A DNA stretch of 64,000 nt from Dictyostelium discoideum (taxonomy: Eukaryota). A model generated the notes under the pieces. The model saw only the letters and a list, made by a program, of their open reading frames with translations, did not search any database and was not told the origin of the DNA. Shown one piece after another: positions 1 to 64,000 of the stretch. How positions within the stretch are numbered: the first letter of the stretch is position 1; the number at the start of each line of letters is the position of its first letter. Both the position numbers and the translations under genes were made by a program. Location of the stretch: NCBI GenBank assembly GCA_000004695.1, contig CM000153.2:2592001-2656000 (forward strand), in the 5' to 3' direction.

Positions 1-18
1 ATTGCACTAAAATTTTTA

Positions 19-83
<65 letters not shown>

Positions 84-148
84 TTTATTATAATTATTTT
101 AACTCACATTATTACTTTCACCCACATATTATATTAATAAAATAATAT

Positions 149-182
<34 letters not shown>

Positions 183-1256
183 TTAAAGGCGTTTTGTTCA
201 TTGATAAAAATTGATTTTTGAATTTTAAAAAATCATTTTTTTTTGTATTTATCAAAAATGGAAAAATTAATTTTGGGATGTCGAATTTATGATTTATCAC
301 TTTTTTTTTTATTCTATTATTATTATCAAAAATTATTTTGTTTTTTAATAAGAATATATTAAAAAAAAAAAAAAAAAATTTAATAAAAAAAAATAAAATT
401 ATTAAAAATAGATTATATCTTTTATCATCTTTTATTATATATCATTTATTTTTATCATTACACTATTTTTATTATTATAATTATTATTATTTTTTTGATT
501 TATTTATTTTTTATTTAATTTTTTTTTTTTTTTTTTTTTTCCTTTTTCCTTTTAGTTTTAATCACTTAAAAATTTAAAGGGTTAAAATATATAAATAATA
601 ATATTATTTTTGATATCATTATTTTATTATTTTATTTTTTTTTTATTTTAATTTTAATATTATTTATATTTTTATATAAATATGTATTTTTTTTTCTTTT
701 TTTTTATTTTTTTTTATTATTTTTTTTATTTATTTTTATTTTTAAAAATGAGATTGAAAACAAAATCTAACAATGACATTTGGAAAAAATAAAATATTTT
801 AATAGAAAAAAAAAGAGACATAAATTTCAGATATCATTTTTGCATATAATTCTAATATAAAAAAAGGAAAAAAAAAAAAAAATTTCTATTTTTAGTTTTT
901 AACTCCTTCAAAAATGGTTGTTAATTTTCCAACAACCCATTTATTGTAAAGTCAAGGGCCAAATTGTGCACCAATGGTGAGTCAACTAGTTTAATTGTTA
1001 ATATTGGAATTAACATTCAATACTGTTTTTCAGGTCCTTGTATAGAATAATATTTTTTTGTTTGCAATATTTATTATTTAATCATTATTTTTAATAATAA
1101 TAATAATAAAAATTAAATTATAATAAAATTACATTTATTTCTCTAGAGATTTAATATTTACTTTTTTTAAAAAATATATTTTTCATCACTTTTTTATGAT
1201 ACTATTTTATTTTAAATTATTATTATTATTATTTTTTTTTTTTTTTTTAAAATTTT

Positions 1257-2635
<1,379 letters not shown>

Positions 2636-3116
2636 TGTTTAAAATAAAAAAAAAAAAAAAAATAAAAAAATTTGGAAAAATAAATAAATTGGAAAAAAAA
2701 ATTGTTTAGAAAAATGATTTATTATTTTTACATATGAAAAATAGCAATATTAAATGAAATTAAGAAAAAAAAATAATTATTTTGTGTTAAAAAATTATTA
2801 TTCCAATTTAATAATAAAAAAAAAAAAAAAAAAAAAAAAAAATTATTTGTGTTAAAAAAAAAAAAATAATAATTAAAAATAAATTAAATTCACATAAAAT
2901 ATAAAACCTAAAAATAGAAAAAAAAATTATATTAATCCCACACCACTCCATCATATAAAAAAAATAAAAATTTCCCAAAATTAATAATGTAAAAATTATT
3001 AATCAACAAAAAAAAAAATTATTTGGGTTAAAAAAAAAAAAAAAATAAAAAATAAAAAATTAAATTAAATTATTTACATTATTTTTTACATTTTATTTAA
3101 TTTTAATTTGATTTGA

Positions 3117-4316
<1,200 letters not shown>

Positions 4317-4329
4317 TTTTTAAAAAATT

Positions 4330-4396
4330 TAATTATAAAATTATTTATTTATTTATTTTTTTATTTATAAATTTATTTATTTATTTATTTTTTATT

Positions 4397-4470
<74 letters not shown>
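4330..4470. repeat. (TTTA)n tetranucleotide microsatellite in the intergenic region.
   Basis: Tandem tttatttattta run visible directly. Confidence 0.9.
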
Positions 4471-4481
<11 letters not shown>

Positions 4482-4883
4482 TTAATTAAATATATAAAAG
4501 ATTATTTTAAAAAAAATTAAAAATTAATTAAAATTAATTTTTAATATGAAAATTTTAAATTATCTAATAGAGGAAAATGGAATTTTTTTTATTATATGTT
4601 GGAATAAAGAAATAAAAATTTAAAATTATAAATAAAAAATGAAAAAAATAAAAAATAAAAAAAATAAAAAAAATAAATAAAGGGTGTGGTGATTAAAAAA
4701 AAAAAAAAAAAAAAAAAATAATAATAATAAAAAAAATAATAAAAACAATAATAAATAAAAAAAGGTGAATTATTAATTAATTATATTAATTATTTTGAAG
4801 TTAATTAATAATATTCCCATTATTACTACATTTTTTTAGGAAATCAAGAATTTTTTAAAAATTTCTTTTTACTTTTCCCGACT

Positions 4884-4917
<34 letters not shown>

Positions 4918-5591
4918 ATTCAGCTTTATATAAATAAAAAAACCAATTTTAACGGATTCCTTAAAAAGGTTTTTTTTTTTTTTTTTTTTTTTTTCATCAC
5001 CAATTTTGGAAAAAAATAAATAAAAAAAAGCAATCGATATTTACCCTGGTTGAGGGTTTTATTTGTTTTTTTTTTTAAGCTTAAAAATGTCATCCAAATT
5101 TAAAAAATTAAAAAAAAAAAATAAAAATAAAAAAAAAAATAAAAAAAAAATTAAAAATAAAATAAAAAAAAAAAAATAAAAAAAAAAAAAAAAAAAAAAT
5201 TTTCCTTTGTGAGAGATCCTTTTAATTTATTTTTATTTATTTATTTATACTACCTATTTTTCTTTTTTATTTTTTTTTTTTTATTGTTTTTTTTTTTTTG
5301 TTTTTTTATATTTTTTATAAAATTTTTTTTTTTGTCACATATCACAACTAATAACAATTTTCCCTCCACTTTTTTTTTTTTTTTTTTTACACACTTATAT
5401 ATATATATATACACAAAATAAATGATAAATATGACAGAGACAAAACAATTAAAATTAATTTTAATAGGAGATGTGAAGTAATTATTTAGAATATTTAACA
5501 AACAACAACAAAAATTTATAAAAACACACAAAAAAAAAAAAACTTAACCAAACCACACACCACAAACCAAAAAATAAAAAAACATCAAAAA

Positions 5592-6751
5592 ATGGTTACT
5601 AATATATTAAAAAAACCATAGCGTTGGAAAGACGTCTATTCTTCATAGGCTTATTTTTTCCAAATTTACAGAAGAATATAAAAGTACTATAGGTGCAGAT
5701 TTTTTATCAAAAACATTTTATCAAAATGATATTATTACACATATTCAACTTGTAAGTTTCACTTGACAAATAACAGAAACAATGACAATAACAATAGCAA
5801 CATCAATAATAAAAACAGTATACATTTTGTGCTACAGATTATAATGATTATATATAGAAAGCAACTTCCACCACATCCACCACATCTTCATATTCAATCT
5901 CATTACCACCCACCCACCCTCCTTCCTCCCTTCCCCTTACTTACTATGTATTATTGTACAATAATAATTAATAAAAAACAGAGTGTATACTAATTTTGCA
6001 ATGTTTTATTTATTTATTATTTATTATTTAATATTTTAGTGGGATACAGCAGGACAAGAGAAATATTGGTGTTTAACATCAGCATTTTGGAGAACATCAG
6101 ATGCAGTTATATTAGTATTTGATATTTCAAATGAATCATCTTTTAGAAATTTAAATTTTTGGTATAAACAATTCAAATCAAAGAGTATAAACCCTGATGG
6201 GACAGAAAAACAATTACCTATATTATTATTAGCAAATAAATCAGATTCTTTGACAAGAGCTGTCGATCAATCTGAAATTAATCAATGGTGTACTGATCAT
6301 AAAGTTAATTTATATTATGAAGTATCTGCTAAATCTTCTATAAATATAAAAGAATCAATTCTAAAATTAGTTGAAGTTATAATTGAACAAGATAAAGATT
6401 CTGATAAGTAAGTTATTTAATAATAAATAATAAATAATAATAATAATAAATAAAACAAACCAATAAAATAAATAATATCTACATATATTATATCTATATA
6501 ATATCTCTATATCTCTATATCTATATTTATATAATATATGTTTATATATTATATGTATATATTTTCAAATAGCAATATTAATTAATTATGGTTATTCAAT
6601 TTATACTTACACTACCAGCGAACAATTTAATGATAGCCCTGACGAAGAAACATCATCAATTACTTTATTAGGTACTTCTAAAAAACATGATAATACCAAT
6701 CCAAATAAACCTTCAACTTCCTCACCTTCAAGTTGTTTCAATTGTAAATAA
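5592..6751 (+). CDS. Rab-like small GTPase with an atypical P-loop. Exons about 5611..5751, 6040..6407 and 6619..6751. N-terminal start unresolved.
   Basis: Reads ..KNHSVGKTSILHRLIFSKFTEEYKSTIGADF.. | WDTAGQE..LANKSD..EVSAK.. (G1, G3, G4, G5 motifs). Donors are GTAAGT at 5752 and 6408; acceptors at 6039 and 6618. C-terminus ..SSCFNCK. The ATG at 5592 lies in a different frame from the GKT segment across an A7 homopolymer, and TAA at 5608-5610 closes the GKT frame upstream. Confidence 0.6.
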
Positions 6752-7093
6752 TGATTTAAAAAAAAAAAAAAAAAGAAAAAAAAAAAAAAAACAATAATTA
6801 AAAGAATAAGAAAATAAATAAAAAAGCAAAAGAAAAAGAAGAAAAGAAAAAAAAAAAAAAAAAAAAAGAAGACTACAAAAATGAATCAAACAAAAGTTAA
6901 CTTATTTTATTATTTAAAAAAAAAAAAAATTAAAAAAAAAAACCAGTTTAAACAAATAAAAAGTAAAATAGAAATATTAACTATGTAAAGCCAAATCAAA
7001 TAGAAAGTTTAAACTTTATTAAATTATTTTTTTTTTTTTTTTTAGTTTATATTTTATTTTTAAAATTTGTATTTTATTTAATTATTTTTTTTT

Positions 7094-8545
7094 TTAAATA
7101 CTTTTTTCAATTTTAATAGTTTCTTCATTATAAATAACATTATTAAAAGTATCTTTTTGTTTATCAAAACAATTATTTGGACAAGTGTAAATGAAAGCAT
7201 TACTAAATTCTAATTGATTCTTTTTTGGATCTAAAGGATCTCTTAATTTAATTTGAGCTATTAAAGTTGACAAAATTTGAAATTCAAATACTTTAACAGA
7301 ATTACAAATTGAGCAATGTGGTGGTAAATTATTAATTTGGTTGAATGTTAATAATTTTACACCCTCTGCAGTCATTGGTAATGGTTTACCACCATATGAA
7401 TAACGTAAACATTGGTCAGGTGCAAATGAGATCTTTTTAATGAATTTACTAAAAACACGATCTTTTACATATTCATAGGTTTCATCTGACCATTCTGCAC
7501 TTTCATCACCAAATGTATTCTCTATACCTTGATATTTCTTTAAAATACTTTGATTTAAATCTGATTCTTCATTATTATTATTGTTTTTATTTGATGATTT
7601 TTTATCTTTTTTTGTATAAATTGATTCTTCATCAATGAATAAAGTACATGATTGAAATTTATTACTTTTATCATCTGGAATAATTACACCTGATATTATT
7701 TCTTCCTCATTAATACAATCATCTTCTATATTTATTTTATTATTATTTTTTTTTTGTTGTTCTTCTTCTTTAATTCTTTTCTTTTCTTCTTTAATTGCAT
7801 CATCACGAATTTTTAATAATTGATCAATTGAATTTGTAACTGATGCTGTAGTAGTAGTAGTAGTTGTTGTTGTTGATGAAATTCCCCAATCATCAGAATC
7901 TTCAACACCCCAATCATCAAGTGGTTTTTCAATTACATTTTGTTGATGTAACTCTTGTACTTTATCCTCAATTTGTTCATTTTGTAAATCTTCTTCCTCT
8001 TCTTTTAATGGATCTAAACATTTAATTACTCTCCAACTAAATTAACAAAATAATTATGTTAGTTTTTAAAATTTATATAATTGATAATTTCCAAAAAAAA
8101 AAAAAATAATAATAATAATTTGAAAAATTCTTTACCCAGAAGATAATGGATTGCATTCATTACTTGGACAAACAAAAACGTAGAAATTTCTTTCATAATC
8201 TGGAAGTGAATTTAATGGACAATATGCTTGTAATAAAAATGATAAATTTGAACTACACATATTACATTTTAAATCTTTTAAATGATTTGGTGGTTGAGCA
8301 CACCATATCTATTGTTTTTAAAATAAGAAAATAAATAAAATAAAAATAAAAAAATGAAAATAAAAAAGTTAGTATTAATTATTTTAATTTTTTAAAAAAA
8401 AATATTTAAAACTCACAGGTGATCCACCAATTTTTGTTGAATAAGGGTAATCATCCTCTTCTTCCTCTTCTTTATTTATTTTTAAACTATCAATTGGTTC
8501 ATCAATAAATCCTAAGAATGTTTTTGTATCATTTTTAATTGACAT
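7094..8545 (-). CDS. PDCD2-like protein (PDCD2_C domain, no MYND finger). Three exons: complement(join(7094..8036,8136..8308,8417..8545)).
   Basis: Exon 1 MSIKNDTKTFLGFIDEP..STKIGGSP with GTGAGT donor. Exon 2 IWCAQPP..CNMCSS..YCP..CPSNECN with GTAAAG donor. Exon 3 carries the PDCD2_C signature FAPDQCLRYSYGGKPLPMTAEG..LPPHCSICNSVKVFEFQILSTLI. Phases 0/2 are consistent. Confidence 0.75.
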
Positions 8546-8816
8546 ATTATATAAATATATTTTTAAATTGAATTACAATAGAATAATATTTTTGTTAACA
8601 AAAATGAAAAAAAAAAAAAAATGAAAAAAAAAATAAATGTGGGAAAAAAAAATGATCGGAAAAAAAAAAAAATAAAAATAAAAATAAAAAAAATAAAGAA
8701 AAATAAATTTATTTTTGTTTAATTTTAAGTAAATGAAAGACGACAAAATTAAAAATAGATAGATATTTTTAATTTTTTTTAAAAAAATATCTATCACCTT
8801 TTTTTTTTTTTTTTTA

Positions 8817-10140
8817 TTAATAATTGGTTAAACAGGGAGTGTGGGGTAGTTTTATCTGTCTATTGAAAGACTCTAATCTTTCTTTAAATATTGCAATCTC
8901 TCTATCAATTTCTTCTTGTAAAACTGGGTCAATTTCATCATCATCACCATCACCATCACCATCATCACCCTCTTCATCTTTTATATTTAAATTATAATCA
9001 TCTATATTAATTATATTGTTCCTATTAAAATGATTATTTTCATTATTTTGATTATTTATTATGATTTCTTCTTTAATAATAATAATAGTTTTCTTTTCTT
9101 TTTCTTTTTCATTTTCATTTTTATTTTTCAGTTTATTTTTTGATTTAGAATTTATTTTATTATTATCAAAGTGGTTTGAATTAATGTTTTTAGTATTGTT
9201 TGATTTTGATTTCTTTGATTTCTTGGATTTTTTTTCATCCTCTCCAATAAATTCCAAAATTTCATCTAATGATTTATTTTCAAATTTTAATTTTGCAACC
9301 ATTCTTTCATGTCGCGCTACTGCCTCTTCCAATTCAGATCTTGAACCTCTTTTTAATGACATTATTGCCATTTCAAAATTTTCATCTCTTGGTTCTGTTA
9401 TTTGTAAATTTGAAAATGTCTGTCTCAATTCCTCTGCACTCTTCTCTAAATATATTTATATATATTATCATGTTAATTTTAAATAATAATCTTTTTTTTT
9501 TATTTTTTTATTTTTTTTTTTTATTTTTATTTTCAAAAAAAAAAAAATACAAACGTGAAATTTGAGTAGCAATTTCTTTACTTGTTAAACTAACTAACGA
9601 TTTGATATCTAAGAAATAAGAAGCTGAAGCTAATTCACAAAGATTTAATGGTTTTTTTTGAATGAAATTAAAATCGAATTGAGTTGCTAAAATTGGTGAT
9701 GTATTTGTTGAATGAAATTTACAAAATTCTAAAATCGAATTTAATACACAACCTCTAATATCTGAAAAATAAATTTTAATCTCTTCTTCTGTATTCTTAT
9801 TGATTGATGCTAATAATTTGTCCTCCCTTTTATGAAATATAGATTCACCATCAACTGTAAACCATCCACCTAAACTATTTTTAAATTTTAAACAACCTTT
9901 AACAATATTTTTCACTGTTTTACACATATTAATTATTAATTCGGTTTCCAATTCATATTCTTGATTATCACTTGATAAAATTATAACTCTTTTTGAATTT
10001 TTCATTTTTGGAATTATTAATTCATTTTGTGTTTCAATTGATTGTGGTGATGATGATGATGATGGTGATGGTGATGATGGTGGTAGTGGTAGTGGTAGTG
10101 GTTCTTTTATTTCCATTGAATTTGGTAGTTGTTGTTCCAT
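8817..10140 (-). CDS. Divergent Skp1-family protein (Skp1 POZ + dimerisation region) with Pro/Ser-rich N-terminal and K/N/D-rich C-terminal extensions. Two exons: complement(join(8817..9445,9555..10140)).
   Basis: KRVIILSSDNQEYELETELIINMCKTVKNIV resembles the Skp1 N-terminal domain. ..FDFNFIQKKPLNLCELASASYFLDIKSLVSLTSKEIATQIS|QKSAEELRQTF resembles the Skp1 C-terminal region (IRKTF motif spans the intron). Donor C|GTTTGT at 9554, acceptor tttag at 9447-46, phase 1. Confidence 0.65.
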
Positions 10141-10777
10141 ATTTTTTTATTTTTTTATTTTTTTACTTTTTTAATTTATTTGATTTATTTGATTTAATTT
10201 TGTTTTATTTGATTTAATAATTTTTTTTTTTATTATTTTTTAATAATCTAAGTCAGAAAAAAAAAAAAAGATTTATAATTTTTTTTTAATTTTTTTTATT
10301 TTTTTTTGTTTAGCAAACATAAAAACCTAAAATTAAAAAAAAAATGAATAACGTAAAAAATTTCGGTTTTACAATTTTTTTTATTTTTTTTTTATTTTTT
10401 TTTATTTTTTTTTATTTTTTTATTTTTTTTATTTTTTTGTGAATTGTTTTAAAGAGATTTTGGGCACAAACATAATCAAAAAAAAAAAAATAATCATGAA
10501 TACCTTTTTTTTTTTTATTTTTATTTTTATTTTTATCTTGTGCTTTATTTTCTTATTGAGATAAAATCATACTAATCTTTGTATGATATTATGAGATCAT
10601 TCTGATAAAATAATAATTATTATTATCATAATTAAATTTGAATTTTTACTTGATCTTACTTTCAAAATTTTAAAAATGAAAAAAAAAAAATAAAAAAAAA
10701 AAAAAAATTATTATTAATATTAATAGATATTCTGAAAAAAAAAAAAAAAATAAAAAAAAAAAAAAAAAGTGAAAATC

Positions 10778-10808
<31 letters not shown>

Positions 10809-10881
10809 CTTTTTTTTTTCAAAAAAAAAAAAAAAAAACTTTTTCATTTCATTGTTTTGATTCCAAACAAACAACTAATTT

Positions 10882-10918
<37 letters not shown>

Positions 10919-10995
10919 AAATCGAAATAAAAATAAAAATAAAAATAAAATAAAAATTAAAATTAAAATTATTAAAATAAAATATAATATATAAA

Positions 10996-11175
10996 ATGTT
11001 TTTTCATGTAATTTATCAATTTTATTGAATAAAATCTTTCTTTTTTTATTTTTATGTTTTTATTTGTATTTCCTTTTTTTTTTTTTTTTATTAAAGATAT
11101 CTTTAGAGAGATAAAGATAGAGATAGAAAGGCAGAAAATAGAGAAATAATACTAACAATTTTTTATTGTTATTGA

Positions 11176-11273
<98 letters not shown>

Positions 11274-12032
11274 GTTAACATTAGAAAAAGATTTACATAT
11301 GCATCCAAAACATTGTGGACCAAATTTATTTACAATTGCAACACAACAACTTTATAGTGAAGTAGAAGGTACATGTACAGGTAGATATGGTTTTATCATT
11401 ACAATTACATCGGTTGATTTCTTATCTAAAGGAAAGGTATTAGAATCATCAGGTTATGTAGTTTTCAATGTTAAATATAAAGCAATCATTTTCAAACCGT
11501 TTAAAGGTGAGGTTTTAGATGCAATCGTTACAAAAGTAACAAATGTATGTTAGTTACAATCATCATTTACAAAAAGAATGAGTAGTGAATCTATCTCTTT
11601 CTCTCTCTCTCTCTCACTCGCCCTCTTTCTTTTACAATCATATTATAATGATTGGTACTAAATAATATATTTTTTATTTTTAAATTATAGCTTGGATTTT
11701 TTGCAGAAGCAGGTCCACTTTCAATTTTTGTATCAACTCAATTGATCCCATCTGATATGATATTCGATGCACAAAGTGCTGTACCATGTTTTGTTTCTGA
11801 AGATGGTTCATCAAAAATCAGTAAAGATGATGAAGTTAGATTACAAATTAAAGGTACTCGTGTTGATGCTACCGAAATTGTATGTATTTGTGCAGCATAT
11901 ATATATATATATAAACCTTTTTCTCTATTTAATAATTTATTAACTCTTTTTTTTTTTAATTTATTTTTAAATTTTTTTTATTAGTTTGCAATTGGTTCAA
12001 TCAGAGAAGATTATTTAGGTGTCATTGGTTAA
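10996..12032 (+). CDS. rpb7: DNA-directed RNA polymerase II subunit RPB7. Four exons: join(10996..11007,11275..11544,11691..11879,11985..12032).
   Basis: Spliced product MFFH|LTLEKDLHMHPKHCGPNL..EVEGTCTGRYGFII..YKAIIFKPFKGEVLDAIVTKVTN|LGFFAEAGPLSIFV..IKGTRVDATEI|FAIGSIREDYLGVIG is collinear with RPB7 over about 172 aa. Donors GTAATT, GTATGT, GTATGT. Intron 1 contains a long (AAT)n run. Confidence 0.85.
11161..11270. repeat. (AAT)n microsatellite inside rpb7 intron 1.
   Basis: Perfect aat repeats. The antisense poly-Y ORF 11060..11323 is an artefact of it. Confidence 0.9.
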
Positions 12033-12243
12033 ATTGGTTTTATATTTTGTGGTTAAATAGTTTTACAGGAATAAAAAAAAAAAAAAAAAAGAACAAAAAA
12101 AAATATAAAAGATAAAAAAAAAAAAAAAAAAATAAAGAAATAAAGAAATTAAGATGTACAAAAAAAAAAAAAAACCTAAACAGAATCCCATTTAACAAAT
12201 TTTTTTTTTTAATAAACAAAAAAGAAATATTCTTTTATTACCA

Positions 12244-12359
<116 letters not shown>

Positions 12360-12474
12360 TTAATTGTTTAATTATTTATTTATATTATAATATTAATATA
12401 CATTTTCAAAGGTCATTAAGATTGAATTTAGAGAAAAGTTAAAAATCGTCAGCAGAGTCGATTTCAAAATCAAT

Positions 12475-13009
12475 ATCATTTTCTCTTAGTTCAGTGAAAT
12501 CAACTCTTGAATTGAATGTACTCTTTTTAAGTTTTTGTCTAAAATAATAATGATGATGAATGGTAAAGTAGTGGTTAGTAATTGATTTAAAAAAAAATTG
12601 TAAATACAATTAATTAATAAAAAAAAAAAAAAAAAATTTACCTATTAATTAAAGCTATTAATCTTAGGAATTGGAAAAAGTATCTAATAGCAGTTAAGAA
12701 AATAATGACCACACCTTCATAGTCATAATTGTCAGAGCTTGATGAATGAAAATATAAAAATAAACCGCATATAGAAATTACCAAAACAAAAAGATCGAAT
12801 CTATTTGCCCATGTTTGAAAGTACTTTTTCTTTTGTGATATAATTTGTAATATAATTTCAACTGATAATGTAACATTAACCAAAATATCTAGTACTATAA
12901 AAATCCAATGTGATGGTACCGATGTATTCTTTTTTATTAAATTTGTAATTAACTTTTTATTTTTAAAATTGTTTAAAAAAAAAAAAAGTTAGTAGGATAA
13001 AAAAAAAAA

Positions 13010-13106
<97 letters not shown>

Positions 13107-13819
13107 TTAATAATAATATTAATAATAATAATAAATTTAAAATAAATTACCCAAATAATTAAAATTAAATTTAATAATATCATAACAATATATGAATAAT
13201 AATATTTATTTGAAAATAAAACTCTATCAGCATATGTAGAGCATTGCCTATCATGTACCATATAATTATCAAAATTTGATTCGAAATGACTTGTAGAATG
13301 TCCATAATTAGCAGAAAGTGGTGGGAGATCCGATAAATTACCTTCACTACCCATACTATTAGTTAATATAGAATTATTATTATTTCCATTAATGTTGCCA
13401 TTATTATTATTATTATTATTATTATTTCCTAAATTTTTATCGCTTATACTAAATGAGTTATTAATATTATTATTGTTATTATTATTATTGTTTAATTTAT
13501 CATTCGGGTTCAAAGAATTATTGCCCCCATTATTAATATTATTATTATTACCATTATTATTATTATTATTATTATTATTCACTCGTATACTATTTGGTGT
13601 ATTTTGATTACCATTATTGATATTATTATTTCCATTTATATTAATTAAATTATTTGCATTTCCGCTATTATTTCCTATACTAGTATTACTATTTAGTGAA
13701 GTCATATTTGGTGAAAGACCACTTGGAGATAAACGATTACCACTTCTAATAATGTTTAGATTTGATTTACTACCTATTATATCACTACTATCAAGATCCT
13801 TAAAATTACTATCACTCAT
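12475..13819 (-). CDS. Voltage-sensor-domain-like 4-TM protein with a Ser/Asn-rich N-terminus and no pore domain. Three exons: complement(join(12475..12538,12642..12952,13151..13819)).
   Basis: Exon 1 is N/S/G-rich, then YYYSYIVMILLNLILIIW (S1-like). Donor TGG|GTAATT. Intron contains (ATT)n at 13001-13110. Exon 2 KNTSVPSHWIFIVLDILVNVTLSVEIILQIISQKKKYFQTWANRFDLFVLVISICGLF carries the ion_trans S2-S3 signature E..L.I.......YF...WN.FD..IV..S. It is followed by VVIIFLTAIRYFFQFLRLIALINR (S4-like, sparse charges). Donor AG|GTAAAT. Short exon 3 RQKLKKSTFNSRVDFTELREK. The exon 2/3 join and the stop are uncertain (alternative stop TAA at 12638). Confidence 0.5.
13001..13110. repeat. (ATT)n microsatellite in intron 1 of the VSD-like gene.
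   Basis: Perfect ata/att triplets. Read as poly-I in ORF 12989..13819. Confidence 0.9.
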
Positions 13820-13885
13820 CCAATTATTTAATTTATTATAATTTTTTTAATTTTTATTATTATTTATTATTTTTATTTATTACTA

Positions 13886-13974
<89 letters not shown>

Positions 13975-16631
13975 TATTATTATTTATAATTTACACACAA
14001 AATTATTAAAAATAAAAATAAAAAAAAAAAAAAATAAAAAATATTAAACACTTGGGTTTTTATTTTTTTTTTTTATTTTTTTCATTTTTTTTTTATTTTT
14101 TTTATTTTTTTTATTATTTTTATAAAAAAAGTCTTTTCACTATTCCCAAATTCCATTTTTTTTTTTTTTTTTTTTTAACACCAAAATGAAAAATAATATA
14201 ATTTTTTAAAAATATATTTTTTTTTTTTGTTTGGGAATAAAATTTTTAATTAACAATAAAGATAAATTTAATTTAATTAATAAATAAAATTGGTTTACAT
14301 TTTTTTTTTTATTTTATTTTATTTTTTTTTTATTTTCTTTAGAAATAAATTTTTTTTTTTTTTTTTTAAAAATAATAATAAAGATAAATTTAATTTAATT
14401 AATAAATAAAATCTATTGCTTCTTTTTTTTTCTTTTTTTTTTTTTTTTTTTTTAAAATTTTTTATTTTATATATTTTTAAAAATTTAAATTTAGATTACT
14501 TTTGTCAGATATATAAATTAAAATAATAGAATTGTTAGATATAAAAATTTAAAAATTCATTTACACAAAAGTGATACTTTTACAAAAATAAAACGATTTA
14601 CATAAATAGTTTTGGTAATTTACATTTTCCTTACTAATCAAAGAGTATTCATTTATTGATTACTTCACATATATATATTGTTGTGTCAACCAATACAATA
14701 ATGTACATTCACACAATAAATACACCGCACCACTCACATCATCTCTCTCTCTCACTAAAATGACAATATCAAAATTATGTTTATTACTGCAGTATAATCT
14801 GGCCATCTTAATTTTACACTTTTTGATTTATTTTATTCTTCAACTATTTCGTTATCCAAATTTAATTATTAAAATAATTTATTCATTTTAATATGACAAG
14901 ATATCAAGCCTAACCCTTAAAATAACAATTTTTTTTTTTGTTTTTTATTTATTATATCTTTCCATTTAATTTTATTATTTTTAAATATTTTAATTTTAAT
15001 ATGGTAAAATTTAATTTTCACAAACACACACCCAAATTAAACACATCTAAACACACACACACACAAATAACACACCAATAAAACTCTCCCCATTTTAAGA
15101 ATTCAAAGGGACACCACCCACAAACACACAAACAACACATTTTTCTCACAGATATGTTGTTTTAGTTTAGGATATCTCTTTAATATTCAGATATATAAAA
15201 TTATTTTAATATAAGAGGGTACCATATATATATATATATATTGCTTAAATATGTTGTGTTTTTAATTTTATTATTTTAAAATTTTTTATTATACCTCTTT
15301 TTATTAACCCACAAAATAATATAAATGTATGTGGATTATCAGTTTTAGTTTAAAAGATTACAGTGAAAATTAAATTCCAATTCAAATATCAAATGAAATA
15401 TTATAATTATCTATAGATATAAGCTAAAATTTTAGTTGTGTGTGTGTGTGAGCATTTGTTTTTTTTGTGTGTATTTAATATAACTAAATAAATTTATTTA
15501 TGATAATAATTATAATTTTAATTTAATATAATAAAATATCATTATCATTATTTTAAAAACACTTACTAAATAAATAAATAAAAATTATTTCAAATTTTTA
15601 TAATAATTTAATTCATCGACGAATATGCAATCTTTTTAACTGGGATATATATGGAATTATTTTTAATAATGTGTGATATATATAAAATAATAATAATAAT
15701 AATCAATAAAAAAAAAGGGGGGGTAAATAATAATTATATATATTATAATGAATATACTTTATTTTATTTTTTTTTATGTATAAAATATTTTTTAATATAT
15801 AATATATAGGTATTGTTATTATATATATATATTTTTTGACTGTTGTTGTTGTTATTAGTTTTTGGTTGTTGTTATTAATTTTTCAAATAAATCGAATTGA
15901 AATAAAATTCGGACCACCATCACCACACTATTTTGATTTATTTAAATATTTCAATTTTTATTTTTTGGGATAAATTGAACCCCCTTCCACATTTAAATTG
16001 CCCCGGATAAAATCGTACAATATTCTATCCATGTTTTTTGTTAATTAACAAGTGCCCTGTATGCTACCATCAATTAATTTATCTGTCAATAATAAGTTTA
16101 TTGTTGGTATAGATTAAAAAACAATAACAAATTTAAATAAATTATTTTGAAAATAATAAAACATTTTAAATAAAAAAATAAAATAAAATTATAAAAAATA
16201 TTAATAATAATAATTAAAAAAAAAAAAAAAAACTATAAATAAACTTTTTTTTTATTTCATTATTTTAAAATAATAAATAATAATTAATAATAATAATAAT
16301 AAAATAAAAATAATAATAAAAATAATAATAATAAAATAATAGTAAAACACATAACAACACACACATTTTACTTTTTTTTATTGAGATTTTTTTTTTTGAT
16401 TACTATTTTTAATAATAATAATATTTTAAGAAATAGAAAAAATATAAAAAAAAAAAAATATTAAAAAAAACAACATCAATAATAAATTAAATAAATTAAA
16501 TAAATTAATATTTTATTAAATAATCTAAATCAAAATAATTACTAAATACATACACACATATATATTTATATATATAAAATTATTATTTTTTAATTAATTT
16601 AAATAATTAATTATTTGAAGAAAAAAAAAAA

Positions 16632-18914
16632 ATGAAAATAAGTTTTAAAAATTTAATTTTTATTTCATTTTTAATAATAAAAGTTTCATCATATGGTGAA
16701 CCAAATTTAAGAGGTAATCCAAATTGGTTTGAAAGAAGTAATCATGTATTAGTTAATTCAGTTAGAATTGCACCAAAGGAATACCAAAATAGATATACAC
16801 AATTTGGAAATCAAGATGTATTATCTCCATCAATTTATCCATCAGTGCCACCATTATTCTTTGAATTTTCATTAGGAGCATCAGCATTGGCTCATGCAAG
16901 AGATATGTCAATAAACAATTGTTTTTCACATGAATCATGTGATGGAACAGATTCCGATACCAGAATCAATGAATACTATCATTGTGATGAAATCCATGGT
17001 GAAAACATTGCAGCAGGTTATGATTCACCATTGATCACCAATAATCAATGGGTTTGTGATGATGGCACCAATGACCCATACTCAAATCCAACATGTGCTC
17101 AAGATGCTTCAGGTTCCGATGGTCATAGAGCAAATATTATGAATCCAAATTTCAAGGCAATAGGTGTTGGTTTCTCTTTTACCTCTGATAGCACCTACCA
17201 TTCCTACTGGACTCAAGATTTTGGCGCTCAACCATGTTTTAACATTACCAATCAACCAATTCATTCGGGTTCTCATTTATTCTTAAATCAAAACAAATTA
17301 ACTTTTATGGTCGATTGGTATGATCAAGTTGAACCAACCGTTGCTTACGTTGTAATTAGTGGTAAACCTAATAAATTGAATTTAGAAATGGGTTCAAAAT
17401 CAAAAGGTATTTATAGTTTATCAGTCCCAATCGAGAATCAAAAATCAAATGATGATGATAATAAAAAATCAAAAACTCAACAGGCTTCTGATTTTGCAAA
17501 GAAATTATTACATTTAGATTCCTGTAGAGATTATTATTTCTATTTTGAAAAATCAATCATTACAAATACAACAAATTCAACAGTTCAAGTAACTGATAAA
17601 GGTAATGTCACACTCACTTCCTATTCATTTTCAAAATCAACTGAAATCTTTAGATATCCACATTTTGGTTATTTAACTACTTTTGGTGAAGGTAATTGTA
17701 AAAGATCTTATTCAATCAATGGTACTGAATATAATCCTTATAATAATTTTAATTCTACAACTGGAATGCATTCTTCAACTTCATCTTGGTCATCAACTTC
17801 TTCAACTTCTTCGTGGTCTTCAACTTCTTCAACTTCATCATGGTCTTCAACTTCTTCAACCTCTTCATCTCCTTCTACTGTTCCACCAACAAATAATAAT
17901 GGTGGAAATAGTAATAATTCTGAACAACCATCTTCAACAACAACAACTACTACTACATCTTCTACAATAGGTACAACAATGGAACCAACAACTTCAACAA
18001 CAACATCAACAACAACTTCTACAACTATTGAACCAACTACATCATCAACAACAACATCAACAACAACTTCTACAACTGGATCATCATCATCATCATTATC
18101 ATCATCATCATCAGATAAATTTGATTCATTTGAATCATCAATTGAAATATTTAATAGTAACCATAAATTTATTGGATGCTTCAATGATGATATTTCTCAT
18201 GATTTACCATTTAATGAAATTTTTTCAATAAATATGACAAATGATAAATGTGAATCTTATTGTACAAAGAATGGATATAAATATGCTGGAACAGAGTTAG
18301 GAACACAATGCTATTGTGGTAATTCATATGGTCACTATGGTAAAGCTAATAAAGAATCTGATTGTAATTTTAAATGTGGTGGTGATAAATCTAAAATCTG
18401 TGGTGGTAATGATAAAATCTCTGTTTATAAAACAAGTTATAATGGTTGTTTCTCATATGAACCATTGATTGGTCATTTCTCAATCTCTGCAAGTAGTCCA
18501 AATATGACAGTTGAGGGATGTAGAGCTCATTGTTTTAAAAATCATTATTTAATTGCTGGTTTATCACGTGGTAATCTTTGTTTCTGTGGAAATGATACAA
18601 TTTTTGAGCAACAACCACAAACCGAAAATCCCTCAAGACCAAAATCAATTCCAACTTGTAATTCCAAATGTACAGGTTCAAATAAAGAAAATTGTGGTGG
18701 TGTAAATGAAATTTCAATCTATTCAACTGAAAATATTTCAAATCTTTTGGTACCTGATAATTTAAAGGATACATCTTCTTTATTAAATCAAAATCAACAA
18801 CAACAACAACAAGAACAAGAACAAGAACAAAATAATTCACAACCATTATTATTAATATCATTAAAATCATATATATTAATAATAATAATAACAATATTTG
18901 TATCATTAATTTAG
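16632..18914 (+). CDS. Secreted, probably GPI-anchored protein: N-terminal CAP/SCP (bacterial YkwD-like) domain, Ser/Thr-rich mucin linker, two WSC carbohydrate-binding domains, hydrophobic C-terminus. Single exon.
   Basis: Signal peptide MKISFKNLIFISFLIIKVSS. CAP motifs ALAHARDMS..CFSH..GENIAAGY..GHRANIMNPNFKAIGVGF..YWTQDFG. SSTSSWSSTSS and TTSTTTSTTT repeats. Two WSC-type Cys patterns (GCFND..MT..C..YC..GY.YAG.E.G..CYCG..C..KCGG....CGG..VY; CFSY..MT..C..HC....AG...G..CFCG..C..KC.G....CGG). C-terminal LLLISLKSYILIIIITIFVSLI. Confidence 0.75.
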   Translation: MKISFKNLIFISFLIIKVSSYGEPNLRGNPNWFERSNHVLVNSVRIAPKEYQNRYTQFGNQDVLSPSIYPSVPPLFFEFSLGASALAHARDMSINNCFSHESCDGTDSDTRINEYYHCDEIHGENIAAGYDSPLITNNQWVCDDGTNDPYSNPTCAQDASGSDGHRANIMNPNFKAIGVGFSFTSDSTYHSYWTQDFGAQPCFNITNQPIHSGSHLFLNQNKLTFMVDWYDQVEPTVAYVVISGKPNKLNLEMGSKSKGIYSLSVPIENQKSNDDDNKKSKTQQASDFAKKLLHLDSCRDYYFYFEKSIITNTTNSTVQVTDKGNVTLTSYSFSKSTEIFRYPHFGYLTTFGEGNCKRSYSINGTEYNPYNNFNSTTGMHSSTSSWSSTSSTSSWSSTSSTSSWSSTSSTSSSPSTVPPTNNNGGNSNNSEQPSSTTTTTTTSSTIGTTMEPTTSTTTSTTTSTTIEPTTSSTTTSTTTSTTGSSSSSLSSSSSDKFDSFESSIEIFNSNHKFIGCFNDDISHDLPFNEIFSINMTNDKCESYCTKNGYKYAGTELGTQCYCGNSYGHYGKANKESDCNFKCGGDKSKICGGNDKISVYKTSYNGCFSYEPLIGHFSISASSPNMTVEGCRAHCFKNHYLIAGLSRGNLCFCGNDTIFEQQPQTENPSRPKSIPTCNSKCTGSNKENCGGVNEISIYSTENISNLLVPDNLKDTSSLLNQNQQQQQQEQEQEQNNSQPLLLISLKSYILIIIITIFVSLI

Positions 18915-19032
18915 AAAATATAAAAACATTTAAATGTTTGTAATAATAAAATAAAAATTGTAATATTATATATAATATATTTAATGGTTTAAATTATTTA
19001 TTTTTTTTTTATTTTTTATTATTTTTTTTTTT

Positions 19033-20607
19033 CTAACCTAATTTTTTCATTTGATCTTTAATTAATTTTTCAGGATTAATTATATGTAATCTTATTAAAA
19101 TTGATAAAATTCTATTAACAAAATAATAGTATAATTCATAACCTTTTAACATTACTTCTAATGATACTTTCTCTTCAACACTTTTTACTAATCTAATGAT
19201 ACCACTATTTTTTGAAGAATTACTATTTAAACCTTTGGCAGCATAACGAGCCATAATTGAAAATCTATTAACTGGACTACCAAGTTCCATATTGATTGAT
19301 CTTAAAAGGTTATTATTTCTTAAGATTAATAGTAAATGTCTTGGCATTGCTTTCATTAAGAGATTGATATCTTTAAGTCTTTCAATTGCACCTGATAATA
19401 GTTTCTCCAATTCTTCTGATGATATTGAATTTGATAAACCAACTGAAGAACCTTCGAAATTACGCATTAGAATCATTGTTGAGAAAAGTTTCCAATTTTG
19501 TACACCCAATGCTTTACTATATTTTTCAACTTTTTTATTGTTACACAATACTAAATTCTTGTAGAGGTTACAGAAATTCAATCTAAATTCTTCATCGTAC
19601 TCTCTATATAGGCCATGATCCAATAATACTATTTGTGGTTGATTTGGGTGGTTTGGATGTTGTCTAACTAAAACGTTACCAGCATGAGGATCCACATGAA
19701 CAAAGGCATGTATGAAAATTTGTTCACACATAATCTCCATGAATCTTTGAGAGACAGTTTTCTCACTTAAACCCATTGATCTTATGGCTTGAACATTATT
19801 GATTTTACAACCATGAATAAACTCTGTCGTTAGAATTCTCTTTGAAGAATAGGGTCTAAACACTTTTGGAATGTAGGCATTGTTATTTGAAGAGAGATCT
19901 TGAGCGGCACGTTCAGCATTATCAGCCTCTTGAGAGAAATCCAACTCTTTTATTAAAACATTTTTCATTTCCTCAGCCATCCAATTGAATTCAAAATCTG
20001 GGAATGCCATATTGACCAAAGTCAACAAAACATTGTGAGTGAAAATGTCACCATCGAAATTTCTCTGTAAATCTACATATTGCACTTTGACAGCAACCTC
20101 TTCACCCTCCTTTGTAATTGCTCTATGAACTTGTGCTAATGATGCAGCTGCAATTGGTAATCTATCGAAATCAGAGAAATAATGGTTTGGTGCGTTACCT
20201 AAATCCTTTAAGAAAACACTTTCAACTTCGTAGAAATCACGCCATGGTGCTTGATCTTGTAATACTGAGAGTGTTTTAGTATATTGAATTGGTAAGATAT
20301 GATTTAAACTTGCAATATATTGACCTGCTTTAATATATAGTCCACCATTGGTTAAACATAAATCCAATATTAAATCAGCAGATTCTTGATGACATATCTT
20401 TGATTTCTCTAAATATTCCGATGACTTTTCTGGTGTATATGAAAGAATCTTATAATTTATCATAATTTTAGTTGCACATTTCATTGCTCTATAAAATCTA
20501 ACAATAACATTCATCATTGATCCAAAATAACTATCTGGTGTTTCATATGAATAAATTATTAATGCAATTGCTGCTAAAATACTTGCTATAGTTTTCTTAT
20601 AATCTAA

Positions 20608-20687
<80 letters not shown>

Positions 20688-20851
20688 ATGTTAATAATTA
20701 ATAAAAGTTTTTTTTTTTTTTAAAAAAAATAAAAAAAAATGATTTAACTTACTTTTTGCAAATCTTTGTAATACATTTAAAAACTCTTGTGGTGTAATTA
20801 CAGTTTTTTTTAAAATATCTCTTAATCTATCTTTACTTGTTTTTTTTTTTG

Positions 20852-20915
<64 letters not shown>

Positions 20916-21085
20916 TGATGATGGTGGTTTAGCTTGACATGGTTGTGGTTTGGTAGTTGTGAATGAATTTAGATTATATTTATTTGAAAGTGAAGAAAAG
21001 AATTGAATTGAAGATGGTTTTATTTTATTTTCCATAACATTTTTAAAATTATTATTTATATAATATACATTATTTATTTTATTTA

Positions 21086-21116
<31 letters not shown>

Positions 21117-21269
21117 TAGGAAATTGTATTTATTATTTGAAAATTTTAATAGGCCATTATTATTAGTATTATTATTTTTAATTGAATTTATAATATTGTT
21201 TCTAAAAGATGTTACAATAAAATCTTTATGTTTTAGTTTTGATAGTAATGAAAATTTTAAAATTTTCAT
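19033..21269 (-). CDS. ABC1/ADCK1-type atypical kinase (aarF domain kinase) with a poly-Q-containing N-terminal exon. Two exons: complement(join(19033..20603,20753..21269)).
   Basis: LYIKAGQYIASL..PIAAASLAQVHRAITKEGEEVAVKVQ..HVDPHAGNVLVRQ match ABC1-family signatures. Exon 1 (MKILKFSLLSKLK.., poly-N, (CAA)n poly-Q) ends A|GTAAGT. Acceptor ttattag at 20605-04 restores frame (..QRFAK N YKKTIASIL..). The (TAAA)n repeat at 20596-20690 lies in the intron. Confidence 0.75.
20596..20690. repeat. (TAAA)n tetranucleotide microsatellite inside the ADCK1-like gene intron.
   Basis: ataaataaataaa tandem run visible. Confidence 0.9.
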
Positions 21270-21309
21270 TATTTGTTAATTATGAATTATAATGCCAATT
21301 CAAAATTTG

Positions 21310-21357
<48 letters not shown>

Positions 21358-21792
21358 ATTTTTAATTTAAAAAAAAAAAAAAAAATGAAAAAAATTAAAA
21401 TAAAAAAAAAATTACATGTAATTATTTGTTTTTTTTTTGGGATTTTCGAAAAAAAAAAAAAAAGTAATTTTAATAATATCTAGATTGGTTCAGGTTTAAT
21501 TTAAAAAAAAAAAAAAAATCAAAAAAAAATTTTATTGATGCATTCATTTTGTTTTTTATATTTATCTTTTTGGAATTTTGGGCGTTAAACATAATGGAAA
21601 ATTTTTTTTTTTGATTGAAAGTCAAGATAATAAGTTTTTTTATTTTTTGGTTTTTTTTTTTTTTTTTGTTTTTCAATAATAATTATATATTATTGCACTG
21701 TGTCGAAAAAATTTTTTTTTTTTTTTTTTTCAAACAATTGGATTTGTCCGGTTGAACGAAAATAATTAATTTTTTTTTTTTTTTTTTTTTTT

Positions 21793-21824
<32 letters not shown>

Positions 21825-21920
21825 CAATAGATTGTTCATGTTAATCGGTTTTATAAACAAGTTTTTTTATTTTTTCATTTTTTATTTTTTTTTTTTGTTT
21901 TTCTTTAAAATCACAATACA

Positions 21921-25056
<3,136 letters not shown>

Positions 25057-25130
25057 TTAATTAATTAATTATGGAAATAAAAAATTCTTTCCATTATTTT
25101 TTTTATTTTTTTATTTATTTTAATTTTATT

Positions 25131-26104
25131 TTACATTTTTGAAAGAGAGAGTGATGGATCTGCTACTAAATCATCTCTTCTTTGTTTTGTTATTGGAACA
25201 ATACTTTTAAAACTTTTATGTGTTGCATCTAAATATTTTTTTTTTTTTAATTAAATATTAAAAAATAAAATTAGTTTTAAAATTTTTTAATTTAATTTAT
25301 GTTAATATTTTAAAATATTAATAAATAATTACCTCTAGTTAATTGAAAAATAATACTCTCAGTAGTAGTAATGAAAGCACCAGATTGTCTCATTCTTTCT
25401 AATGCAATTAAACGATCATTATTATTATTTGAAGAAACAGCATCAGAGAGAATATGAACATCATATCCATTCTCTAAGAAATCTAATGTTGATTGTAAAA
25501 CACAAACATGTGTTTCAATCCCAGTAATTAAAATTGATTTTAAATCTTTATGGTTTTGTTTTAAATGATTCAATACTTCATTGGTACACATTGAATAAAG
25601 TGTTTTTTCAAATATTTTAGTTTGATTATTTTCATTTCTTTCTTTTAATAAATCTTCAAATGTATGTCCTAAACCTTTTGGATATTGTTCTGTAAATATA
25701 ATTGGTACTTTTAATTCATTACATACTCTCATCTGTATATATATATATAAAAAAAAAAATTAAAAAAATAAAAAAATAAAAAAAAAAAAAAAATTTAGTA
25801 TCTTTAAATCATATCAATAATAATAACTTTATCCTCTTTAATTATCCTAAAAAATAAAAATCATACCATATATTTTGATTGATTAACAACACCATTAAAT
25901 TTAAATATATGATTTGCAAATTTACTTTGAATATCACAACTATTTTTAAAAATTAAAAAATAAAAAATAAAAATAAAAAAAATAAAAAAAAAATTAAAAA
26001 AAAAATTAAAAAATTTAATATGTTATAATATAAATTAGTAAATAATTTACTTACATAAATAAAGCAGAAGTTTCTGGTACAATTTTTCCAAGTGATCTTA
26101 TCAT
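25131..26104 (-). CDS. Isochorismatase-family hydrolase (ISOC1/2-like), copy A, C-terminus -SKM. Four exons: complement(join(25131..25228,25333..25732,25867..25939,26055..26104)).
   Basis: MIRSLGKIVPETSALF|ICDIQSKFANHIFKFNGVVNQSKYM|MRVCNELKVPIIFTEQYPKGLG..ITGIETHVCVLQSTLDFLENGYDVHILSDAVSS..RMRQSGAFITTTES..QLTR|DATHKSFKSIVP..SLSKM is collinear with ISOC2. Donors GTAAGT, GTATGA, GTAATT. Confidence 0.8.
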
Positions 26105-26767
26105 TTTTTTTTTTAAAAAAGAATTGTTGTTTTTGTGTGAATATGAAATTTAATTAAAAAAAAAAAAATTAAGAAAATTAAAAAATAAAAAATGAAAATT
26201 AAAAAAAAATAAAAAAATAAAAAAATAAAAAAAAAATAAAATAAAAAATAAAAAATAAAAAACAAATAAATTCAAATAAATATTTATTTTCCAAATAATT
26301 TCCTTTTTAAAAAAATTTTAAAAATTGAATGTCTATATGTTTTTTTGAAGGTTGTTTGTTTTTCTAGATTTTGGCTAAAAATTAATTTGGGAGGCAACTT
26401 TGCCAAATCAATATACACTCAGTAGTTTATTTTTTGACAATACATAATATAAAAAAAAAATACATATAGTTTTTACCATATTCATTAAATTTTAGTTTAA
26501 ATTTTACAATAAAAAAAAAAAAATAAAAAAAATAAAAAAAATAAAAAAAATAAAAAAAATCGAAATTAAATAATCAAATGAATATGCTGTAAAAAAAAAA
26601 AAGATATTTGAAAAAACTTGTAATAGAAAAGACACAGATAATTGATTCACTTATTTTTTTTTTTTTTTTTTACACAAATATTTTTTTTAATATTTTATTA
26701 AAAAAAATATATATGGATATATAAAATTATAATATTTATTAATTTTAATTTTAATATTATTATTTTT

Positions 26768-27607
26768 TTAGTCGAATAATGGAATTTTGCAAAAATTAGC
26801 AGGTGTACAAGTACGAAGATTTGAATTTAATGAATTAATTTTATCCATATCTTCATTTGATAATTGGAAATCAAAGATATTGAAATTTTCAATGATACGA
26901 GCAGGATTTGAAGATTTTGGAATTGTTACAATACCTCTTTGATTCAACCATTTGAAGATAACATTTGCAACTGTTTTATTATGTTTATCAGCGATTGATT
27001 TTAGTGTTTCATTTGATAAAAGATCGCATTTACCTTGACCCAATGGACTATAGGCTGTTAAGACGATACCATATCTGTCACAGAAATACTTTAAATTTGG
27101 TTGACTAAGGTATGGATGAACTTCAACTTGATTAATTGCCGGTTTAATTTTAGCATAAGTTAAGAGATCAACTAAATTTTGAACATTGAAATTTGAAACA
27201 CCGATTGACTTAACCAATCCATATTCAACCAATTTCTCCATCTCTTGCCATGTTTCACGGATTGAAACTGCTGCTAGCACTGGTTCACCATCGCTGTCTC
27301 TCAATGGTTGAGTGGTTGTTCCTGATGGATCTGCATTTTCAAATGCAATTGGCCAATGAATTAAATATAAATCTAAATATTCTAATCCTAAATCTTCCAA
27401 TGTCTTTTCACAATGTTTACGAACTAAACTTGCATGATGGCATGAATTCCAAAGTTTACTAACATAAAAAATATCTTCTCTTTTAATTTCTCCTTCTGCA
27501 AATACTTCTTTTAATGCATGTCCAATCTCTTTTTCATTCATATAAATTGCTGCACCATCAATATGTCTATATCCTATATATTTTATAATTTTTTTTTTTT
27601 TTTAAAA

Positions 27608-27648
<41 letters not shown>

Positions 27649-27789
27649 CATAAACTTACCACTTTTTAAAGCAACTTTAACAGCATCCCCAACCTCACCT
27701 ACTTTTGCGCCATTATAAGTACCAAGACCAATCATTGGTATATGGTGAATATCATCATTCAATTTGAATGTATTTTGTGGTTGTGACAT
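26768..27789 (-). CDS. Aldo-keto reductase (aldose-reductase-like AKR1 family). Two exons: complement(join(26768..27573,27660..27789)).
   Basis: MSQPQNTFKLNDDIHHIPMIGLGTY..ALKSG|YRHIDGAAIYMNEKEIGHAL..LWNS..LDLYLIHWP..IGVSNF.. are AKR motifs. Donor G|GTAAGT, acceptor atatatag, phase 1. 311 aa. Confidence 0.85.
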
Positions 27790-28293
27790 TTTTATATTTG
27801 TATTTTATTTATGGTGAATTTACAAATATTTTTTTTTACAAAAAAAAAAAAAAAAAAAAAAAAAAATTAAAATATTAATTTAGAAAACGATCTGCAAATG
27901 AAAAAAAAAATAAAAAAAAAAAATAAAATAAAAAAAATTAAAATATTAATTTAGAAAACGACGATCTGCAAATGAAAAAAAAAATAAAAAAAAAAAAAAT
28001 AAAATAAAAAAAAAATAAAAATTAATTTGGTCCGAAAGTAGGAAATGTTTCGAGTATTAGGAAAAAAAGTGAATTTTAATTAATTTGTTATTAAATTTGA
28101 TTTTATTTAATTTTTTTTAATTTATTTTTTTTTAATTTTTTTTCCAATTTTTTTTTTTTTCAGATCTGAATCTGTAAATAAAAAATATTTAAATTAAAAA
28201 AAAAAAAAAAAAATAAAAATAAAAATCTAAAAATAAAAATAAAAATCTAAAAATAAAATTATTTTTTTTTTTTTCTTTTTTTAATCAAAAATT

Positions 28294-28401
28294 TTATAAT
28301 TTTGAAAGAGAAGATAGTGATGGATTGGCTAACAAATATTCTCTTCTTTCTTGAGACAATGGAACTATATTTTTAAAACTTTTATGTTTTGCATCTTTTT
28401 C

Positions 28402-28440
<39 letters not shown>

Positions 28441-29189
28441 AATAAATAAAATAAATATTATTTATATAAAAGTAATAATGATGGTACTAAATAATTACCT
28501 TTAGTTAATTGGAATGTAATTGTTTCAGTAGTAGTAATGAAAGCACCAGATTGTCTCATTCTTTCTAATGCAATTAAACGATCATTATTATTATTTGAAG
28601 AAACAGCATCAGAGAGAATATGAACATCATATCCATTCTCTAAGAAATCTAATGTTGATTGTAAAACACAAACATGTGTTTCAATCCCAGTAATTAAAAT
28701 TGATTTTAAATCTTTATGATTTTGTTTTAAATGATTCAATACTTCATTGGTACACATTGAATAAAGTGTTTTTTCAAATATTTTAGTTTGATTATTTTCA
28801 TTTCTTTCTTTTAATAAATCTTCAACTGTATGTCCTAAACCTTTTGGATATTGTTCTGTAAATATAATTGGTACTTTTAATTCATTACATATTTTTATCT
28901 AAATTGTAAATTAAAAAAAAAAAAAAATAATAAAAAATTAGTATCTATTAATTAAAAAAAAAAAAGGACAAGTCTTCAAATCATACCATATATTTTGATT
29001 GACCAACTACATCATTAAATTTAAATATGTGATTTTCAAATTTACTTTGAATATCACAACTAATTTTAATAAAAAAAAAAAAATAAAAAAAAAAATCAAT
29101 AATTGTTGATATCTAATAAAAGTTTGAAAATTAAAAATTTACATAAACAATAATGAAGTATTCGGTGAAAGATTTCCTACAGATTTCAT
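28294..29189 (-). CDS. Isochorismatase-family hydrolase, copy B (paralogue of 25131..26104), C-terminus -SKL. Four exons: complement(join(28294..28394,28499..28898,28987..29059,29143..29189)).
   Basis: Same four-exon structure and identical exon lengths (47/73/400 nt) as copy A. MKSVGNLSPNTSLLF|ICDIQSKFENHIFKFNDVVGQSKYM|IKICNELKVPIIFTEQYPKGLG..|DAKHKSFKNIVPLSQERREYLLANPSLSSLSKL. Confidence 0.8.
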
Positions 29190-29557
29190 TTCTGTCTACA
29201 TTAAATGATAACTAAAAAAAATAAAAAAAAAATAAAAAAAATGAAAAAATTAAATTAGTAAAAAAAAAAAAAAATTAAAAAAAAAATAATCCAACGTGGA
29301 CATTATTAATTTGTTTGTACCAAAAATAAGGAAAATAAATAAACTTTGGAATAGAGTTTTTTTTTTTAAAAATGTTTTTTTTTTATATTTATTTCTTTCT
29401 TTTTATTGTTTTTTTGGTTTTTTTTTTTTTTTTTTTTAGGTTTTTCTTTTAATAATAAAATAATTGTAGCATTAAATTTTAACTTTGGGGGAAAAAAAAA
29501 GTTTTTTTTTGTTTCCTTTTTATGTTTTTATGTTTTTTTTTTTTTTTTTTTTTTTTT

Positions 29558-31305
29558 TTAAGCCATATAATTATAAATCTTTCTGTCTTGTTTTGATCTT
29601 TCAAGATATTCTCTTTCAATTAAAGATTCGATACGTTTCTTTACAATGACTGGATTTGGAACAAAACGAGATTGAAGTTGCTTGATGACTTCAGAGACAA
29701 GATTAGAGTGTTCAAGTGTTTTACGAGCTTTCATAATACGAACGATGGAAGCTTCAATTTGATGTTTTCTATCTTCATCAACTTTATCACGAGTTTCTTT
29801 CTCTTCAACTGGTGTTTCTTTTTGAACGACTGCCATAACTTTAACACGGAATAATTTACTCTTAAATTTAGTATTAAAAGCGAATACATCGGATTCATCA
29901 ATTGATTTACTTGGTGTTGGAGTGGAGATTGAAGATGAACTACTAGATGGTGAAGTTGAAGTTGATGATGATGTTGCTGTTGTTGTTGTTGTTGTTGTTG
30001 ATGATGTTGTTGATGGTAATTCTCTATCTAAAATTTTATTCTTTGGATTTGTTAAAGCTAAAAGATTTCTCTTTAAATCAATAGTTGGAATACCAGTTTG
30101 ATCAGCAATCTCTTTAAAGGTTAATTTCGATTGGTCATTAAAGAGTAATAAGATGACCATTTGATAGGAGGAAACTTGAAGTTCGTGAGATTTCGAAGGG
30201 AAGTTTGCTTTAATTTCTGCGGTACCCATATTAGTTTGCCATAACAATAGACGACCATTATGATTTGATAGATAATAAGATTTGAAAGCCTCACAACATA
30301 AGAGGATTTCACGAGGTAAATTACAGTTTGCAGTGTTTTGAGTTGGCCAAAAACCAGTGGTTAAAACGTGAACATTCAAATCGATTGGTAATGCCTTCTT
30401 TAGATTTTGAATATAAGTTTTAAAACCACTCATTGTATCTTGTGATAATCTCATATCGGTGAACATACCCTCCAATTTAGATGTGAATTGATAGCCACAT
30501 TCTGTCTTTAACTTTGCAATCATGTTACGTTCTGCATCGTCTGATATACTTCTACCCAATAATAAACGTTTTGCTAAATGTTGTTTATAGTATTTTTCAA
30601 ATACATCCTTTTCTTGAATTAATCTAAACAACATCAATATCTTATCCAATATGATATCAACCTCTTCTTCACTAACTCCTTTTAATCCTTTCTTTAATTT
30701 CTCATCAATAAATAATGAAATATATTCTGGTGATTTTGGATTTAAATTTATAAAATATTCAAATGCCTAATAATAAAAATTTTAAAAAAAAAAAAAAATA
30801 ATTAGTAAAAACATAAAAAAAAAATAAAAAATATATATATATATATTTTTTTTTTTTATAGTTTTAAAAACTTACTTGTTGAATTGAATGAATGAATTGT
30901 TTATCATTATATAATGCATTTTGTAAAAGGTTATCATATTTATCTTTAAGATCTAATAATGATTGGAAATAAGTACCTGATTCTTTTGTCTAGATTTATT
31001 AATTATTATTATTTTTAAAATAAAAAAAATATTAATATCATGATATTAATTCCTTTTTTTTTTTTTACTTTTATTTTATAAATTATAAATTATATATTTA
31101 CCTTTTCTTCATCCATTACTATTCCTCTACCAATTTCTTTAACATAACTACTAATTACATCTTTCATTAAATTTAAACCATCTGATACTCTACTAAATAA
31201 ATTATACATTCTCTTTAAATCTTCAATCTTATCATCTTTTAACATTGAAATTAAACCAGAGTTTTCCATCTTTTTTTTTTTTTTTTGAAAAAAATAATTT
31301 ATTAA

Positions 31306-31347
<42 letters not shown>

Positions 31348-32319
31348 ATTATTTATTTTATAACTTACATCAATTAAAGTTCTCATATGATTTGAAATTA
31401 ATTGTTTTTCACAAACTTCTTTTAATTTTGGTTCAGAACTACTATCTAAATAATGTGAAACTCTTTCCAACTCTTCTTTTAAGCAAATTTCAACCTTTTT
31501 CATATAATCTGGACAACTACATGTTTGAATGAGAGTTTGTGATTGTGCTTGATAATGTGATGATGTCTTTAATAACAATGGTTTTTCAAAGTCTTCAATA
31601 TATACATTTTTAGAATTAACTCCTAAATCAATTAACATTTGAACTATATTTTTTATTAAAATTCTAAATTTAAAAAAAAAAAACAAAAAAAAAAAATAAA
31701 TAAATAATTAATACTATATTAATTATTATTTTATAAAACCACAACTAATAATAATAATAATAATAAATAATAATTTTAAAAAATTATAAATTTACCTATC
31801 AATAACTTCACCTTCTCTTTCTTTTTGTACCATTGATAAGAGAGTATTTAATAATCTATCTTTAATTGTTGAACAATGAGCCACATTATCTCTGAAAAGG
31901 TAAAGTCCAAGATCAAAAACACTAGAGAGATTATTTTGTTTAACATAGTTTCTATCCATATACATCAAGATATCTCTAATCATTAACATTGAAGTCTTGT
32001 GATTGATCCAACTCGAGTTTAATTCTAGTAGAAACTTTTCATCGATTGATTCTGATACAGTTTTAGCAACCGCTTTCAAATGTTTATCGACCATCTTCTT
32101 TAGATTATTGTATAATAAATCACCATGTTTTTGTAATACCATATTGTATCCGTTTCTATACAACTCTTCAAATGAGAGATTACTTGCATTTTGTTGATGA
32201 ATTTGTCTCATTGCTGTCTTTAATAATTTCCACGTTCTCTTTGGAAAATCTGGATCCGCTAATACTCCATGACTTTGTAAATTCTTGAATTGAATTTTAC
32301 CATTTGGTTTTGCCATCAT
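29558..32319 (-). CDS. culC: Cullin-3. Five exons: complement(join(29558..30766,30875..30989,31102..31269,31369..31663,31796..32319)).
   Basis: Collinear with CUL3 end to end: N-terminus ..LSFEELYRNGYNMVLQKHG..MIRDILMYMDRNYV..EREGEVIDR|ILIKNIVQMLIDLG..DYMKKVEICLKEELERV..LISNHMRTLID|MENSGLISMLK..|TKESGTYFQSLLDLKDKYD..|AFEYFINLN..IVRIMKARK..EREYLERSKQDRKIYNYMA. Donors GTAAAT, GTAAGT, GTAAAT, GTAAGT. The E4/E5 junction shows a 1-nt phase anomaly (see findings). Confidence 0.85.
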
Positions 32320-32898
32320 TTTTAAAAAATTATTATTATTTTTTAAAAAAAAAAAAATTTATTTTTGTTTTATTTATACTAAATTATTTCTTTTTTTATA
32401 TATGTTTTTATAATTATATATTATTTACAATTTTCTTTTTTTTTTTTTTTTTTTTTTTTATTTTATTCTTTTTATATATTTATATCTATTCTACAATTTT
32501 TTTGTATGTACACACATATATATATAATTAATTAATTATATCTTTATATTTTATATGATAATATTGATATTACTATTAATAATTAATTTAATTATTATTA
32601 TTATTAAAAAAAAAAAAAAAAACTAATCTACAATTAACTATTATTCTAATATAAAATAATAATGGTGATAATAATAATAAAAACTATTGAGATTTTAAAA
32701 GGAATCTATGCCTTCTTTTTCTATTAGTTTTTAAAAAGAAAAAAAAAAAAAAATAAAGATGTTAGAATACTTTTTTTTTGTTTTTTTCTCTTTGTTTTTA
32801 TTGTTGATTAGTTTTCTATCTGTCAAATTTATAAACAAAATTATTTTTCAATTTTTTTTTTTTTTTTTTTATATTAAAAAAAAAAAATTAAAAAAATG

Positions 32899-32930
<32 letters not shown>

Positions 32931-33157
32931 TTTCGCACACTAATTTTTTTATTAATTGTTTTATTTATTTTAATTTATATTTTTTTTTTTTTTTTATTAA
33001 TATGTGGGTGTGTTGAGTGGTACTATTATCATGAATTATTATTATCATTATATTAATTATCATTATTAATTTTGATTATCTTCACATATTACTTTTTTTT
33101 TTGTTTATTATTTTATTTTTTATTATTATTTTTTTTTTTTTTATTTTTATTTTTCAT

Positions 33158-33190
<33 letters not shown>

Positions 33191-33532
33191 TTCTTTTTTT
33201 TTTATAAAATTTATGTTCCAAAACTTACAAATTAAATAAATAGTATTTGAATAAATAAAACAAATATTTGTGTTGAGTGAAAAAAAAAAAAAAAAAATGA
33301 AAAATGGAAAAAAAAAAAAAAAAAAAATGAAAAAATCAACACAAATTTTCTATTTATATGAATATTCAATGAATGTAATATTACCAATATATTTCAAAAA
33401 AATTTTTTAATAATTTCAAAAAAAAAAATTTGAAAAAAAATGAAAAAAAATGAAAAATAAAAATTTAAAAAATATAAAAAATGTAAATTTGATCATGTGT
33501 TTCGTTGTTGTTGTTTTTCACCTTGTGGCACC

Positions 33533-33566
<34 letters not shown>

Positions 33567-33736
33567 TAAATAAATAAAAAAGCAGCTGATTAAATTGCCA
33601 TAAAAATGAAATTATAAAATAAAATGTTTCGTCTGATATTATTACAATTTAGATTATTTTTATTTTTAACTTTTTTTTAGTTTCCTTATATATCAAAAAA
33701 ATTACTTTTTTTTTTATTTCTTCTTTTCCAAATATA

Positions 33737-33773
<37 letters not shown>

Positions 33774-33776
33774 TGA

Positions 33777-33957
33777 TTATTCTTGTTTATACAAAAGATT
33801 TACAAATTCCAGTATGTGTTGCTTTGAAATTTCTACTATATCACCATTTGATACCATTTCATCAAGAATAAAATGTGCTTTATCCAAATTAAACATAATC
33901 TAAATATTAATAAATAAAATTAATGAATAAAAAATTAATAAATATCATTATTATTAT

Positions 33958-33991
<34 letters not shown>

Positions 33992-34348
33992 TACATCTAA
34001 CTCACACTATATTTGCAAATATTGATTGATTATAAAGAAGAAGAGATTATGGTTCGATTAGTTTAATAAATTAAAAATTATTAAATAAATTATTATAGAG
34101 ATAAAAAAAAAAAAACTTACAACATTATCAAAACAACTATCTAAAATTTCTACATAATTATGAATGAGTTCTAAAATTGCTAATTCATTTTCAGTTGTAT
34201 CAACACCAACAATAAAAAATAATGTTGCATACTTTCTATATATGACTTTATAATCTTTATATTCTACAAATGAACACTTTTTATTATAAACAATATATAT
34301 ATTAAAATGATGAAACTTTTGTTAATATACAATACTATAGTAGGTATA

Positions 34349-34413
<65 letters not shown>

Positions 34414-34566
34414 AAATAAACTTACTTGAATTTCAGTTCTTGATAAACATTTTCTAATAATTTCACTTTCCATTGCTGGTCTTTCTTCAAATGGTATTGA
34501 TTCATAATATTGCGATAATCTAGTTTTACCCCGAATATTTACAAGTAAAAAATATTTAATAGCCAT
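33777..34566 (-). CDS. ap4s1: AP-4 adaptor complex sigma subunit (small adaptin). Four exons including a 12-nt micro-exon: complement(join(33777..33899,33995..34006,34121..34276,34426..34566)).
   Basis: [47 protein letters not shown]|[52 protein letters not shown]|CELD|[23 protein letters not shown].. is closest to AP-4 sigma. The micro-exon TGTGAGTTAGAT is flanked by atatag and GTATGT. The (ATT)n repeat at 34350-34410 lies in intron 1. Confidence 0.8.
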
Positions 34567-34850
34567 AATTAAAATATGTTTTCGTCATCAAAATAAAAAA
34601 AAAAAAAAAAAAAAAATGAAGATTTTTTTTTTTTTCAAAAAAAATAAAAATAAAAAAAAAAAATTAAAATAAAAAAATAAATAAAAAAAAGCGATAGCGA
34701 AAATAAAATAACATTTTTGCAAACCATAAATAAAAAACAAATAAAAAAATATATTAAAAAATGTTTTTTATTTAATTTTTTTTTTTTTTAATTATAATTT
34801 TATCTTTTCCTATTTCTATTTATTATTATTTTTTTTTAAAAAATAATAAC

Positions 34851-35138
34851 TTATTTTGGTGGTTCAGTTTCTGGATCTAAATCTTTATGTTCCATACAAA
34901 CACCACAACAAATTCCTACTGCAGTATTACGAGCAAAAAATATTTGACCTGCACGGACATTACATTGGCCTGGAAATTGATCGGTACAAACAACATTCAT
35001 ACATGGGTTCTTTGGGTCAGTAATAATACTATTTAAATATGTTGAATCATAATAAACTTCTTCATTTGATAATGATAATTTGAATGAACAATATAATACA
35101 ATAGCTATTATTAAAATATTTAATAATTTAATATTCAT
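34851..35138 (-). CDS. Small secreted Cys-rich protein, 95 aa, single exon, unknown family.
   Basis: ATG start, signal-peptide-like MNIKLLNILIIAIVLYCSFKLSLS, 8 Cys in the pattern C..VVCTDQFPGQC....CCGVC. Clean stop. No family assignable from sequence alone. Confidence 0.45.
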   Translation of the reverse strand: MNIKLLNILIIAIVLYCSFKLSLSNEEVYYDSTYLNSIITDPKNPCMNVVCTDQFPGQCNVRAGQIFFARNTAVGICCGVCMEHKDLDPETEPPK

Positions 35139-36237
35139 TTTCCTTATTTTTTCTTTGATTTTCTCTTTATCTATTTGTTTATTTTTTGAAAATGTTTTTT
35201 TTTTTTTTTTTTTTAAAAATATTTATCAAAGAATGCAAAGAAATATTTATTTTTTTTTTAAATTTATTTTTTTATTTTAACTTTCCTTTTATATATTTTT
35301 TTTTTTTAAATTTTATAATTAAAAAATAAAAATTATTATAATAAATTTTAGACAGTTGTTACAATTGTAATATTTTTGTCATTTTACTAAAAAAACTTAA
35401 TACTCTCTCATTAATGGAAAATAACAATAATAGTAAAAATCCCAACTCATATTATGAATGCCCAAACACCATCTTGTTTTTTTCAAAAAAATAATAATAA
35501 ATGAAAAAAAAAAAAAAAAAAAACAAAAAATTAATCAAATACATTAAACAAACATATTTGCAACTTTTTTAAAATTATCCAATTTGGGTAAACAGTAATT
35601 TTATATTATGTTGTAATTAATTGTTTAATTTTTTTTTTTTTTTTTATAATTATGAATAATAAAAAAATAAAAATAAAAATAAAAATAAAAAAAAATTATA
35701 ACCACAAATTATTTTTGCATAGAACTATTGAACATATTAATATTTTTTATAATAATTAACCCTTATGTGTTTAAAAAAGGGTTAAATTTTTTGAATTTTT
35801 TTTTTTATTTCTATTTTTAAACACACATAAGCACAATTATTATTCTTTACTATATACGATTTGGATGATTCTTTTTTTTCTTTTTTTTTTTTTAATGATA
35901 TATTTTCATATTTGTTTAGTGAGGTGGTGGTGGGGTTTTTTAGTGTTTTCCAAAAATTAATAAATTTTACATTGCAATTTTTTTTTTTGTAATACAAAGT
36001 TTTAAATTAATTCCCAAGATTCTTTTTTTTTTTCAATTTATTTATACATCTTGTAAAATTTATAGTTTTTTTAATTCATATCTTTTGATTTTGTTTTTTT
36101 ATATAATTTTTTATATATTTAATTTTTTATATCCAATTATATTTTTAATTTTTAATAATACTTTATTTTATAAAAATTAAAATAAAAATAAAAATAAAAA
36201 TAAAAATAAAATAATTAAATCAAATTAATAAAAAAAA

Positions 36238-37073
36238 ATGAAATTAAAAATTAATATTAGACCAAACGAAATAATATTTTTAATTTGTATAGTTGTAATA
36301 TTTTCATTTTCATATACATTAACATATTTTGATAGTCCAATTTTTAAAGAACATTATATTACAAACAATGGTAATGATTTTGGAGTTGAAAATCATTTTG
36401 TAACTTATCATTCAACTTACAAAGAAGATATTCACAAAAGAATAATTGACCCACACCATGGATTAATTCAAGAGATTACAAAAACATTTTATCCAGTTTC
36501 TTCTCCACTTGAAAAATTATTTTCATTCTCTGATAATATTTTAATTGTTCTCATAATAGTTCAAGTAATAGTTGGTTTCTTAATATTTTTATTATCTGTT
36601 GAAAAATTAAGTAAATGCAATTATCAATTAAAATCAATATTTTCAACAAAATCAACATTTTATATAAATAATAATAATAATAATAATAATGAAGATATAA
36701 ATAATAATAATAACAATAATAATAATAATAATAATAAAAATAAAAATGATGAACGTAATAATGAAGAAATTGAAGATGAAGAAACAATTAGAAAAGAAAA
36801 AATATTAATTATTAAGAAAAAAAGAGATATTTTATTAGCAATAATTATATTCTTTTTAGTATTGTTAGGAGTTTTAACAATTATTTATGTTTCATTTATA
36901 CCATTAAATATTAGAAAAGCATTCATTGGACAACAATTTTATTATAAAGGTTCAATCGATCCATTATGTGCTGACATATCAAATGAAGGTGATCATCACA
37001 TTGGTAAATGTAAATCATTAAATGGTAGAATTGGTAATGTTAATGATAAAATTGTAAATATTGATTTTTTTAT

Positions 37074-37124
<51 letters not shown>

Positions 37125-37146
37125 TCATTTTACTTATTTATTGTTT

Positions 37147-37181
<35 letters not shown>

Positions 37182-37380
37182 GTTTGGATATTCATGGAGT
37201 TTAGATTCTGGATTATTTAATGTTAAAATTGTATTTTTCTCAACTATTTTAATTGAATTTTTAACCGGTTGTTTAATATTATTAATGAAATTTAAAAAAG
37301 ATCCAAATATTGTACCTTTAACAAAACCATCAATTGCATCACCAACTCAAATCCCACATTTATTCTGTATTGCAAAATAA
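36238..37380 (+). CDS. Multi-pass membrane protein of unknown function with an internal poly-N/acidic loop. Proposed join(36238..37053,37183..37380).
   Basis: The 314-codon ORF has several hydrophobic helices. It reads through a KKKK/(TATTT)n tract that is better explained as an intron (ATT|GTAAAT donor, tttatttag acceptor at 37181-82). Exon 2 FGYSWSLDSGLFNVKIVFFSTILIEFLTGCLILLM.. ends CIAK. Confidence 0.5.
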
Positions 37381-37449
37381 AATAAAATAAAATAATCTCC
37401 CCCACATTTATTTATTTATTTTTTTATTTATAATGTTTTTTTTTTTTTT

Positions 37450-38669
37450 TTAATTTTCTTTTGTAAAAGATAAAACACCATAACTAACAGAAGAATCAGA
37501 AGATTTAATAACTTTACTTGATTGTTCATAATAGAGTGATGAGATATTATATTTAAATTGACTATTTTTTGTGATCCATAACATTACAGCAATTGGACAT
37601 CTACCACAAATTGTATTCTTTGTTTCTTTTAAATATTTTGAGAATTGAACAGGGTCACCACTTTCAATGATTTCCATTCCTTTTCTATCCAATTCTTCAA
37701 TGTATTTATAGATTGGGACCTCTTTATTCTCATATCTAGTATAACCAAATCTTTCACCCCAATGACAGAAATCTGATGAAATTACAAAAAAGTTTTCTGG
37801 ATCATCAAAATATGGTGCTAATATCTTTCCATATAACTCTTCCAAATCAATTGATAAACTTCCAACCATAATTGGTACAATACTTAATTCTAATAATCTC
37901 CTATTATATTTATTATTTATTTATTTATTTATTATTATTATTATAAAAACTTGTGTTAATATATTAAAAAAAAAAGGAATGGATGAATGAATGTATTTGA
38001 TAAATACTTTTCAGCAACTTTTGCAATATATGGTAATTGCAATTCTAAACTATGTTCATCTTCATCTACACTTTTTGTATTCCAAATGAAACTACCAGTA
38101 TCAAAGAGTTTATTTGTGGTATCTTTATCAACCTTTAAATTACCAATTGGTGTTTCCCATGTATCTAATTTAGTTAAACCACAAGTTTTCATATATACAT
38201 GATGTGATGGCCCTAAAATAAATACTCTCTTACTTTAATAATGATAATAATAATAATAATAATAATAGTAATTAGTACCAGTTAAAGATATAATTAAATA
38301 AAAAAAATAAAAAAAAATAATAAAATAAAGTAATAACTTACTAATTCTCTGGAATTAAATTAATATATGCATAAGCTGCTGCTCTACCACTGTAAGAATA
38401 ACCTGCATGTCTATTATTAATTATTAATGGTTATTAATTATTTTTAATTTTTAATGATTATAAATGATTATTAATTATTTTTAATTATTAATGATTATTA
38501 ATTATTAATAGTAAATATTTAGAAAAAGGTTACAAACATACGGTGCTATAATTGATTTGACATTTTGATTTTGACGAGAAGCTTCGCTTAACCAATCCGA
38601 TAATTGTTTCTCTAATTTCCTTGCATTGTCTAAATACCAACTACCTGCGTGTGTACAATTTCTAATCAT
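37450..38669 (-). CDS. MEMO1 homologue (mediator of cell motility 1 / UPF0103 family). Four exons: complement(join(37450..37900,38008..38232,38342..38410,38542..38669)).
   Basis: [34 protein letters not shown]|[22 protein letters not shown]|[56 protein letters not shown]|[53 protein letters not shown] is collinear with MEMO1. Donors GTATGT, GTAAGT, GTATTT. Phases 2/2/2 are consistent. Confidence 0.85.
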
Positions 38670-38832
38670 TATTGACCAATTTATTAAATAAAAAAAAATA
38701 AAAAAAAAAAGAAATATTTATATACAGTAGGGAAAAAAAAAAAAAAAAGTAAAGAAAAAGAAAAAGAAATATTTATACACAATAGAGAGAAAAAAAAAAA
38801 TAAAATAAAATTAACAATGAGTGGGTGTTTTA

Positions 38833-38865
<33 letters not shown>

Positions 38866-39199
38866 TTGGATAAAAAAAAAAATTTAATTAAAAAAAAAAA
38901 AAAAAAAAAAAGAAAGAAAATGCTTGTGGTTTTGGGAATTTTGAAAGGGTGATCATCTTATTTTCATAAATTAAATTCTTGATTAAGATTTTTTTTTTAT
39001 ATTTTTTTTTTTTTTTTTTGGATACCTAAATCTCAAAAGGAATTGCCCTTTTTTTTTTTTTCTTTTTTTTTTATACACTTTTTTTAATTTTTTATTTTTA
39101 TTTTTAAATACTTTTTTTTTTTTATTTTTTATTTTTCATTTTTTTTTCTTCTATATATATATCCAATTTTATGTATATATATTTAAATATAAATTAAGT

Positions 39200-39555
39200 T
39201 TAGAACCAACCTTTCTTTTCTGGGGCTGCGGCTGGAGCTTCTTGTGGGACTTCTTGACCTGGTTGAGTACCAGACATCTTTGATTGAACTTTTTTGAAGG
39301 TTTCCATCCATTTTTGAACACATCTTTCAGCACAAACACTTTCACCAACATTTAAATCACCTTCATTATATTTACTAATACATTTTGCTGAACATGCATC
39401 TAAAATTCTAAAATAAAAAAAAAACAATTAAATGATAAAAAATAAATATAATATTCCAATTTCAATTCCATTATTTTTATTTTCTAAAATATTTACCCTT
39501 GAAACATTTTAGAAATCATTTTCATTTCCATTACTTTCATTTCAACATCATCCAT
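39200..39555 (-). CDS. tim10: Mitochondrial import inner-membrane translocase small subunit Tim10 (twin CX3C). Two exons: complement(join(39200..39407,39497..39555)).
   Basis: MDDVEMKVMEMKMISKMFQ|GILDACSAKCISKYNEGDLNVGESVCAERCVQKWMETFKKVQ.. matches the Tim10 pattern C.KKCI..Y.EGELN..ES.C..RCV.KY.ET. Donor GG|GTAAAT, acceptor ttttag. Confidence 0.8.
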
Positions 39556-39797
39556 GATTATTTATATATATATTTGTTTGTGTGTTTTAATTTACAAAAA
39601 TTAAAAAAAAAAAAAAAAAAATTTTGAGAGGAGCATGAAAAACGAAAAAAATTTCAAAAATGAAAAAAAAAAAAAAAATAAAAAATAAAAATAAAAAAAA
39701 AAAATAAAATGTTTTGTTGTGATCTAAACAGTGTGTGTCTTTAAAATGCAATATGCAATTTATTTTATTTATTTATTTAATTAAAGAATAAAATAAT

Positions 39798-45863
<6,066 letters not shown>

Positions 45864-46153
45864 TATTTTTTTTTTTTTTTTTTTTTGGATTTATTTATTT
45901 TTTATTAAATCTATTTATTTTTGATTTTAATTATTTTTTTTTTTTTGGATTTTTTATTTTTTATTTTTTAATTTTATTATTAATCCAATGGTTTATTTTA
46001 TAAACCATAAAAAAAAAAAAATATTAAAACAAATTATTAAAATTAAGTGTTTTTTATTATTTATTTTTTTTATAGATTATAAATATAATTTTATGATTCA
46101 TGATATTGAGAAAAAAAAAAAAAAAGTAGGTTATTTCTTCAAGTTTTTGTTTG

Positions 46154-46186
<33 letters not shown>

Positions 46187-46615
46187 AAATTTTTTTTTTT
46201 GGAAAAAAAAGAAAAAAAAAAGATATTTTCGTGATAATCTGCAAAGAGAATCAGCTGTTGATACGTAACCTATTTTTTTAATTTTTTTATTTTTTATTTA
46301 TTTTTTTTTTTTTTTTTTTTATTTTTTTTTTTTTGCCAAGATTTTTACAAAAAAAAAAATTTAAGAGAAAAAACAAACATAAACTAAAATATTAATAATC
46401 AATTAAATGTGTTGTACTGTGGAAGTACTTTACAGAAAAATATTCGTGTATATATGAAGAATTAAAATAAAAAAATATAAAAAATAAAAAAAATATAAAA
46501 AATAAAAAAAATATTAAAAATAAAAAAATAAAAAAATAAAAATAAAAATAAAGATTTATTAATATAACATATATAAAATATAAATTAATTTTTAAAAAAT
46601 ATAAAATATAAAAAA
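45864..46615. promoter_or_regulatory. Shared divergent intergenic/promoter region between the two giant paralogues (A on -, B on +).
   Basis: Both genes' first ATG codons face outward from this 750-bp AT-rich segment with poly-A/T tracts. Inference from gene arrangement only. Confidence 0.4.
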
Positions 46616-46847
46616 ATGAATAATTTTATAATTATAATATCAATTTTTTTATTATTTTTTTCAAATCAAATTTATTCTAATCAAATTAAATTAAATGATT
46701 ATGATTATGATAATGATTTTAATGATAAAAATAGTGAAAACATTGTTCGGTATGGCTACACTTGCAGTGAGTAATCAAAAAAAAAAAAAAATAAAATAAA
46801 ATAAAAAAATAAAAAATAAAAATAGAAAATATAAAAATAAAATATCT

Positions 46848-46886
<39 letters not shown>

Positions 46887-49800
46887 TATTAGATCAGGAA
46901 ATAGTATCAAAAGATTGGGGATTTCAAAATTTATATGAAACATTTAAAAGTGAATTAAATCAAACTTTTCAATATAATATGACATTTATTCAAAGTGAAG
47001 ATTGGTTATTAGTCTATTCAAAAGATTTATCAATTTCATTTGTTACAAGTTTAAGAGAATCATTTTTCTCAACAGATGTCGTAGGTTATTATGCAATAAG
47101 GATAGAGGATAGTGGTGTATATTCTGAAGGTGATGAGCCCATGTTTACCTTTAATCAGACATTGTATACCTATTACAATACATCCTATTATTTAACATTT
47201 ACTGTATCAACTACCATGGCAAATTTTGCTATGGAAATTAATTTCAATGGATATATTTATAAAGAAATTTCAGCTTCACAAAATACATTTGATAGGACAA
47301 CCTATCAATATTATATTGATGCATCATCGTTTACGCATCCAACTACAAGTTTTGCATTACTAATAACCTATGCATTTCAAGAAGAGATTCCAGTGATATA
47401 TGTGGAGAATATTAATTTCATAAAACAACCAGGTGATCAATTGACTGAAGTGTACGTTTCAAATCAAGGTAGTGATATAATGGGTATTGGTACGGCTGAT
47501 AGACCATTTTCATCGATTCAACAAGCCATTGCATTTGCTAATATATATAATAGTTCAAAAATTATTTTAGAACCTGGATTTTATTGTGGTATGGGTAATA
47601 GTTATATAGATCCCTCTAGTGCTCAAAACCTTCAAATAATTTCTCAAGATAGTAATAATAAAGCAGTGATTTCAGGTGAAGGTCAATTAATTCAAGTTGA
47701 ATTCACATCTGTTAGCGAATATGGTTTCTCTAATAATATAACCTTTGAAAATTTAATTTTTGAAAATTCTAGTACTCGTATTGGTGGCCAATCTATTAAT
47801 ATCGAAGGTAATTGTTCACTTAGATTTATTGGTTGTGAATTTCAAGATCATTATGGTGAATCGGTAATATCAATTAATTATCTTCGATATGCAATCTTTT
47901 ATCAAACCACTTTTTATAGACATAAACAATATGCAATTCAATCGATTGGTGTTTTTGATGAATATAGCTTACTCATTGAAAATTGTATATTCAATTCTAT
48001 AAATAGTTTAAACCTTTTAAATATTGAAGCGGTTTATATAAATAATGCAATATTCAACTATGATCTCAATGAAAATACAAATACTGGACAATGTCCAATC
48101 CTATTGGATATGATAGGACGTTTAGAAATTCAAAATTCAACCATTAGTACAGCGGTTTGTGTTTACAGAACTTTACTTAATGCTGCCTATTTATCATTTT
48201 ATGGTCAACCAAGTGATATATTCACTCAATCAGCTTTCTTGGCATTAAATTCAGATATGACATTAACAGATTCTTATTTTACACACAATGGAAATCTATC
48301 TAGTAGTTTATCAGCTTTTGAAGGTTTTTTAAAACTAAGGGATACTATTTTTAATAATACCCTTTCAAAATCTTCCATTCAAGTTGAAGGTGTTGAGATT
48401 GAATTTAAAAACCTAACATTTAATGAAGAAACAAATGCTTTAATTTGTTCAGGTTCACAAGGTAGTTTACATTATATAGAATTGATAGATACTGGTTCTT
48501 TAATGACCCTTACAAAATCATCAATCTCCATATTGGGTTCAAATTTCTATGGAAATTTCAATCCTAATAATATTGTAAAATCAACACTAAGCACTATCAA
48601 TTGTTTTTTCATGGATGGTACATTTACATATTTTTCAATTATCACTTCAACCTACAAAGATTTTAATAGTACTTTTGAAAGAAATACTTTTGGATTATTT
48701 TCAACTGATGGTCCAACAAATATAACATTAACTTCAAGTTTCTTTTCAAATAATCAATATAAATCATTAATAAAATTAAATGAACTTGCAACTGCAGTAA
48801 TTACCAATTGTACATTTAGTGAAAATTATAGTTCAGATGTTGGTGGAATTATTCAAATGCAAGGATCAAGTAATGCCATTGTTTCATCGAGTTTATTCTA
48901 TAACAATTCTGGTACTTTTGGTGGTGTAGCTTATATTGGTTCTTCTTCTTCGTTAAGTTTTTATAATGTAATAGCGTTTGATAATCAAGCTTATAAAAAT
49001 GGTGGTGTAGTTTGTTTAGATAGTTCATCAGGATCACTTTTAATTAGTGGTGGTAATTTCTCAAAAAATGTTGCTCAATTAGGTTCATTTATCTATTACT
49101 ATGGTAATTCAATGAATATTCATAATGCAACCTATGGAACTGATCAAACGATTGTATTGGGTCAAGTATTTATGGATGTTGATACTGATATAGAGTCAGT
49201 GGTTGAAAGTGGTGGTTTCTATCAAATCAATATCACATTTGTCAATAATAAAAAACATCCAGTTAGTGATTATAGATTCGATAAAACTAAAAAACTTTTT
49301 CTATCACTTGGTAGTGTTGTAATGTTTTCAATTGATTTCCCAAAAGATGCTTATTTAATTATACCACCATTCCAATTGATTGGTATAATTGGTAGTAAAC
49401 AAACTCTTTATATTACTTCAGATGCTTCCACTGTAACAAGTTTTAAAATTCAATTTAGTTTTGAACCTTGTGATATAGGCTATTATCCAAATGAACAAAA
49501 TACACTATGTATACCATGTCCATACAGTACGGTTGGTACCGATGGTTTAGAATGTCAAGCTTGTCCACAAAATGCTGAATGCTTTGGTGCAACAAATATA
49601 GTTGGTTTGGATGGATATTGGATCGATTATAATAACTCTTTGACTCAAGTTTATCAATGTCCATCGGGAGTTTGCTTTTTAAATTCAACCGATTATAATA
49701 CAACTTGTGCAGATTTTAGTACTGGTGTTTTATGTGCAAGTTGTATTGATGGTTATTATAATTGTGGTTCAGGTTGTAAAGAAGAAACTTCAATAAATAA

Positions 49801-51148
49801 ATTAGTATTGGCAACTAAAATCATAATGTTTATAGTACTGGTAGTTACACAACAATTATCTAATGATGACTCGGGTTTAGTTACGATTGCACTTTACTTT
49901 TTACAAACATTGGTAGTAATTTCATCAGGAATTAAATTTAGTATACTAAATTTATTCAGTGGTGCAACATCATCACATGCTGGTAAATCCGATGGTATTT
50001 TATCATTTTTAAATGATTGTATCGGACCATATGGTTTCTATTGGAATCATTATTTTGTAATTCTTCAACCAGCTTTCCTATTATTAATTTTGGCTTTAAT
50101 TATTCTATTGGAATTTTCATTAAGAAAAACTAAAATTATTTTTAAAATACCACTTGTAAAGGATATAATTGAAACTTCAGATAAAGAATTTAGAAATCGT
50201 CAATTCTCTGCATTTGTAAAAGTTTGTATGAATTCCTATGGTCCCTTTGCCACTGAAGTTTTATTAATTCTCTTTTGTAATCAAGTTGGTTCCTATTATC
50301 TTTTAAATGCAAATCCAGAGGTTCAATGTAGTGGTGATCAATTTTATAAAGCAAAAACTGTAACATGTGCTTTAATAGTAACTCTTGCTATTTTTCCAAT
50401 TATTATCTTTGTTTTACTCTATCGTCATAGACATCGTTTAAATGATAAAGATATCGAAAGAAAGTTGGGTGTTTTCTACTTAAAGTATACACCAAAACTT
50501 TATTTTTGGGATGTAACCTTACTTTTGAAAAGACTTTCCATAGTTGCCGTCTCTTTGTTACCATTTGATTCAAAATTCCGTTCAATCTCTTTAGTTACAC
50601 TTGGTTTATTATATTTATTCATTCATTTGAAATTTCAACCATTCAGATCAGATCAAGATAATAATTTGGAAACGGTTTCTTTGGTACTTTTATTCATTTC
50701 TTGTATTTACCTTGATAATGGTTTATACGAAGATACCGAACAATACATTCTAATCATATGTATTATTGTATTCTTAATTGCTGCAATTAAATTCCAATCA
50801 AAATATTTAGTAAATGAATTCAATAAGAGTGTTTATCCAATTTTAAAAACTATTTGGAATAAAGTTTTCTCTTCCAATTCAAACAATGATCCCGATGATG
50901 ATAATAATGAATATAAAGTTGTTTATAATACCTATGGTGATGAAGAAGAAATTAATAAAGATCAACAATTTAGTTATGATTCAATGCGTAATATTATTAA
51001 AGAAGTTGATAAAAAAGGTACATTTTATAATTTTGAAAGAAAAAATGAATCTCAAGTTTCTTCAATTTCTTCAGTTTCTTATTCTTATGATGATGATGAT
51101 GATTTAATTGATGTTTTTGGTAATTCAATTTCAAAAAGAAGAAATTAA
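46616..51148 (+). CDS. Giant (about 1470 aa) surface protein B, paralogue of A: signal peptide, beta-helix repeats, Cys-rich EGF/TNFR-like module, about 9 TM helices. Two exons: join(46616..46766,46893..51148).
   Basis: Exon 1 MNNFIIIISIFLLFFSNQIYS.. (signal peptide) ends TGC A|GTGAGT. Acceptor ttattattag at 46891-92 restores the frame of ORF 46979..51148 (N QEIVSKDWGF..). Cys-rich module CIPCPYSTVGTDGLECQACP..GYWI..GVLCASCIDGY. The C-terminal region has 8-9 hydrophobic helices. Confidence 0.75.
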
Positions 51149-51290
51149 AATTTTTTTATAATAAAAATAATTAATAAATTTAAATAAATTATTTAAATAT
51201 TTAAAAAAAAAAAAAAAAAAAAAAAAATAGAATAAATTATTTAAATTTTTTTATTTATTTTATTTATTTATTTTAATTTTTTAATTTATA

Positions 51291-51576
51291 TTAACAATCA
51301 TAACAACATTCTTCATTTGCATGAGGTACTTCAGTTGGATCAAGACCCATTTGTTTCATTTTAATGGCAATTTCAAATAAATAATCAAAACATTCGCACA
51401 TTGTTTTTGCTTTAACCCAATCTGGTCCCCAAACATAAACACCATGTCTTCTAACTAAAACTGCATTTGCATTTGGATATTTTTCCATTGCTTTGTGCTT
51501 AAAAAAAAAAAAAAAAAAATTAAAAAAAATTAAAAAAAAATTAAACAATCATAGTTATAAAATTAGAAATCTCCAA

Positions 51577-51616
<40 letters not shown>

Positions 51617-52175
51617 CCAATCATACAATAAAAAAAATAAAAAAATAAAAAATTTTTAAAAAAAATAATAAAGAATTAATAATTACCATTCTTTCTTTTA
51701 AATCTCTTTCATGTGGAGTATTTTCAATGATTGGAATAACTAATCTATCAAAATATTGTAAATATTTAGCATTTTCACCATGACCAGAGAGAATACCTTT
51801 AATCATTTCTTGATGAGTAATAATGAATTCAGTTTGATAGAGTAATGTCACCATAACTGCATGTTGACTATGAGTATGAATTACAGCACCAGCATCTCTA
51901 TATTTATAAGCATTGAAAAACAATGGTGTACATTGACTTGCTTTTAATTTCTTTTCAGTTGGAGGTGTTGAGATCTCATTTTCATTTTCATCCATAACGA
52001 AAATATCTTCTCCAAGGATTCTCTCTTTTTGTACACCTGATGCTGCAATATAAATCTCTTTATCACGTTTAATTGAAATACCACCACCTGTACCTGTAAC
52101 CCATCCATTACCATAAAATAATTTACATAATTCTGGTATTAAAACTCTTGGATGTTCTGAATCAAAATTTGACAT
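51291..52175 (-). CDS. mtnB: Methylthioribulose-1-phosphate dehydratase (class II aldolase/adducin fold, methionine salvage; APIP/MtnB). Two exons: complement(join(51291..51497,51687..52175)).
   Basis: ..[70 protein letters not shown]|[47 protein letters not shown].. is collinear with MtnB/APIP. Donor ATG|GTAATT, acceptor ttttaag at 51499-98. Confidence 0.85.
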
Positions 52176-52493
52176 TTTATTTATTTATCCGACTTTTTTT
52201 TTTTTGTAAAATTAAAAAATAAAAAAATAAAAAAAAATAAAAAAGTGAAAGTAAAAAAAAAAAAAAAGCGAAAAATAAAAAAAAAACAAAAATTAAAAAT
52301 AAACCACATATCACACAACAGAAAATAAAAAAAATTAATTTTTTAAATAAAATAATAATTTGGGTAAGGAATTTAATAAGGAGAGCTTAATAGAAAATAA
52401 AAAAGTGAAAAAAAGAGGAGTCGCATAAAATTACTTTAATGCTGAAATTTTTTTTTTTTTAAATTTACATAATTTATTTTATTATTTTTTTTT

Positions 52494-54023
52494 TTAAGAA
52501 GATGAATCAATTGGAACACCTGGATTAATTGGAGTAATTTCACCATTAGAAACTGGTGTATAAGTATGAGTATCTACTTTTTTCTTTAATTTTCTTTTTT
52601 CAAAACAAATTCTAAAACAACAGACTATACCAGAGCATAATAAAACAAAAGCAACACCAACGAAAACAAAGTTTAAGGCGGATACAGTATTTATATATTG
52701 TTCATAGTAGTTACAATTTTTAGAAAAGGTTGGCATATATGAAAATGTTTCATCACCTCTAAAAGTGGATTTATGAGTTTTTGAACAAACAAGATAACTA
52801 TATTGAGAGGTATAAGTTTGTTGGAAGGTGAGTAAATAGCCATAAAAATTTGAACCATCGGAATTGATTATAAAACTAATATTTGAAGAGATGAGATTTA
52901 ATCTAAGACTAATGTCAGAGTTTACAGCATAGATAATACCTTGATCAGTTTGTTGTTGTTGTTGGCCGTCCAAGGAGATGGTAGAATTTGAGATTGTAGC
53001 AAAAGATTTCTCAATATCTAAAACTGGGAAGTCTTGATTCCAAGAGTTTGCTTGATAGTTGAAGACAGCCTCATTGTTTCTAAAATCAAGGAAACTACCA
53101 AAACTAATTAAGAATTGAGCACTATCAAGTGTTCCAGCGAAACTACTATCTCTAATGGTGATTTGTGAGTTTTCAAAAATAAAGAATGGTTTGGAGACAA
53201 CTAAAATGTCACTCATTTGAATGTTTGAAAATGAAATTTGAGATCCACCAATTGGGAAGAGTGTTTCACTTGCAATGACCTTTGTGAAATTACAACTATC
53301 GACAGTCAATGAAATTGGGTATTTTAGTGAGTAAACCAATGAATTTGCGAATGTTGATGTATAATAGTCATTACCAAATTGGGAATTAAAGAAACTAATT
53401 GAAATTGATGGTGTTGATGTTGCCGCGTCAATTGCCAAACTATCGGACCAACCATTATTTGCATCATCCATATCCACATATTGGCCATCGACATAAATAA
53501 GGTCAGCTACTAGTCCATATGGAATTGAAACTTGGTTAAATTCAATATTAACTTGACCGGCTTCATAATATCCGAATGGATCAATATGGATCAAACCATC
53601 AGTACGAATTCCTGTATAGGTTGGATTTACAATTTGAATACCATTGAAATAAAGATTGGTATTTGCTGGTGATGATGTCTGATAAATGTTAAACATTGGT
53701 GTTGAAAGATTGCTTACAAAGCTAACCATCTCATAACTATATTGTAACGCTGCATTAAATGTTACATTTAAAGCTGTTACATTCTGTGATGTTAAAGTGG
53801 AATAGCTTCCAACTAAGAAATTTAATACCAATGGATAAGATTCTCCATAACTATATTTATAAGAATTTAATGCACCATCAATTGTTTTACATGGTTGATA
53901 AACACCACATTGATAATTATCAATACCTGTTGATGTTGATACTGTAAGTTGGGTAGTTTGTGAATTTACAATTGAATTTAAAAATATTAAATTTATTATT
54001 AAAATTATTAAATATTTAATTTT

Positions 54024-54026
<3 letters not shown>
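52494..54026 (-). CDS. Type-I membrane glycoprotein of unknown function, 510 aa, single exon, paralogue of 56206..57720.
   Basis: Signal peptide MKIKYLIILIINLIFLNSIVNSQ, Ser/Thr/Asn-rich ectodomain with many N-x-S/T sites, single TM FVFVGVAFVLLCSGIVCCF, short basic cytoplasmic tail. Confidence 0.6.
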
Positions 54027-54059
<33 letters not shown>

Positions 54060-54441
54060 CTATAATTATTTTTATTTTATTTTTTTTATTTTTATTATTA
54101 TTATTATTTTTTTTTTTTTGTTTAGAAAAAAAAAAATAAAAAAATACAAATATATATTATATATAAATAAAATAAATTAAAAAGTAAATAAACAAAAAAA
54201 AAAAAAAGTTGAAAAAAAAACAAAAGCAAAAAAAAAAAAAAAAAAAAAAAGTTGATTGTCTCTCAAATTTTCGCAAAGTTTTTTTTTTTATTTTTTCGTA
54301 ATATTTTGGAAAAAAATATCTCTCTTGAAAATCTGGTTGGTGGGTTGAAAAAATGTTTTACTCAAAAAAAAAGAAATTATTTCAGATTTTTTACAAGAAA
54401 TTATTATTATTATTATTATAATAACTATTATTTATTAATAA

Positions 54442-55519
54442 CTAATTTAAATAATCCTTTATTAAATCCATTGATTGTTGATAAAGTTGTTTTCCAATTT
54501 CTTTATTATAAGAAAGTGAGCTTGAATTTATGATTTTAGTATCATCAAAGTATTTTCCAGATATTGATTGATATTGATTTTCTATAGCACATTTAACGAT
54601 TGCTCTTGCACAATATTCAGCAGATTTAAAAATTTTATGATATAAACGATCCAATGGAAAAGGTAAATTAACGATTTCACTTGCGAAAATACCTGGATGA
54701 ATTGCATTTATTGTTGCTTTATTTGTAATATTTTCATTTTCAACACTATTAATTAAACTATCCAAATAATAGGTTGAATAAATTTGAGCCAATTTACTTT
54801 GACAATAAGTTTGAAAAGTATATGATGTATCATTAATTAAATTTTCTAATGAAAATCCACCCAATGAATGAACTGATGATGAAATATTTAAGATACGTGC
54901 TTGATTTTCCATTAAATTTTTAAATAATAATTGAGTCAATAAGAAATGACCTAAATAATTAGCCAAAAATTGAGTATTGAATTGATTTCCACCATTTTTT
55001 GTGATTGGATTATTCCATTTTTTATCTTCCCATAACCACATAATACCTGCATTATTAATGAGTATATCACATTTTAATTTTTTAATATTTTGAAATTGAT
55101 TAACAAACTCTTTAATACTACCAAGTGAAAGTAAATCTAATTTCATAAATTCTAATTTATCATTTTCACAATTTGAAAATTCAAATACTTCTTTAATTGC
55201 TTCCTTTGCTTTCAATTCATTTCTACAAGCAAAAATAATATGTGCTCCTAATTTTCCAATCTTTTTTGCAATTTCTTTACCTAATCCTGCATTTGAACCT
55301 GTAATAATTACAACTTTACCTTTTAAATCATATTTATCATATTCCTTTTTTTTTTTTTAAAAAAAAAAAAAACAATAATTAATTAATTTTCCAATTTATT
55401 TCAATTATTGATAAATAAAATAAAATAATTACAATATCTTTAGTTGGAGCAAATAAACCCATACCAAAATAAAAAATTATAGTAATTAAAATTACTAATA
55501 AAATAATAATATAATACAT
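54442..55519 (-). CDS. Short-chain dehydrogenase/reductase (retinol-dehydrogenase-like) with an N-terminal TM anchor. Two exons: complement(join(54442..55344,55433..55519)).
   Basis: Exon 1 MYYIIILLVILITIIFYFGMGLFAPTKDI with donor ATT|GTAATT. Exon 2 EYDKYDLKGKVVIITGSNAGLGKEIAKKIGKLGAHIIFACRN..ILINNAGIM..YCQSKLAQ.. carries the TGxxxGxG, NNAG and YxxxK SDR motifs. Confidence 0.8.
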
Positions 55520-55550
55520 GTATTAAATTAAAAGAAAACACTTGTTTGAT

Positions 55551-55592
<42 letters not shown>

Positions 55593-55597
55593 AAAAA

Positions 55598-55642
<45 letters not shown>

Positions 55643-56205
55643 AAAAAATTAAAAAAAACTTTCTAAACAGTATTGATTTAATAAATAAAAAAAAAAGATA
55701 TTTAACAAAACAAAATAAAGAAATAAATTATTCATATATCTCAAATAAAACAAATACTAAAGTTGATAGATATTATTATTATCTTGAAAAAAAGAATATT
55801 CTTTTACTAAATTTCCAAAAACACTCAAAAATATGGGATCAACAATTACCTCACTTTTGGATATTTTCAAAAAAAAAAAAAAAATTTTTTTACGAAAAAC
55901 AAAAATAAAAAAAAAAAAACATTATGCGAAAATTTGAGACAATAACTTTTTTTTTTATTATTTTTTTTTTTTTTTTCATAATCAATTTTTTATTTACTAT
56001 TTTCCTTTTTTTTTTTTTTTTTTTATTTTCTTTTTTTTATACATGTAAATAAAATAAATAATAAATAATAAATAATAATAATAGTAATAATAATAATAAT
56101 AGTAATAATAATAATAATAATAAATATCAAATATATAACTATATATAATTTTTTTAAATAAAAAAAAAAATAAAATAAAATAAAATAAAAATAAAATAAA
56201 TAAAA

Positions 56206-57720
56206 ATGAAAATTAAAATATTATTGATTTTAATATTAAATTTAATATTTTTAAATTCGGTTGTAAATTCGCAATATGCTAGAAATTATTATGTTGCAAC
56301 CAATGGTACAGATTTTAATTCTTGTGGACAAGCAATATCACAAGCATGTGCAACACCAGTTGGTGCAGTGAATTCATTTAGAATTCAATTTGGTTATTAT
56401 TCAAGTAATGTTTATCAATTGTTAGTAAACTTTGGAAGTGGATATCAATGGAATGGTGGAAATTCATTAACATCAGTCTCTCTCAACAATTTAAATGTTA
56501 GCTTTATCGGTGCACCAGATGGATCTACATACTTTTATAATAGTTATTCCGCTTTACCATTATTTAATATAACAAGTGCAGCAACTCAAACAACCTATAT
56601 CACCTTCACCAATATTACTTATGGTACACCAAATTTTGGTTGTTATCATAATTATCAATATAATACACTCGCCGCATCATTATTATTAATTACACCAGCT
56701 TATTATTATTCAGTAAATAACTATATCCTATTCAATAATTTTACCATTAGTTGTAAAACCATTGACATCCCAATTGTGGCTACCAATGGTTATGGTTATA
56801 CTTATTTAGGACCAGCCTCAGAAGATTATAATGATTATTTCACTGGTTCCCTTTCATCCTATAACCCAAACACTTTCATAACATTCAATGGCATGTATTT
56901 CAACCAAACAGCAGCCTATTCGAAAGCTGGATATACTTTTTCATTCAGTTCACAACTTGTAAACGTTCCATTATTCCCAACAAGTGTTTCATTTGTAAAT
57001 TGTGTTTTGATTTTGGATGATGTTAATTTCTTATCAACTCAATCATTTATCAATGTTGGTCGTGGTAATTTAATCATTGATAATTCCACTTTCATCGTTT
57101 CATCATTTTCTAGCAATCCCCCACCATTCTTGAATGTTACATCTGCTCAAGTCGATATCACCAATTCAAATATAATAACCGAAGGTTATATGATTAGCTT
57201 CTTATCATGTCAAGGTTGTTTCTTTAAAGCTGACAATATCAACTATACTTCATTAAGTATAACAAGCTCCTCCGTACCATTTAGTTTCATGTATGCTTCT
57301 GCCTCTTTCTATAATTCTCGTTTAATTTCCTCTCAATACGGCGGTGTCATTAGTGCCGTTGATTCTCAACTCGCCTTAAGATCCAATATAATTTCTTCTG
57401 GAAAAACAAATTCTGTCAATCTTGATAAATCCAACGCATTCATTTATGGAAATACTTTCCCCTATTATTACAAGGTAAATTCATTATATTACAATTCATA
57501 TTCAACTGTAGTCTATTGTTCCTCTGATTCTGAATCTGATATCGTCGGTGATTTTTTAGTTGGTTCTTACACTGAAAATTGTTCAAAATATACTAAAGAC
57601 TTTAAATTAAAATGGTATTTTGGTTTCCTTGCTGTTGGTATTGTTGGTACACTTTTTATTTACATTTTCCTTGCTTCAACAATTGCTATAATTAAAAGAT
57701 GTGGAGGTGGTGATAATTAA
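56206..57720 (+). CDS. Type-I membrane glycoprotein, 504 aa, single exon, paralogue of 52494..54026 in inverted orientation.
   Basis: Near-identical signal peptide MKIKILLILILNLIFLNSVVNSQ, Ser/Thr/Asn-rich ectodomain, TM WYFGFLAVGIVGTLFIYIFLASTIAII, short tail KRCGGGDN. Confidence 0.6.
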   Translation: MKIKILLILILNLIFLNSVVNSQYARNYYVATNGTDFNSCGQAISQACATPVGAVNSFRIQFGYYSSNVYQLLVNFGSGYQWNGGNSLTSVSLNNLNVSFIGAPDGSTYFYNSYSALPLFNITSAATQTTYITFTNITYGTPNFGCYHNYQYNTLAASLLLITPAYYYSVNNYILFNNFTISCKTIDIPIVATNGYGYTYLGPASEDYNDYFTGSLSSYNPNTFITFNGMYFNQTAAYSKAGYTFSFSSQLVNVPLFPTSVSFVNCVLILDDVNFLSTQSFINVGRGNLIIDNSTFIVSSFSSNPPPFLNVTSAQVDITNSNIITEGYMISFLSCQGCFFKADNINYTSLSITSSSVPFSFMYASASFYNSRLISSQYGGVISAVDSQLALRSNIISSGKTNSVNLDKSNAFIYGNTFPYYYKVNSLYYNSYSTVVYCSSDSESDIVGDFLVGSYTENCSKYTKDFKLKWYFGFLAVGIVGTLFIYIFLASTIAIIKRCGGGDN

Positions 57721-57919
57721 TTATTAATTAAAAATAATTAAGAAAAAAAAAAAAAAAAAAAAAAATATAAATATTTATATTTTTAAATATAATTATTAAA
57801 AAAAAATTTAAAATAAAAAACTAAAATTTTGTAAAAATAAAAAAAAGATAAAATAAAAAAATTAAAAAATATTAATTCATCACTTTCTTTTATTTTTTTT
57901 TTATTATTTTTTTTTTTTT

Positions 57920-59674
57920 TTAAACTCTTTTAATTAATTTCAATGAATATTCAGTTGGTCTTACACTAACACTTAAAATTAGATTTTCTGGTAATGGTAA
58001 ACAATCAATGGAGAACATTCGATAATTTAATATTAAATTTGAAAGAAATATATGAATTTGATTCATTGCAATTGTTTGGCCAATACAATTTCTTGGTCCA
58101 ATTCCAAAGTTTAAAGTATCTGAAACTTTTGAATTTAAAAATCTATCTGGTTTAAATTCATTTGGATCTTTATAATTATTTTCATCTAAAGAAAACCCTT
58201 TAACATCCATCAAAATATTAGTATTTGCAGGAATATAATATTTATTATCACCAATTATCATTTCATTTATTGATTTTCTGAAAAAAAAATTATTATTAGA
58301 TTTTTAATATTAAATTATAATTTAATTATAATTATAATTACCTTGGTAGTGATAATGGTGCAATTGGCTTTTTTTTTTTTTTTTTTTTTTGTATAAATAA
58401 AAGTTTAATATTAGAAAAATAAATATTCCTTTTTTTTTTTTTTTTTTTAAAATTTTTATAAAAATACATACATATAATCTATTAGTTTCTTTTATAAATG
58501 AATTAAGAAATGGAGTATTGATTTTATCATTTGCAGTTATTTCTGATTTATTTAATTTTTTTAATTCTTGGAAAATAAGTTCTTGAAATTCTGGATTATT
58601 TACTAATTTTAAAATAATCCATTCTATAGTAGAACCGGTTGTATCTGTACCTGCCATTAAAAAATCAATACATATACTTTTAATATTTTCAATTTGTTTT
58701 TCATTTAAACCATTTTCATCTTCATTGATTGTCATAATTAAAGAATCTAATAAATCATTTGCTTTAAAATCATCACTTGTGAAATCAATTTCTTTAATTC
58801 TACTATTAAATTTTTCAGTGGCAATTTTTGAAAGAAAAGAATTTTTATCTAAAATTTTTGTAAATTTTAATAAAATTGGTTGAAAAATTCCAAGAAAGTC
58901 ATAAATTACATTATATACATTTAATGAATTTAATAAATTTAATATTGTTTTAAATATTAATTTGAATTCTGTTGAATCTGAATATAATTGAAATGATTTA
59001 TTTTCATTAAAAATCATTTTAAACATTACTGTTAATGTTAAACTTTGAAAATAAAATCTTGTATTATTAATAATAATTGATTTATTTCCATCATCATCAT
59101 CATCTTCTTCTTCTTCATTTTTTATACCATTTTTTTCAAAGAAATTAAAAAGTTCCTTTGATTTTAATAGAATGAAGTCATTCATATCCTTATTTAATAC
59201 TTTTTTATATGATTTCATAATTAATTCTTTATTGCTATCCCAAATATCACCATTACAACCTATAATTCCACGACTATCATCTCCTGTCATTGTTTTAAAT
59301 GTTGCGATTCTATTTTTAAAATTTTCAAAATTTTCAATATACATCTCTCTAATTAATTTATAATCACTAACTACAACATAGTACGTCCCTCCGAGCCACA
59401 TTCTAAATATTCCATGATATTTTTTACTAATAATAGGTATAGTTAAATGTGCATCCTTTCCAACCTGGTGAATGTTTCCTAAAATTGGTACTGGTGTAGG
59501 TCCTGATAAACTTAATGAATTTTGATTATCTGCTTTATAATACTATTTTTTTTATTAATACTAATTTTCTTTTCTTTTTTTTTTTTTTTTATATATAATT
59601 TTATTTTATTTTATAATTACTTTAACCGAGTAATAAAATAATATTAAAAAAAAAATGAAAAGAAGTAAATCCAT
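57920..59674 (-). CDS. Cytochrome P450 monooxygenase. Four exons including a 26-nt exon: complement(join(57920..58277,58342..58367,58472..59542,59621..59674)).
   Basis: MDLLLFIFFLILFYYSVK|YYKADNQNSLSLSGPTPVPILGNIHQ.. has an N-terminal anchor and a Pro-rich hinge. ..FLMAGTDTTGSTIEW..ETNRLY|PIAPLSLPR|KSINEMIIGDNKYYIPANT..FKPDRF..FGIGPRNCIGQTIA shows the I-helix, ExxR, PERF-like and Cys heme-ligand motifs. Donors GTAATT, GTATGT, GTAATT. Confidence 0.85.
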
Positions 59675-59888
59675 TTTTTTAAAATTTTATTGTTTTTGTT
59701 ATAAAAATTTGGATAATGAATTTTTTTTTTTTTTTATACGAATAATAACAATAGAAATAAAAAAAAATTATTTTATATTGTTTTTTTTTATATTAAAATA
59801 ATAATAAAAATTATTTGATATTGTTTTATTTTTTTATTATAATGATAATTAATAAAAAATTAAAGTATAATAAAATAAATAATAACAA

Positions 59889-59951
<63 letters not shown>

Positions 59952-60370
59952 TTATTTGATATGTTTTTTTTTTTTATTGTAATTAATAATAAAAAAAAAA
60001 AAATAAAAAAAATGTTTCAAAAAATATCTATTAAGTTCATTAAAATAAGTTTTGGGCTTAATTAAGAAAAAAAAAATATTAATAAATTTAAATCAATTAA
60101 AATGTATAAGAAATAAAATTTAATTTTTTTAAATATATTATTATTTTTAATTATAATTGAATTATATTTATTTATTTTGAATTTTCCTGAGAAATTTTGA
60201 CTTTTTGACTTTTTTTTTTTTTTTTACGCTTTTTAATCTTTTTTTTTTTTTTTTTTTATTTCTTCAATTTATTTATTAAACCTGGATTTCGAACTTTCAT
60301 CTTTTGAGGTGGGATGAGGGACATAATTAATAATAATAATAATTTAAAAAATTTAATTTATTTAAAATTA

Positions 60371-60406
<36 letters not shown>

Positions 60407-60916
60407 AAAAAAAGAATAAAGTTATTTGAGATATTATAAAATAATAGTAAAAAAAAGAAAATATTAAAATTTTTTTGAAATATTCAATGGTATCTTTTTT
60501 AAATCACGTGCTTTATTGTTATAAAATAAAATTAGGAAAATAATAACGTGATTTTGATACAAAATAATTTAATTTTATTGATCGTTTATTATTATTTTTT
60601 TATATTTTAATATTTTATATCATTTAATTTTTTTTATTTTTCTTCAATTTGAAACAAATATTAACAAAAAGAAAAAATCTCAACATTATTAAATTGTTTG
60701 GGTCCACGATATAATATAATATGAAAAAAAAAAAAATATGAATTTGCTTTTTGAATTAAAAAATTATAAAAAAATTAAAATAACACTAATTTTTTATGTT
60801 GCTTTGTATTGAATAAAAAAAAAAAAAAAAAACATAATAACTTTTAAAATAAATTTTATATTTATATTAATATTTCGACTCAATGATGAGTATTTTATTT
60901 TTAAATAGTTTTACAA

Positions 60917-61325
60917 TTATTCTTCTTCTTCTGGAGCATCACCACGCTATTAGAATTAAAAAAAAGAAAAAGTAAAAGAAAAATGAAAAACAGGTTAGTA
61001 ATGGAACATATTTAAAGATAAATTCAAAAATACAGAGAAAACACATACGTATGGTGGTGGTGGTGGTGGTGGTGGGAGACCATTCCATGTTACATTGTTA
61101 TTTCCAAAGGAAATACCAGTGGATGATTTGGAGGAAACCTTGGTGGCACTTGATTTACCGGCACCAAATGAGAGTTTGGTTAAAGCGTCTAAAAAAAAAT
61201 TAATTTTTATAATTAAAATGTTAGCAATTATTTATTTATTTATTTATTTATTTTGTTGGAAGTTATTTTAATTTAATTTTAATTTTCGTCGTTTAAAAAA
61301 TATATAAATATTTACCAATTAACAT
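60917..61325 (-). CDS. Small Ser/Gly/Pro-rich protein (about 59 aa) with a poly-Pro and RGD C-terminus, copy 1. Three exons: complement(join(60917..60946,61049..61188,61316..61325)).
   Basis: Spliced product MLI|DALTKLSFGAGKSSATKVSSKSSTGISFGNNNVTWNGLPPPPPPPPY|RGDAPEEEE. Donors G|GTAAAT and TAC|GTATGT. Acceptors ttttttttag and aattctaatag. Phases 1/0 are consistent. The composition recalls the small HssA/2C/7E-type Dictyostelium proteins, but this is unconfirmed. Confidence 0.5.
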
Positions 61326-61538
61326 TTTTATTTATTTATATATTTTGTGGTTTTTGATAATATTTTTAAAATTATATTAAAAGATAGAAAGTATTTTTAC
61401 AAATAGAAATAATAGTAGTATTGGTACAAATTGTTGTTTGAAATGATTAAAAAAATAAAAAAAAATTTCATTTTTATACTTTTTTTTTAAGTGTTTGTTT
61501 TTTTTTTTCAATCATTTTCCTCGAAGAAGATATTAATT

Positions 61539-61570
<32 letters not shown>

Positions 61571-61856
61571 TTTTTTTTTGTCAAAACCAATATTTGCACG
61601 TTCAAATTGATTTTAAATTTATTTTTTTTTAATATTTAGCTTGTCCAAAGATATTATTTTTTGTTCGCGACATTTAATCTTTGCAAAAAAAAAAAATTAT
61701 TCAAATTTTCAAATAAAAAAATTAATAAAAAAAAGGTTGTATTTTGATTGAAAAATGAAAATGGTGGAAATAAAAAATGTTTAGAATGGTTTAAATTTTT
61801 TTATTATTTTTAATTTTTTTTTTTTTTTTAATATTAATTTTTGATTTAAATTAAAA

Positions 61857-61944
61857 TTTTTTGTCCAATTAAAAAGTTGAGAAATTTGATATTTTATCAA
61901 TCATCATATCAAATTTCCCAACTTTTTAATTGGACAAAAAATTG

Positions 61945-61946
<2 letters not shown>
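61857..61946. repeat. About 90-bp near-perfect palindrome (hairpin-forming inverted repeat) within duplicated unit 1.
   Basis: ttgtccaattaaaaagttgagaaatttgatat..atatcaaatttcccaactttttaattggacaa. The two arms are reverse complements apart from 1-2 mismatches. One arm recurs at about 63826-63880 in unit 2. Confidence 0.7.
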
Positions 61947-61979
<33 letters not shown>

Positions 61980-62789
61980 ATTTAAGTTTTTAGATATTTT
62001 TTAAAAGTAATCATGAAGATTTTTAAAAAAAGAGAACTTTTAAAAAATTGAAATTTGTTGTTTTTTAAAATCTTTATTATGTAAATTTATTTTTTAATAA
62101 AATTTTTGGGTTATGAAATTAAATAAATAAATACAAGAAATAATAAAAAATAAAAAATTAAAAAAAAAATTTACTTTTGATTTATAATTCTTTGATACCT
62201 GAATTCATAAAATGTTTGAAAATTTCTTTTAGAAAATTTATATATACCTCCTTGGAAACTTGGTATGAAAATCTGCACTACTCTACTATTTAATTATTAT
62301 TATTTGATTGTTTAAAAACATACTATTGTAACGTTGTTAATTATTTAAGATTTTGGAAGTTTTTTTAAAGTGAAATAATCATATTCATGAGAATAATTAA
62401 TAAATTGCAAAATCTCTTCATTTATTTTATTTCACACTATTCTTTTTCTCTTATGTATTACATTTCTATAACTTATAAGAATTGGTTCATGCTAAGAATC
62501 AATCAAAATTTTATGATTAACTTTATTCTTATGATAATGAATTAAATTCATAATTTGAGTAAGAGCAAGGATAACATTTTTTTTTATATTCAACAATTTT
62601 AAACAAATATTAAAAATTCCAAATACTACACGATGATGTGAAATCGTTTCACTCAAAAAAAAGAAAATAAAAAAAAAAAGTAAAAATAGAAAAAAATAAT
62701 GAAAATCAAAAATAGAAATAATTTTAAAATATATATTAAGTAATACATCGACTCCTTGATGAGTAGTTTATTTTTAAATAATTTAGCAA

Positions 62790-63186
62790 TTATTCTTCTT
62801 CTTCTGGAGCATCACCACGCTATTAGAATTAAAATAAAAGATAGAAAAAAAAAAGAAAGAGAGAAATGGGTTAGTAATGGAATATATTTTAAAGATAAAT
62901 TCTAAAATAGAGAGAAAACACATACGTATGGTGGTGGTGGTGGTGGTGGTGGGAGACCATTCCATGTTACATTGTTATTTCCAAAGGAAATACCAGTGGA
63001 TGATTTGGAGGAAACCTTGGTAGCACTTGATTTACCGGAACCGAATGAGAGTTTGGTTAAAGCATCTAAAAATTTAATTTTAATTATTAAAATGTTAGAA
63101 ATTATTATATTATTTATTTATTTTGTTGGTGGTTTAATTTTAATTTTCCTTGTTTAAAAAATATATAAATATTTACCAATTAACAT
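62790..63186 (-). CDS. Small Ser/Gly/Pro-rich poly-Pro/RGD protein, copy 2. Three exons: complement(join(62790..62819,62926..63065,63177..63186)).
   Basis: Identical exon structure to copy 1. The product differs by one residue (FGSGK vs FGAGK) plus silent changes. Confidence 0.5.
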
Positions 63187-64000
63187 TTTTATTTATTTAT
63201 ATATATTGGGGTTGTTGATAATATTTAAAAATTATATTAAAAAAAAAAATAGAAAGTATTTTTACAAGTAGAAGTAATAGTAGTATTGGTACAGATTGTT
63301 GTTTTGAAATGATTAAAAAAAAAAAAAAATTTTCATTTTTATACTTTTTTTTTTTATATCATCAAAACAAAAATTCTCAATAATATTAATTTTCTTTTTC
63401 TTTTCCCACACAAAAAATTTTTCGTCGCAAAGATATTTTTTTTTTCAAATTTTTAGACTCAACACCCTATTGGCCAAAAAATACATTCAAAGAAAGACTG
63501 CAAATGATTGATTTTATTGGACAACACAAAAATTGTTTTTTTGATCGTATCTCAGTGCTCTAACCAGATATTTCCATAAAAAAAAAAAAAAAGCAAACCA
63601 ATCCCCATCTTGTTTTTTTTTTTTTTTTTTTTAATTTTTTAATTATTTTTTTTAATTTTTTTTTTTTTTTTTTTTTTAATTTTGTTGCAAAGATTGGGTT
63701 GATAAAAAGATTTCAAAGAACAAAAATATTAAATGATTTAATTATTTTTATTTTTATTTTTCATTTTTATTTTTATTTTTATTTTTTTTTTATTTTTTTT
63801 TTTTTTGATATTAATTATTAATTTATGTCCAATAAAAAAGTTGGGAAAATATTAATTTGATATTTTATCAATCATCATATATGTTGCGAACTTTTTTTTT
63901 TTTTTTTTTTTTTTTTTATTGGATCAAGTATTTTGATATTTTTTAAAATAATCATAAATAAAACATTTTTAAATGTTCCCAATTTTCTTTTTTTTTTTTT

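Follow-up and report, generated by a model that had tools for sequence, protein, structure and literature searches.

The rab32D locus of Dictyostelium discoideum: an intact four-exon Rab gene whose first intron splits the P-loop codons

The rab32D locus

The window considered here is the whole 64,000-nucleotide stretch of DNA that was analysed. The region under study within it is, with near certainty, the known, annotated and intact protein-coding gene rab32D of Dictyostelium discoideum, whose four exons encode a Rab GTPase of 228 aa that belongs to the Rab7/Rab32 supergroup. The gene model lies on the forward strand and comprises a CDS of 687 nt distributed over exons 5422-5477, 5622-5751, 6040-6407 and 6619-6751. 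In an exact-sequence look-up, its spliced 228-aa translation was identical over all residues to Rab-32D of D. discoideum AX4 (UniProt Q54P07, RB32D_DICDI, XP_639910.1, EAL64989.1), and the Rab-like GTPase gene called in the first-pass annotation of this region is thereby borne out. Newer strain annotations of Rab32D begin at Met4 and give 225 aa, whereas Q54P07 begins at Met1. A literature search on Q54P07 and RB32D returned nothing other than a published Rab screen (PMC8980073). The features of the gene are the following.

5422-5477, forward strand: exon 1, 56 nt (MINMTETKQLKLILIGDVN), encoding MINMTETKQLKLILIGDV and contributing bases 1 and 2 of the Asn19 codon; the spliced translation agrees exactly with Q54P07
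5478-5621, forward strand: intron 1, 144 nt, GTAATT...CCATAG, which holds ATG 5592, TAA 5608-5610, the A7 tract 5609-5615 and the 'KNHS' read-through
5467-5634, forward strand: P-loop (G1) codons Gly16 to Thr23, GDVNVGKT, with codon 19 split by intron 1 (AA before it, C after it)
5622-5751, forward strand: exon 2, 130 nt, which completes the P-loop and continues through helix 1 and switch I (YKSTIGADF)
5752-6039, forward strand: intron 2, 288 nt, GTAAGT...TTTTAG, with a C-rich block inside
6040-6407, forward strand: exon 3, 368 nt, with G3 WDTAGQE at 6040-6060 (Gln68 at 6055-6057), switch II, G4 NKSD at 6235-6246 and G5 SAK at 6325-6333
6408-6618, forward strand: intron 3, 211 nt, GTAAGT...ACCAG
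6619-6751, forward strand: exon 4, 133 nt including the TAA stop (6749-6751), with the hypervariable tail and the C-terminal CFNCK (6734-6748)

Exon 1 opens with in-frame ATGs at 5422 and 5431. From 5422 onward the sequence reads ATGATAAATATGACAGAGACAAAACAATTAAAATTAATTTTAATAGGAGATGTGAA and then GTAATT, that is, a 56-nt open stretch running up to a standard splice donor at 5478. Joining 5477 to 5622 gives ...LILIGDV-N-VGKTSIL..., the letters at the junction being GGAGATGTGAA on the exon 1 side and CGTTGGAAAG on the exon 2 side. An exact search of metagenome contigs for this spliced junction, GGAGATGTGAACGTTGGAAAGAC, gave 0 matches.

Other splice choices were considered and rejected. On a reading of the sequence, a donor within exon 1 (after 5472) breaks the frame. 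Among the site pairs available for intron 3, only donor 6407 with acceptor 6618 yields the 228-aa product that matches Q54P07: donor 6411 or acceptor 6572 leads to frameshifts and stops, and acceptor 6636 leaves an open 222-aa product, but one that matches neither the reference protein nor the model from D. firmibasis. A 136-aa Logan fragment (P0129) is unspliced genomic read-through, from intron 2 to a stop after exon 3, and is uninformative on splicing.

Intron 2 contains a C-rich block, ccaccacatccaccacatc...cacccacccaccctccttcctcccttcccc, at 5858-5950, an unusual feature in an AT-rich intron of Dictyostelium; at its place D. firmibasis has an (AAT)n run, and a 76-aa ORF that spans the block (5763-5993) is spurious. 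The gene is flanked by A-rich homopolymer-like tracts of 98 nt on the 5' side (5102-5199) and 110 nt on the 3' side (6758-6867), typical of Dictyostelium intergenic DNA. Beyond the latter, 7094-7375 on the reverse strand is an exon with a PDCD2_C domain (E 8e-16), part of a neighbour gene on the opposite strand whose 3' end faces that of rab32D. Further along, a 760-aa ORF at 16632-18914 on the forward strand carries two WSC domains and a CAP domain (cysteine-rich secretory protein). No tRNA gene turned up when the window was scanned for them.

Intron 1 and the apparent frame discontinuity

The first-pass annotation had described a Gly-less P-loop, KNHSVGKT, together with a frame discontinuity at an A7 tract near the start of the gene. 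The bases that it cited are all present: ATG at 5592-5594, TAA at 5608-5610, A7 at 5609-5615 and CATAG at 5617-5621, and the frame through GKT reads ...Y-stop-KNHSVGKTSILHRL... (Y-stop-KNHSVGKT). The two anomalies are nevertheless artefacts, which arose when the 56-base exon 1 was overlooked and intron 1 was translated as protein. ATG 5592 was taken to be the only upstream ATG, wrongly, given the two that start the 56-nt exon. The KNHS segment is intron 1 read through, and the spliced P-loop is GDVNVGKT, a conventional GxxxxGKT. The frame discontinuity is not real, because ATG 5592 and the A7 tract are both intronic. Three explanations had been listed, a cryptic upstream exon joined at the 'catag' acceptor, a homopolymer length error and a pseudogene, and the first is the true one, with the splice running from 5477 to 5622. 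A conventional GxxxxGKS/T-encoding exon spliced in, which had been named beforehand as the finding that would speak against a Gly-less P-loop, is what the gene model and the orthologue transcripts contain.

Comparison with the genomic orthologue of D. firmibasis follows the exon boundaries of the model. Exons 1 to 4 are 94.6, 90.8, 94.0 and 80.5% identical with zero gap columns, and introns 1 to 3 reach 60, 42 and 74.5% identity, their alignments containing 12, 57 and 11 gap columns. The GT donor of exon 1 is conserved, and the split codon 19, AA/C in D. discoideum and AA/T in D. firmibasis, differs synonymously, both forms encoding Asn. The N-terminus MTETKQLKLIL[IV]GDVNVGKT is found in the gene models of seven other Dictyostelium assemblies (D. 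discoideum, D. cf. discoideum, D. citrinum, D. dimigraforme), and the D. firmibasis gene model has the full MINMTETK... form.

The constructs used in the published screen start at the same place. The Rab32D forward primer, ATGATAAATATGACAGAGACAAAAC, maps to 5422-5446 of the window, the reverse primers map to 6710-6733 and 6725-6748, and the mutagenic primer for Q68L, which changes CAA to CTA, maps to 6043-6069 (PMC8980073). Gln68 carries the number 68 only if exon 1 is included.

These data bear directly on the proposal of a homopolymer error, in which the tract is truly A6, ATG 5592 is in frame and the product begins MVTNILKNHSVGKT... with a Gly-less P-loop. Deleting one A does bring ATG 5592 into frame with GKT when the sequence is read that way. 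However, the resulting product would be without beta-strand 1 and the first P-loop glycine (Gly16). In D. firmibasis, TTG stands in place of ATG 5592, and where the A7 tract would be there is other sequence with a 4-nt indel; neither is conserved, and there is no coding conservation across this segment, whereas exon 1 is 95% conserved together with its donor. The exon-1 form is the one found in the orthologue mRNA contigs and in eight further gene models of Dictyostelium, from D. firmibasis, D. discoideum and relatives, and the published constructs begin at 5422. The comparative data and the constructs thus contradict a length error, which is effectively refuted and to which practically no weight can be given.

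An intron within the P-loop codons is also present in Polysphondylium violaceum, whose genomic orthologue (L006) reads ...GTGGGAGACACAAG before the intron, then GTACTATT...AACAG, and TGTCGGGAAAACA after it. This intron follows CDS base 56, in the same codon and phase as in rab32D, and introns 2 and 3 also lie at the same CDS positions. Four contigs of 1.0-1.2 kb from a close relative (L001-L004) are collinear with the P. violaceum locus and are devoid of all three introns, and they are accordingly best described as mRNA-like. They read GGTGACACAAGTGTAGGGAAAACT, which encodes GDTSVGKT, and the junction between GGTGACACAAG and TGTAGGGAAAACT is thus seen spliced. In Tieghemostelium lacteum, intron 1 is absent and the genome encodes the whole P-loop contiguously (FKFVLCGDCAVGKS), while an intron is found at the position of rab32D intron 2.

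The P. violaceum-type orthologue (L001-L004; L006:2320-2440; P0002, P0130, P0131, P0132) comes in three protein forms that are alike except at the intron-3 junction (EN-SHYD, EKYSHYD and EKSSHYD), which suggests alternative donor or acceptor use. A different irregularity is seen in four Rab homologues predicted by gene calling on metagenome and Logan data (P0022, P0046, P0076, P0084), which have an unrelated start followed by '...SVGKTS' with no GD before it. To judge from these predicted proteins, this looks like a gene caller reading through an intron within the P-loop codons.

An expressed or decaying pseudogene could be invoked solely on the apparent stop and frame break of the unspliced reading. 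Against it, the spliced ORF is intact, and dN/dS between D. discoideum and D. firmibasis is 0.10 overall, 0.04 in the G domain and 0.29 in the tail. Orthologues are retained across four dictyostelid genera, and Rab32D shows a specific interaction in yeast two-hybrid. A pseudogene is therefore contradicted, by dN/dS in particular, and is exceedingly improbable; rab32D is a gene under purifying selection. The orthologues in question, with 45-93% identity, come from Dictyostelium, Polysphondylium and Tieghemostelium, plus a Heterostelium sequence that is probably mis-modelled, and the next matches are Rab7-like at about 40%. The Heterostelium album model (P0005) is without the FWYKQFKSKS...LPIL segment and has no C-terminal cysteine; it was probably mis-predicted, with one exon skipped and the 3' end misplaced.

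Protein family and predicted function

Rab32D scores 146 bits with the Pfam Ras family model (PF00071; cut-off 21.6), the match extending across residues 11-176 and model positions 1-160 of 162. Full-length agreement with this model and with PDB structures shows that the G domain is intact. The five G-box motifs are present: G1 GDVNVGKT (16-23), Thr41 of switch I, G3 WDTAGQE (63-69, with Gln68), G4 NKSD (128-131) and G5 SAK (158-160), the last three having been correctly recognized in the first pass. All of the top database and PDB matches are Rabs. In the PDB search, the highest score was that of Rab7a (128 bits, E 2.5e-36), followed by Rab3a (119), Rab32 (114), Rab9a (113), Ypt7 (112), Rab29 (110) and Rab38 (107).

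Rab7a (human/rat; PDB 1VG0, 3LAW, 1T91) is thus the best-scoring solved relative, aligned over residues 9-193, and has in common with Rab32D the layout of the G boxes, the switch I sequence TIGADFL and WDTAGQE. The two differ in the P-loop, GDSGVGKT in Rab7a and GDVNVGKT in Rab32D, and in switch II, ERFQSLGVAFYRGAD in Rab7a and EKYWCLTSAFWRTSD in Rab32D. They also differ at the C-terminus, which is a CXC in Rab7a and CFNCK in Rab32D.

Mammalian Rab32, Rab38 and Rab29 (PDB 5OED, 6HDU, 6HH2) belong to the same Rab7/Rab32 supergroup, which is Group III of PMC3425129, and on sequence grounds Rab32D is classed here as a dictyostelid-restricted member of it. These three proteins score below Rab7a, with 107-114 bits against 128. 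The 'Rab32' subfamily label is not supported by this ordering, which is a similarity ranking only, and '32D' is a matter of nomenclature, the name having been taken from the database. Rab32D specifically is not classified in PMC11513930 or PMC3425129.

The Rab-specific RabF motifs, reportedly IGVDF, KLQIW, RFRSIT, YYRGA and LVYDIT as set out by Pereira-Leal and Seabra in 2000, were compared with Rab32D by eye: IGADF, IQLW and LVFDIS fit, and KYWCLT and FWRTS diverge.

From what is known of the family, Rab32D would switch between GTP and GDP states on a membrane in the conventional way, with phosphate and Mg bound by Lys22 and Thr23. A GEF would activate the protein, and inactivation would proceed by hydrolysis using Gln68, helped by a TBC-type GAP. 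The membrane anchor would be provided by geranylgeranyl groups on the C-terminal cysteines. The protein probably acts in the endolysosomal or macropinosome pathway. In the one published study, Rab32D bound the macropinosome protein PripA in yeast two-hybrid, as did Rab7A, Rab7B and Rab32A, and imaged GFP-Rab32D showed limited co-localisation with PripA-deltaPH (PMC8980073). The Q68L form was employed there as a 'constitutively active' mutant, and the bait constructs, named Rab32D(deltaCFNCK), had CFNCK deleted for the two-hybrid assay, as was done with the C-terminal Cys motifs of other Rabs (PMC8980073). The PripA data point to an endolysosomal or macropinosomal role for Rab32D without establishing one.

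The biochemical cycle of Rab32D may nonetheless differ from that of a textbook Rab in rate or in partners, because of Val18/Asn19 in the P-loop, the divergent switch II (KYWCLTSAFWRTSD) and the non-canonical CFNCK.

Val18 and Asn19 of the P-loop

The first-pass annotation held that the residues equivalent to Ras G10, G12 and G13 are all replaced. This fails for G10, since the spliced P-loop is G16-D-V-N-V-G-K-T23 and its first Gly is present, and it stands for G12 and G13, whose equivalents Val18 and Asn19 are not Gly. Most Rabs have Ser-Gly at these two positions. The Ras-G12 equivalent in Rabs is normally Ser rather than Gly, with Ser in at least half of the members (PMC4531439), and over half of them have Gly at the Ras-G13 equivalent, which is not an invariant position (PMC2064568).

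The loss of GTPase activity that had been predicted from the P-loop carries rules from Ras over to a Rab. With the catalytic Gln68 intact and a G13 equivalent that varies among Rabs, no such loss is predicted. Assignment to a GTPase-deficient class of the Rnd/RabL-like kind likewise finds no footing in the predicted protein, in which Gln68, Gly16 and Gly21 are all present.

Natural precedents exist for both substitutions. Rab33B (PDB 1Z06, 2G77, 6SUR) has GDSNVGKT and shares with Rab32D an Asn at the Ras-G13 equivalent, although it belongs to another Rab subfamily and has Ser where Rab32D has Val at the preceding position. EhRabX3 has GDQNVGKT, and further precedents are GDVSVGKT (P0091), GDVFVGKT (P0111) and GTANVGKT (P0119). 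Among the 132 relatives fetched, a sizeable minority are non-Gly at the second position (S, A, N, T, C or F), and the exact form GDVNVGKT is confined to the group-4 Dictyostelium cluster. Rab32D orthologues themselves vary at the two positions, with VN, TS, CA and TG. The Val-Asn P-loop is thus uncommon but within known Rab variation, and as far as the sequences go it does not predict lost GTPase activity.

A milder alternative, compatible with the main reading and refining it, is that the gene is real but Val18/Asn19 confer atypical nucleotide handling, with slow GDP release, a poor GEF response or GAP resistance, giving a partly 'locked' Rab. When Val replaces Ser at the first site, Sec4p and Rab3a become less sensitive to GEFs and their intrinsic GDP release is 3-4 fold slower, the reverse of what Ras G12V does (PMC4531439). 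At the second site, Rab38 G19V is inactive, this being the Gly19 that is mutated in the chocolate mouse and that corresponds to residue 19 of Rab32D, and Rab5 A30V is more active (PMC2064568). The confinement of GDVNVGKT to a single cluster also speaks in favour. However, the variation among orthologues implies that no particular residue is required, other natural Rabs have Val first (P0091, P0111) or Asn second (Rab33B, EhRabX3), and Gln68 is intact. Rab33, moreover, is a TBC-GAP substrate in PDB entry 2G77, which counts against atypical handling. Sec4p S29V and Rab3a S31V have Val at the Ras-G12 equivalent, as Rab32D naturally does with Val18, but they are laboratory mutants of Ser-type Rabs, and their effects may not transfer to a protein that has evolved with Val. 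On balance, atypical handling appears rather unlikely.

Switch II and the C-terminal tail

Two stretches of Rab32D switch II, WCLT and FW.T, do not vary among the dictyostelid orthologues. This conserved divergence suggests lineage-specific partners.

The C-terminus is SSCFNCK, followed by the TAA stop, and, as had been noted, it is not a canonical CC/CXC motif. CFNCK has two Cys in its last five residues and matches none of CC, CXC, CCX, CCXX, CCXXX or CXXX. Orthologues end in CFICK, RCCK or NCFK, and D. discoideum Rab32B ends in CCK (PMC8980073). One D. cf. discoideum protein (P0124) ends in SSCFNFQLRLQK in place of SSCFNCK, with the last cysteine lost; this could stem from a genuine frameshift, from an error of assembly or from differing gene models.

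Implications

The gene rab32D has been annotated since the AX4 genome, and it was among the genes cloned for a published screen of Rabs, so the finding is of little biological import in itself. It does hold a lesson of method for AT-rich, intron-bearing genomes, in which a short exon 1 ending within the P-loop codons, combined with read-through of the following intron, yields a false 'degenerate P-loop'. Beyond this, it is conceivable, if doubtful, that the group-4 Dictyostelium Rab32D lineage, with its fixed Val-Asn, its rewired switch II (KYWCLT...FWRT) and its CxxCK tail, has unusual nucleotide kinetics, with slow exchange and altered GEF/GAP dependence, and perhaps non-standard prenylation. 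If this were true, Rab32D would parallel in nature the engineered mutants Sec4p S29V and Rab3a S31V.

Follow-up and report, generated by a model that had tools for sequence, protein, structure and literature searches.

The D. discoideum protein DDB_G0284893 is, almost certainly, the product of a real three-exon gene and a stand-alone S0–S4 voltage-sensor domain (VSD) without pore or enzyme, belonging to a conserved eukaryotic family of 150-380-aa proteins distinct from Hv1, voltage-sensing phosphatases (VSPs), and TMEM266, with its countercharges kept and its S4 remodelled. This large family has representatives in amoebae, early-diverging fungi, and environmental eukaryotes; DDB_G0284893 is not a Dictyostelium oddity. 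The gene product is already known as a hypothetical protein with the UniRef label 'Ion transport domain-containing', and our search of the literature returned no description of DDB_G0284893 or its family.

Gene structure and locus

DDB_G0284893 is a minus-strand gene of three exons (13819..12439) in the window, the 64-kb stretch of Dictyostelium discoideum DNA that was analysed. Splicing and translation gave a 359-aa product that matches the annotated hypothetical protein of D. discoideum AX4 with 100% identity across all 359 aa. The gene is laid out as follows.

12439..13819, minus strand: whole gene DDB_G0284893; ATG at 13819, stop codon TAA at 12441-12439
13151..13819, minus strand: exon 1; 223 codons encoding the Asn/Ser/Gly-rich cytosolic N-terminus, S0, and most of S1 (to residue 223)
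12953..13150, minus strand: intron 1; GT..AG, 198 nt, 96% A+T
12642..12952, minus strand: exon 2; residues 224-326 and 2 nt of codon 327, encoding the end of S1, S2, S3, and S4
12539..12641, minus strand: intron 2; GT..AG, 103 nt, interrupting codon R327 (AG/A)
12439..12538, minus strand: exon 3; polybasic post-S4 linker, conserved tail SRVDFTELRENDIDFEIDSADDF, and stop codon

Both introns begin at exactly the donors (13150 and 12641) that a first-pass annotation of this DNA had predicted. Aligned orthologues are continuous across the junction at intron 1 (IIW/LITNLI) and colinear across that at intron 2, where they read LIKRQK. Intron 1 consists chiefly of an (AAT)41.7 array, and the poly-Asn tract of exon 1 is an in-frame (ATT)17 at 13529-13579. 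Other parts of the original model needed revision: the stop codon lies at 12441..12439, not near 12475; 27 residues rather than about 20 were counted after ...QKLKK; and the hydrophobic stretch opening exon 2, previously read as an S1-like helix, is the start of S2. Similarly, the low-complexity N-terminus extends over residues 1 to ~185 and not ~220 aa, because the true S1 ends exon 1, crossing the exon 1/2 junction. Canonical VSD topology, in which both termini are cytosolic, would place this N-terminus in the cytosol.

A voltage-sensor fold without pore or enzyme

The Pfam Ion_trans profile matched residues 208-327 of DDB_G0284893 at 33.3 bits (E 3.6e-8), with the core of the match in exon 2, and as this score exceeds the gathering score of 25, the match is not due to chance. 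A significant Ion_trans match had been anticipated, and it is restricted to profile positions 6-111 of 241, that is, to S1–S4. The S2–S3 signature on which that expectation had been built, SVEIILQIISQKKKYFQTWANRFDLFVLVIS, is present. Matches to the Pfam families TMD0_ABC, DUF2663, and EBP were below cut-offs and were set aside as generic transmembrane similarity.

AlphaFold, given the core of the D. citrinum orthologue (3 substitutions in 170 residues relative to D. discoideum) and a 124-sequence alignment, returned a model of five helices, S0–S4, with pLDDT 85.2 and pTM 0.71, bearing out the four-helix VSD fold proposed earlier; with 5 sequences only, the model was unusable (pLDDT 54). S1–S4 of the model form the four-helix antiparallel bundle that characterizes the VSD superfamily, and its best fold matches among PDB structures were the voltage sensors of Ci-VSP, Nav, Cav, and CatSper. 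A profile search against PDB sequences likewise recovered Cav2.2 (3e-32 in total, 8e-10 for repeat IV), TPTE2 (8e-12), and Ci-VSP (1.7e-9), and hhalign gave probabilities of 95% for TPTE2 (E 3.8e-8, S4 included) and 90% for NavAb (S0–S3). At the level of sequence profiles, these results demonstrate homology of S0–S3 to Cav/Nav repeats and VSP voltage sensors.

Only 32 residues separate N326, the last membrane residue of S4, from the stop codon, and Ion_trans profile positions 112-241 are unmatched in DDB_G0284893. Downstream lies a convergent Rpb7-type gene, and the 2.8 kb upstream are an AT-rich spacer without an ORF of more than 52 aa; the flanks therefore contain no S5-P-S6 exons. The C-terminus, ...DSADDF before the stop codon, is colinear with those of six dictyostelid orthologues, which end at the same point, so that the pore domain is missing as the first-pass annotation had stated. 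It was equally right about a VSP-type phosphatase domain, which is found neither in DDB_G0284893 nor in 124 relatives.

A widespread family of short proteins

A search with a profile built from exon 2 and its orthologues detected 461 relatives, 118 of them at E<=1e-10. Almost all measure 90-380 aa (93-376 aa among the top 150, except for one fused gene model), none has a pore domain, and the tail beyond the VSD has a median length of 39 aa and a maximum of 175 aa. Ion_trans was matched by 109 of 124 members, among which Pfam detected no other recurrent domain. Dictyostelids, Balamuthia, Ramicandelaber, and Basidiobolus supply the named members, and two cluster look-ups led mostly to environmental contigs of 1 kb. 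Word-index homology searches started from alignments found at least 10 and 13 proteins, including two further named species; the first of these scored the best 8000 candidates by common words. The genes beside the Basidiobolus member are unrelated.

With a low-complexity N-terminal half, DDB_G0284893 could be suspected of being an annotation artefact, either what truncation or decay has left of a six-transmembrane channel gene or a mis-joined model, and among the relatives' gene models one (P0007) is a clear fusion artefact and another (P0005) has doubtful splice sites. However, seven dictyostelid orthologues share a core that is 60-98% identical (98% in D. citrinum) and a common C-terminal end, and more than 100 distant relatives have an equally short architecture. 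The functional residues are invariant, both introns of DDB_G0284893 have clean GT..AG ends, and one relative is a complete 189-aa ORF between in-frame stops on a 927-nt contig. We consider an artefact very improbable.

Countercharges are kept and S4 is remodelled

The helices of the core, with their positions in the AlphaFold model, are as follows.

13214..13267, minus strand: S0, amphipathic pre-S1 helix; residues 185-202, AlphaFold helix 3-20
12935..13210, minus strand: S1, split by intron 1; residues 204-229, AlphaFold helix 22-47
12815..12907, minus strand: S2; residues 239-269, AlphaFold helix 57-87
12737..12811, minus strand: S3; residues 271-295, AlphaFold helix 89-113
12511..12718, minus strand: S4 with its helical cytosolic extension, split by intron 2; residues 302-336, a single AlphaFold helix 120-154

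S0 carries the family motif A-[ND]-R-x-x-F-S, the Arg of which (R199) is present in 114 members covering the position, and aligns with the S0 region of the Cav2.2 repeats. S1, whose string YYYSYIVMILLNLILIIWLITNLI spans the exon 1/2 junction, has Asn217 where Hv1 and VSP carry their S1 Asp; in hhalign, Asn217 is paired with the corresponding Asp of TPTE2. Among 142 members, this position is N in 99, S in 24, C in 5, T in 4, Q in 4, and A in 2; Asp and Glu are thus absent among the six commonest residues (138/142 members). S2 contains the outer acid D245, N249, L252 at the charge-transfer-centre position, the inner acid E255, and Q259. Glu or Asp occupies the position of D245 in 138/142 members and that of E255 in 141/142. 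At L252, the usual charge-transfer-centre aromatic is replaced by Leu (L in 99/142, F in 9/142), and hhalign pairs L252 and E255 with F56 and E59 of NavAb. The W/S-N-x-F-D motif of S3 aligns with Nav and Cav repeats; its positions N273 and D276, the inner acid of the charge-transfer centre, are N in 135/142 and D/E in 142/142 members, respectively. With Asn217, Asp245, Glu255, and Asp276, DDB_G0284893 retains the polar network found inside a working VSD.

The S4 string proposed earlier, AIRYFFQFLRLIALINRQKLKK, was recovered, and the spacing of seven ascribed to its basic residues is correct for D. discoideum itself (R313, R320, and R327, 7 and 7 apart) and does not extend to the family, which has R-x6-R and then K/R at +6, with D. 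discoideum R327 one position off. R313, next to Y314, is conserved in 142/142 members, R320 in 139/142, and Q317 is Q in 105/142; the S4 core contains exactly two K/R in 128/142. The RxxRxxR pattern, with a basic residue at each third position, is absent from S4, and the periodicity of S4 conservation peaks at 90-100 degrees, as in an alpha-helix, and not at 120. S4 has been remodelled, with R313 and R320 two alpha-helical turns apart and Gln317 between them, facing the same side of the helix. Pairings of these arginines with the acids of S2 and S3 (R313 with D245, R320 with E255/D276) are proposed from helix geometry and alignment and not from distances.

A low-charge S4 with an intermediate Gln, and a Leu rather than Phe plug, would also suit a natural gating-pore (omega-type) or Hv-like conductance, in which the VSD itself would be the permeation path, its crevice continuously hydrated in at least one S4 position and protons or small cations drawn by D245, E255, and D276. 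Arg-to-Gln changes in S4 of Nav1.4 domain II lead to gating-pore currents. Conducting stand-alone VSDs are known in the form of Hv1 and of the gating-pore currents that follow replacement of S4 arginines (PMC3982104, PMC10651576), and replacement of the S1 Asp of Hv1 alters selectivity without abolishing conduction (PMC10377628). Nonetheless, the position of the S1 selectivity filter is Asn/Ser in 123/142 members, the RxWRxxR motif is missing, VSDs with polar S1–S3 residues are mostly non-conducting, and a simple leak would not account for a strongly conserved motif in the cytosolic tail. We regard this conductance as unlikely.

The same sparse, alpha-helical S4 is consistent with a static VSD-like module that has lost voltage sensing, like S1–S4 in TRP channels or in the first domain (domain I) of two-pore channels, with both arginines permanently paired with S2/S3 acids and a basic rim (R199, K264-266, R327-K332) binding a phosphoinositide or another ligand. 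Conserved basic residues at all three cytosolic helix ends and weak PKD_channel matches in five members point the same way. However, fully conserved charge-transfer-centre acids and arginines are needed by a moving sensor too, a ligand site is not definable from sequence, and a static module differs from the low-charge sensor favoured below only in its stimulus. We give it a low probability, below that of a conductance.

Conservation is less one-faced in S1 and S3 (P100/P120 ~1.9) than in S2 and S4 (6.7-14.7), which would fit an additional conserved outer surface. Such a surface would suit an auxiliary or modular subunit that docks with its lipid-facing side on another protein, be it a pore-only channel, a transporter, or a receptor, either conferring voltage or lipid sensitivity or helping only in assembly and trafficking. 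The nearest sequences are VSDs normally packed against pores. There is a precedent in VSP-type VSD-only proteins, which can form functional assemblies with the pore-only channel Kir2.1 by way of a hydrophobic interface (bioRxiv 10.64898/2026.08.07.743441). However, the weak S1/S3 periodicity could equally reflect tight packing within the bundle, and no pore-type gene was found within the 64-kb window or beside the Basidiobolus orthologue. Gene neighbourhood is poorly informative in eukaryotes. An auxiliary role appears about as improbable as the gating-pore conductance.

Linker, tail, and proposed function

In the AlphaFold model, the C-terminal S4 helix ends at residue 336 and is followed by 23 mostly acidic, non-helical residues. 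The post-S4 polybasic linker of DDB_G0284893 comprises R327, K329, K331, and K332, and a K/R cluster is conserved at family positions 137-142. The tail SRVDFTELRENDIDFEIDSADDF is conserved among dictyostelids, and across the family a short [FWY]-x-x-[LIV] motif occurs in 65 of the 89 members covering it and is missing from about a quarter. The conserved acidic tail motif reads [VI]-D-F-[ST]-x-[LIV] (DF-x-x-L).

The D. discoideum sequence VDFTEL also fits the loose LIR/Atg8 core [FWY]-x-x-[LIV], a candidate lead only. Readings of this tail as a gamma-ear acidic-Phe or FFAT motif were rejected, as it does not conform to their stricter patterns.

A VSD-only family built on a low-charge sensor is the best overall explanation that we can offer for DDB_G0284893, and we place it slightly short of an even chance. 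The function itself, that of a low-gating-charge sensor and transducer and not a classical channel, is put forward more tentatively, as plausible but short of probable. Membrane voltage would set the position of S4, moving no more than about 2 elementary charges, and this position might be tuned by ions at the acidic S3–S4 loop or by lipids at the basic cytosolic rim. The S4 helix, which continues without a break, would relay it to the polybasic juxtamembrane linker, and from the linker it would pass to the acidic tail motif and a putative cytosolic or membrane partner. The logic would be that of a voltage-sensing phosphatase with its effector supplied in trans. The analogy with VSP coupling is weak, because a profile of S4 plus tail matched no S4 of the solved VSDs, and S4 may have lost its mobility, given its two arginines and the Leu of the charge-transfer centre. 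The brevity of the tail motif and its lack in about a quarter of members also speak against this reading.

It is also conceivable, although rather doubtful, that the family is a fourth and ancient stand-alone VSD class of Amoebozoa, early-diverging fungi, and many uncultured eukaryotes that works on a principle undescribed for VSDs, either a naturally evolved omega pathway through the R-x3-Q-x2-R alpha-helical S4 or a short linear motif that is exposed by voltage and then recruits cytosolic machinery.

Significance

The established pore-less voltage-sensor proteins are of three kinds only, namely Hv1, VSP, and TMEM266, each of which shifted views on what voltage sensors control. The DDB_G0284893 family is a fourth pore-less VSD family, conserved and with clear limits, with an intact countercharge network and a minimal two-Arg alpha-helical S4. 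Its host organisms are not known to have classical Nav and Cav channels. The family raises the questions of how few charges a sensor can have, what the output is of a VSD with neither pore nor enzyme, and whether such proteins originated by pore loss from Cav/Nav-like repeats. If an omega pathway or motif exposure proves true, membrane potential would be a direct input to non-channel biology in non-excitable cells; if the domain is a static scaffold, it would define a boundary of the Ion_trans superfamily and correct a generic 'ion transport' label. The haploid Dictyostelium is amenable to genetics, the family core has only ~170 residues, and one can realistically attempt knockout, localisation, voltage-clamp fluorometry, and structure determination.

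Comparison with known voltage-sensor proteins

DDB_G0284893 lacks the defining features of Hv1, VSP, and TMEM266, in agreement, as regards Hv1 and VSP, with the original proposal that it matches neither of these VSD-only families. An identity as Hv1 was rejected on several counts. S1 has Asn217 instead of the selectivity Asp, whose absence had also been pointed out before; S4, AIRYFFQFLRLIALIN, has neither RxWRxxR nor any Trp or Arg triplet; there is no C-terminal coiled coil and no heptad-repeat segment long enough for one; and hhalign against the human Hv1 VSD (sequence confirmed against PDB 5OQK) gave 4%, over S2–S3 only. A review of Hv channels did not find an Hv gene in the D. discoideum genome either (PMC10377628).

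The VSD of voltage-sensing phosphatases (Ci-VSP, TPTE2) resembles the family in being a stand-alone S1–S4 with no attached pore and a basic linker after S4. TPTE2 is the best profile–profile match to the family and the sole one covering S4, which in TPTE2 is also irregular, with Arg spacing 6-3-6-3. VSP-type VSDs are the best fold and profile match overall, but identity is 13-19%, the S4 register is gapped, and Ci-VSP aligned over S1–S3 only; the position of Ci-VSP R226 aligns with R313, and that of R232 with R320 only after a one-residue gap. In contrast to VSPs, phosphatase and C2 domains occur in 0/124 family members, S4 has two arginines rather than four or five, the S1 Asp is an Asn, and the putative effector is an acidic tail of ~30 residues.

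TMEM266 (HVRP1, C15orf27) is a VSD-only protein whose effector, conductance, and physiological role are unknown, and it has an RXXRXXR S4, a Phe-Glu-Asp charge-transfer centre, and a dimerising coiled coil after S4 followed by ~250 further disordered residues (PMC6392501). It is highly conserved in vertebrates according to a review (PMC13095418), whereas the named members of the present family belong to Amoebozoa and early-diverging fungi. Both are VSD-only and keep the charge-transfer-centre acids. Judged by the published description of TMEM266, the family is set apart by the absence of RXXRXXR and of a coiled coil, by Leu in place of Phe, and by a tail of 27-32 aa in DDB_G0284893.

The strongest sequence similarity of the family is to S0–S3 of Cav, Nav, and NavAb channels (PF00520); common to both are the S0 helix, an Asn in S1, E-x3-R in S2, and the Y-F-x-x-x-W/S-N-x-F-D signature of S2–S3. 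Unlike these channels, the family has no S4–S5 linker, S5, P-loop, or S6, the alignments end before S4, and the aromatic residue of the hydrophobic constriction is replaced by Leu. The S1–S4 domains of two-pore channel domain I, TRP channels, and polycystins are always fused to a pore and usually lack the full set of countercharges, which in the family of DDB_G0284893 is invariant.

Gene structure and genomic surroundings

DDB_G0284893 comprises three exons on the minus strand. Splicing yields a 359-aa protein that matches, at 100% identity, the annotated 'hypothetical protein DDB_G0284893 [Dictyostelium discoideum AX4]'; UniRef gives this entry the label 'Ion transport domain-containing'. The window is ~80% A+T, with AT-rich introns and poly-Asn tracts. 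The gene and its neighbours are arranged as follows.

13819-13151, minus strand: exon 1, 223 codons from the ATG at 13819, followed by a GT donor at 13150
13150-12953, minus strand: intron 1, 198 nt, from the GT donor at 13150 to the AG at 12953, 96% A+T and mostly an AAT array
12952-12642, minus strand: exon 2
Between exons 2 and 3, minus strand: intron 2, 103 nt, GT..AG, interrupting an Arg codon
12538-12439, minus strand: exon 3, ending in TAA
11299-11984, plus strand: Rpb7/Rpc25-type gene, convergent and downstream, with an SHS2 domain (PF03876, E = 1.8e-12)
16632-18914, plus strand: CAP/WSC gene, the upstream neighbour, encoding 760 aa that include one CAP and two WSC domains plus a linker rich in Ser/Thr

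The first-pass annotation, which placed a pore-less voltage-sensor-like protein at 12475-13819, had the locus right and gave the GT donors of both introns exactly; its end coordinate falls 36 nt short of the stop, and S1, which it assigned to exon 2, is encoded by exon 1. A near-perfect (AAT)41.7 array (13010-13134) forms the bulk of intron 1, a near-perfect (TTA)49.7 array (13833-13984) lies immediately 5' of the ATG, and a (TAT)28.3 array with a 100% match (12244-12328) occupies the 3' flank, while an in-frame (ATT)17 tract (13529-13579) codes for poly-Asn within exon 1.

The Rpb7/Rpc25-type gene is divided over at least two ORF pieces and therefore presumably contains an intron. The CAP/WSC gene and DDB_G0284893 lie on opposite strands in the window; because P0007, a 1310-aa model of another dictyostelid, joins a CAP/WSC homologue to a voltage-sensor protein, this neighbourhood seems conserved, the fusion itself probably being an annotation artefact. 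The window further encodes an ABC1 atypical kinase (19033-20517, minus strand, E = 1.2e-78), a cullin C-terminal half with its neddylation domain (29558-30649, minus strand, E = 3e-95) and a weakly matching Skp1-POZ-like protein (9508-10140, minus strand); several large ORFs of the window (1509, 1389 and 786 aa) had no Pfam match at E<=1e-5.

A voltage-sensor domain without a pore

Residues 208-327 matched Pfam Ion_trans at 33.3 bits (E = 3.6e-8; gathering score 25), covering only profile positions 6-111 of 241, that is, S1 to S4. When a profile built from 124 relatives was searched against the sequences of solved voltage sensors, it strongly matched Cav2.2 (3e-32, its four repeats each giving a separate match, 8e-10 for repeat IV), Nav1.5 (4e-24), TPTE2 (8e-12) and Ci-VSP (1.7e-9). 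An AlphaFold model of the Dictyostelium citrinum orthologue core (three substitutions relative to the window protein), based on the alignment of the 124 relatives, reached a pLDDT of 85.2 and a pTM of 0.71 and contained five helices, S0 and S1 to S4, of which S4 was a single 35-residue helix extending into the cytosol.

The protein ends 32 residues past N326, the final membrane residue of S4. No channel was found among the large ORFs of the window, and the 2.8 kb A+T-rich spacer upstream held no ORF longer than 52 aa. Six dictyostelid orthologues (core identity 60-98%) continue uninterrupted across both exon junctions and share a ...D-S-S-D-F terminus. These results uphold the voltage-sensor identity and the missing pore proposed from the sequence, confirming that earlier observation overall and supporting its interpretation; an annotation artefact is essentially excluded.

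Distribution and conserved residues of the family

In a full HMMER scan, a dictyostelid profile searched against 1.84 billion representative proteins recovered 461 relatives, including 118 at E<=1e-10. Apart from the P0007 model, the 150 top-ranked of the 461 are 93-376 aa long, and the segment past the voltage sensor measures 39 aa at the median and 175 aa at most. Of 124 members, 109 matched Ion_trans in Pfam, and no further domain recurred among the 124. Dictyostelid members come from D. citrinum, Polysphondylium, Tieghemostelium, Acytostelium and Heterostelium; others belong to the amoeba Balamuthia mandrillaris and the fungi Ramicandelaber brevisporus and Basidiobolus ranarum, the gene in Basidiobolus having unrelated neighbours. 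The remainder derive from environmental contigs, one of which carries a complete 189-aa family ORF with in-frame stops on both sides, and one cluster member is from a catalogue labelled 'merc', presumably one of marine eukaryotes. Acytostelium subglobosum has two sensor paralogues (P0003 and P0004, 60% and 64% identical to the query), whereas one sensor protein was returned for each other dictyostelid. The Heterostelium album protein PPL_07955 (P0005 in alignment A1) lacks 8 residues inside S1, exactly at the D. discoideum exon 1/2 junction, and has 26 additional residues beyond the conserved C-terminus; its splice sites and stop were probably mis-called.

Residue counts over 142 members (DDB_G0284893 numbering) outline a shared architecture, beginning with the S0 motif A-[ND]-R199-x-x-F-S. 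The S1 position of Asn217 is N in 99 and S in 24, with neither Asp nor Glu among its six commonest residues. S2 carries Asp245 (E/D in 138/142), Asn249, Leu252 (L in 99, F in only 9), Glu255 (E/D in 141) and Gln259 (R/K in 115), and the turn between S2 and S3 bears a Nav/Cav-type motif, Y-F-x-x-x-x-N273-x-F-D276 (N in 135, D/E in all 142). Beyond the acidic S3-S4 loop and S4, a K/R cluster (family positions 137-142) lies at the edge of the membrane, and ~10 residues further on an acidic tail contains the motif [VI]-D-F-[ST]-x-[LIV], whose core [FWY]-x-x-[LIV] occurs in 65 of 89 members covering that region. In an hhalign alignment with NavAb, Leu252 corresponds to Phe56 (the hydrophobic constriction), Glu255 to Glu59 and Asp276 to Asp80. 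From the counts and this alignment, we infer that the family retains a working sensor's countercharge scaffold intact, save for Leu replacing an aromatic residue as the plug.

An annotation of the gene already existed, and automatic pipelines recognise its Ion_trans domain. We found no description of DDB_G0284893 or its family in the literature searched; the family, like its architecture and distinctive S4, appears hitherto undescribed.

A sparsely charged S4

Basic residues recurring every 7 positions, noted initially in the single protein, proved a strict family trait for the two membrane-embedded Arg: Arg313, adjacent to Tyr314, is present in 142/142 members, Arg320 in 139 and the intervening Gln317 in 105, and the S4 core of 128 members contains exactly two K/R. 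Along S4, conservation varies with alpha-helical periodicity (peak at 90-100 degrees; power at 100 degrees 6.7x that at 120 degrees), with L, R313, Y, Q317, R320 and L all inside one 140-degree arc. A profile of S3, S4 and tail matched no S4 among solved voltage sensors, and the Cav, Nav, NavAb and Ci-VSP alignments all end before S4. Through human TPTE2, the only solved sensor aligned across S4, R313 corresponds to R226 of Ci-VSP and, once a single-residue gap facing Gln317 is allowed for, R320 corresponds to R232; past R320 a three-residue register returns, with basic residues at +6 and +9. The family S4 thus resembles a canonical S4 stripped of most of its charges and lengthened by one residue where the outer half meets the inner. 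The S4 of TPTE2 (PDB chain 9c49_A) is itself irregular, with Arg spacing 6-3-6-3 and Ile at the Ci-VSP R229 position.

Possible modes of action

What is established is a stand-alone S0-S4 bundle with conserved acids and two conserved Arg, and an unbroken S4 helix running into a conserved basic linker and a conserved acidic tail motif. Helix geometry and the alignment suggest that R313 would pair with the outer acid D245 and R320 with the inner pair E255/D276, Gln317 adjoining Leu252 at the constriction. The reading we favour, tentatively, is a low-charge sensor whose S4 position would be relayed through the basic linker to the acidic tail motif, which would bind a partner; the logic would be VSP-like overall, except that the effector would come in trans. 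The Gln between two S4 Arg and the Leu plug are also consistent with a natural gating-pore conductance through the domain, which we consider unlikely. Docking as an auxiliary sensor on a pore-only protein, which VSP-type sensors can do with Kir2.1 (preprint, bioRxiv 10.64898/2026.08.07.743441), likewise seems rather improbable here. By analogy with TRP channels or TPC domain I, the bundle might instead be a static S1-S4 module binding lipid or ion, a quite doubtful prospect.

Comparison with known voltage-sensor-only proteins

Hv1 identity was rejected on four features: the family carries Asn where Hv1 has its S1 selectivity Asp (by an alignment chain from the family through TPTE2 and Ci-VSP to Hv1), lacks both the RxWRxxR motif and a coiled coil, and, when compared by hhalign with the human Hv1 sensor (sequence checked against PDB 5OQK), reached a probability of just 4%. 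In a review of Hv channels, no Hv gene was found for D. discoideum (PMC10377628). VSP identity was ruled out by the absence of a phosphatase from DDB_G0284893 and its 124 relatives (Pfam); the first-pass conclusion that the protein is neither Hv1 nor VSP holds. TMEM266 was likewise dismissed, its published features (RXXRXXR, the charge-transfer-centre Phe, a coiled coil and a long disordered C-terminus; PMC6392501) all being missing from the family. Distinct from these three, the DDB_G0284893 family belongs with them among the stand-alone voltage-sensor proteins.

Follow-up and report, generated by a model that had tools for sequence, protein, structure and literature searches.

How long is the sigma subunit of the AP-4 adaptor complex in Dictyostelium discoideum? 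The answer depends on 12 nucleotides. If they are exonic, the gene encodes a protein of 143 aa that contains the motif Cys-Glu-Leu-Asp (CELD); if they are skipped, the reading frame is kept and the product has 139 aa. We addressed this question in a 64-kb stretch of chromosomal DNA, hereafter the window, which is very AT-rich (14–31% GC per 2-kb window, ~20% overall). The first-pass annotation of the window had proposed a 12-nt CELD micro-exon at 33995–34006, with ATATAG as its acceptor and GTATGT as its donor, and the sequence bears out each of these particulars exactly.

The AP-4 sigma gene is small and lies on the minus strand, from an ATG at 34566 to a TAA stop (34566–33777). By translation, exon 1 (34426–34566; MAIKYF...SRTEIQ) contributes 47 codons and is followed by a GTAAGT donor and a 149-nt, phase 0 intron (34277–34425). 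Exon 2 (34121–34276; CSFVEYK...ILDSCFDNV) adds 52 codons, again with a GTAAGT donor. The upstream flanking intron (34007–34120; 114 nt, GTAAGT...ATATAG) falls in phase 0 between V99 and C100, and the micro-exon TGTGAGTTAGAT (33995–34006) encodes Cys100-Glu101-Leu102-Asp103. The downstream flanking intron (33900–33994; 95 nt), also in phase 0, separates D103 from I104, opens with GTATGT and poly(A), and closes with ATATTTAG. The last exon (33777–33899), preceded by TTTAG, ends in LLYKQE and the TAA stop. Read along the minus strand, the order is TTTGATAATGTT/gtaagt...(114 nt)...aaatatag/TGTGAGTTAGAT/gtatgtaaaa...(95 nt)...atatttag/ATTATGTTTAATTTGG. An AG acceptor and a GT donor thus directly adjoin the 12-mer, and the frame is kept across both phase 0 junctions. 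Without the 12-mer, the two flanking introns become one merged intron with canonical GTAAGT...TAG ends; the earlier proposal correctly placed the 12-mer inside such an intron, the length of which is 221 nt instead of the 220 nt given. An mRNA that includes the micro-exon would have the junction string ...GATAATGTT-TGTGAGTTAGAT-ATTATGTTT, for which GATAATGTTTGTGAGTTAGATATTATGTTTAA serves as the read-search string. A skipped mRNA would read GATAATGTTATTATGTTTAA, with the peptide ...CFDNVIMFNLDK across the 34121-to-33899 join, and the peptide strings that would tell the forms apart are ...SCFDNVCELDIMFNLDK with CELD and ...SCFDNVIMFNLDK without it.

Several features of the surrounding sequence were recorded alongside. 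A long (TAT)n microsatellite, ~25 units without interruption, lies in intron 1 (34340–34415), and start-to-stop gene length ranges from 682 to 790 nt among the Dictyostelium loci. Poly(A) runs of ~30–35 nt occur at 33950–33990, directly 3′ of the GTATGT donor of the micro-exon, and at 33740–33775, directly 3′ of the stop; the intronic run is kept, with varying length, in group-4 species and D. purpureum. The gene is flanked downstream by a multi-exon cullin gene (29558–32319, minus strand) and upstream by a small, Cys-rich, secreted-looking ORF of 95 aa (34851–35138, minus strand), with a Memo-family gene at 37450–37869 (minus strand). The Memo–AP4S–cullin order is kept in other Dictyostelium assemblies, and the AP4S–cullin adjacency also occurs in D. 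purpureum and P. violaceum.

The identity of the gene was examined with the 143-aa product, residues 3–140 of which match positions 2–139 of the 142-position Clat_adaptor_s profile (Pfam PF01217), a full-length match. The score of 154.1 bits falls to 132.8 bits if CELD is left out. Human AP-4 sigma-1 is the best match among solved structures (E 1.9e-51, gap-free alignment), ahead of AP-1 sigma (4.8e-37), AP-2 sigma (3.7e-30), AP-3 sigma (8e-29), and zeta-COP (1.6e-6). Removing CELD yields a 139-aa sequence that exactly matches the annotated D. discoideum AP-4 complex subunit sigma. These comparisons uphold the original assignment of the gene to the AP-4 complex sigma subunit. As had also been anticipated, CELD aligns without gaps to the SELD or CELD of AP-4, AP-1, AP-2, and AP-3 sigma proteins, with SELD in human AP-4 sigma-1 and CELD in AP-1 sigma.

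Could the 12-mer be a decaying relic or a coincidental match within a single 221-nt intron, with the 139-aa protein as the true product? This explanation agrees with the reference AX4/UniProt model, which several automatic annotations repeat. Against it, the expected number of sites in which a CELD-coding 12-mer is bracketed by AG and GT is 8.7e-9 per 221-nt intron of matching base composition, and no such site appeared in 300,000 shuffles. The micro-exon is the only AG-N12-GT candidate within the merged intron, and its AG-CELD-GT site is found nowhere else in the 64-kb window, both strands considered. A chance origin of the 12-mer is excluded. An intron-hosted RNA or an overlapping gene was likewise considered as the cause of conservation and rejected, given that Rfam returned no match in 33000–35500 and that neither strand of the merged intron holds a competing ORF. 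A GTGAGT within the micro-exon (T/GTGAGT) was rejected as a functional donor, as it is not conserved and most species have GAA there.

The relic explanation also has to account for how the site has evolved. We compared the D. discoideum locus with those of six other Dictyostelium assemblies and of D. purpureum, P. violaceum, A. subglobosum, H. album, T. lacteum, and C. fasciculata. The 12-mer is kept in all 13 dictyostelid loci examined, and every difference is synonymous. In the seven-way Dictyostelium alignment, the AG acceptor, the codons TGY GAR TTR GAT, and the GT donor are retained, with TGT/TGC, GAG/GAA, and TTA/TTG as the only, synonymous, variants, while the flanking introns of these seven loci drop to 59–68% identity with many indels. 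A stand-alone CELD micro-exon bounded by AG and GT is likewise found in D. purpureum (L007, 1943–1954), P. violaceum (L008, 2044–2055), and H. album (L010, 2081–2092), where the surrounding introns are otherwise unalignable. CELD is encoded at 17 of 17 loci overall; the variable sites are third-codon positions and the synonymous first position of Leu (TTR/CTN). From this substitution pattern, the 12-mer appears to be under purifying selection. Synonymous-only changes and the maintenance of both splice sites across 13 dictyostelid loci, when intron sequence cannot even be aligned between genera, are hard to reconcile with decay, as is a true product that lacks four residues invariant throughout the family. 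We therefore regard a relic or chance match as extremely improbable.

Three of the species serve as natural controls for the reading of the 12 bases. A. subglobosum, T. lacteum, and C. fasciculata have no upstream intron, and in each the 12 bases extend the upstream exon in frame (...EQV-CELD/gtaag...). The downstream intron is present in all 13 dictyostelid loci, including these three. At two of the compared loci, an additional intron was observed between ...VDxSE and NELAIL (P. violaceum, L008, 1501–2269; H. album, L010, 1501–2309). This E/N intron also occurs in Vitrella, Nematostella, Physcomitrium, and human AP4S1, in the last of which it bounds the exon for residues 76–98. P. violaceum and H. 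album keep the full four-intron layout known outside Amoebozoa, and D. discoideum has lost the E/N intron (compare 34121–34276).

A different objection is that the 12-mer is a genuine exon used optionally. As a regulated cassette, it would give rise to both 143-aa and 139-aa mRNAs, and the skipped form would be a functional variant without part of the cargo-signal pocket. Residue by residue, the protein can be placed on AP-2 sigma2: the two align without gaps at an offset of one, so that C100–D103 correspond to sigma2 C99–D102. In the Nef–AP-2 structure (PMC3901399), sigma2 C99 and L101 touch the residue that comes just before the dileucine, and the flanking V98 and L103 form part of the lining of the leucine pocket. 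By analogy, CELD would lie in or around the dileucine-signal binding region, and AP-4 sigma may use a dileucine pocket as AP-2 sigma2 does.

AlphaFold2 models speak to both sides of the cassette reading. The 143-aa form is predicted with a mean pLDDT of 90.8, with residues 97–100 forming a loop after helix 78–96 and residues 101–106 a short helix before helix 108–118. The 139-aa form still folds (mean pLDDT 87.9), with the local 10-residue block falling from 87 to 74 and helix 101–106 lost. The predicted structural penalty for omitting CELD is modest and only supportive of inclusion. In further favor of a cassette, skipping is in frame and the merged 221-nt intron has canonical ends. The first-pass annotation had noted that skipping would keep the frame and delete four conserved residues, which holds, and the degree of conservation is what weighs against a cassette: C100, E101, L102, and D103 are invariant in all 102 aligned AP-4-sigma-like homologues, including transcriptome-derived ones. 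Moreover, lineages that have lost one of the two introns cannot skip the 12 bases alone, which means that Dictyostelia as a whole do not conserve a form without CELD. Exon skipping is also uncommon in Dictyostelium. We consider a regulated cassette very unlikely, and constitutive inclusion, rather than partial skipping, most likely on conservation and protein-family arguments.

How would such a short exon be recognized? The upstream intron contains a branch-point-like ACTAATC motif (34056–34062, minus strand), the putative branch A of which lies 51 nt from the 3′ splice site and which is kept in the seven-way Dictyostelium alignment. A CTAAT motif occurs 27–52 nt upstream of the acceptor at each of the eight distinct loci in which the intron is present. 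Upstream of the micro-exon acceptor, a C/T-rich tract, CTCTTCTTCTTT (34034–34045, minus strand), stands out in an intron of 12% GC, is kept in D. discoideum-clade loci, and may act as a polypyrimidine signal. In the downstream intron, GTATGT is joined by a poly(A) run and, 17–35 nt from the acceptor, by TTAAT or CTAAC. Each of the two flanking introns thus has a donor, a branch-like motif, and an acceptor of its own and resembles the short introns typical of Dictyostelium. If short introns are recognized one by one, the two could be removed independently, and a special micro-exon factor would not be needed. With only 12 nt between the acceptor and the donor that follows, sequential removal is probable. 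The sigma subunit encoded by the mature mRNA would then have 143 aa and include the invariant CELD.

Public records were also searched for the spliced junctions. Neither the included nor the skipped form matched metagenome or metatranscriptome contigs, using an exact D. discoideum-clade pattern and a degenerate pattern for micro-exon-bearing dictyostelids. Exact-protein look-ups returned genomic NCBI records only, with no assembled transcripts among them. A full-text literature search for Dictyostelium and microexon yielded only a TopHat command-line option in RNA-seq methods and nothing addressing this exon, and the Dictyostelium TSET paper holds nothing on an AP-4 sigma cDNA. On the genomic and protein-family evidence, we are nonetheless highly confident that the 12 nt at 34006–33995 on the minus strand are a true coding exon of D. 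discoideum AP-4 sigma, most likely a constitutive one, that the 139-aa form is a merged-intron artefact, and that the exon is inherited and ancient.

The age of the exon becomes apparent outside Amoebozoa. In the cnidarian Nematostella vectensis, the corresponding region reads ...FDSV/gtaagt...(2042 nt)...ttttgcag/TGTGAGCTGGAT/gtatcc...(654 nt)...ag/IMFNIDK, and in the alveolate Vitrella brassicaformis ...FENV/gtcagt...(176 nt)...cag/TGCGAACTGGAC/gtaagt...(103 nt)...ag/IMFNLEK. Both genes, like that of D. discoideum, place a 12-nt CELD exon between phase 0 introns at V/C and D/I (L014, 3240–3251, in Nematostella; L015, 944–955, in Vitrella). Unlike the D. discoideum reference, both models are annotated correctly, and the introns of these outside orthologues reach 2 kb, compared with ~100 nt in D. 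discoideum. Human AP4S1 is alike in part: one of its exons codes for residues 76–98, and the c.294/c.295 exon boundary corresponds to V98/S99 (PMC6167175, PMC12110826), which matches the position of the D. discoideum upstream intron (V/C). Physcomitrium has the V/C intron only and no D/I intron, and the AP-4 sigma gene of Oscarella is intronless. The Q/C boundary between exons 1 and 2 is common to D. discoideum, Nematostella, Vitrella, and Physcomitrium.

Both intron positions are therefore much older than Dictyostelia, which makes the micro-exon an inheritance rather than a local novelty. On these intron positions, the exon looks ancient, and ancient introns with lineage-specific loss appear to be the most economical reading. 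We somewhat favor an ancestral eukaryotic micro-exon, in which the phase 0 introns at V/C and D/I predate the Amoebozoa/Metazoa/Alveolata split and the exon was later either kept or merged by precise loss of one intron. In this ancestral reading, the upstream intron was lost by Cavenderia, Acytostelium, and Tieghemostelium, and the downstream intron is the one absent from Physcomitrium. Parallel gain of introns at identical positions and phases is a conceivable but less economical alternative.

If the exon is real, why does the reference protein lack it? The curated D. discoideum AX4 reference (EAL64916/XP_639923; UniProt AP4S_DICDI) has 139 aa and no CELD by exact-sequence look-up, and it stems from gene finders merging two introns. 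The 143-aa form with CELD is already in GenBank, in three independent automatic models, each named "hypothetical protein", that belong to recent assemblies of D. discoideum (KAM9942712, KAM9960054, and KAM9976898). The earlier expectation that gene finders routinely miss exons of this size was well founded, since at least six dictyostelid models besides the reference lack the CELD residues. CELD or more is missing from the models of D. discoideum AX4, D. cf. discoideum, D. citrinum, D. purpureum, P. violaceum, A. subglobosum, and H. album, and several recent automatic annotations give the 139-aa form. The omission extends to five residues (VCELD) in A. subglobosum and to ten (CELDIMFHID) in H. 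album. The T. lacteum and C. fasciculata models include CELD, and in these two species the 12 bases belong to the upstream exon. The micro-exon is thus missed almost whenever it stands alone.

Two of these models show further irregularities. In that of A. subglobosum (L009, 1851–1885), splicing apparently starts at a GTATGC that shares bases with the codon for Val and precedes the post-CELD GTAAGT by 15 nt, which takes out VCELD without shifting the frame; this may be a true alternative donor or a mistaken prediction. The D. citrinum model (P0003; KAN0041585.1) also carries an extra VSSKYK after ...TEIQ, at the equivalent of 34420–34430, and so may have another wrongly placed splice site, at intron 1.

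The D. discoideum exon has parallels in other eukaryotes. A vertebrate neuronal microexon programme, reportedly described by Irimia et al. in 2014, is said to consist of tissue-regulated, SRRM4-dependent cassettes and to include a 9-nt microexon in AP1S2. Like the exon examined here, that of AP1S2 lies in a sigma adaptin, a paralogue, where it alters a protein interaction surface; the D. discoideum exon differs in coding for invariant core residues, and nothing points to its regulation. In plants, conserved microexons of ≤15 nt are 23–81% unannotated depending on the genome, and their flanking introns tend to splice late (Yu et al. 2022, PMC8831610). The resemblance to these plant cases is close: a conserved core-domain motif is encoded by a tiny exon that keeps the frame and is itself conserved among species, and omission of that exon from the reference gives a wrong protein (PMC8831610). 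The present case differs from them in being amoebozoan, in having introns of ~100 nt, and in having been found by homology and comparative genomics rather than RNA-seq (PMC8831610), and adaptor or clathrin genes are not mentioned in the plant study (Yu et al. 2022, PMC8831610).

Leaving the micro-exon out is an error that recurs in dictyostelid annotations; the feature itself is of a known kind and exposes a known failure of gene finders. It corrects gene models and adds no new biology, with the small surprise that the exon is common to a cnidarian and an alveolate. The correction itself is simple, 143 aa in D. discoideum, and it matters in practice: expression constructs, structural models, alignments, and evolutionary analyses built on the faulty entries inherit a deletion of four residues (five in A. 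subglobosum, ten in H. album). Homology-guided rescue of micro-exons is needed in AT-rich amoebozoan genomes, for which this locus supplies an example of a 12-nt exon common to three eukaryotic supergroups. If the exon is indeed ancestral, the AP-4 sigma gene would offer a compact natural series on the survival of very short exons and on precise intron loss.

Follow-up and report, generated by a model that had tools for sequence, protein, structure and literature searches.

A four-copy cluster of micro-protein genes in Dictyostelium that appears older than the likeness of its copies suggests, probably through gene conversion

One end of the Dictyostelium discoideum stretch analysed here (64,000 nucleotides of contig CM000153.2, referred to as the window) carries two nearly identical direct repeats, each with a tiny three-exon gene, and the question raised by this locus is how such likeness, extending into the introns, came about. 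The original prediction was of a very recent tandem duplication of about 1.87 kb, with ongoing gene conversion named as the alternative. Overall, we favor, with a probability of roughly 0.75, an old four-copy cluster of Dictyostelium micro-protein genes that has been subject to gene conversion, whose product would be a polyproline ligand, and in which a palindrome present in one of the units would be an upstream element.

As to the genes themselves, both had already been annotated. The product of D1 (the unit 1 gene; MLIDALTKLSFGAGKSS...YRGDAPEEEE, 59 aa) is identical to an entry annotated twice, as DDB_G0285043 and DDB_G0284927 (hypothetical proteins of D. discoideum AX4), and the product of D2 (the unit 2 gene), the GSGKSS variant, also of 59 aa, exactly matches DDB_G0284925, in full agreement with the peptides first read from the DNA, the A/S difference between them included. 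The family at the cluster amounts to four locus tags, DDB_G0285043, DDB_G0284925, DDB_G0284927, and DDB_G0284931, and these, along with a paralogue on chromosome 2 (DDB_G0271770), share the same three-exon models; between the AX4 entries and the window peptides the sequences are identical, and the genes themselves are no different. The family carries no name, and searches of the literature by locus tags and by UniProt and RefSeq accessions returned no mention of it. The proposed gene structure, with a first exon of only 10 nt, equals the public annotation, and both splice junctions are confirmed by relatives in which one intron or both are missing and the reading frame is nevertheless kept: intron 1 is absent from one Dictyostelium citrinum copy (CA), intron 2 is absent from the other (CB), from two copies of Dictyostelium firmibasis (F1 and F2) and from the copy at locus L002, and the third D. 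firmibasis copy, F3, has no introns and the same frame. For the expression and splicing of the cluster genes, the basis is annotation plus comparative evidence. Given that the ORFs are very short and of a low-complexity Ser/Pro composition, one might argue that they are not real genes and that the core is conserved as non-coding DNA. However, dN/dS is 0.1–0.3 in every informative pair, frames are intact in 10 of the 10 copies checked in three species, with indels in multiples of three, and the intron losses are precise and frame-preserving, making this reading extremely improbable; by all comparative indications, the copies are genuine three-exon protein-coding genes.

The coordinates of the features are collected in Table 1. 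Aligning the units confirmed the two direct repeats, with a start-to-start offset of 1861–1877 nt, each carrying the three-exon gene; the repeats are real, while the register originally given for them was off by about 13 nt at the 3′ end, where the partner of 60917 is 62790. The core repeat, of about 630 bp, is 88.6% identical over 643 columns when gaps are counted (blastn) and about 93–93.5% identical when they are excluded. Within it, 176 of 180 coding positions are identical (97.8%), as are 94% of the proximal 160 nt upstream. The introns, described earlier as conserved almost base for base, are 91–93% identical without gaps but only 81–86% once indels are counted, and the description was therefore overstated. 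Similarity drops sharply at about 61487, and a second shared patch, distal and of about 230 bp (61795–62017 vs 63756–63958), is 70.5% identical; for the 300–400 nt between the patches (61487–61794 vs 63352–63755) no significant similarity was recognized on aligning the units. The repeated part makes up about 860 of the 1870 nt of unit spacing. The spacer between the units holds no ORF matching any family and has no counterpart in the visible part of unit 2, in D. citrinum or in D. firmibasis. The distal upstream region of unit 2 (here termed A-type, as opposed to the B-type of unit 1) contains many CCAAT, TGTCCAA, and ATCTTTGCA motifs. No tRNA genes were found in the window, so nothing there suggests a tRNA-targeted retroelement context. 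A T-rich segment at 60186–60300, which matches several intergenic sites in other loci, proved to be just low-complexity sequence.

Table 1. Positions in the window of the repeat units, the palindrome and the gene models.
Feature	Position	Strand	Remarks
Core repeat, unit 1	60857..61486	-	3′ flank, gene and 160-nt proximal promoter; pairs with 62730-63351
Core repeat, unit 2	62730..63351	-	pairs with 60857-61486
Unit 1 distal upstream, B-type	61487..61847	-	unrelated to unit 2
Palindrome, 103 bp	61848..61950	.	arms 61848-61892 and 61906-61950; loop 61893-61905
T-run plus about 50 nt	61951..62027	.	with the palindrome, the second patch common to unit 2 (63881-63973)
Inter-unit spacer	62028..62729	.	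between unit 1 and unit 2
Unit 2 distal upstream, A-type	63352..63821	-	collinear with upstream of D. citrinum CA
Unit 2 palindrome patch	63822..63973	.	arm and loop 63822-63880, decayed distal arm, shared flank
D1 (unit 1 gene)	60917..61325	-	splicing and translation; exact match to annotated protein
D1 exon 1	61316-61325	-	10 nt, ATGTTAATTG
D1 intron 1	61189-61315	-	GTAAAT...TAG
D1 exon 2	61049-61188	-	
D1 intron 2	60947-61048	-	GTATGT...TAG
D1 exon 3	60917-60946	-	30 nt
D2 (unit 2 gene)	62790..63186	-	splicing and translation; exact match to annotated protein
D2 exon 1	63177-63186	-	
D2 intron 1	63066-63176	-	
D2 exon 2	62926-63065	-	
D2 intron 2	62820-62925	-	
D2 exon 3	62790-62819	-	

The context of these units became apparent with sequence lying past the window. 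A D. discoideum assembly reached via the neighboring single-exon gene of 504 aa (locus L004) matches the window at 99.6% identity across 17.8 kb and continues past its end, where two further copies, D3 and D4, are encoded by the other strand, their three-exon models intact. The cluster, of about 7 kb, thus reads D1, D2, D3, D4, with the first two copies pointing leftward and the last two rightward, and D1 and D2 constitute its half proximal to a cytochrome P450 gene. The end of the window falls at about the center of the head-to-head intergenic region of D2 and D3. No Pfam family was recognized in a 94-aa ORF between D3 and D4 or in the spacer ORFs. Similar clusters are present in the sister species: in D. 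citrinum, whose locus L001 is syntenic with the 46.9–59.5 kb part of the window, two head-to-head copies, CA and CB, are found, and in D. firmibasis (L003) there are three, F1 pointing leftward and F2 and F3 rightward, each species being represented by one assembly, which could be misassembled at a locus that is both inverted and repeated. The family was found only in Dictyostelium. These loci also reveal annotation gaps: the second D. discoideum assembly leaves all four copies uncalled, and gene calls are missing as well for one D. citrinum copy (the second, inverted one) and for two D. firmibasis copies.

The upstream regions connect the copies between species, in alignments that are noisy, involving 85% A+T DNA at about 70% identity. 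The region upstream of D2 aligns with that of CA continuously from −661 to −61 (63851–63247 vs L001 9361–9929, blastn E 5e-65, z 31), and D3 aligns with CB continuously from −576 to +243. The B-type upstream of unit 1 resembles that of CB at −527 to −309 (L001 8725–8914, blastn E 2e-24, z 19 vs about 6), and it is also homologous to the upstream regions of D3 and D4 in D. discoideum itself. D1 and D4 have no D. citrinum counterpart. These patterns show the inner head-to-head pair, D2 and D3, to be orthologous to CA and CB, and the cluster is older than the divergence of D. discoideum from D. citrinum and D. firmibasis.

It is against this background that a simple, very recent 1.87-kb tandem duplication, with the differences representing early decay, must be judged. 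The regular spacing of 1861–1877 nt, the 97.8% identity of the coding sequences and the recurrence of the second patch, around the palindrome, at the same period would all be expected of it. However, units 1 and 2 share two patches only, their middles of 300–400 nt being unrelated and each having its orthologue at another of the D. citrinum copies; D. discoideum has four copies and all three species are multi-copy; identity is not contiguous; and the two units are not each other's closest relatives, D1 being in several segments nearest D4 or D3, and D2 nearest D3. We consider such a duplication very improbable and, in our judgement, already refuted by the present results.

As to gene conversion, the alternative named at the outset, it is supported by the identities among copies. 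In exon 2, identity within species is 97% for D1-D2, 89% for CA-CB, and 96% for F1-F2, compared to 84–86% between D. discoideum and D. citrinum, and dS is 0.07 within D. discoideum vs 0.47–0.68 to D. citrinum. Paralogues are thus more similar than orthologues while their flanks are orthologous: the coding sequence groups by species, and the distal upstream regions across species. The copies are also mosaics, the nearest relative of each D1 segment varying among D2, D3, and D4. In intron 2, D2-D3 are 99% identical, D1-D4 95% and D1-D2 91%, and in the proximal promoter D1-D4 are 98% identical and D2-D3 84%. Both of these patterns are those of concerted evolution, and the closeness of unit 1 segments to different copies points to conversion that is patchy. 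The likeness of units 1 and 2 probably arose from repeated conversion of short tracts among direct and inverted copies, with unequal or inverted recombination possibly contributing. We infer, then, that the identity of the units would reflect gene conversion in an old cluster and not a recent 1.87-kb duplication, an interpretation drawn from the mosaic pattern, part of which could be yielded by recurrent lineage-specific duplication and loss.

Taken further, the latter possibility becomes a model of birth and death without conversion, in which each species underwent independent duplications and losses and the mosaic arose from differing breakpoints. The variation of copy number (2, 3, and 4) and of orientation between species, as well as the absence of D. 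citrinum counterparts for D1 and D4, would be accommodated by such a model, and yet the coding regions and introns of the pairs D2/D3 and CA/CB are far more alike within species than between them, and D2 and D3 are 99% identical in intron 2 despite non-homologous upstream regions that are conserved across species. As D2 and D3 are alike within the species while their upstream regions are orthologous to those of CA and CB, exchange between old copies is required, and we find birth and death alone unlikely. A comparable situation is reported for Caenorhabditis elegans, in which inverted repeats that carry divergent homologous gene pairs are actively maintained (PMC1803023). The two cases are alike in that paralogues are similar within species, flanks are orthologous, and inverted copies exchange, and they differ in that the Dictyostelium tracts are short and patchy (about 100–600 nt), with arms far from identical overall, and in that copy number and orientation change between the Dictyostelium species. 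More generally, neighboring micro-genes can be nearly identical, down to their introns, and still not be young; had the loci of the sister species and the sequence past the end of the window not been available, the age of this cluster would have been misjudged.

The palindrome in unit 1 is real and near-perfect, as originally noted, and at 103 bp it is longer than the 90 bp assigned to it. Its arms of 45 nt, each carrying TGTCCAAT, are 93% complementary and enclose a 13-nt loop; folded as DNA, the palindrome reaches −34.7 kcal/mol (z = −10.6), and no other complex-sequence palindrome of such quality occurs in the window. One arm does recur in unit 2, as had been noticed: the proximal arm is present there with the loop, the distal arm having decayed to ATAT...CGAAC plus a T-run. 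In D. citrinum arm and loop are kept at the collinear position, the loop being inverted, and the hairpin is lost both there and in unit 2. The arm is absent from D3, D4, CB, and D. firmibasis, it was found nowhere but at this locus when the 64 kb of the window and some 80 kb of related loci (L001–L004) were searched, and no mention of its sequence was found in the literature. The palindrome would thus be an upstream element confined to the D1 and D2/CA units, where it lies at about −520 to −690; it most likely represents either a cis-regulatory dyad or the relic of a fold-back in decay, and its arm, with TGTCCAAT, is kept while the hairpin is not. According to a minority reading, it marks the symmetry center of a head-to-head pair, while the center of D2 and D3 holds just a decayed copy. 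One could also see in it something independent of the gene unit, a MITE-like insertion or a gene for a hairpin RNA (a miRNA or siRNA precursor), as the 45-nt arms form a very stable hairpin and a miRNA precursor model gave a weak, chance-level match (22 bits, E 0.34). Such independence is highly unlikely with the arm confined to the present locus in the sequence searched, no Rfam match at the gathering threshold, a hairpin that neither unit 2 nor D. citrinum retains, and a location upstream of D2 and of CA that is collinear between the two.

As to the protein, no Pfam family is recognized in it at threshold. The kinship with HssA/2C/7E proteins suggested earlier is not supported: hhalign gave a probability of 1.1% over 5 aligned columns, PF05710 was below threshold, with hits in 2 of 6 members (best E 0.012; one score of 13.3 bits vs the cutoff of 21.4), and no HssA protein was matched in an exhaustive profile search. 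The resemblance consists in being tiny, Dictyostelium-restricted and multi-copy, with a Ser-rich first half and a short SSKSS..SFG string, but the Gly/Cys-rich C-terminal half of the HssA/2C/7E proteins (PF05710, "Coiled") is absent, the family possessing instead a run of eight prolines and an acidic tail. The layout is of an N-terminal helix, a Ser/Lys-rich linker, the invariant W-x-G-L-P4 inside the run of eight prolines, and a tail that is acidic for the most part. In an AF2 model (pLDDT 65) the sole structure is a helix at residues 2–10, and the 59-aa product is predicted to be intrinsically disordered. W38, G40, L41, and P42–45 are among the invariant columns; among the members, only the chromosome 2 paralogue (PPPPAIPP) departs from the eight-proline run, and the acidic tail is present in most, being weak in D. 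firmibasis (WRPPPIE, with one acidic residue).

Class I ligands of EVH1 domains, such as ActA and zyxin, consist of [F/W/Y/L]PPPP followed by acidic residues, and the polyproline tracts of formin FH1 domains bind profilin. At the motif level only, the family conforms to this pattern ([F/W/Y/L]PPPP, or at least six prolines with an acidic flank): like the class I ligands it has G-L-PPPP, here in an eight-proline run, with D/E-rich residues next in most members, and unlike the EVH1 and FH1 ligands it presents the motif in a free-standing protein of 59 aa and not in a large scaffold. Judged by its motif, the product is most likely a ligand of a proline-recognition module, for example the EVH1 domain of VASP or profilin, and multiple gene copies would provide dosage of such a polyproline micro-protein. 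A bolder and quite unlikely proposal is that these form a class of free-standing decoys, not recognized before, that titrate VASP-EVH1 or profilin and thereby tune actin dynamics, their copy number set via a recombination-prone cluster in which the palindrome is the preserved center of a fold-back inverted duplication and still promotes inversion and conversion; a loop that is flipped between species and copies that change orientation would fit this. The biology is ordinary and its importance modest; a lineage-restricted, selectively constrained family of 59 aa that conserves its polyproline motif would be suited to a small functional study. The RGD within the tail, at first thought distinctive, is not conserved in the family: it occurs in 3 of the 4 cluster copies (D1, D2, and D3) and stems from one extra Gly codon, the respective position reading R-D or R-P in D4, in the chromosome 2 paralogue and in every copy from D. 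citrinum and D. firmibasis.

What had been read as a recent tandem duplication of about 1.87 kb is one half of an old, rearranging, gene-converting cluster of four copies, a case of ordinary genome biology; the original observation of the repeats holds, and its interpretation is supported in part only. Computational alignment bears out two direct repeats, 60857-61486 and 62730-63351, with a spacing of 1861-1877 nt, in a window of 21% G+C. A weaker second patch is common to both units (61795-62027 and 63756-63973), and no significant similarity is detected by alignment between 61487-61794 and 63352-63755. Splicing the predicted exons of the minus-strand genes of unit 1 (D1) and unit 2 (D2) reproduces exactly the two peptides originally proposed, with GT...AG ends in all four introns. 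The coding sequences are identical at 176 of 180 positions, the differences being three synonymous changes and one Ala/Ser replacement, and the introns, described as conserved almost base for base, which was overstated, are 91-93% identical without gaps and 81-86% with gaps. Both 59-aa products have an exact match among public proteins, that of unit 1 an entry annotated under both DDB_G0285043 and DDB_G0284927, that of unit 2 DDB_G0284925; all are labelled "hypothetical protein" in Dictyostelium discoideum AX4 and lie on a contig of 5.45 Mb. The gene family is already annotated, its protein small and uncharacterised; further members are DDB_G0284931, a sibling of 57 aa, and DDB_G0271770, a paralogue on chromosome 2, and no mention of these genes was found in a literature search. 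The spacer between the units (62028-62729, about 700 nt) is of normal sequence complexity, with no ORF matching any family; it has a counterpart neither in D. citrinum or D. firmibasis nor in the spacer between the further copies D3 and D4.

Coordinates of genes, palindrome and uncalled family copies (window positions, or positions in loci of D. citrinum, L001; D. firmibasis, L003; second D. discoideum assembly, L004)
Feature	Position	Strand	Remarks
D1, unit 1 gene, exons 1-3	61316-61325, 61049-61188, 60917-60946	minus	splicing and translation
D2, unit 2 gene, exons 1-3	63177-63186, 62926-63065, 62790-62819	minus	splicing and translation
Palindrome	61848-61950		45-nt arms, 93% complementarity, 13-nt loop
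Uncalled copy, D. citrinum	L001 7818-8133	minus	
Uncalled copies, D. firmibasis	L003 ~6823-7087; ~8347-8602	minus; plus	
Four uncalled copies, second D. discoideum assembly	L004 14.7-21.3 kb		

The second D. discoideum assembly (GCA_054883475.1), reached via a neighbouring single-exon gene (window 56206-57720), matches window positions 46206-64000 at 99.6% identity (one mismatch, 15 indels) and runs about 3.7 kb past the window end. It carries two more three-exon copies on the opposite strand, D3 (ATG at L004 18531), whose protein is identical to that of D1, and D4 (ATG at 20841), whose protein is DDB_G0284931. The order is P450', D1 and D2 facing it, D3 and D4 facing the next gene, and the window ends at almost the exact centre of the head-to-head region between D2 and D3, halving the cluster. 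Beyond the window end, the 2.3 kb separating D3 from D4 contain a 94-aa ORF (L004 19367-19651, plus strand) with no match in Pfam; it may be XP_639938, an accession lying between those of the AX4 entries of D3 and D4.

As to the age of the cluster, the window shares synteny with D. citrinum (P450, short-chain dehydrogenase, aldolase and other genes), where two head-to-head copies are found, CA, called, and CB, uncalled, and the syntenic locus of D. firmibasis has three, F1 pointing left, F2 and F3 right. The D2 upstream region aligns with CA continuously from -661 to -61, and D3 with CB from -576 to +243; the distal upstream region of D1 (-527 to -309) can be aligned to CB, D3 and D4, but not to D2. 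This cross-species orthology places the two upstream types, by which units 1 and 2 differ in their middles, before the discoideum/citrinum split, and the inner pair D2-D3 is the orthologue of CA-CB. A recent 1.87-kb duplication is not supported, in view of this age, of middles that do not align and of only some 860 of 1870 nt in common. No counterpart of D1 or D4 is present in D. citrinum; either D. discoideum has them as extra copies or D. citrinum has lost them, three species being too few to resolve the exact order of events. Around the cluster, a cytochrome P450 gene (57923-59542, minus) adjoins it in D. discoideum and D. citrinum; at the D. firmibasis locus (L003 10175-10680) no P450 gene is called, and a 494-aa gene directly follows the cluster. 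The dehydrogenase gene is flanked by two paralogues of about 505 aa in opposite orientation (52494-54026, minus, and the single-exon gene mentioned, plus); both start with the signal-peptide-like sequence MKIK(Y/I)L(I/L)IL(I/L)NLIFLNS(I/V)VNSQ and have D. citrinum counterparts at about 70% identity, with no Pfam family listed for counterparts in the related loci.

The gene conversion that had been offered as an alternative to recent duplication is supported by two patterns. One is that coding sequences group within species and flanks between species: exon 2 is 97% identical between D1 and D2, 89% between CA and CB and 96% between F1 and F2, versus 84-86% between D. discoideum and D. citrinum, with dS of 0.07 within D. 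discoideum and 0.47-0.68 to D. citrinum. Another is that, in segment-by-segment identities among D1-D4, repeated as a gapless comparison, the nearest copy differs by segment: in intron 2, D2-D3 (99%; D1-D4 95%, D1-D2 91%), in the proximal 160-nt promoter, D1-D4 (98%; D1-D2 94%, D2-D3 84%), in exon 2, D1-D3 (99%), and in intron 1, D3-D4 (97%). The borders of this mosaic are sharp, for example at ~61487, a signature, as read from these alignments, of repeated short-tract gene conversion, and the similarity of the copies would stem from its recurrence among copies in direct and inverted orientation, perhaps with a contribution from unequal or inverted recombination.

Ten copies were reconstructed from the three species (D1-D4, CA, CB, F1-F3 and a non-syntenic D. 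firmibasis copy in locus L002), all with an intact ORF of the same architecture. Both introns are present in the D. discoideum copies, CA is without intron 1, CB, F1, F2 and the L002 copy are without intron 2, and F3 is intron-free. As the frame in the intron-less copies continues straight over the junctions predicted in D. discoideum, both junctions are comparatively confirmed, among them the junction that follows the 10-nt exon 1, in support of the three-exon model. dN/dS is 0.1-0.3 in all informative pairwise comparisons. On this comparative evidence the genes are real and the splice model is correct. CA and F3, both with Phe at position 3 and adjoining the right flank, look orthologous. 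Intact copies are left uncalled in D. citrinum (one), D. firmibasis (two) and the second D. discoideum assembly (all four): micro-genes with a 10-nt first exon evade annotation. When 1.84 billion representatives were searched exhaustively with an HMMER profile, members of the family came from D. discoideum, D. citrinum and D. firmibasis alone, and a word-indexed profile search agrees, absence from other proteomes being weak evidence, since such genes often go uncalled.

The palindrome of unit 1 is real and unusual for the window: folded as DNA, it has an energy of -34.7 kcal/mol (z = -10.6), and all other inverted repeats of its size in the window are A-run/T-run artefacts. The arm GTCCAATTAAAAAGTTGRGAAA occurs three times in the window (both unit 1 arms, one unit 2 arm), in the second assembly at these places and no others, once in the D. 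citrinum locus, and is absent from the D. firmibasis loci. In D2 and CA it has a collinear place some 640 nt upstream of the ATG, where the loop and the proximal arm are found. Compared with D2, CA has the 13-nt loop turned round (12/13 positions match in the flipped orientation only), and a decayed distal arm is still visible in unit 2. These traces fit an ancestral full palindrome that would have flipped its loop and lost one arm by slippage. A structure-dependent function, as RNA or cruciform, is unsupported, as the hairpin is conserved neither in unit 2 (z = -2.95) nor in CA (z = -1.2), and the palindrome has no match in Rfam. The arms contain TGTCCAAT; this motif, CCAAT generally and ATCTTTG(CA) are all enriched upstream of family genes and are candidate cis-regulatory sites; for the palindrome itself we lean toward a candidate cis-regulatory dyad or a neutral fold-back relic. 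Motif-rich regions are 61326-61960 and 63187-63900 in the window, L001 8731-9747 and L003 7505-9743. Counts of CCAAT upstream of family genes are 4 and 7 versus 0.6-0.8 expected, and 5 of 15 window matches of TGTCCAA and 4 of 18 of ATCTTTG/CAAAGAT are located there; a perfect dyad, TCTTTGCAAAGA, is at L003 9743-9755.

In the family alignment, an N-terminal DALTK.S and I..FG.N...W.GLPPPP..PP.R are invariant, followed by a variable, mostly acidic tail. The RGD, originally seen as distinctive, results from one extra Gly codon and is restricted to D1-D3; because of this, and with no signal peptide visible, a role as an adhesion motif seems unlikely. Kinship to HssA/2C/7E proteins is not supported: the similarity comes down to a short SSKSS..SFG string, PF05710 matches two of six members, below threshold, a Pfam search of the family gives no match, and hhalign against real HssA/B-like proteins gives 1.1% probability. 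All that AlphaFold2 models with the family alignment (pLDDT 65) is a short helix at the N-terminus (residues 2-10) and the Pro run in extended form. Class I EVH1 ligands have L-PPPP followed by acidic residues, and profilin-binding tracts are Pro runs. The family resembles the former in its L-PPPP and acidic residues and the latter in its Pro8, and a putative polyproline ligand of the EVH1/profilin type, by analogy, is the best functional guess, albeit a doubtful one.
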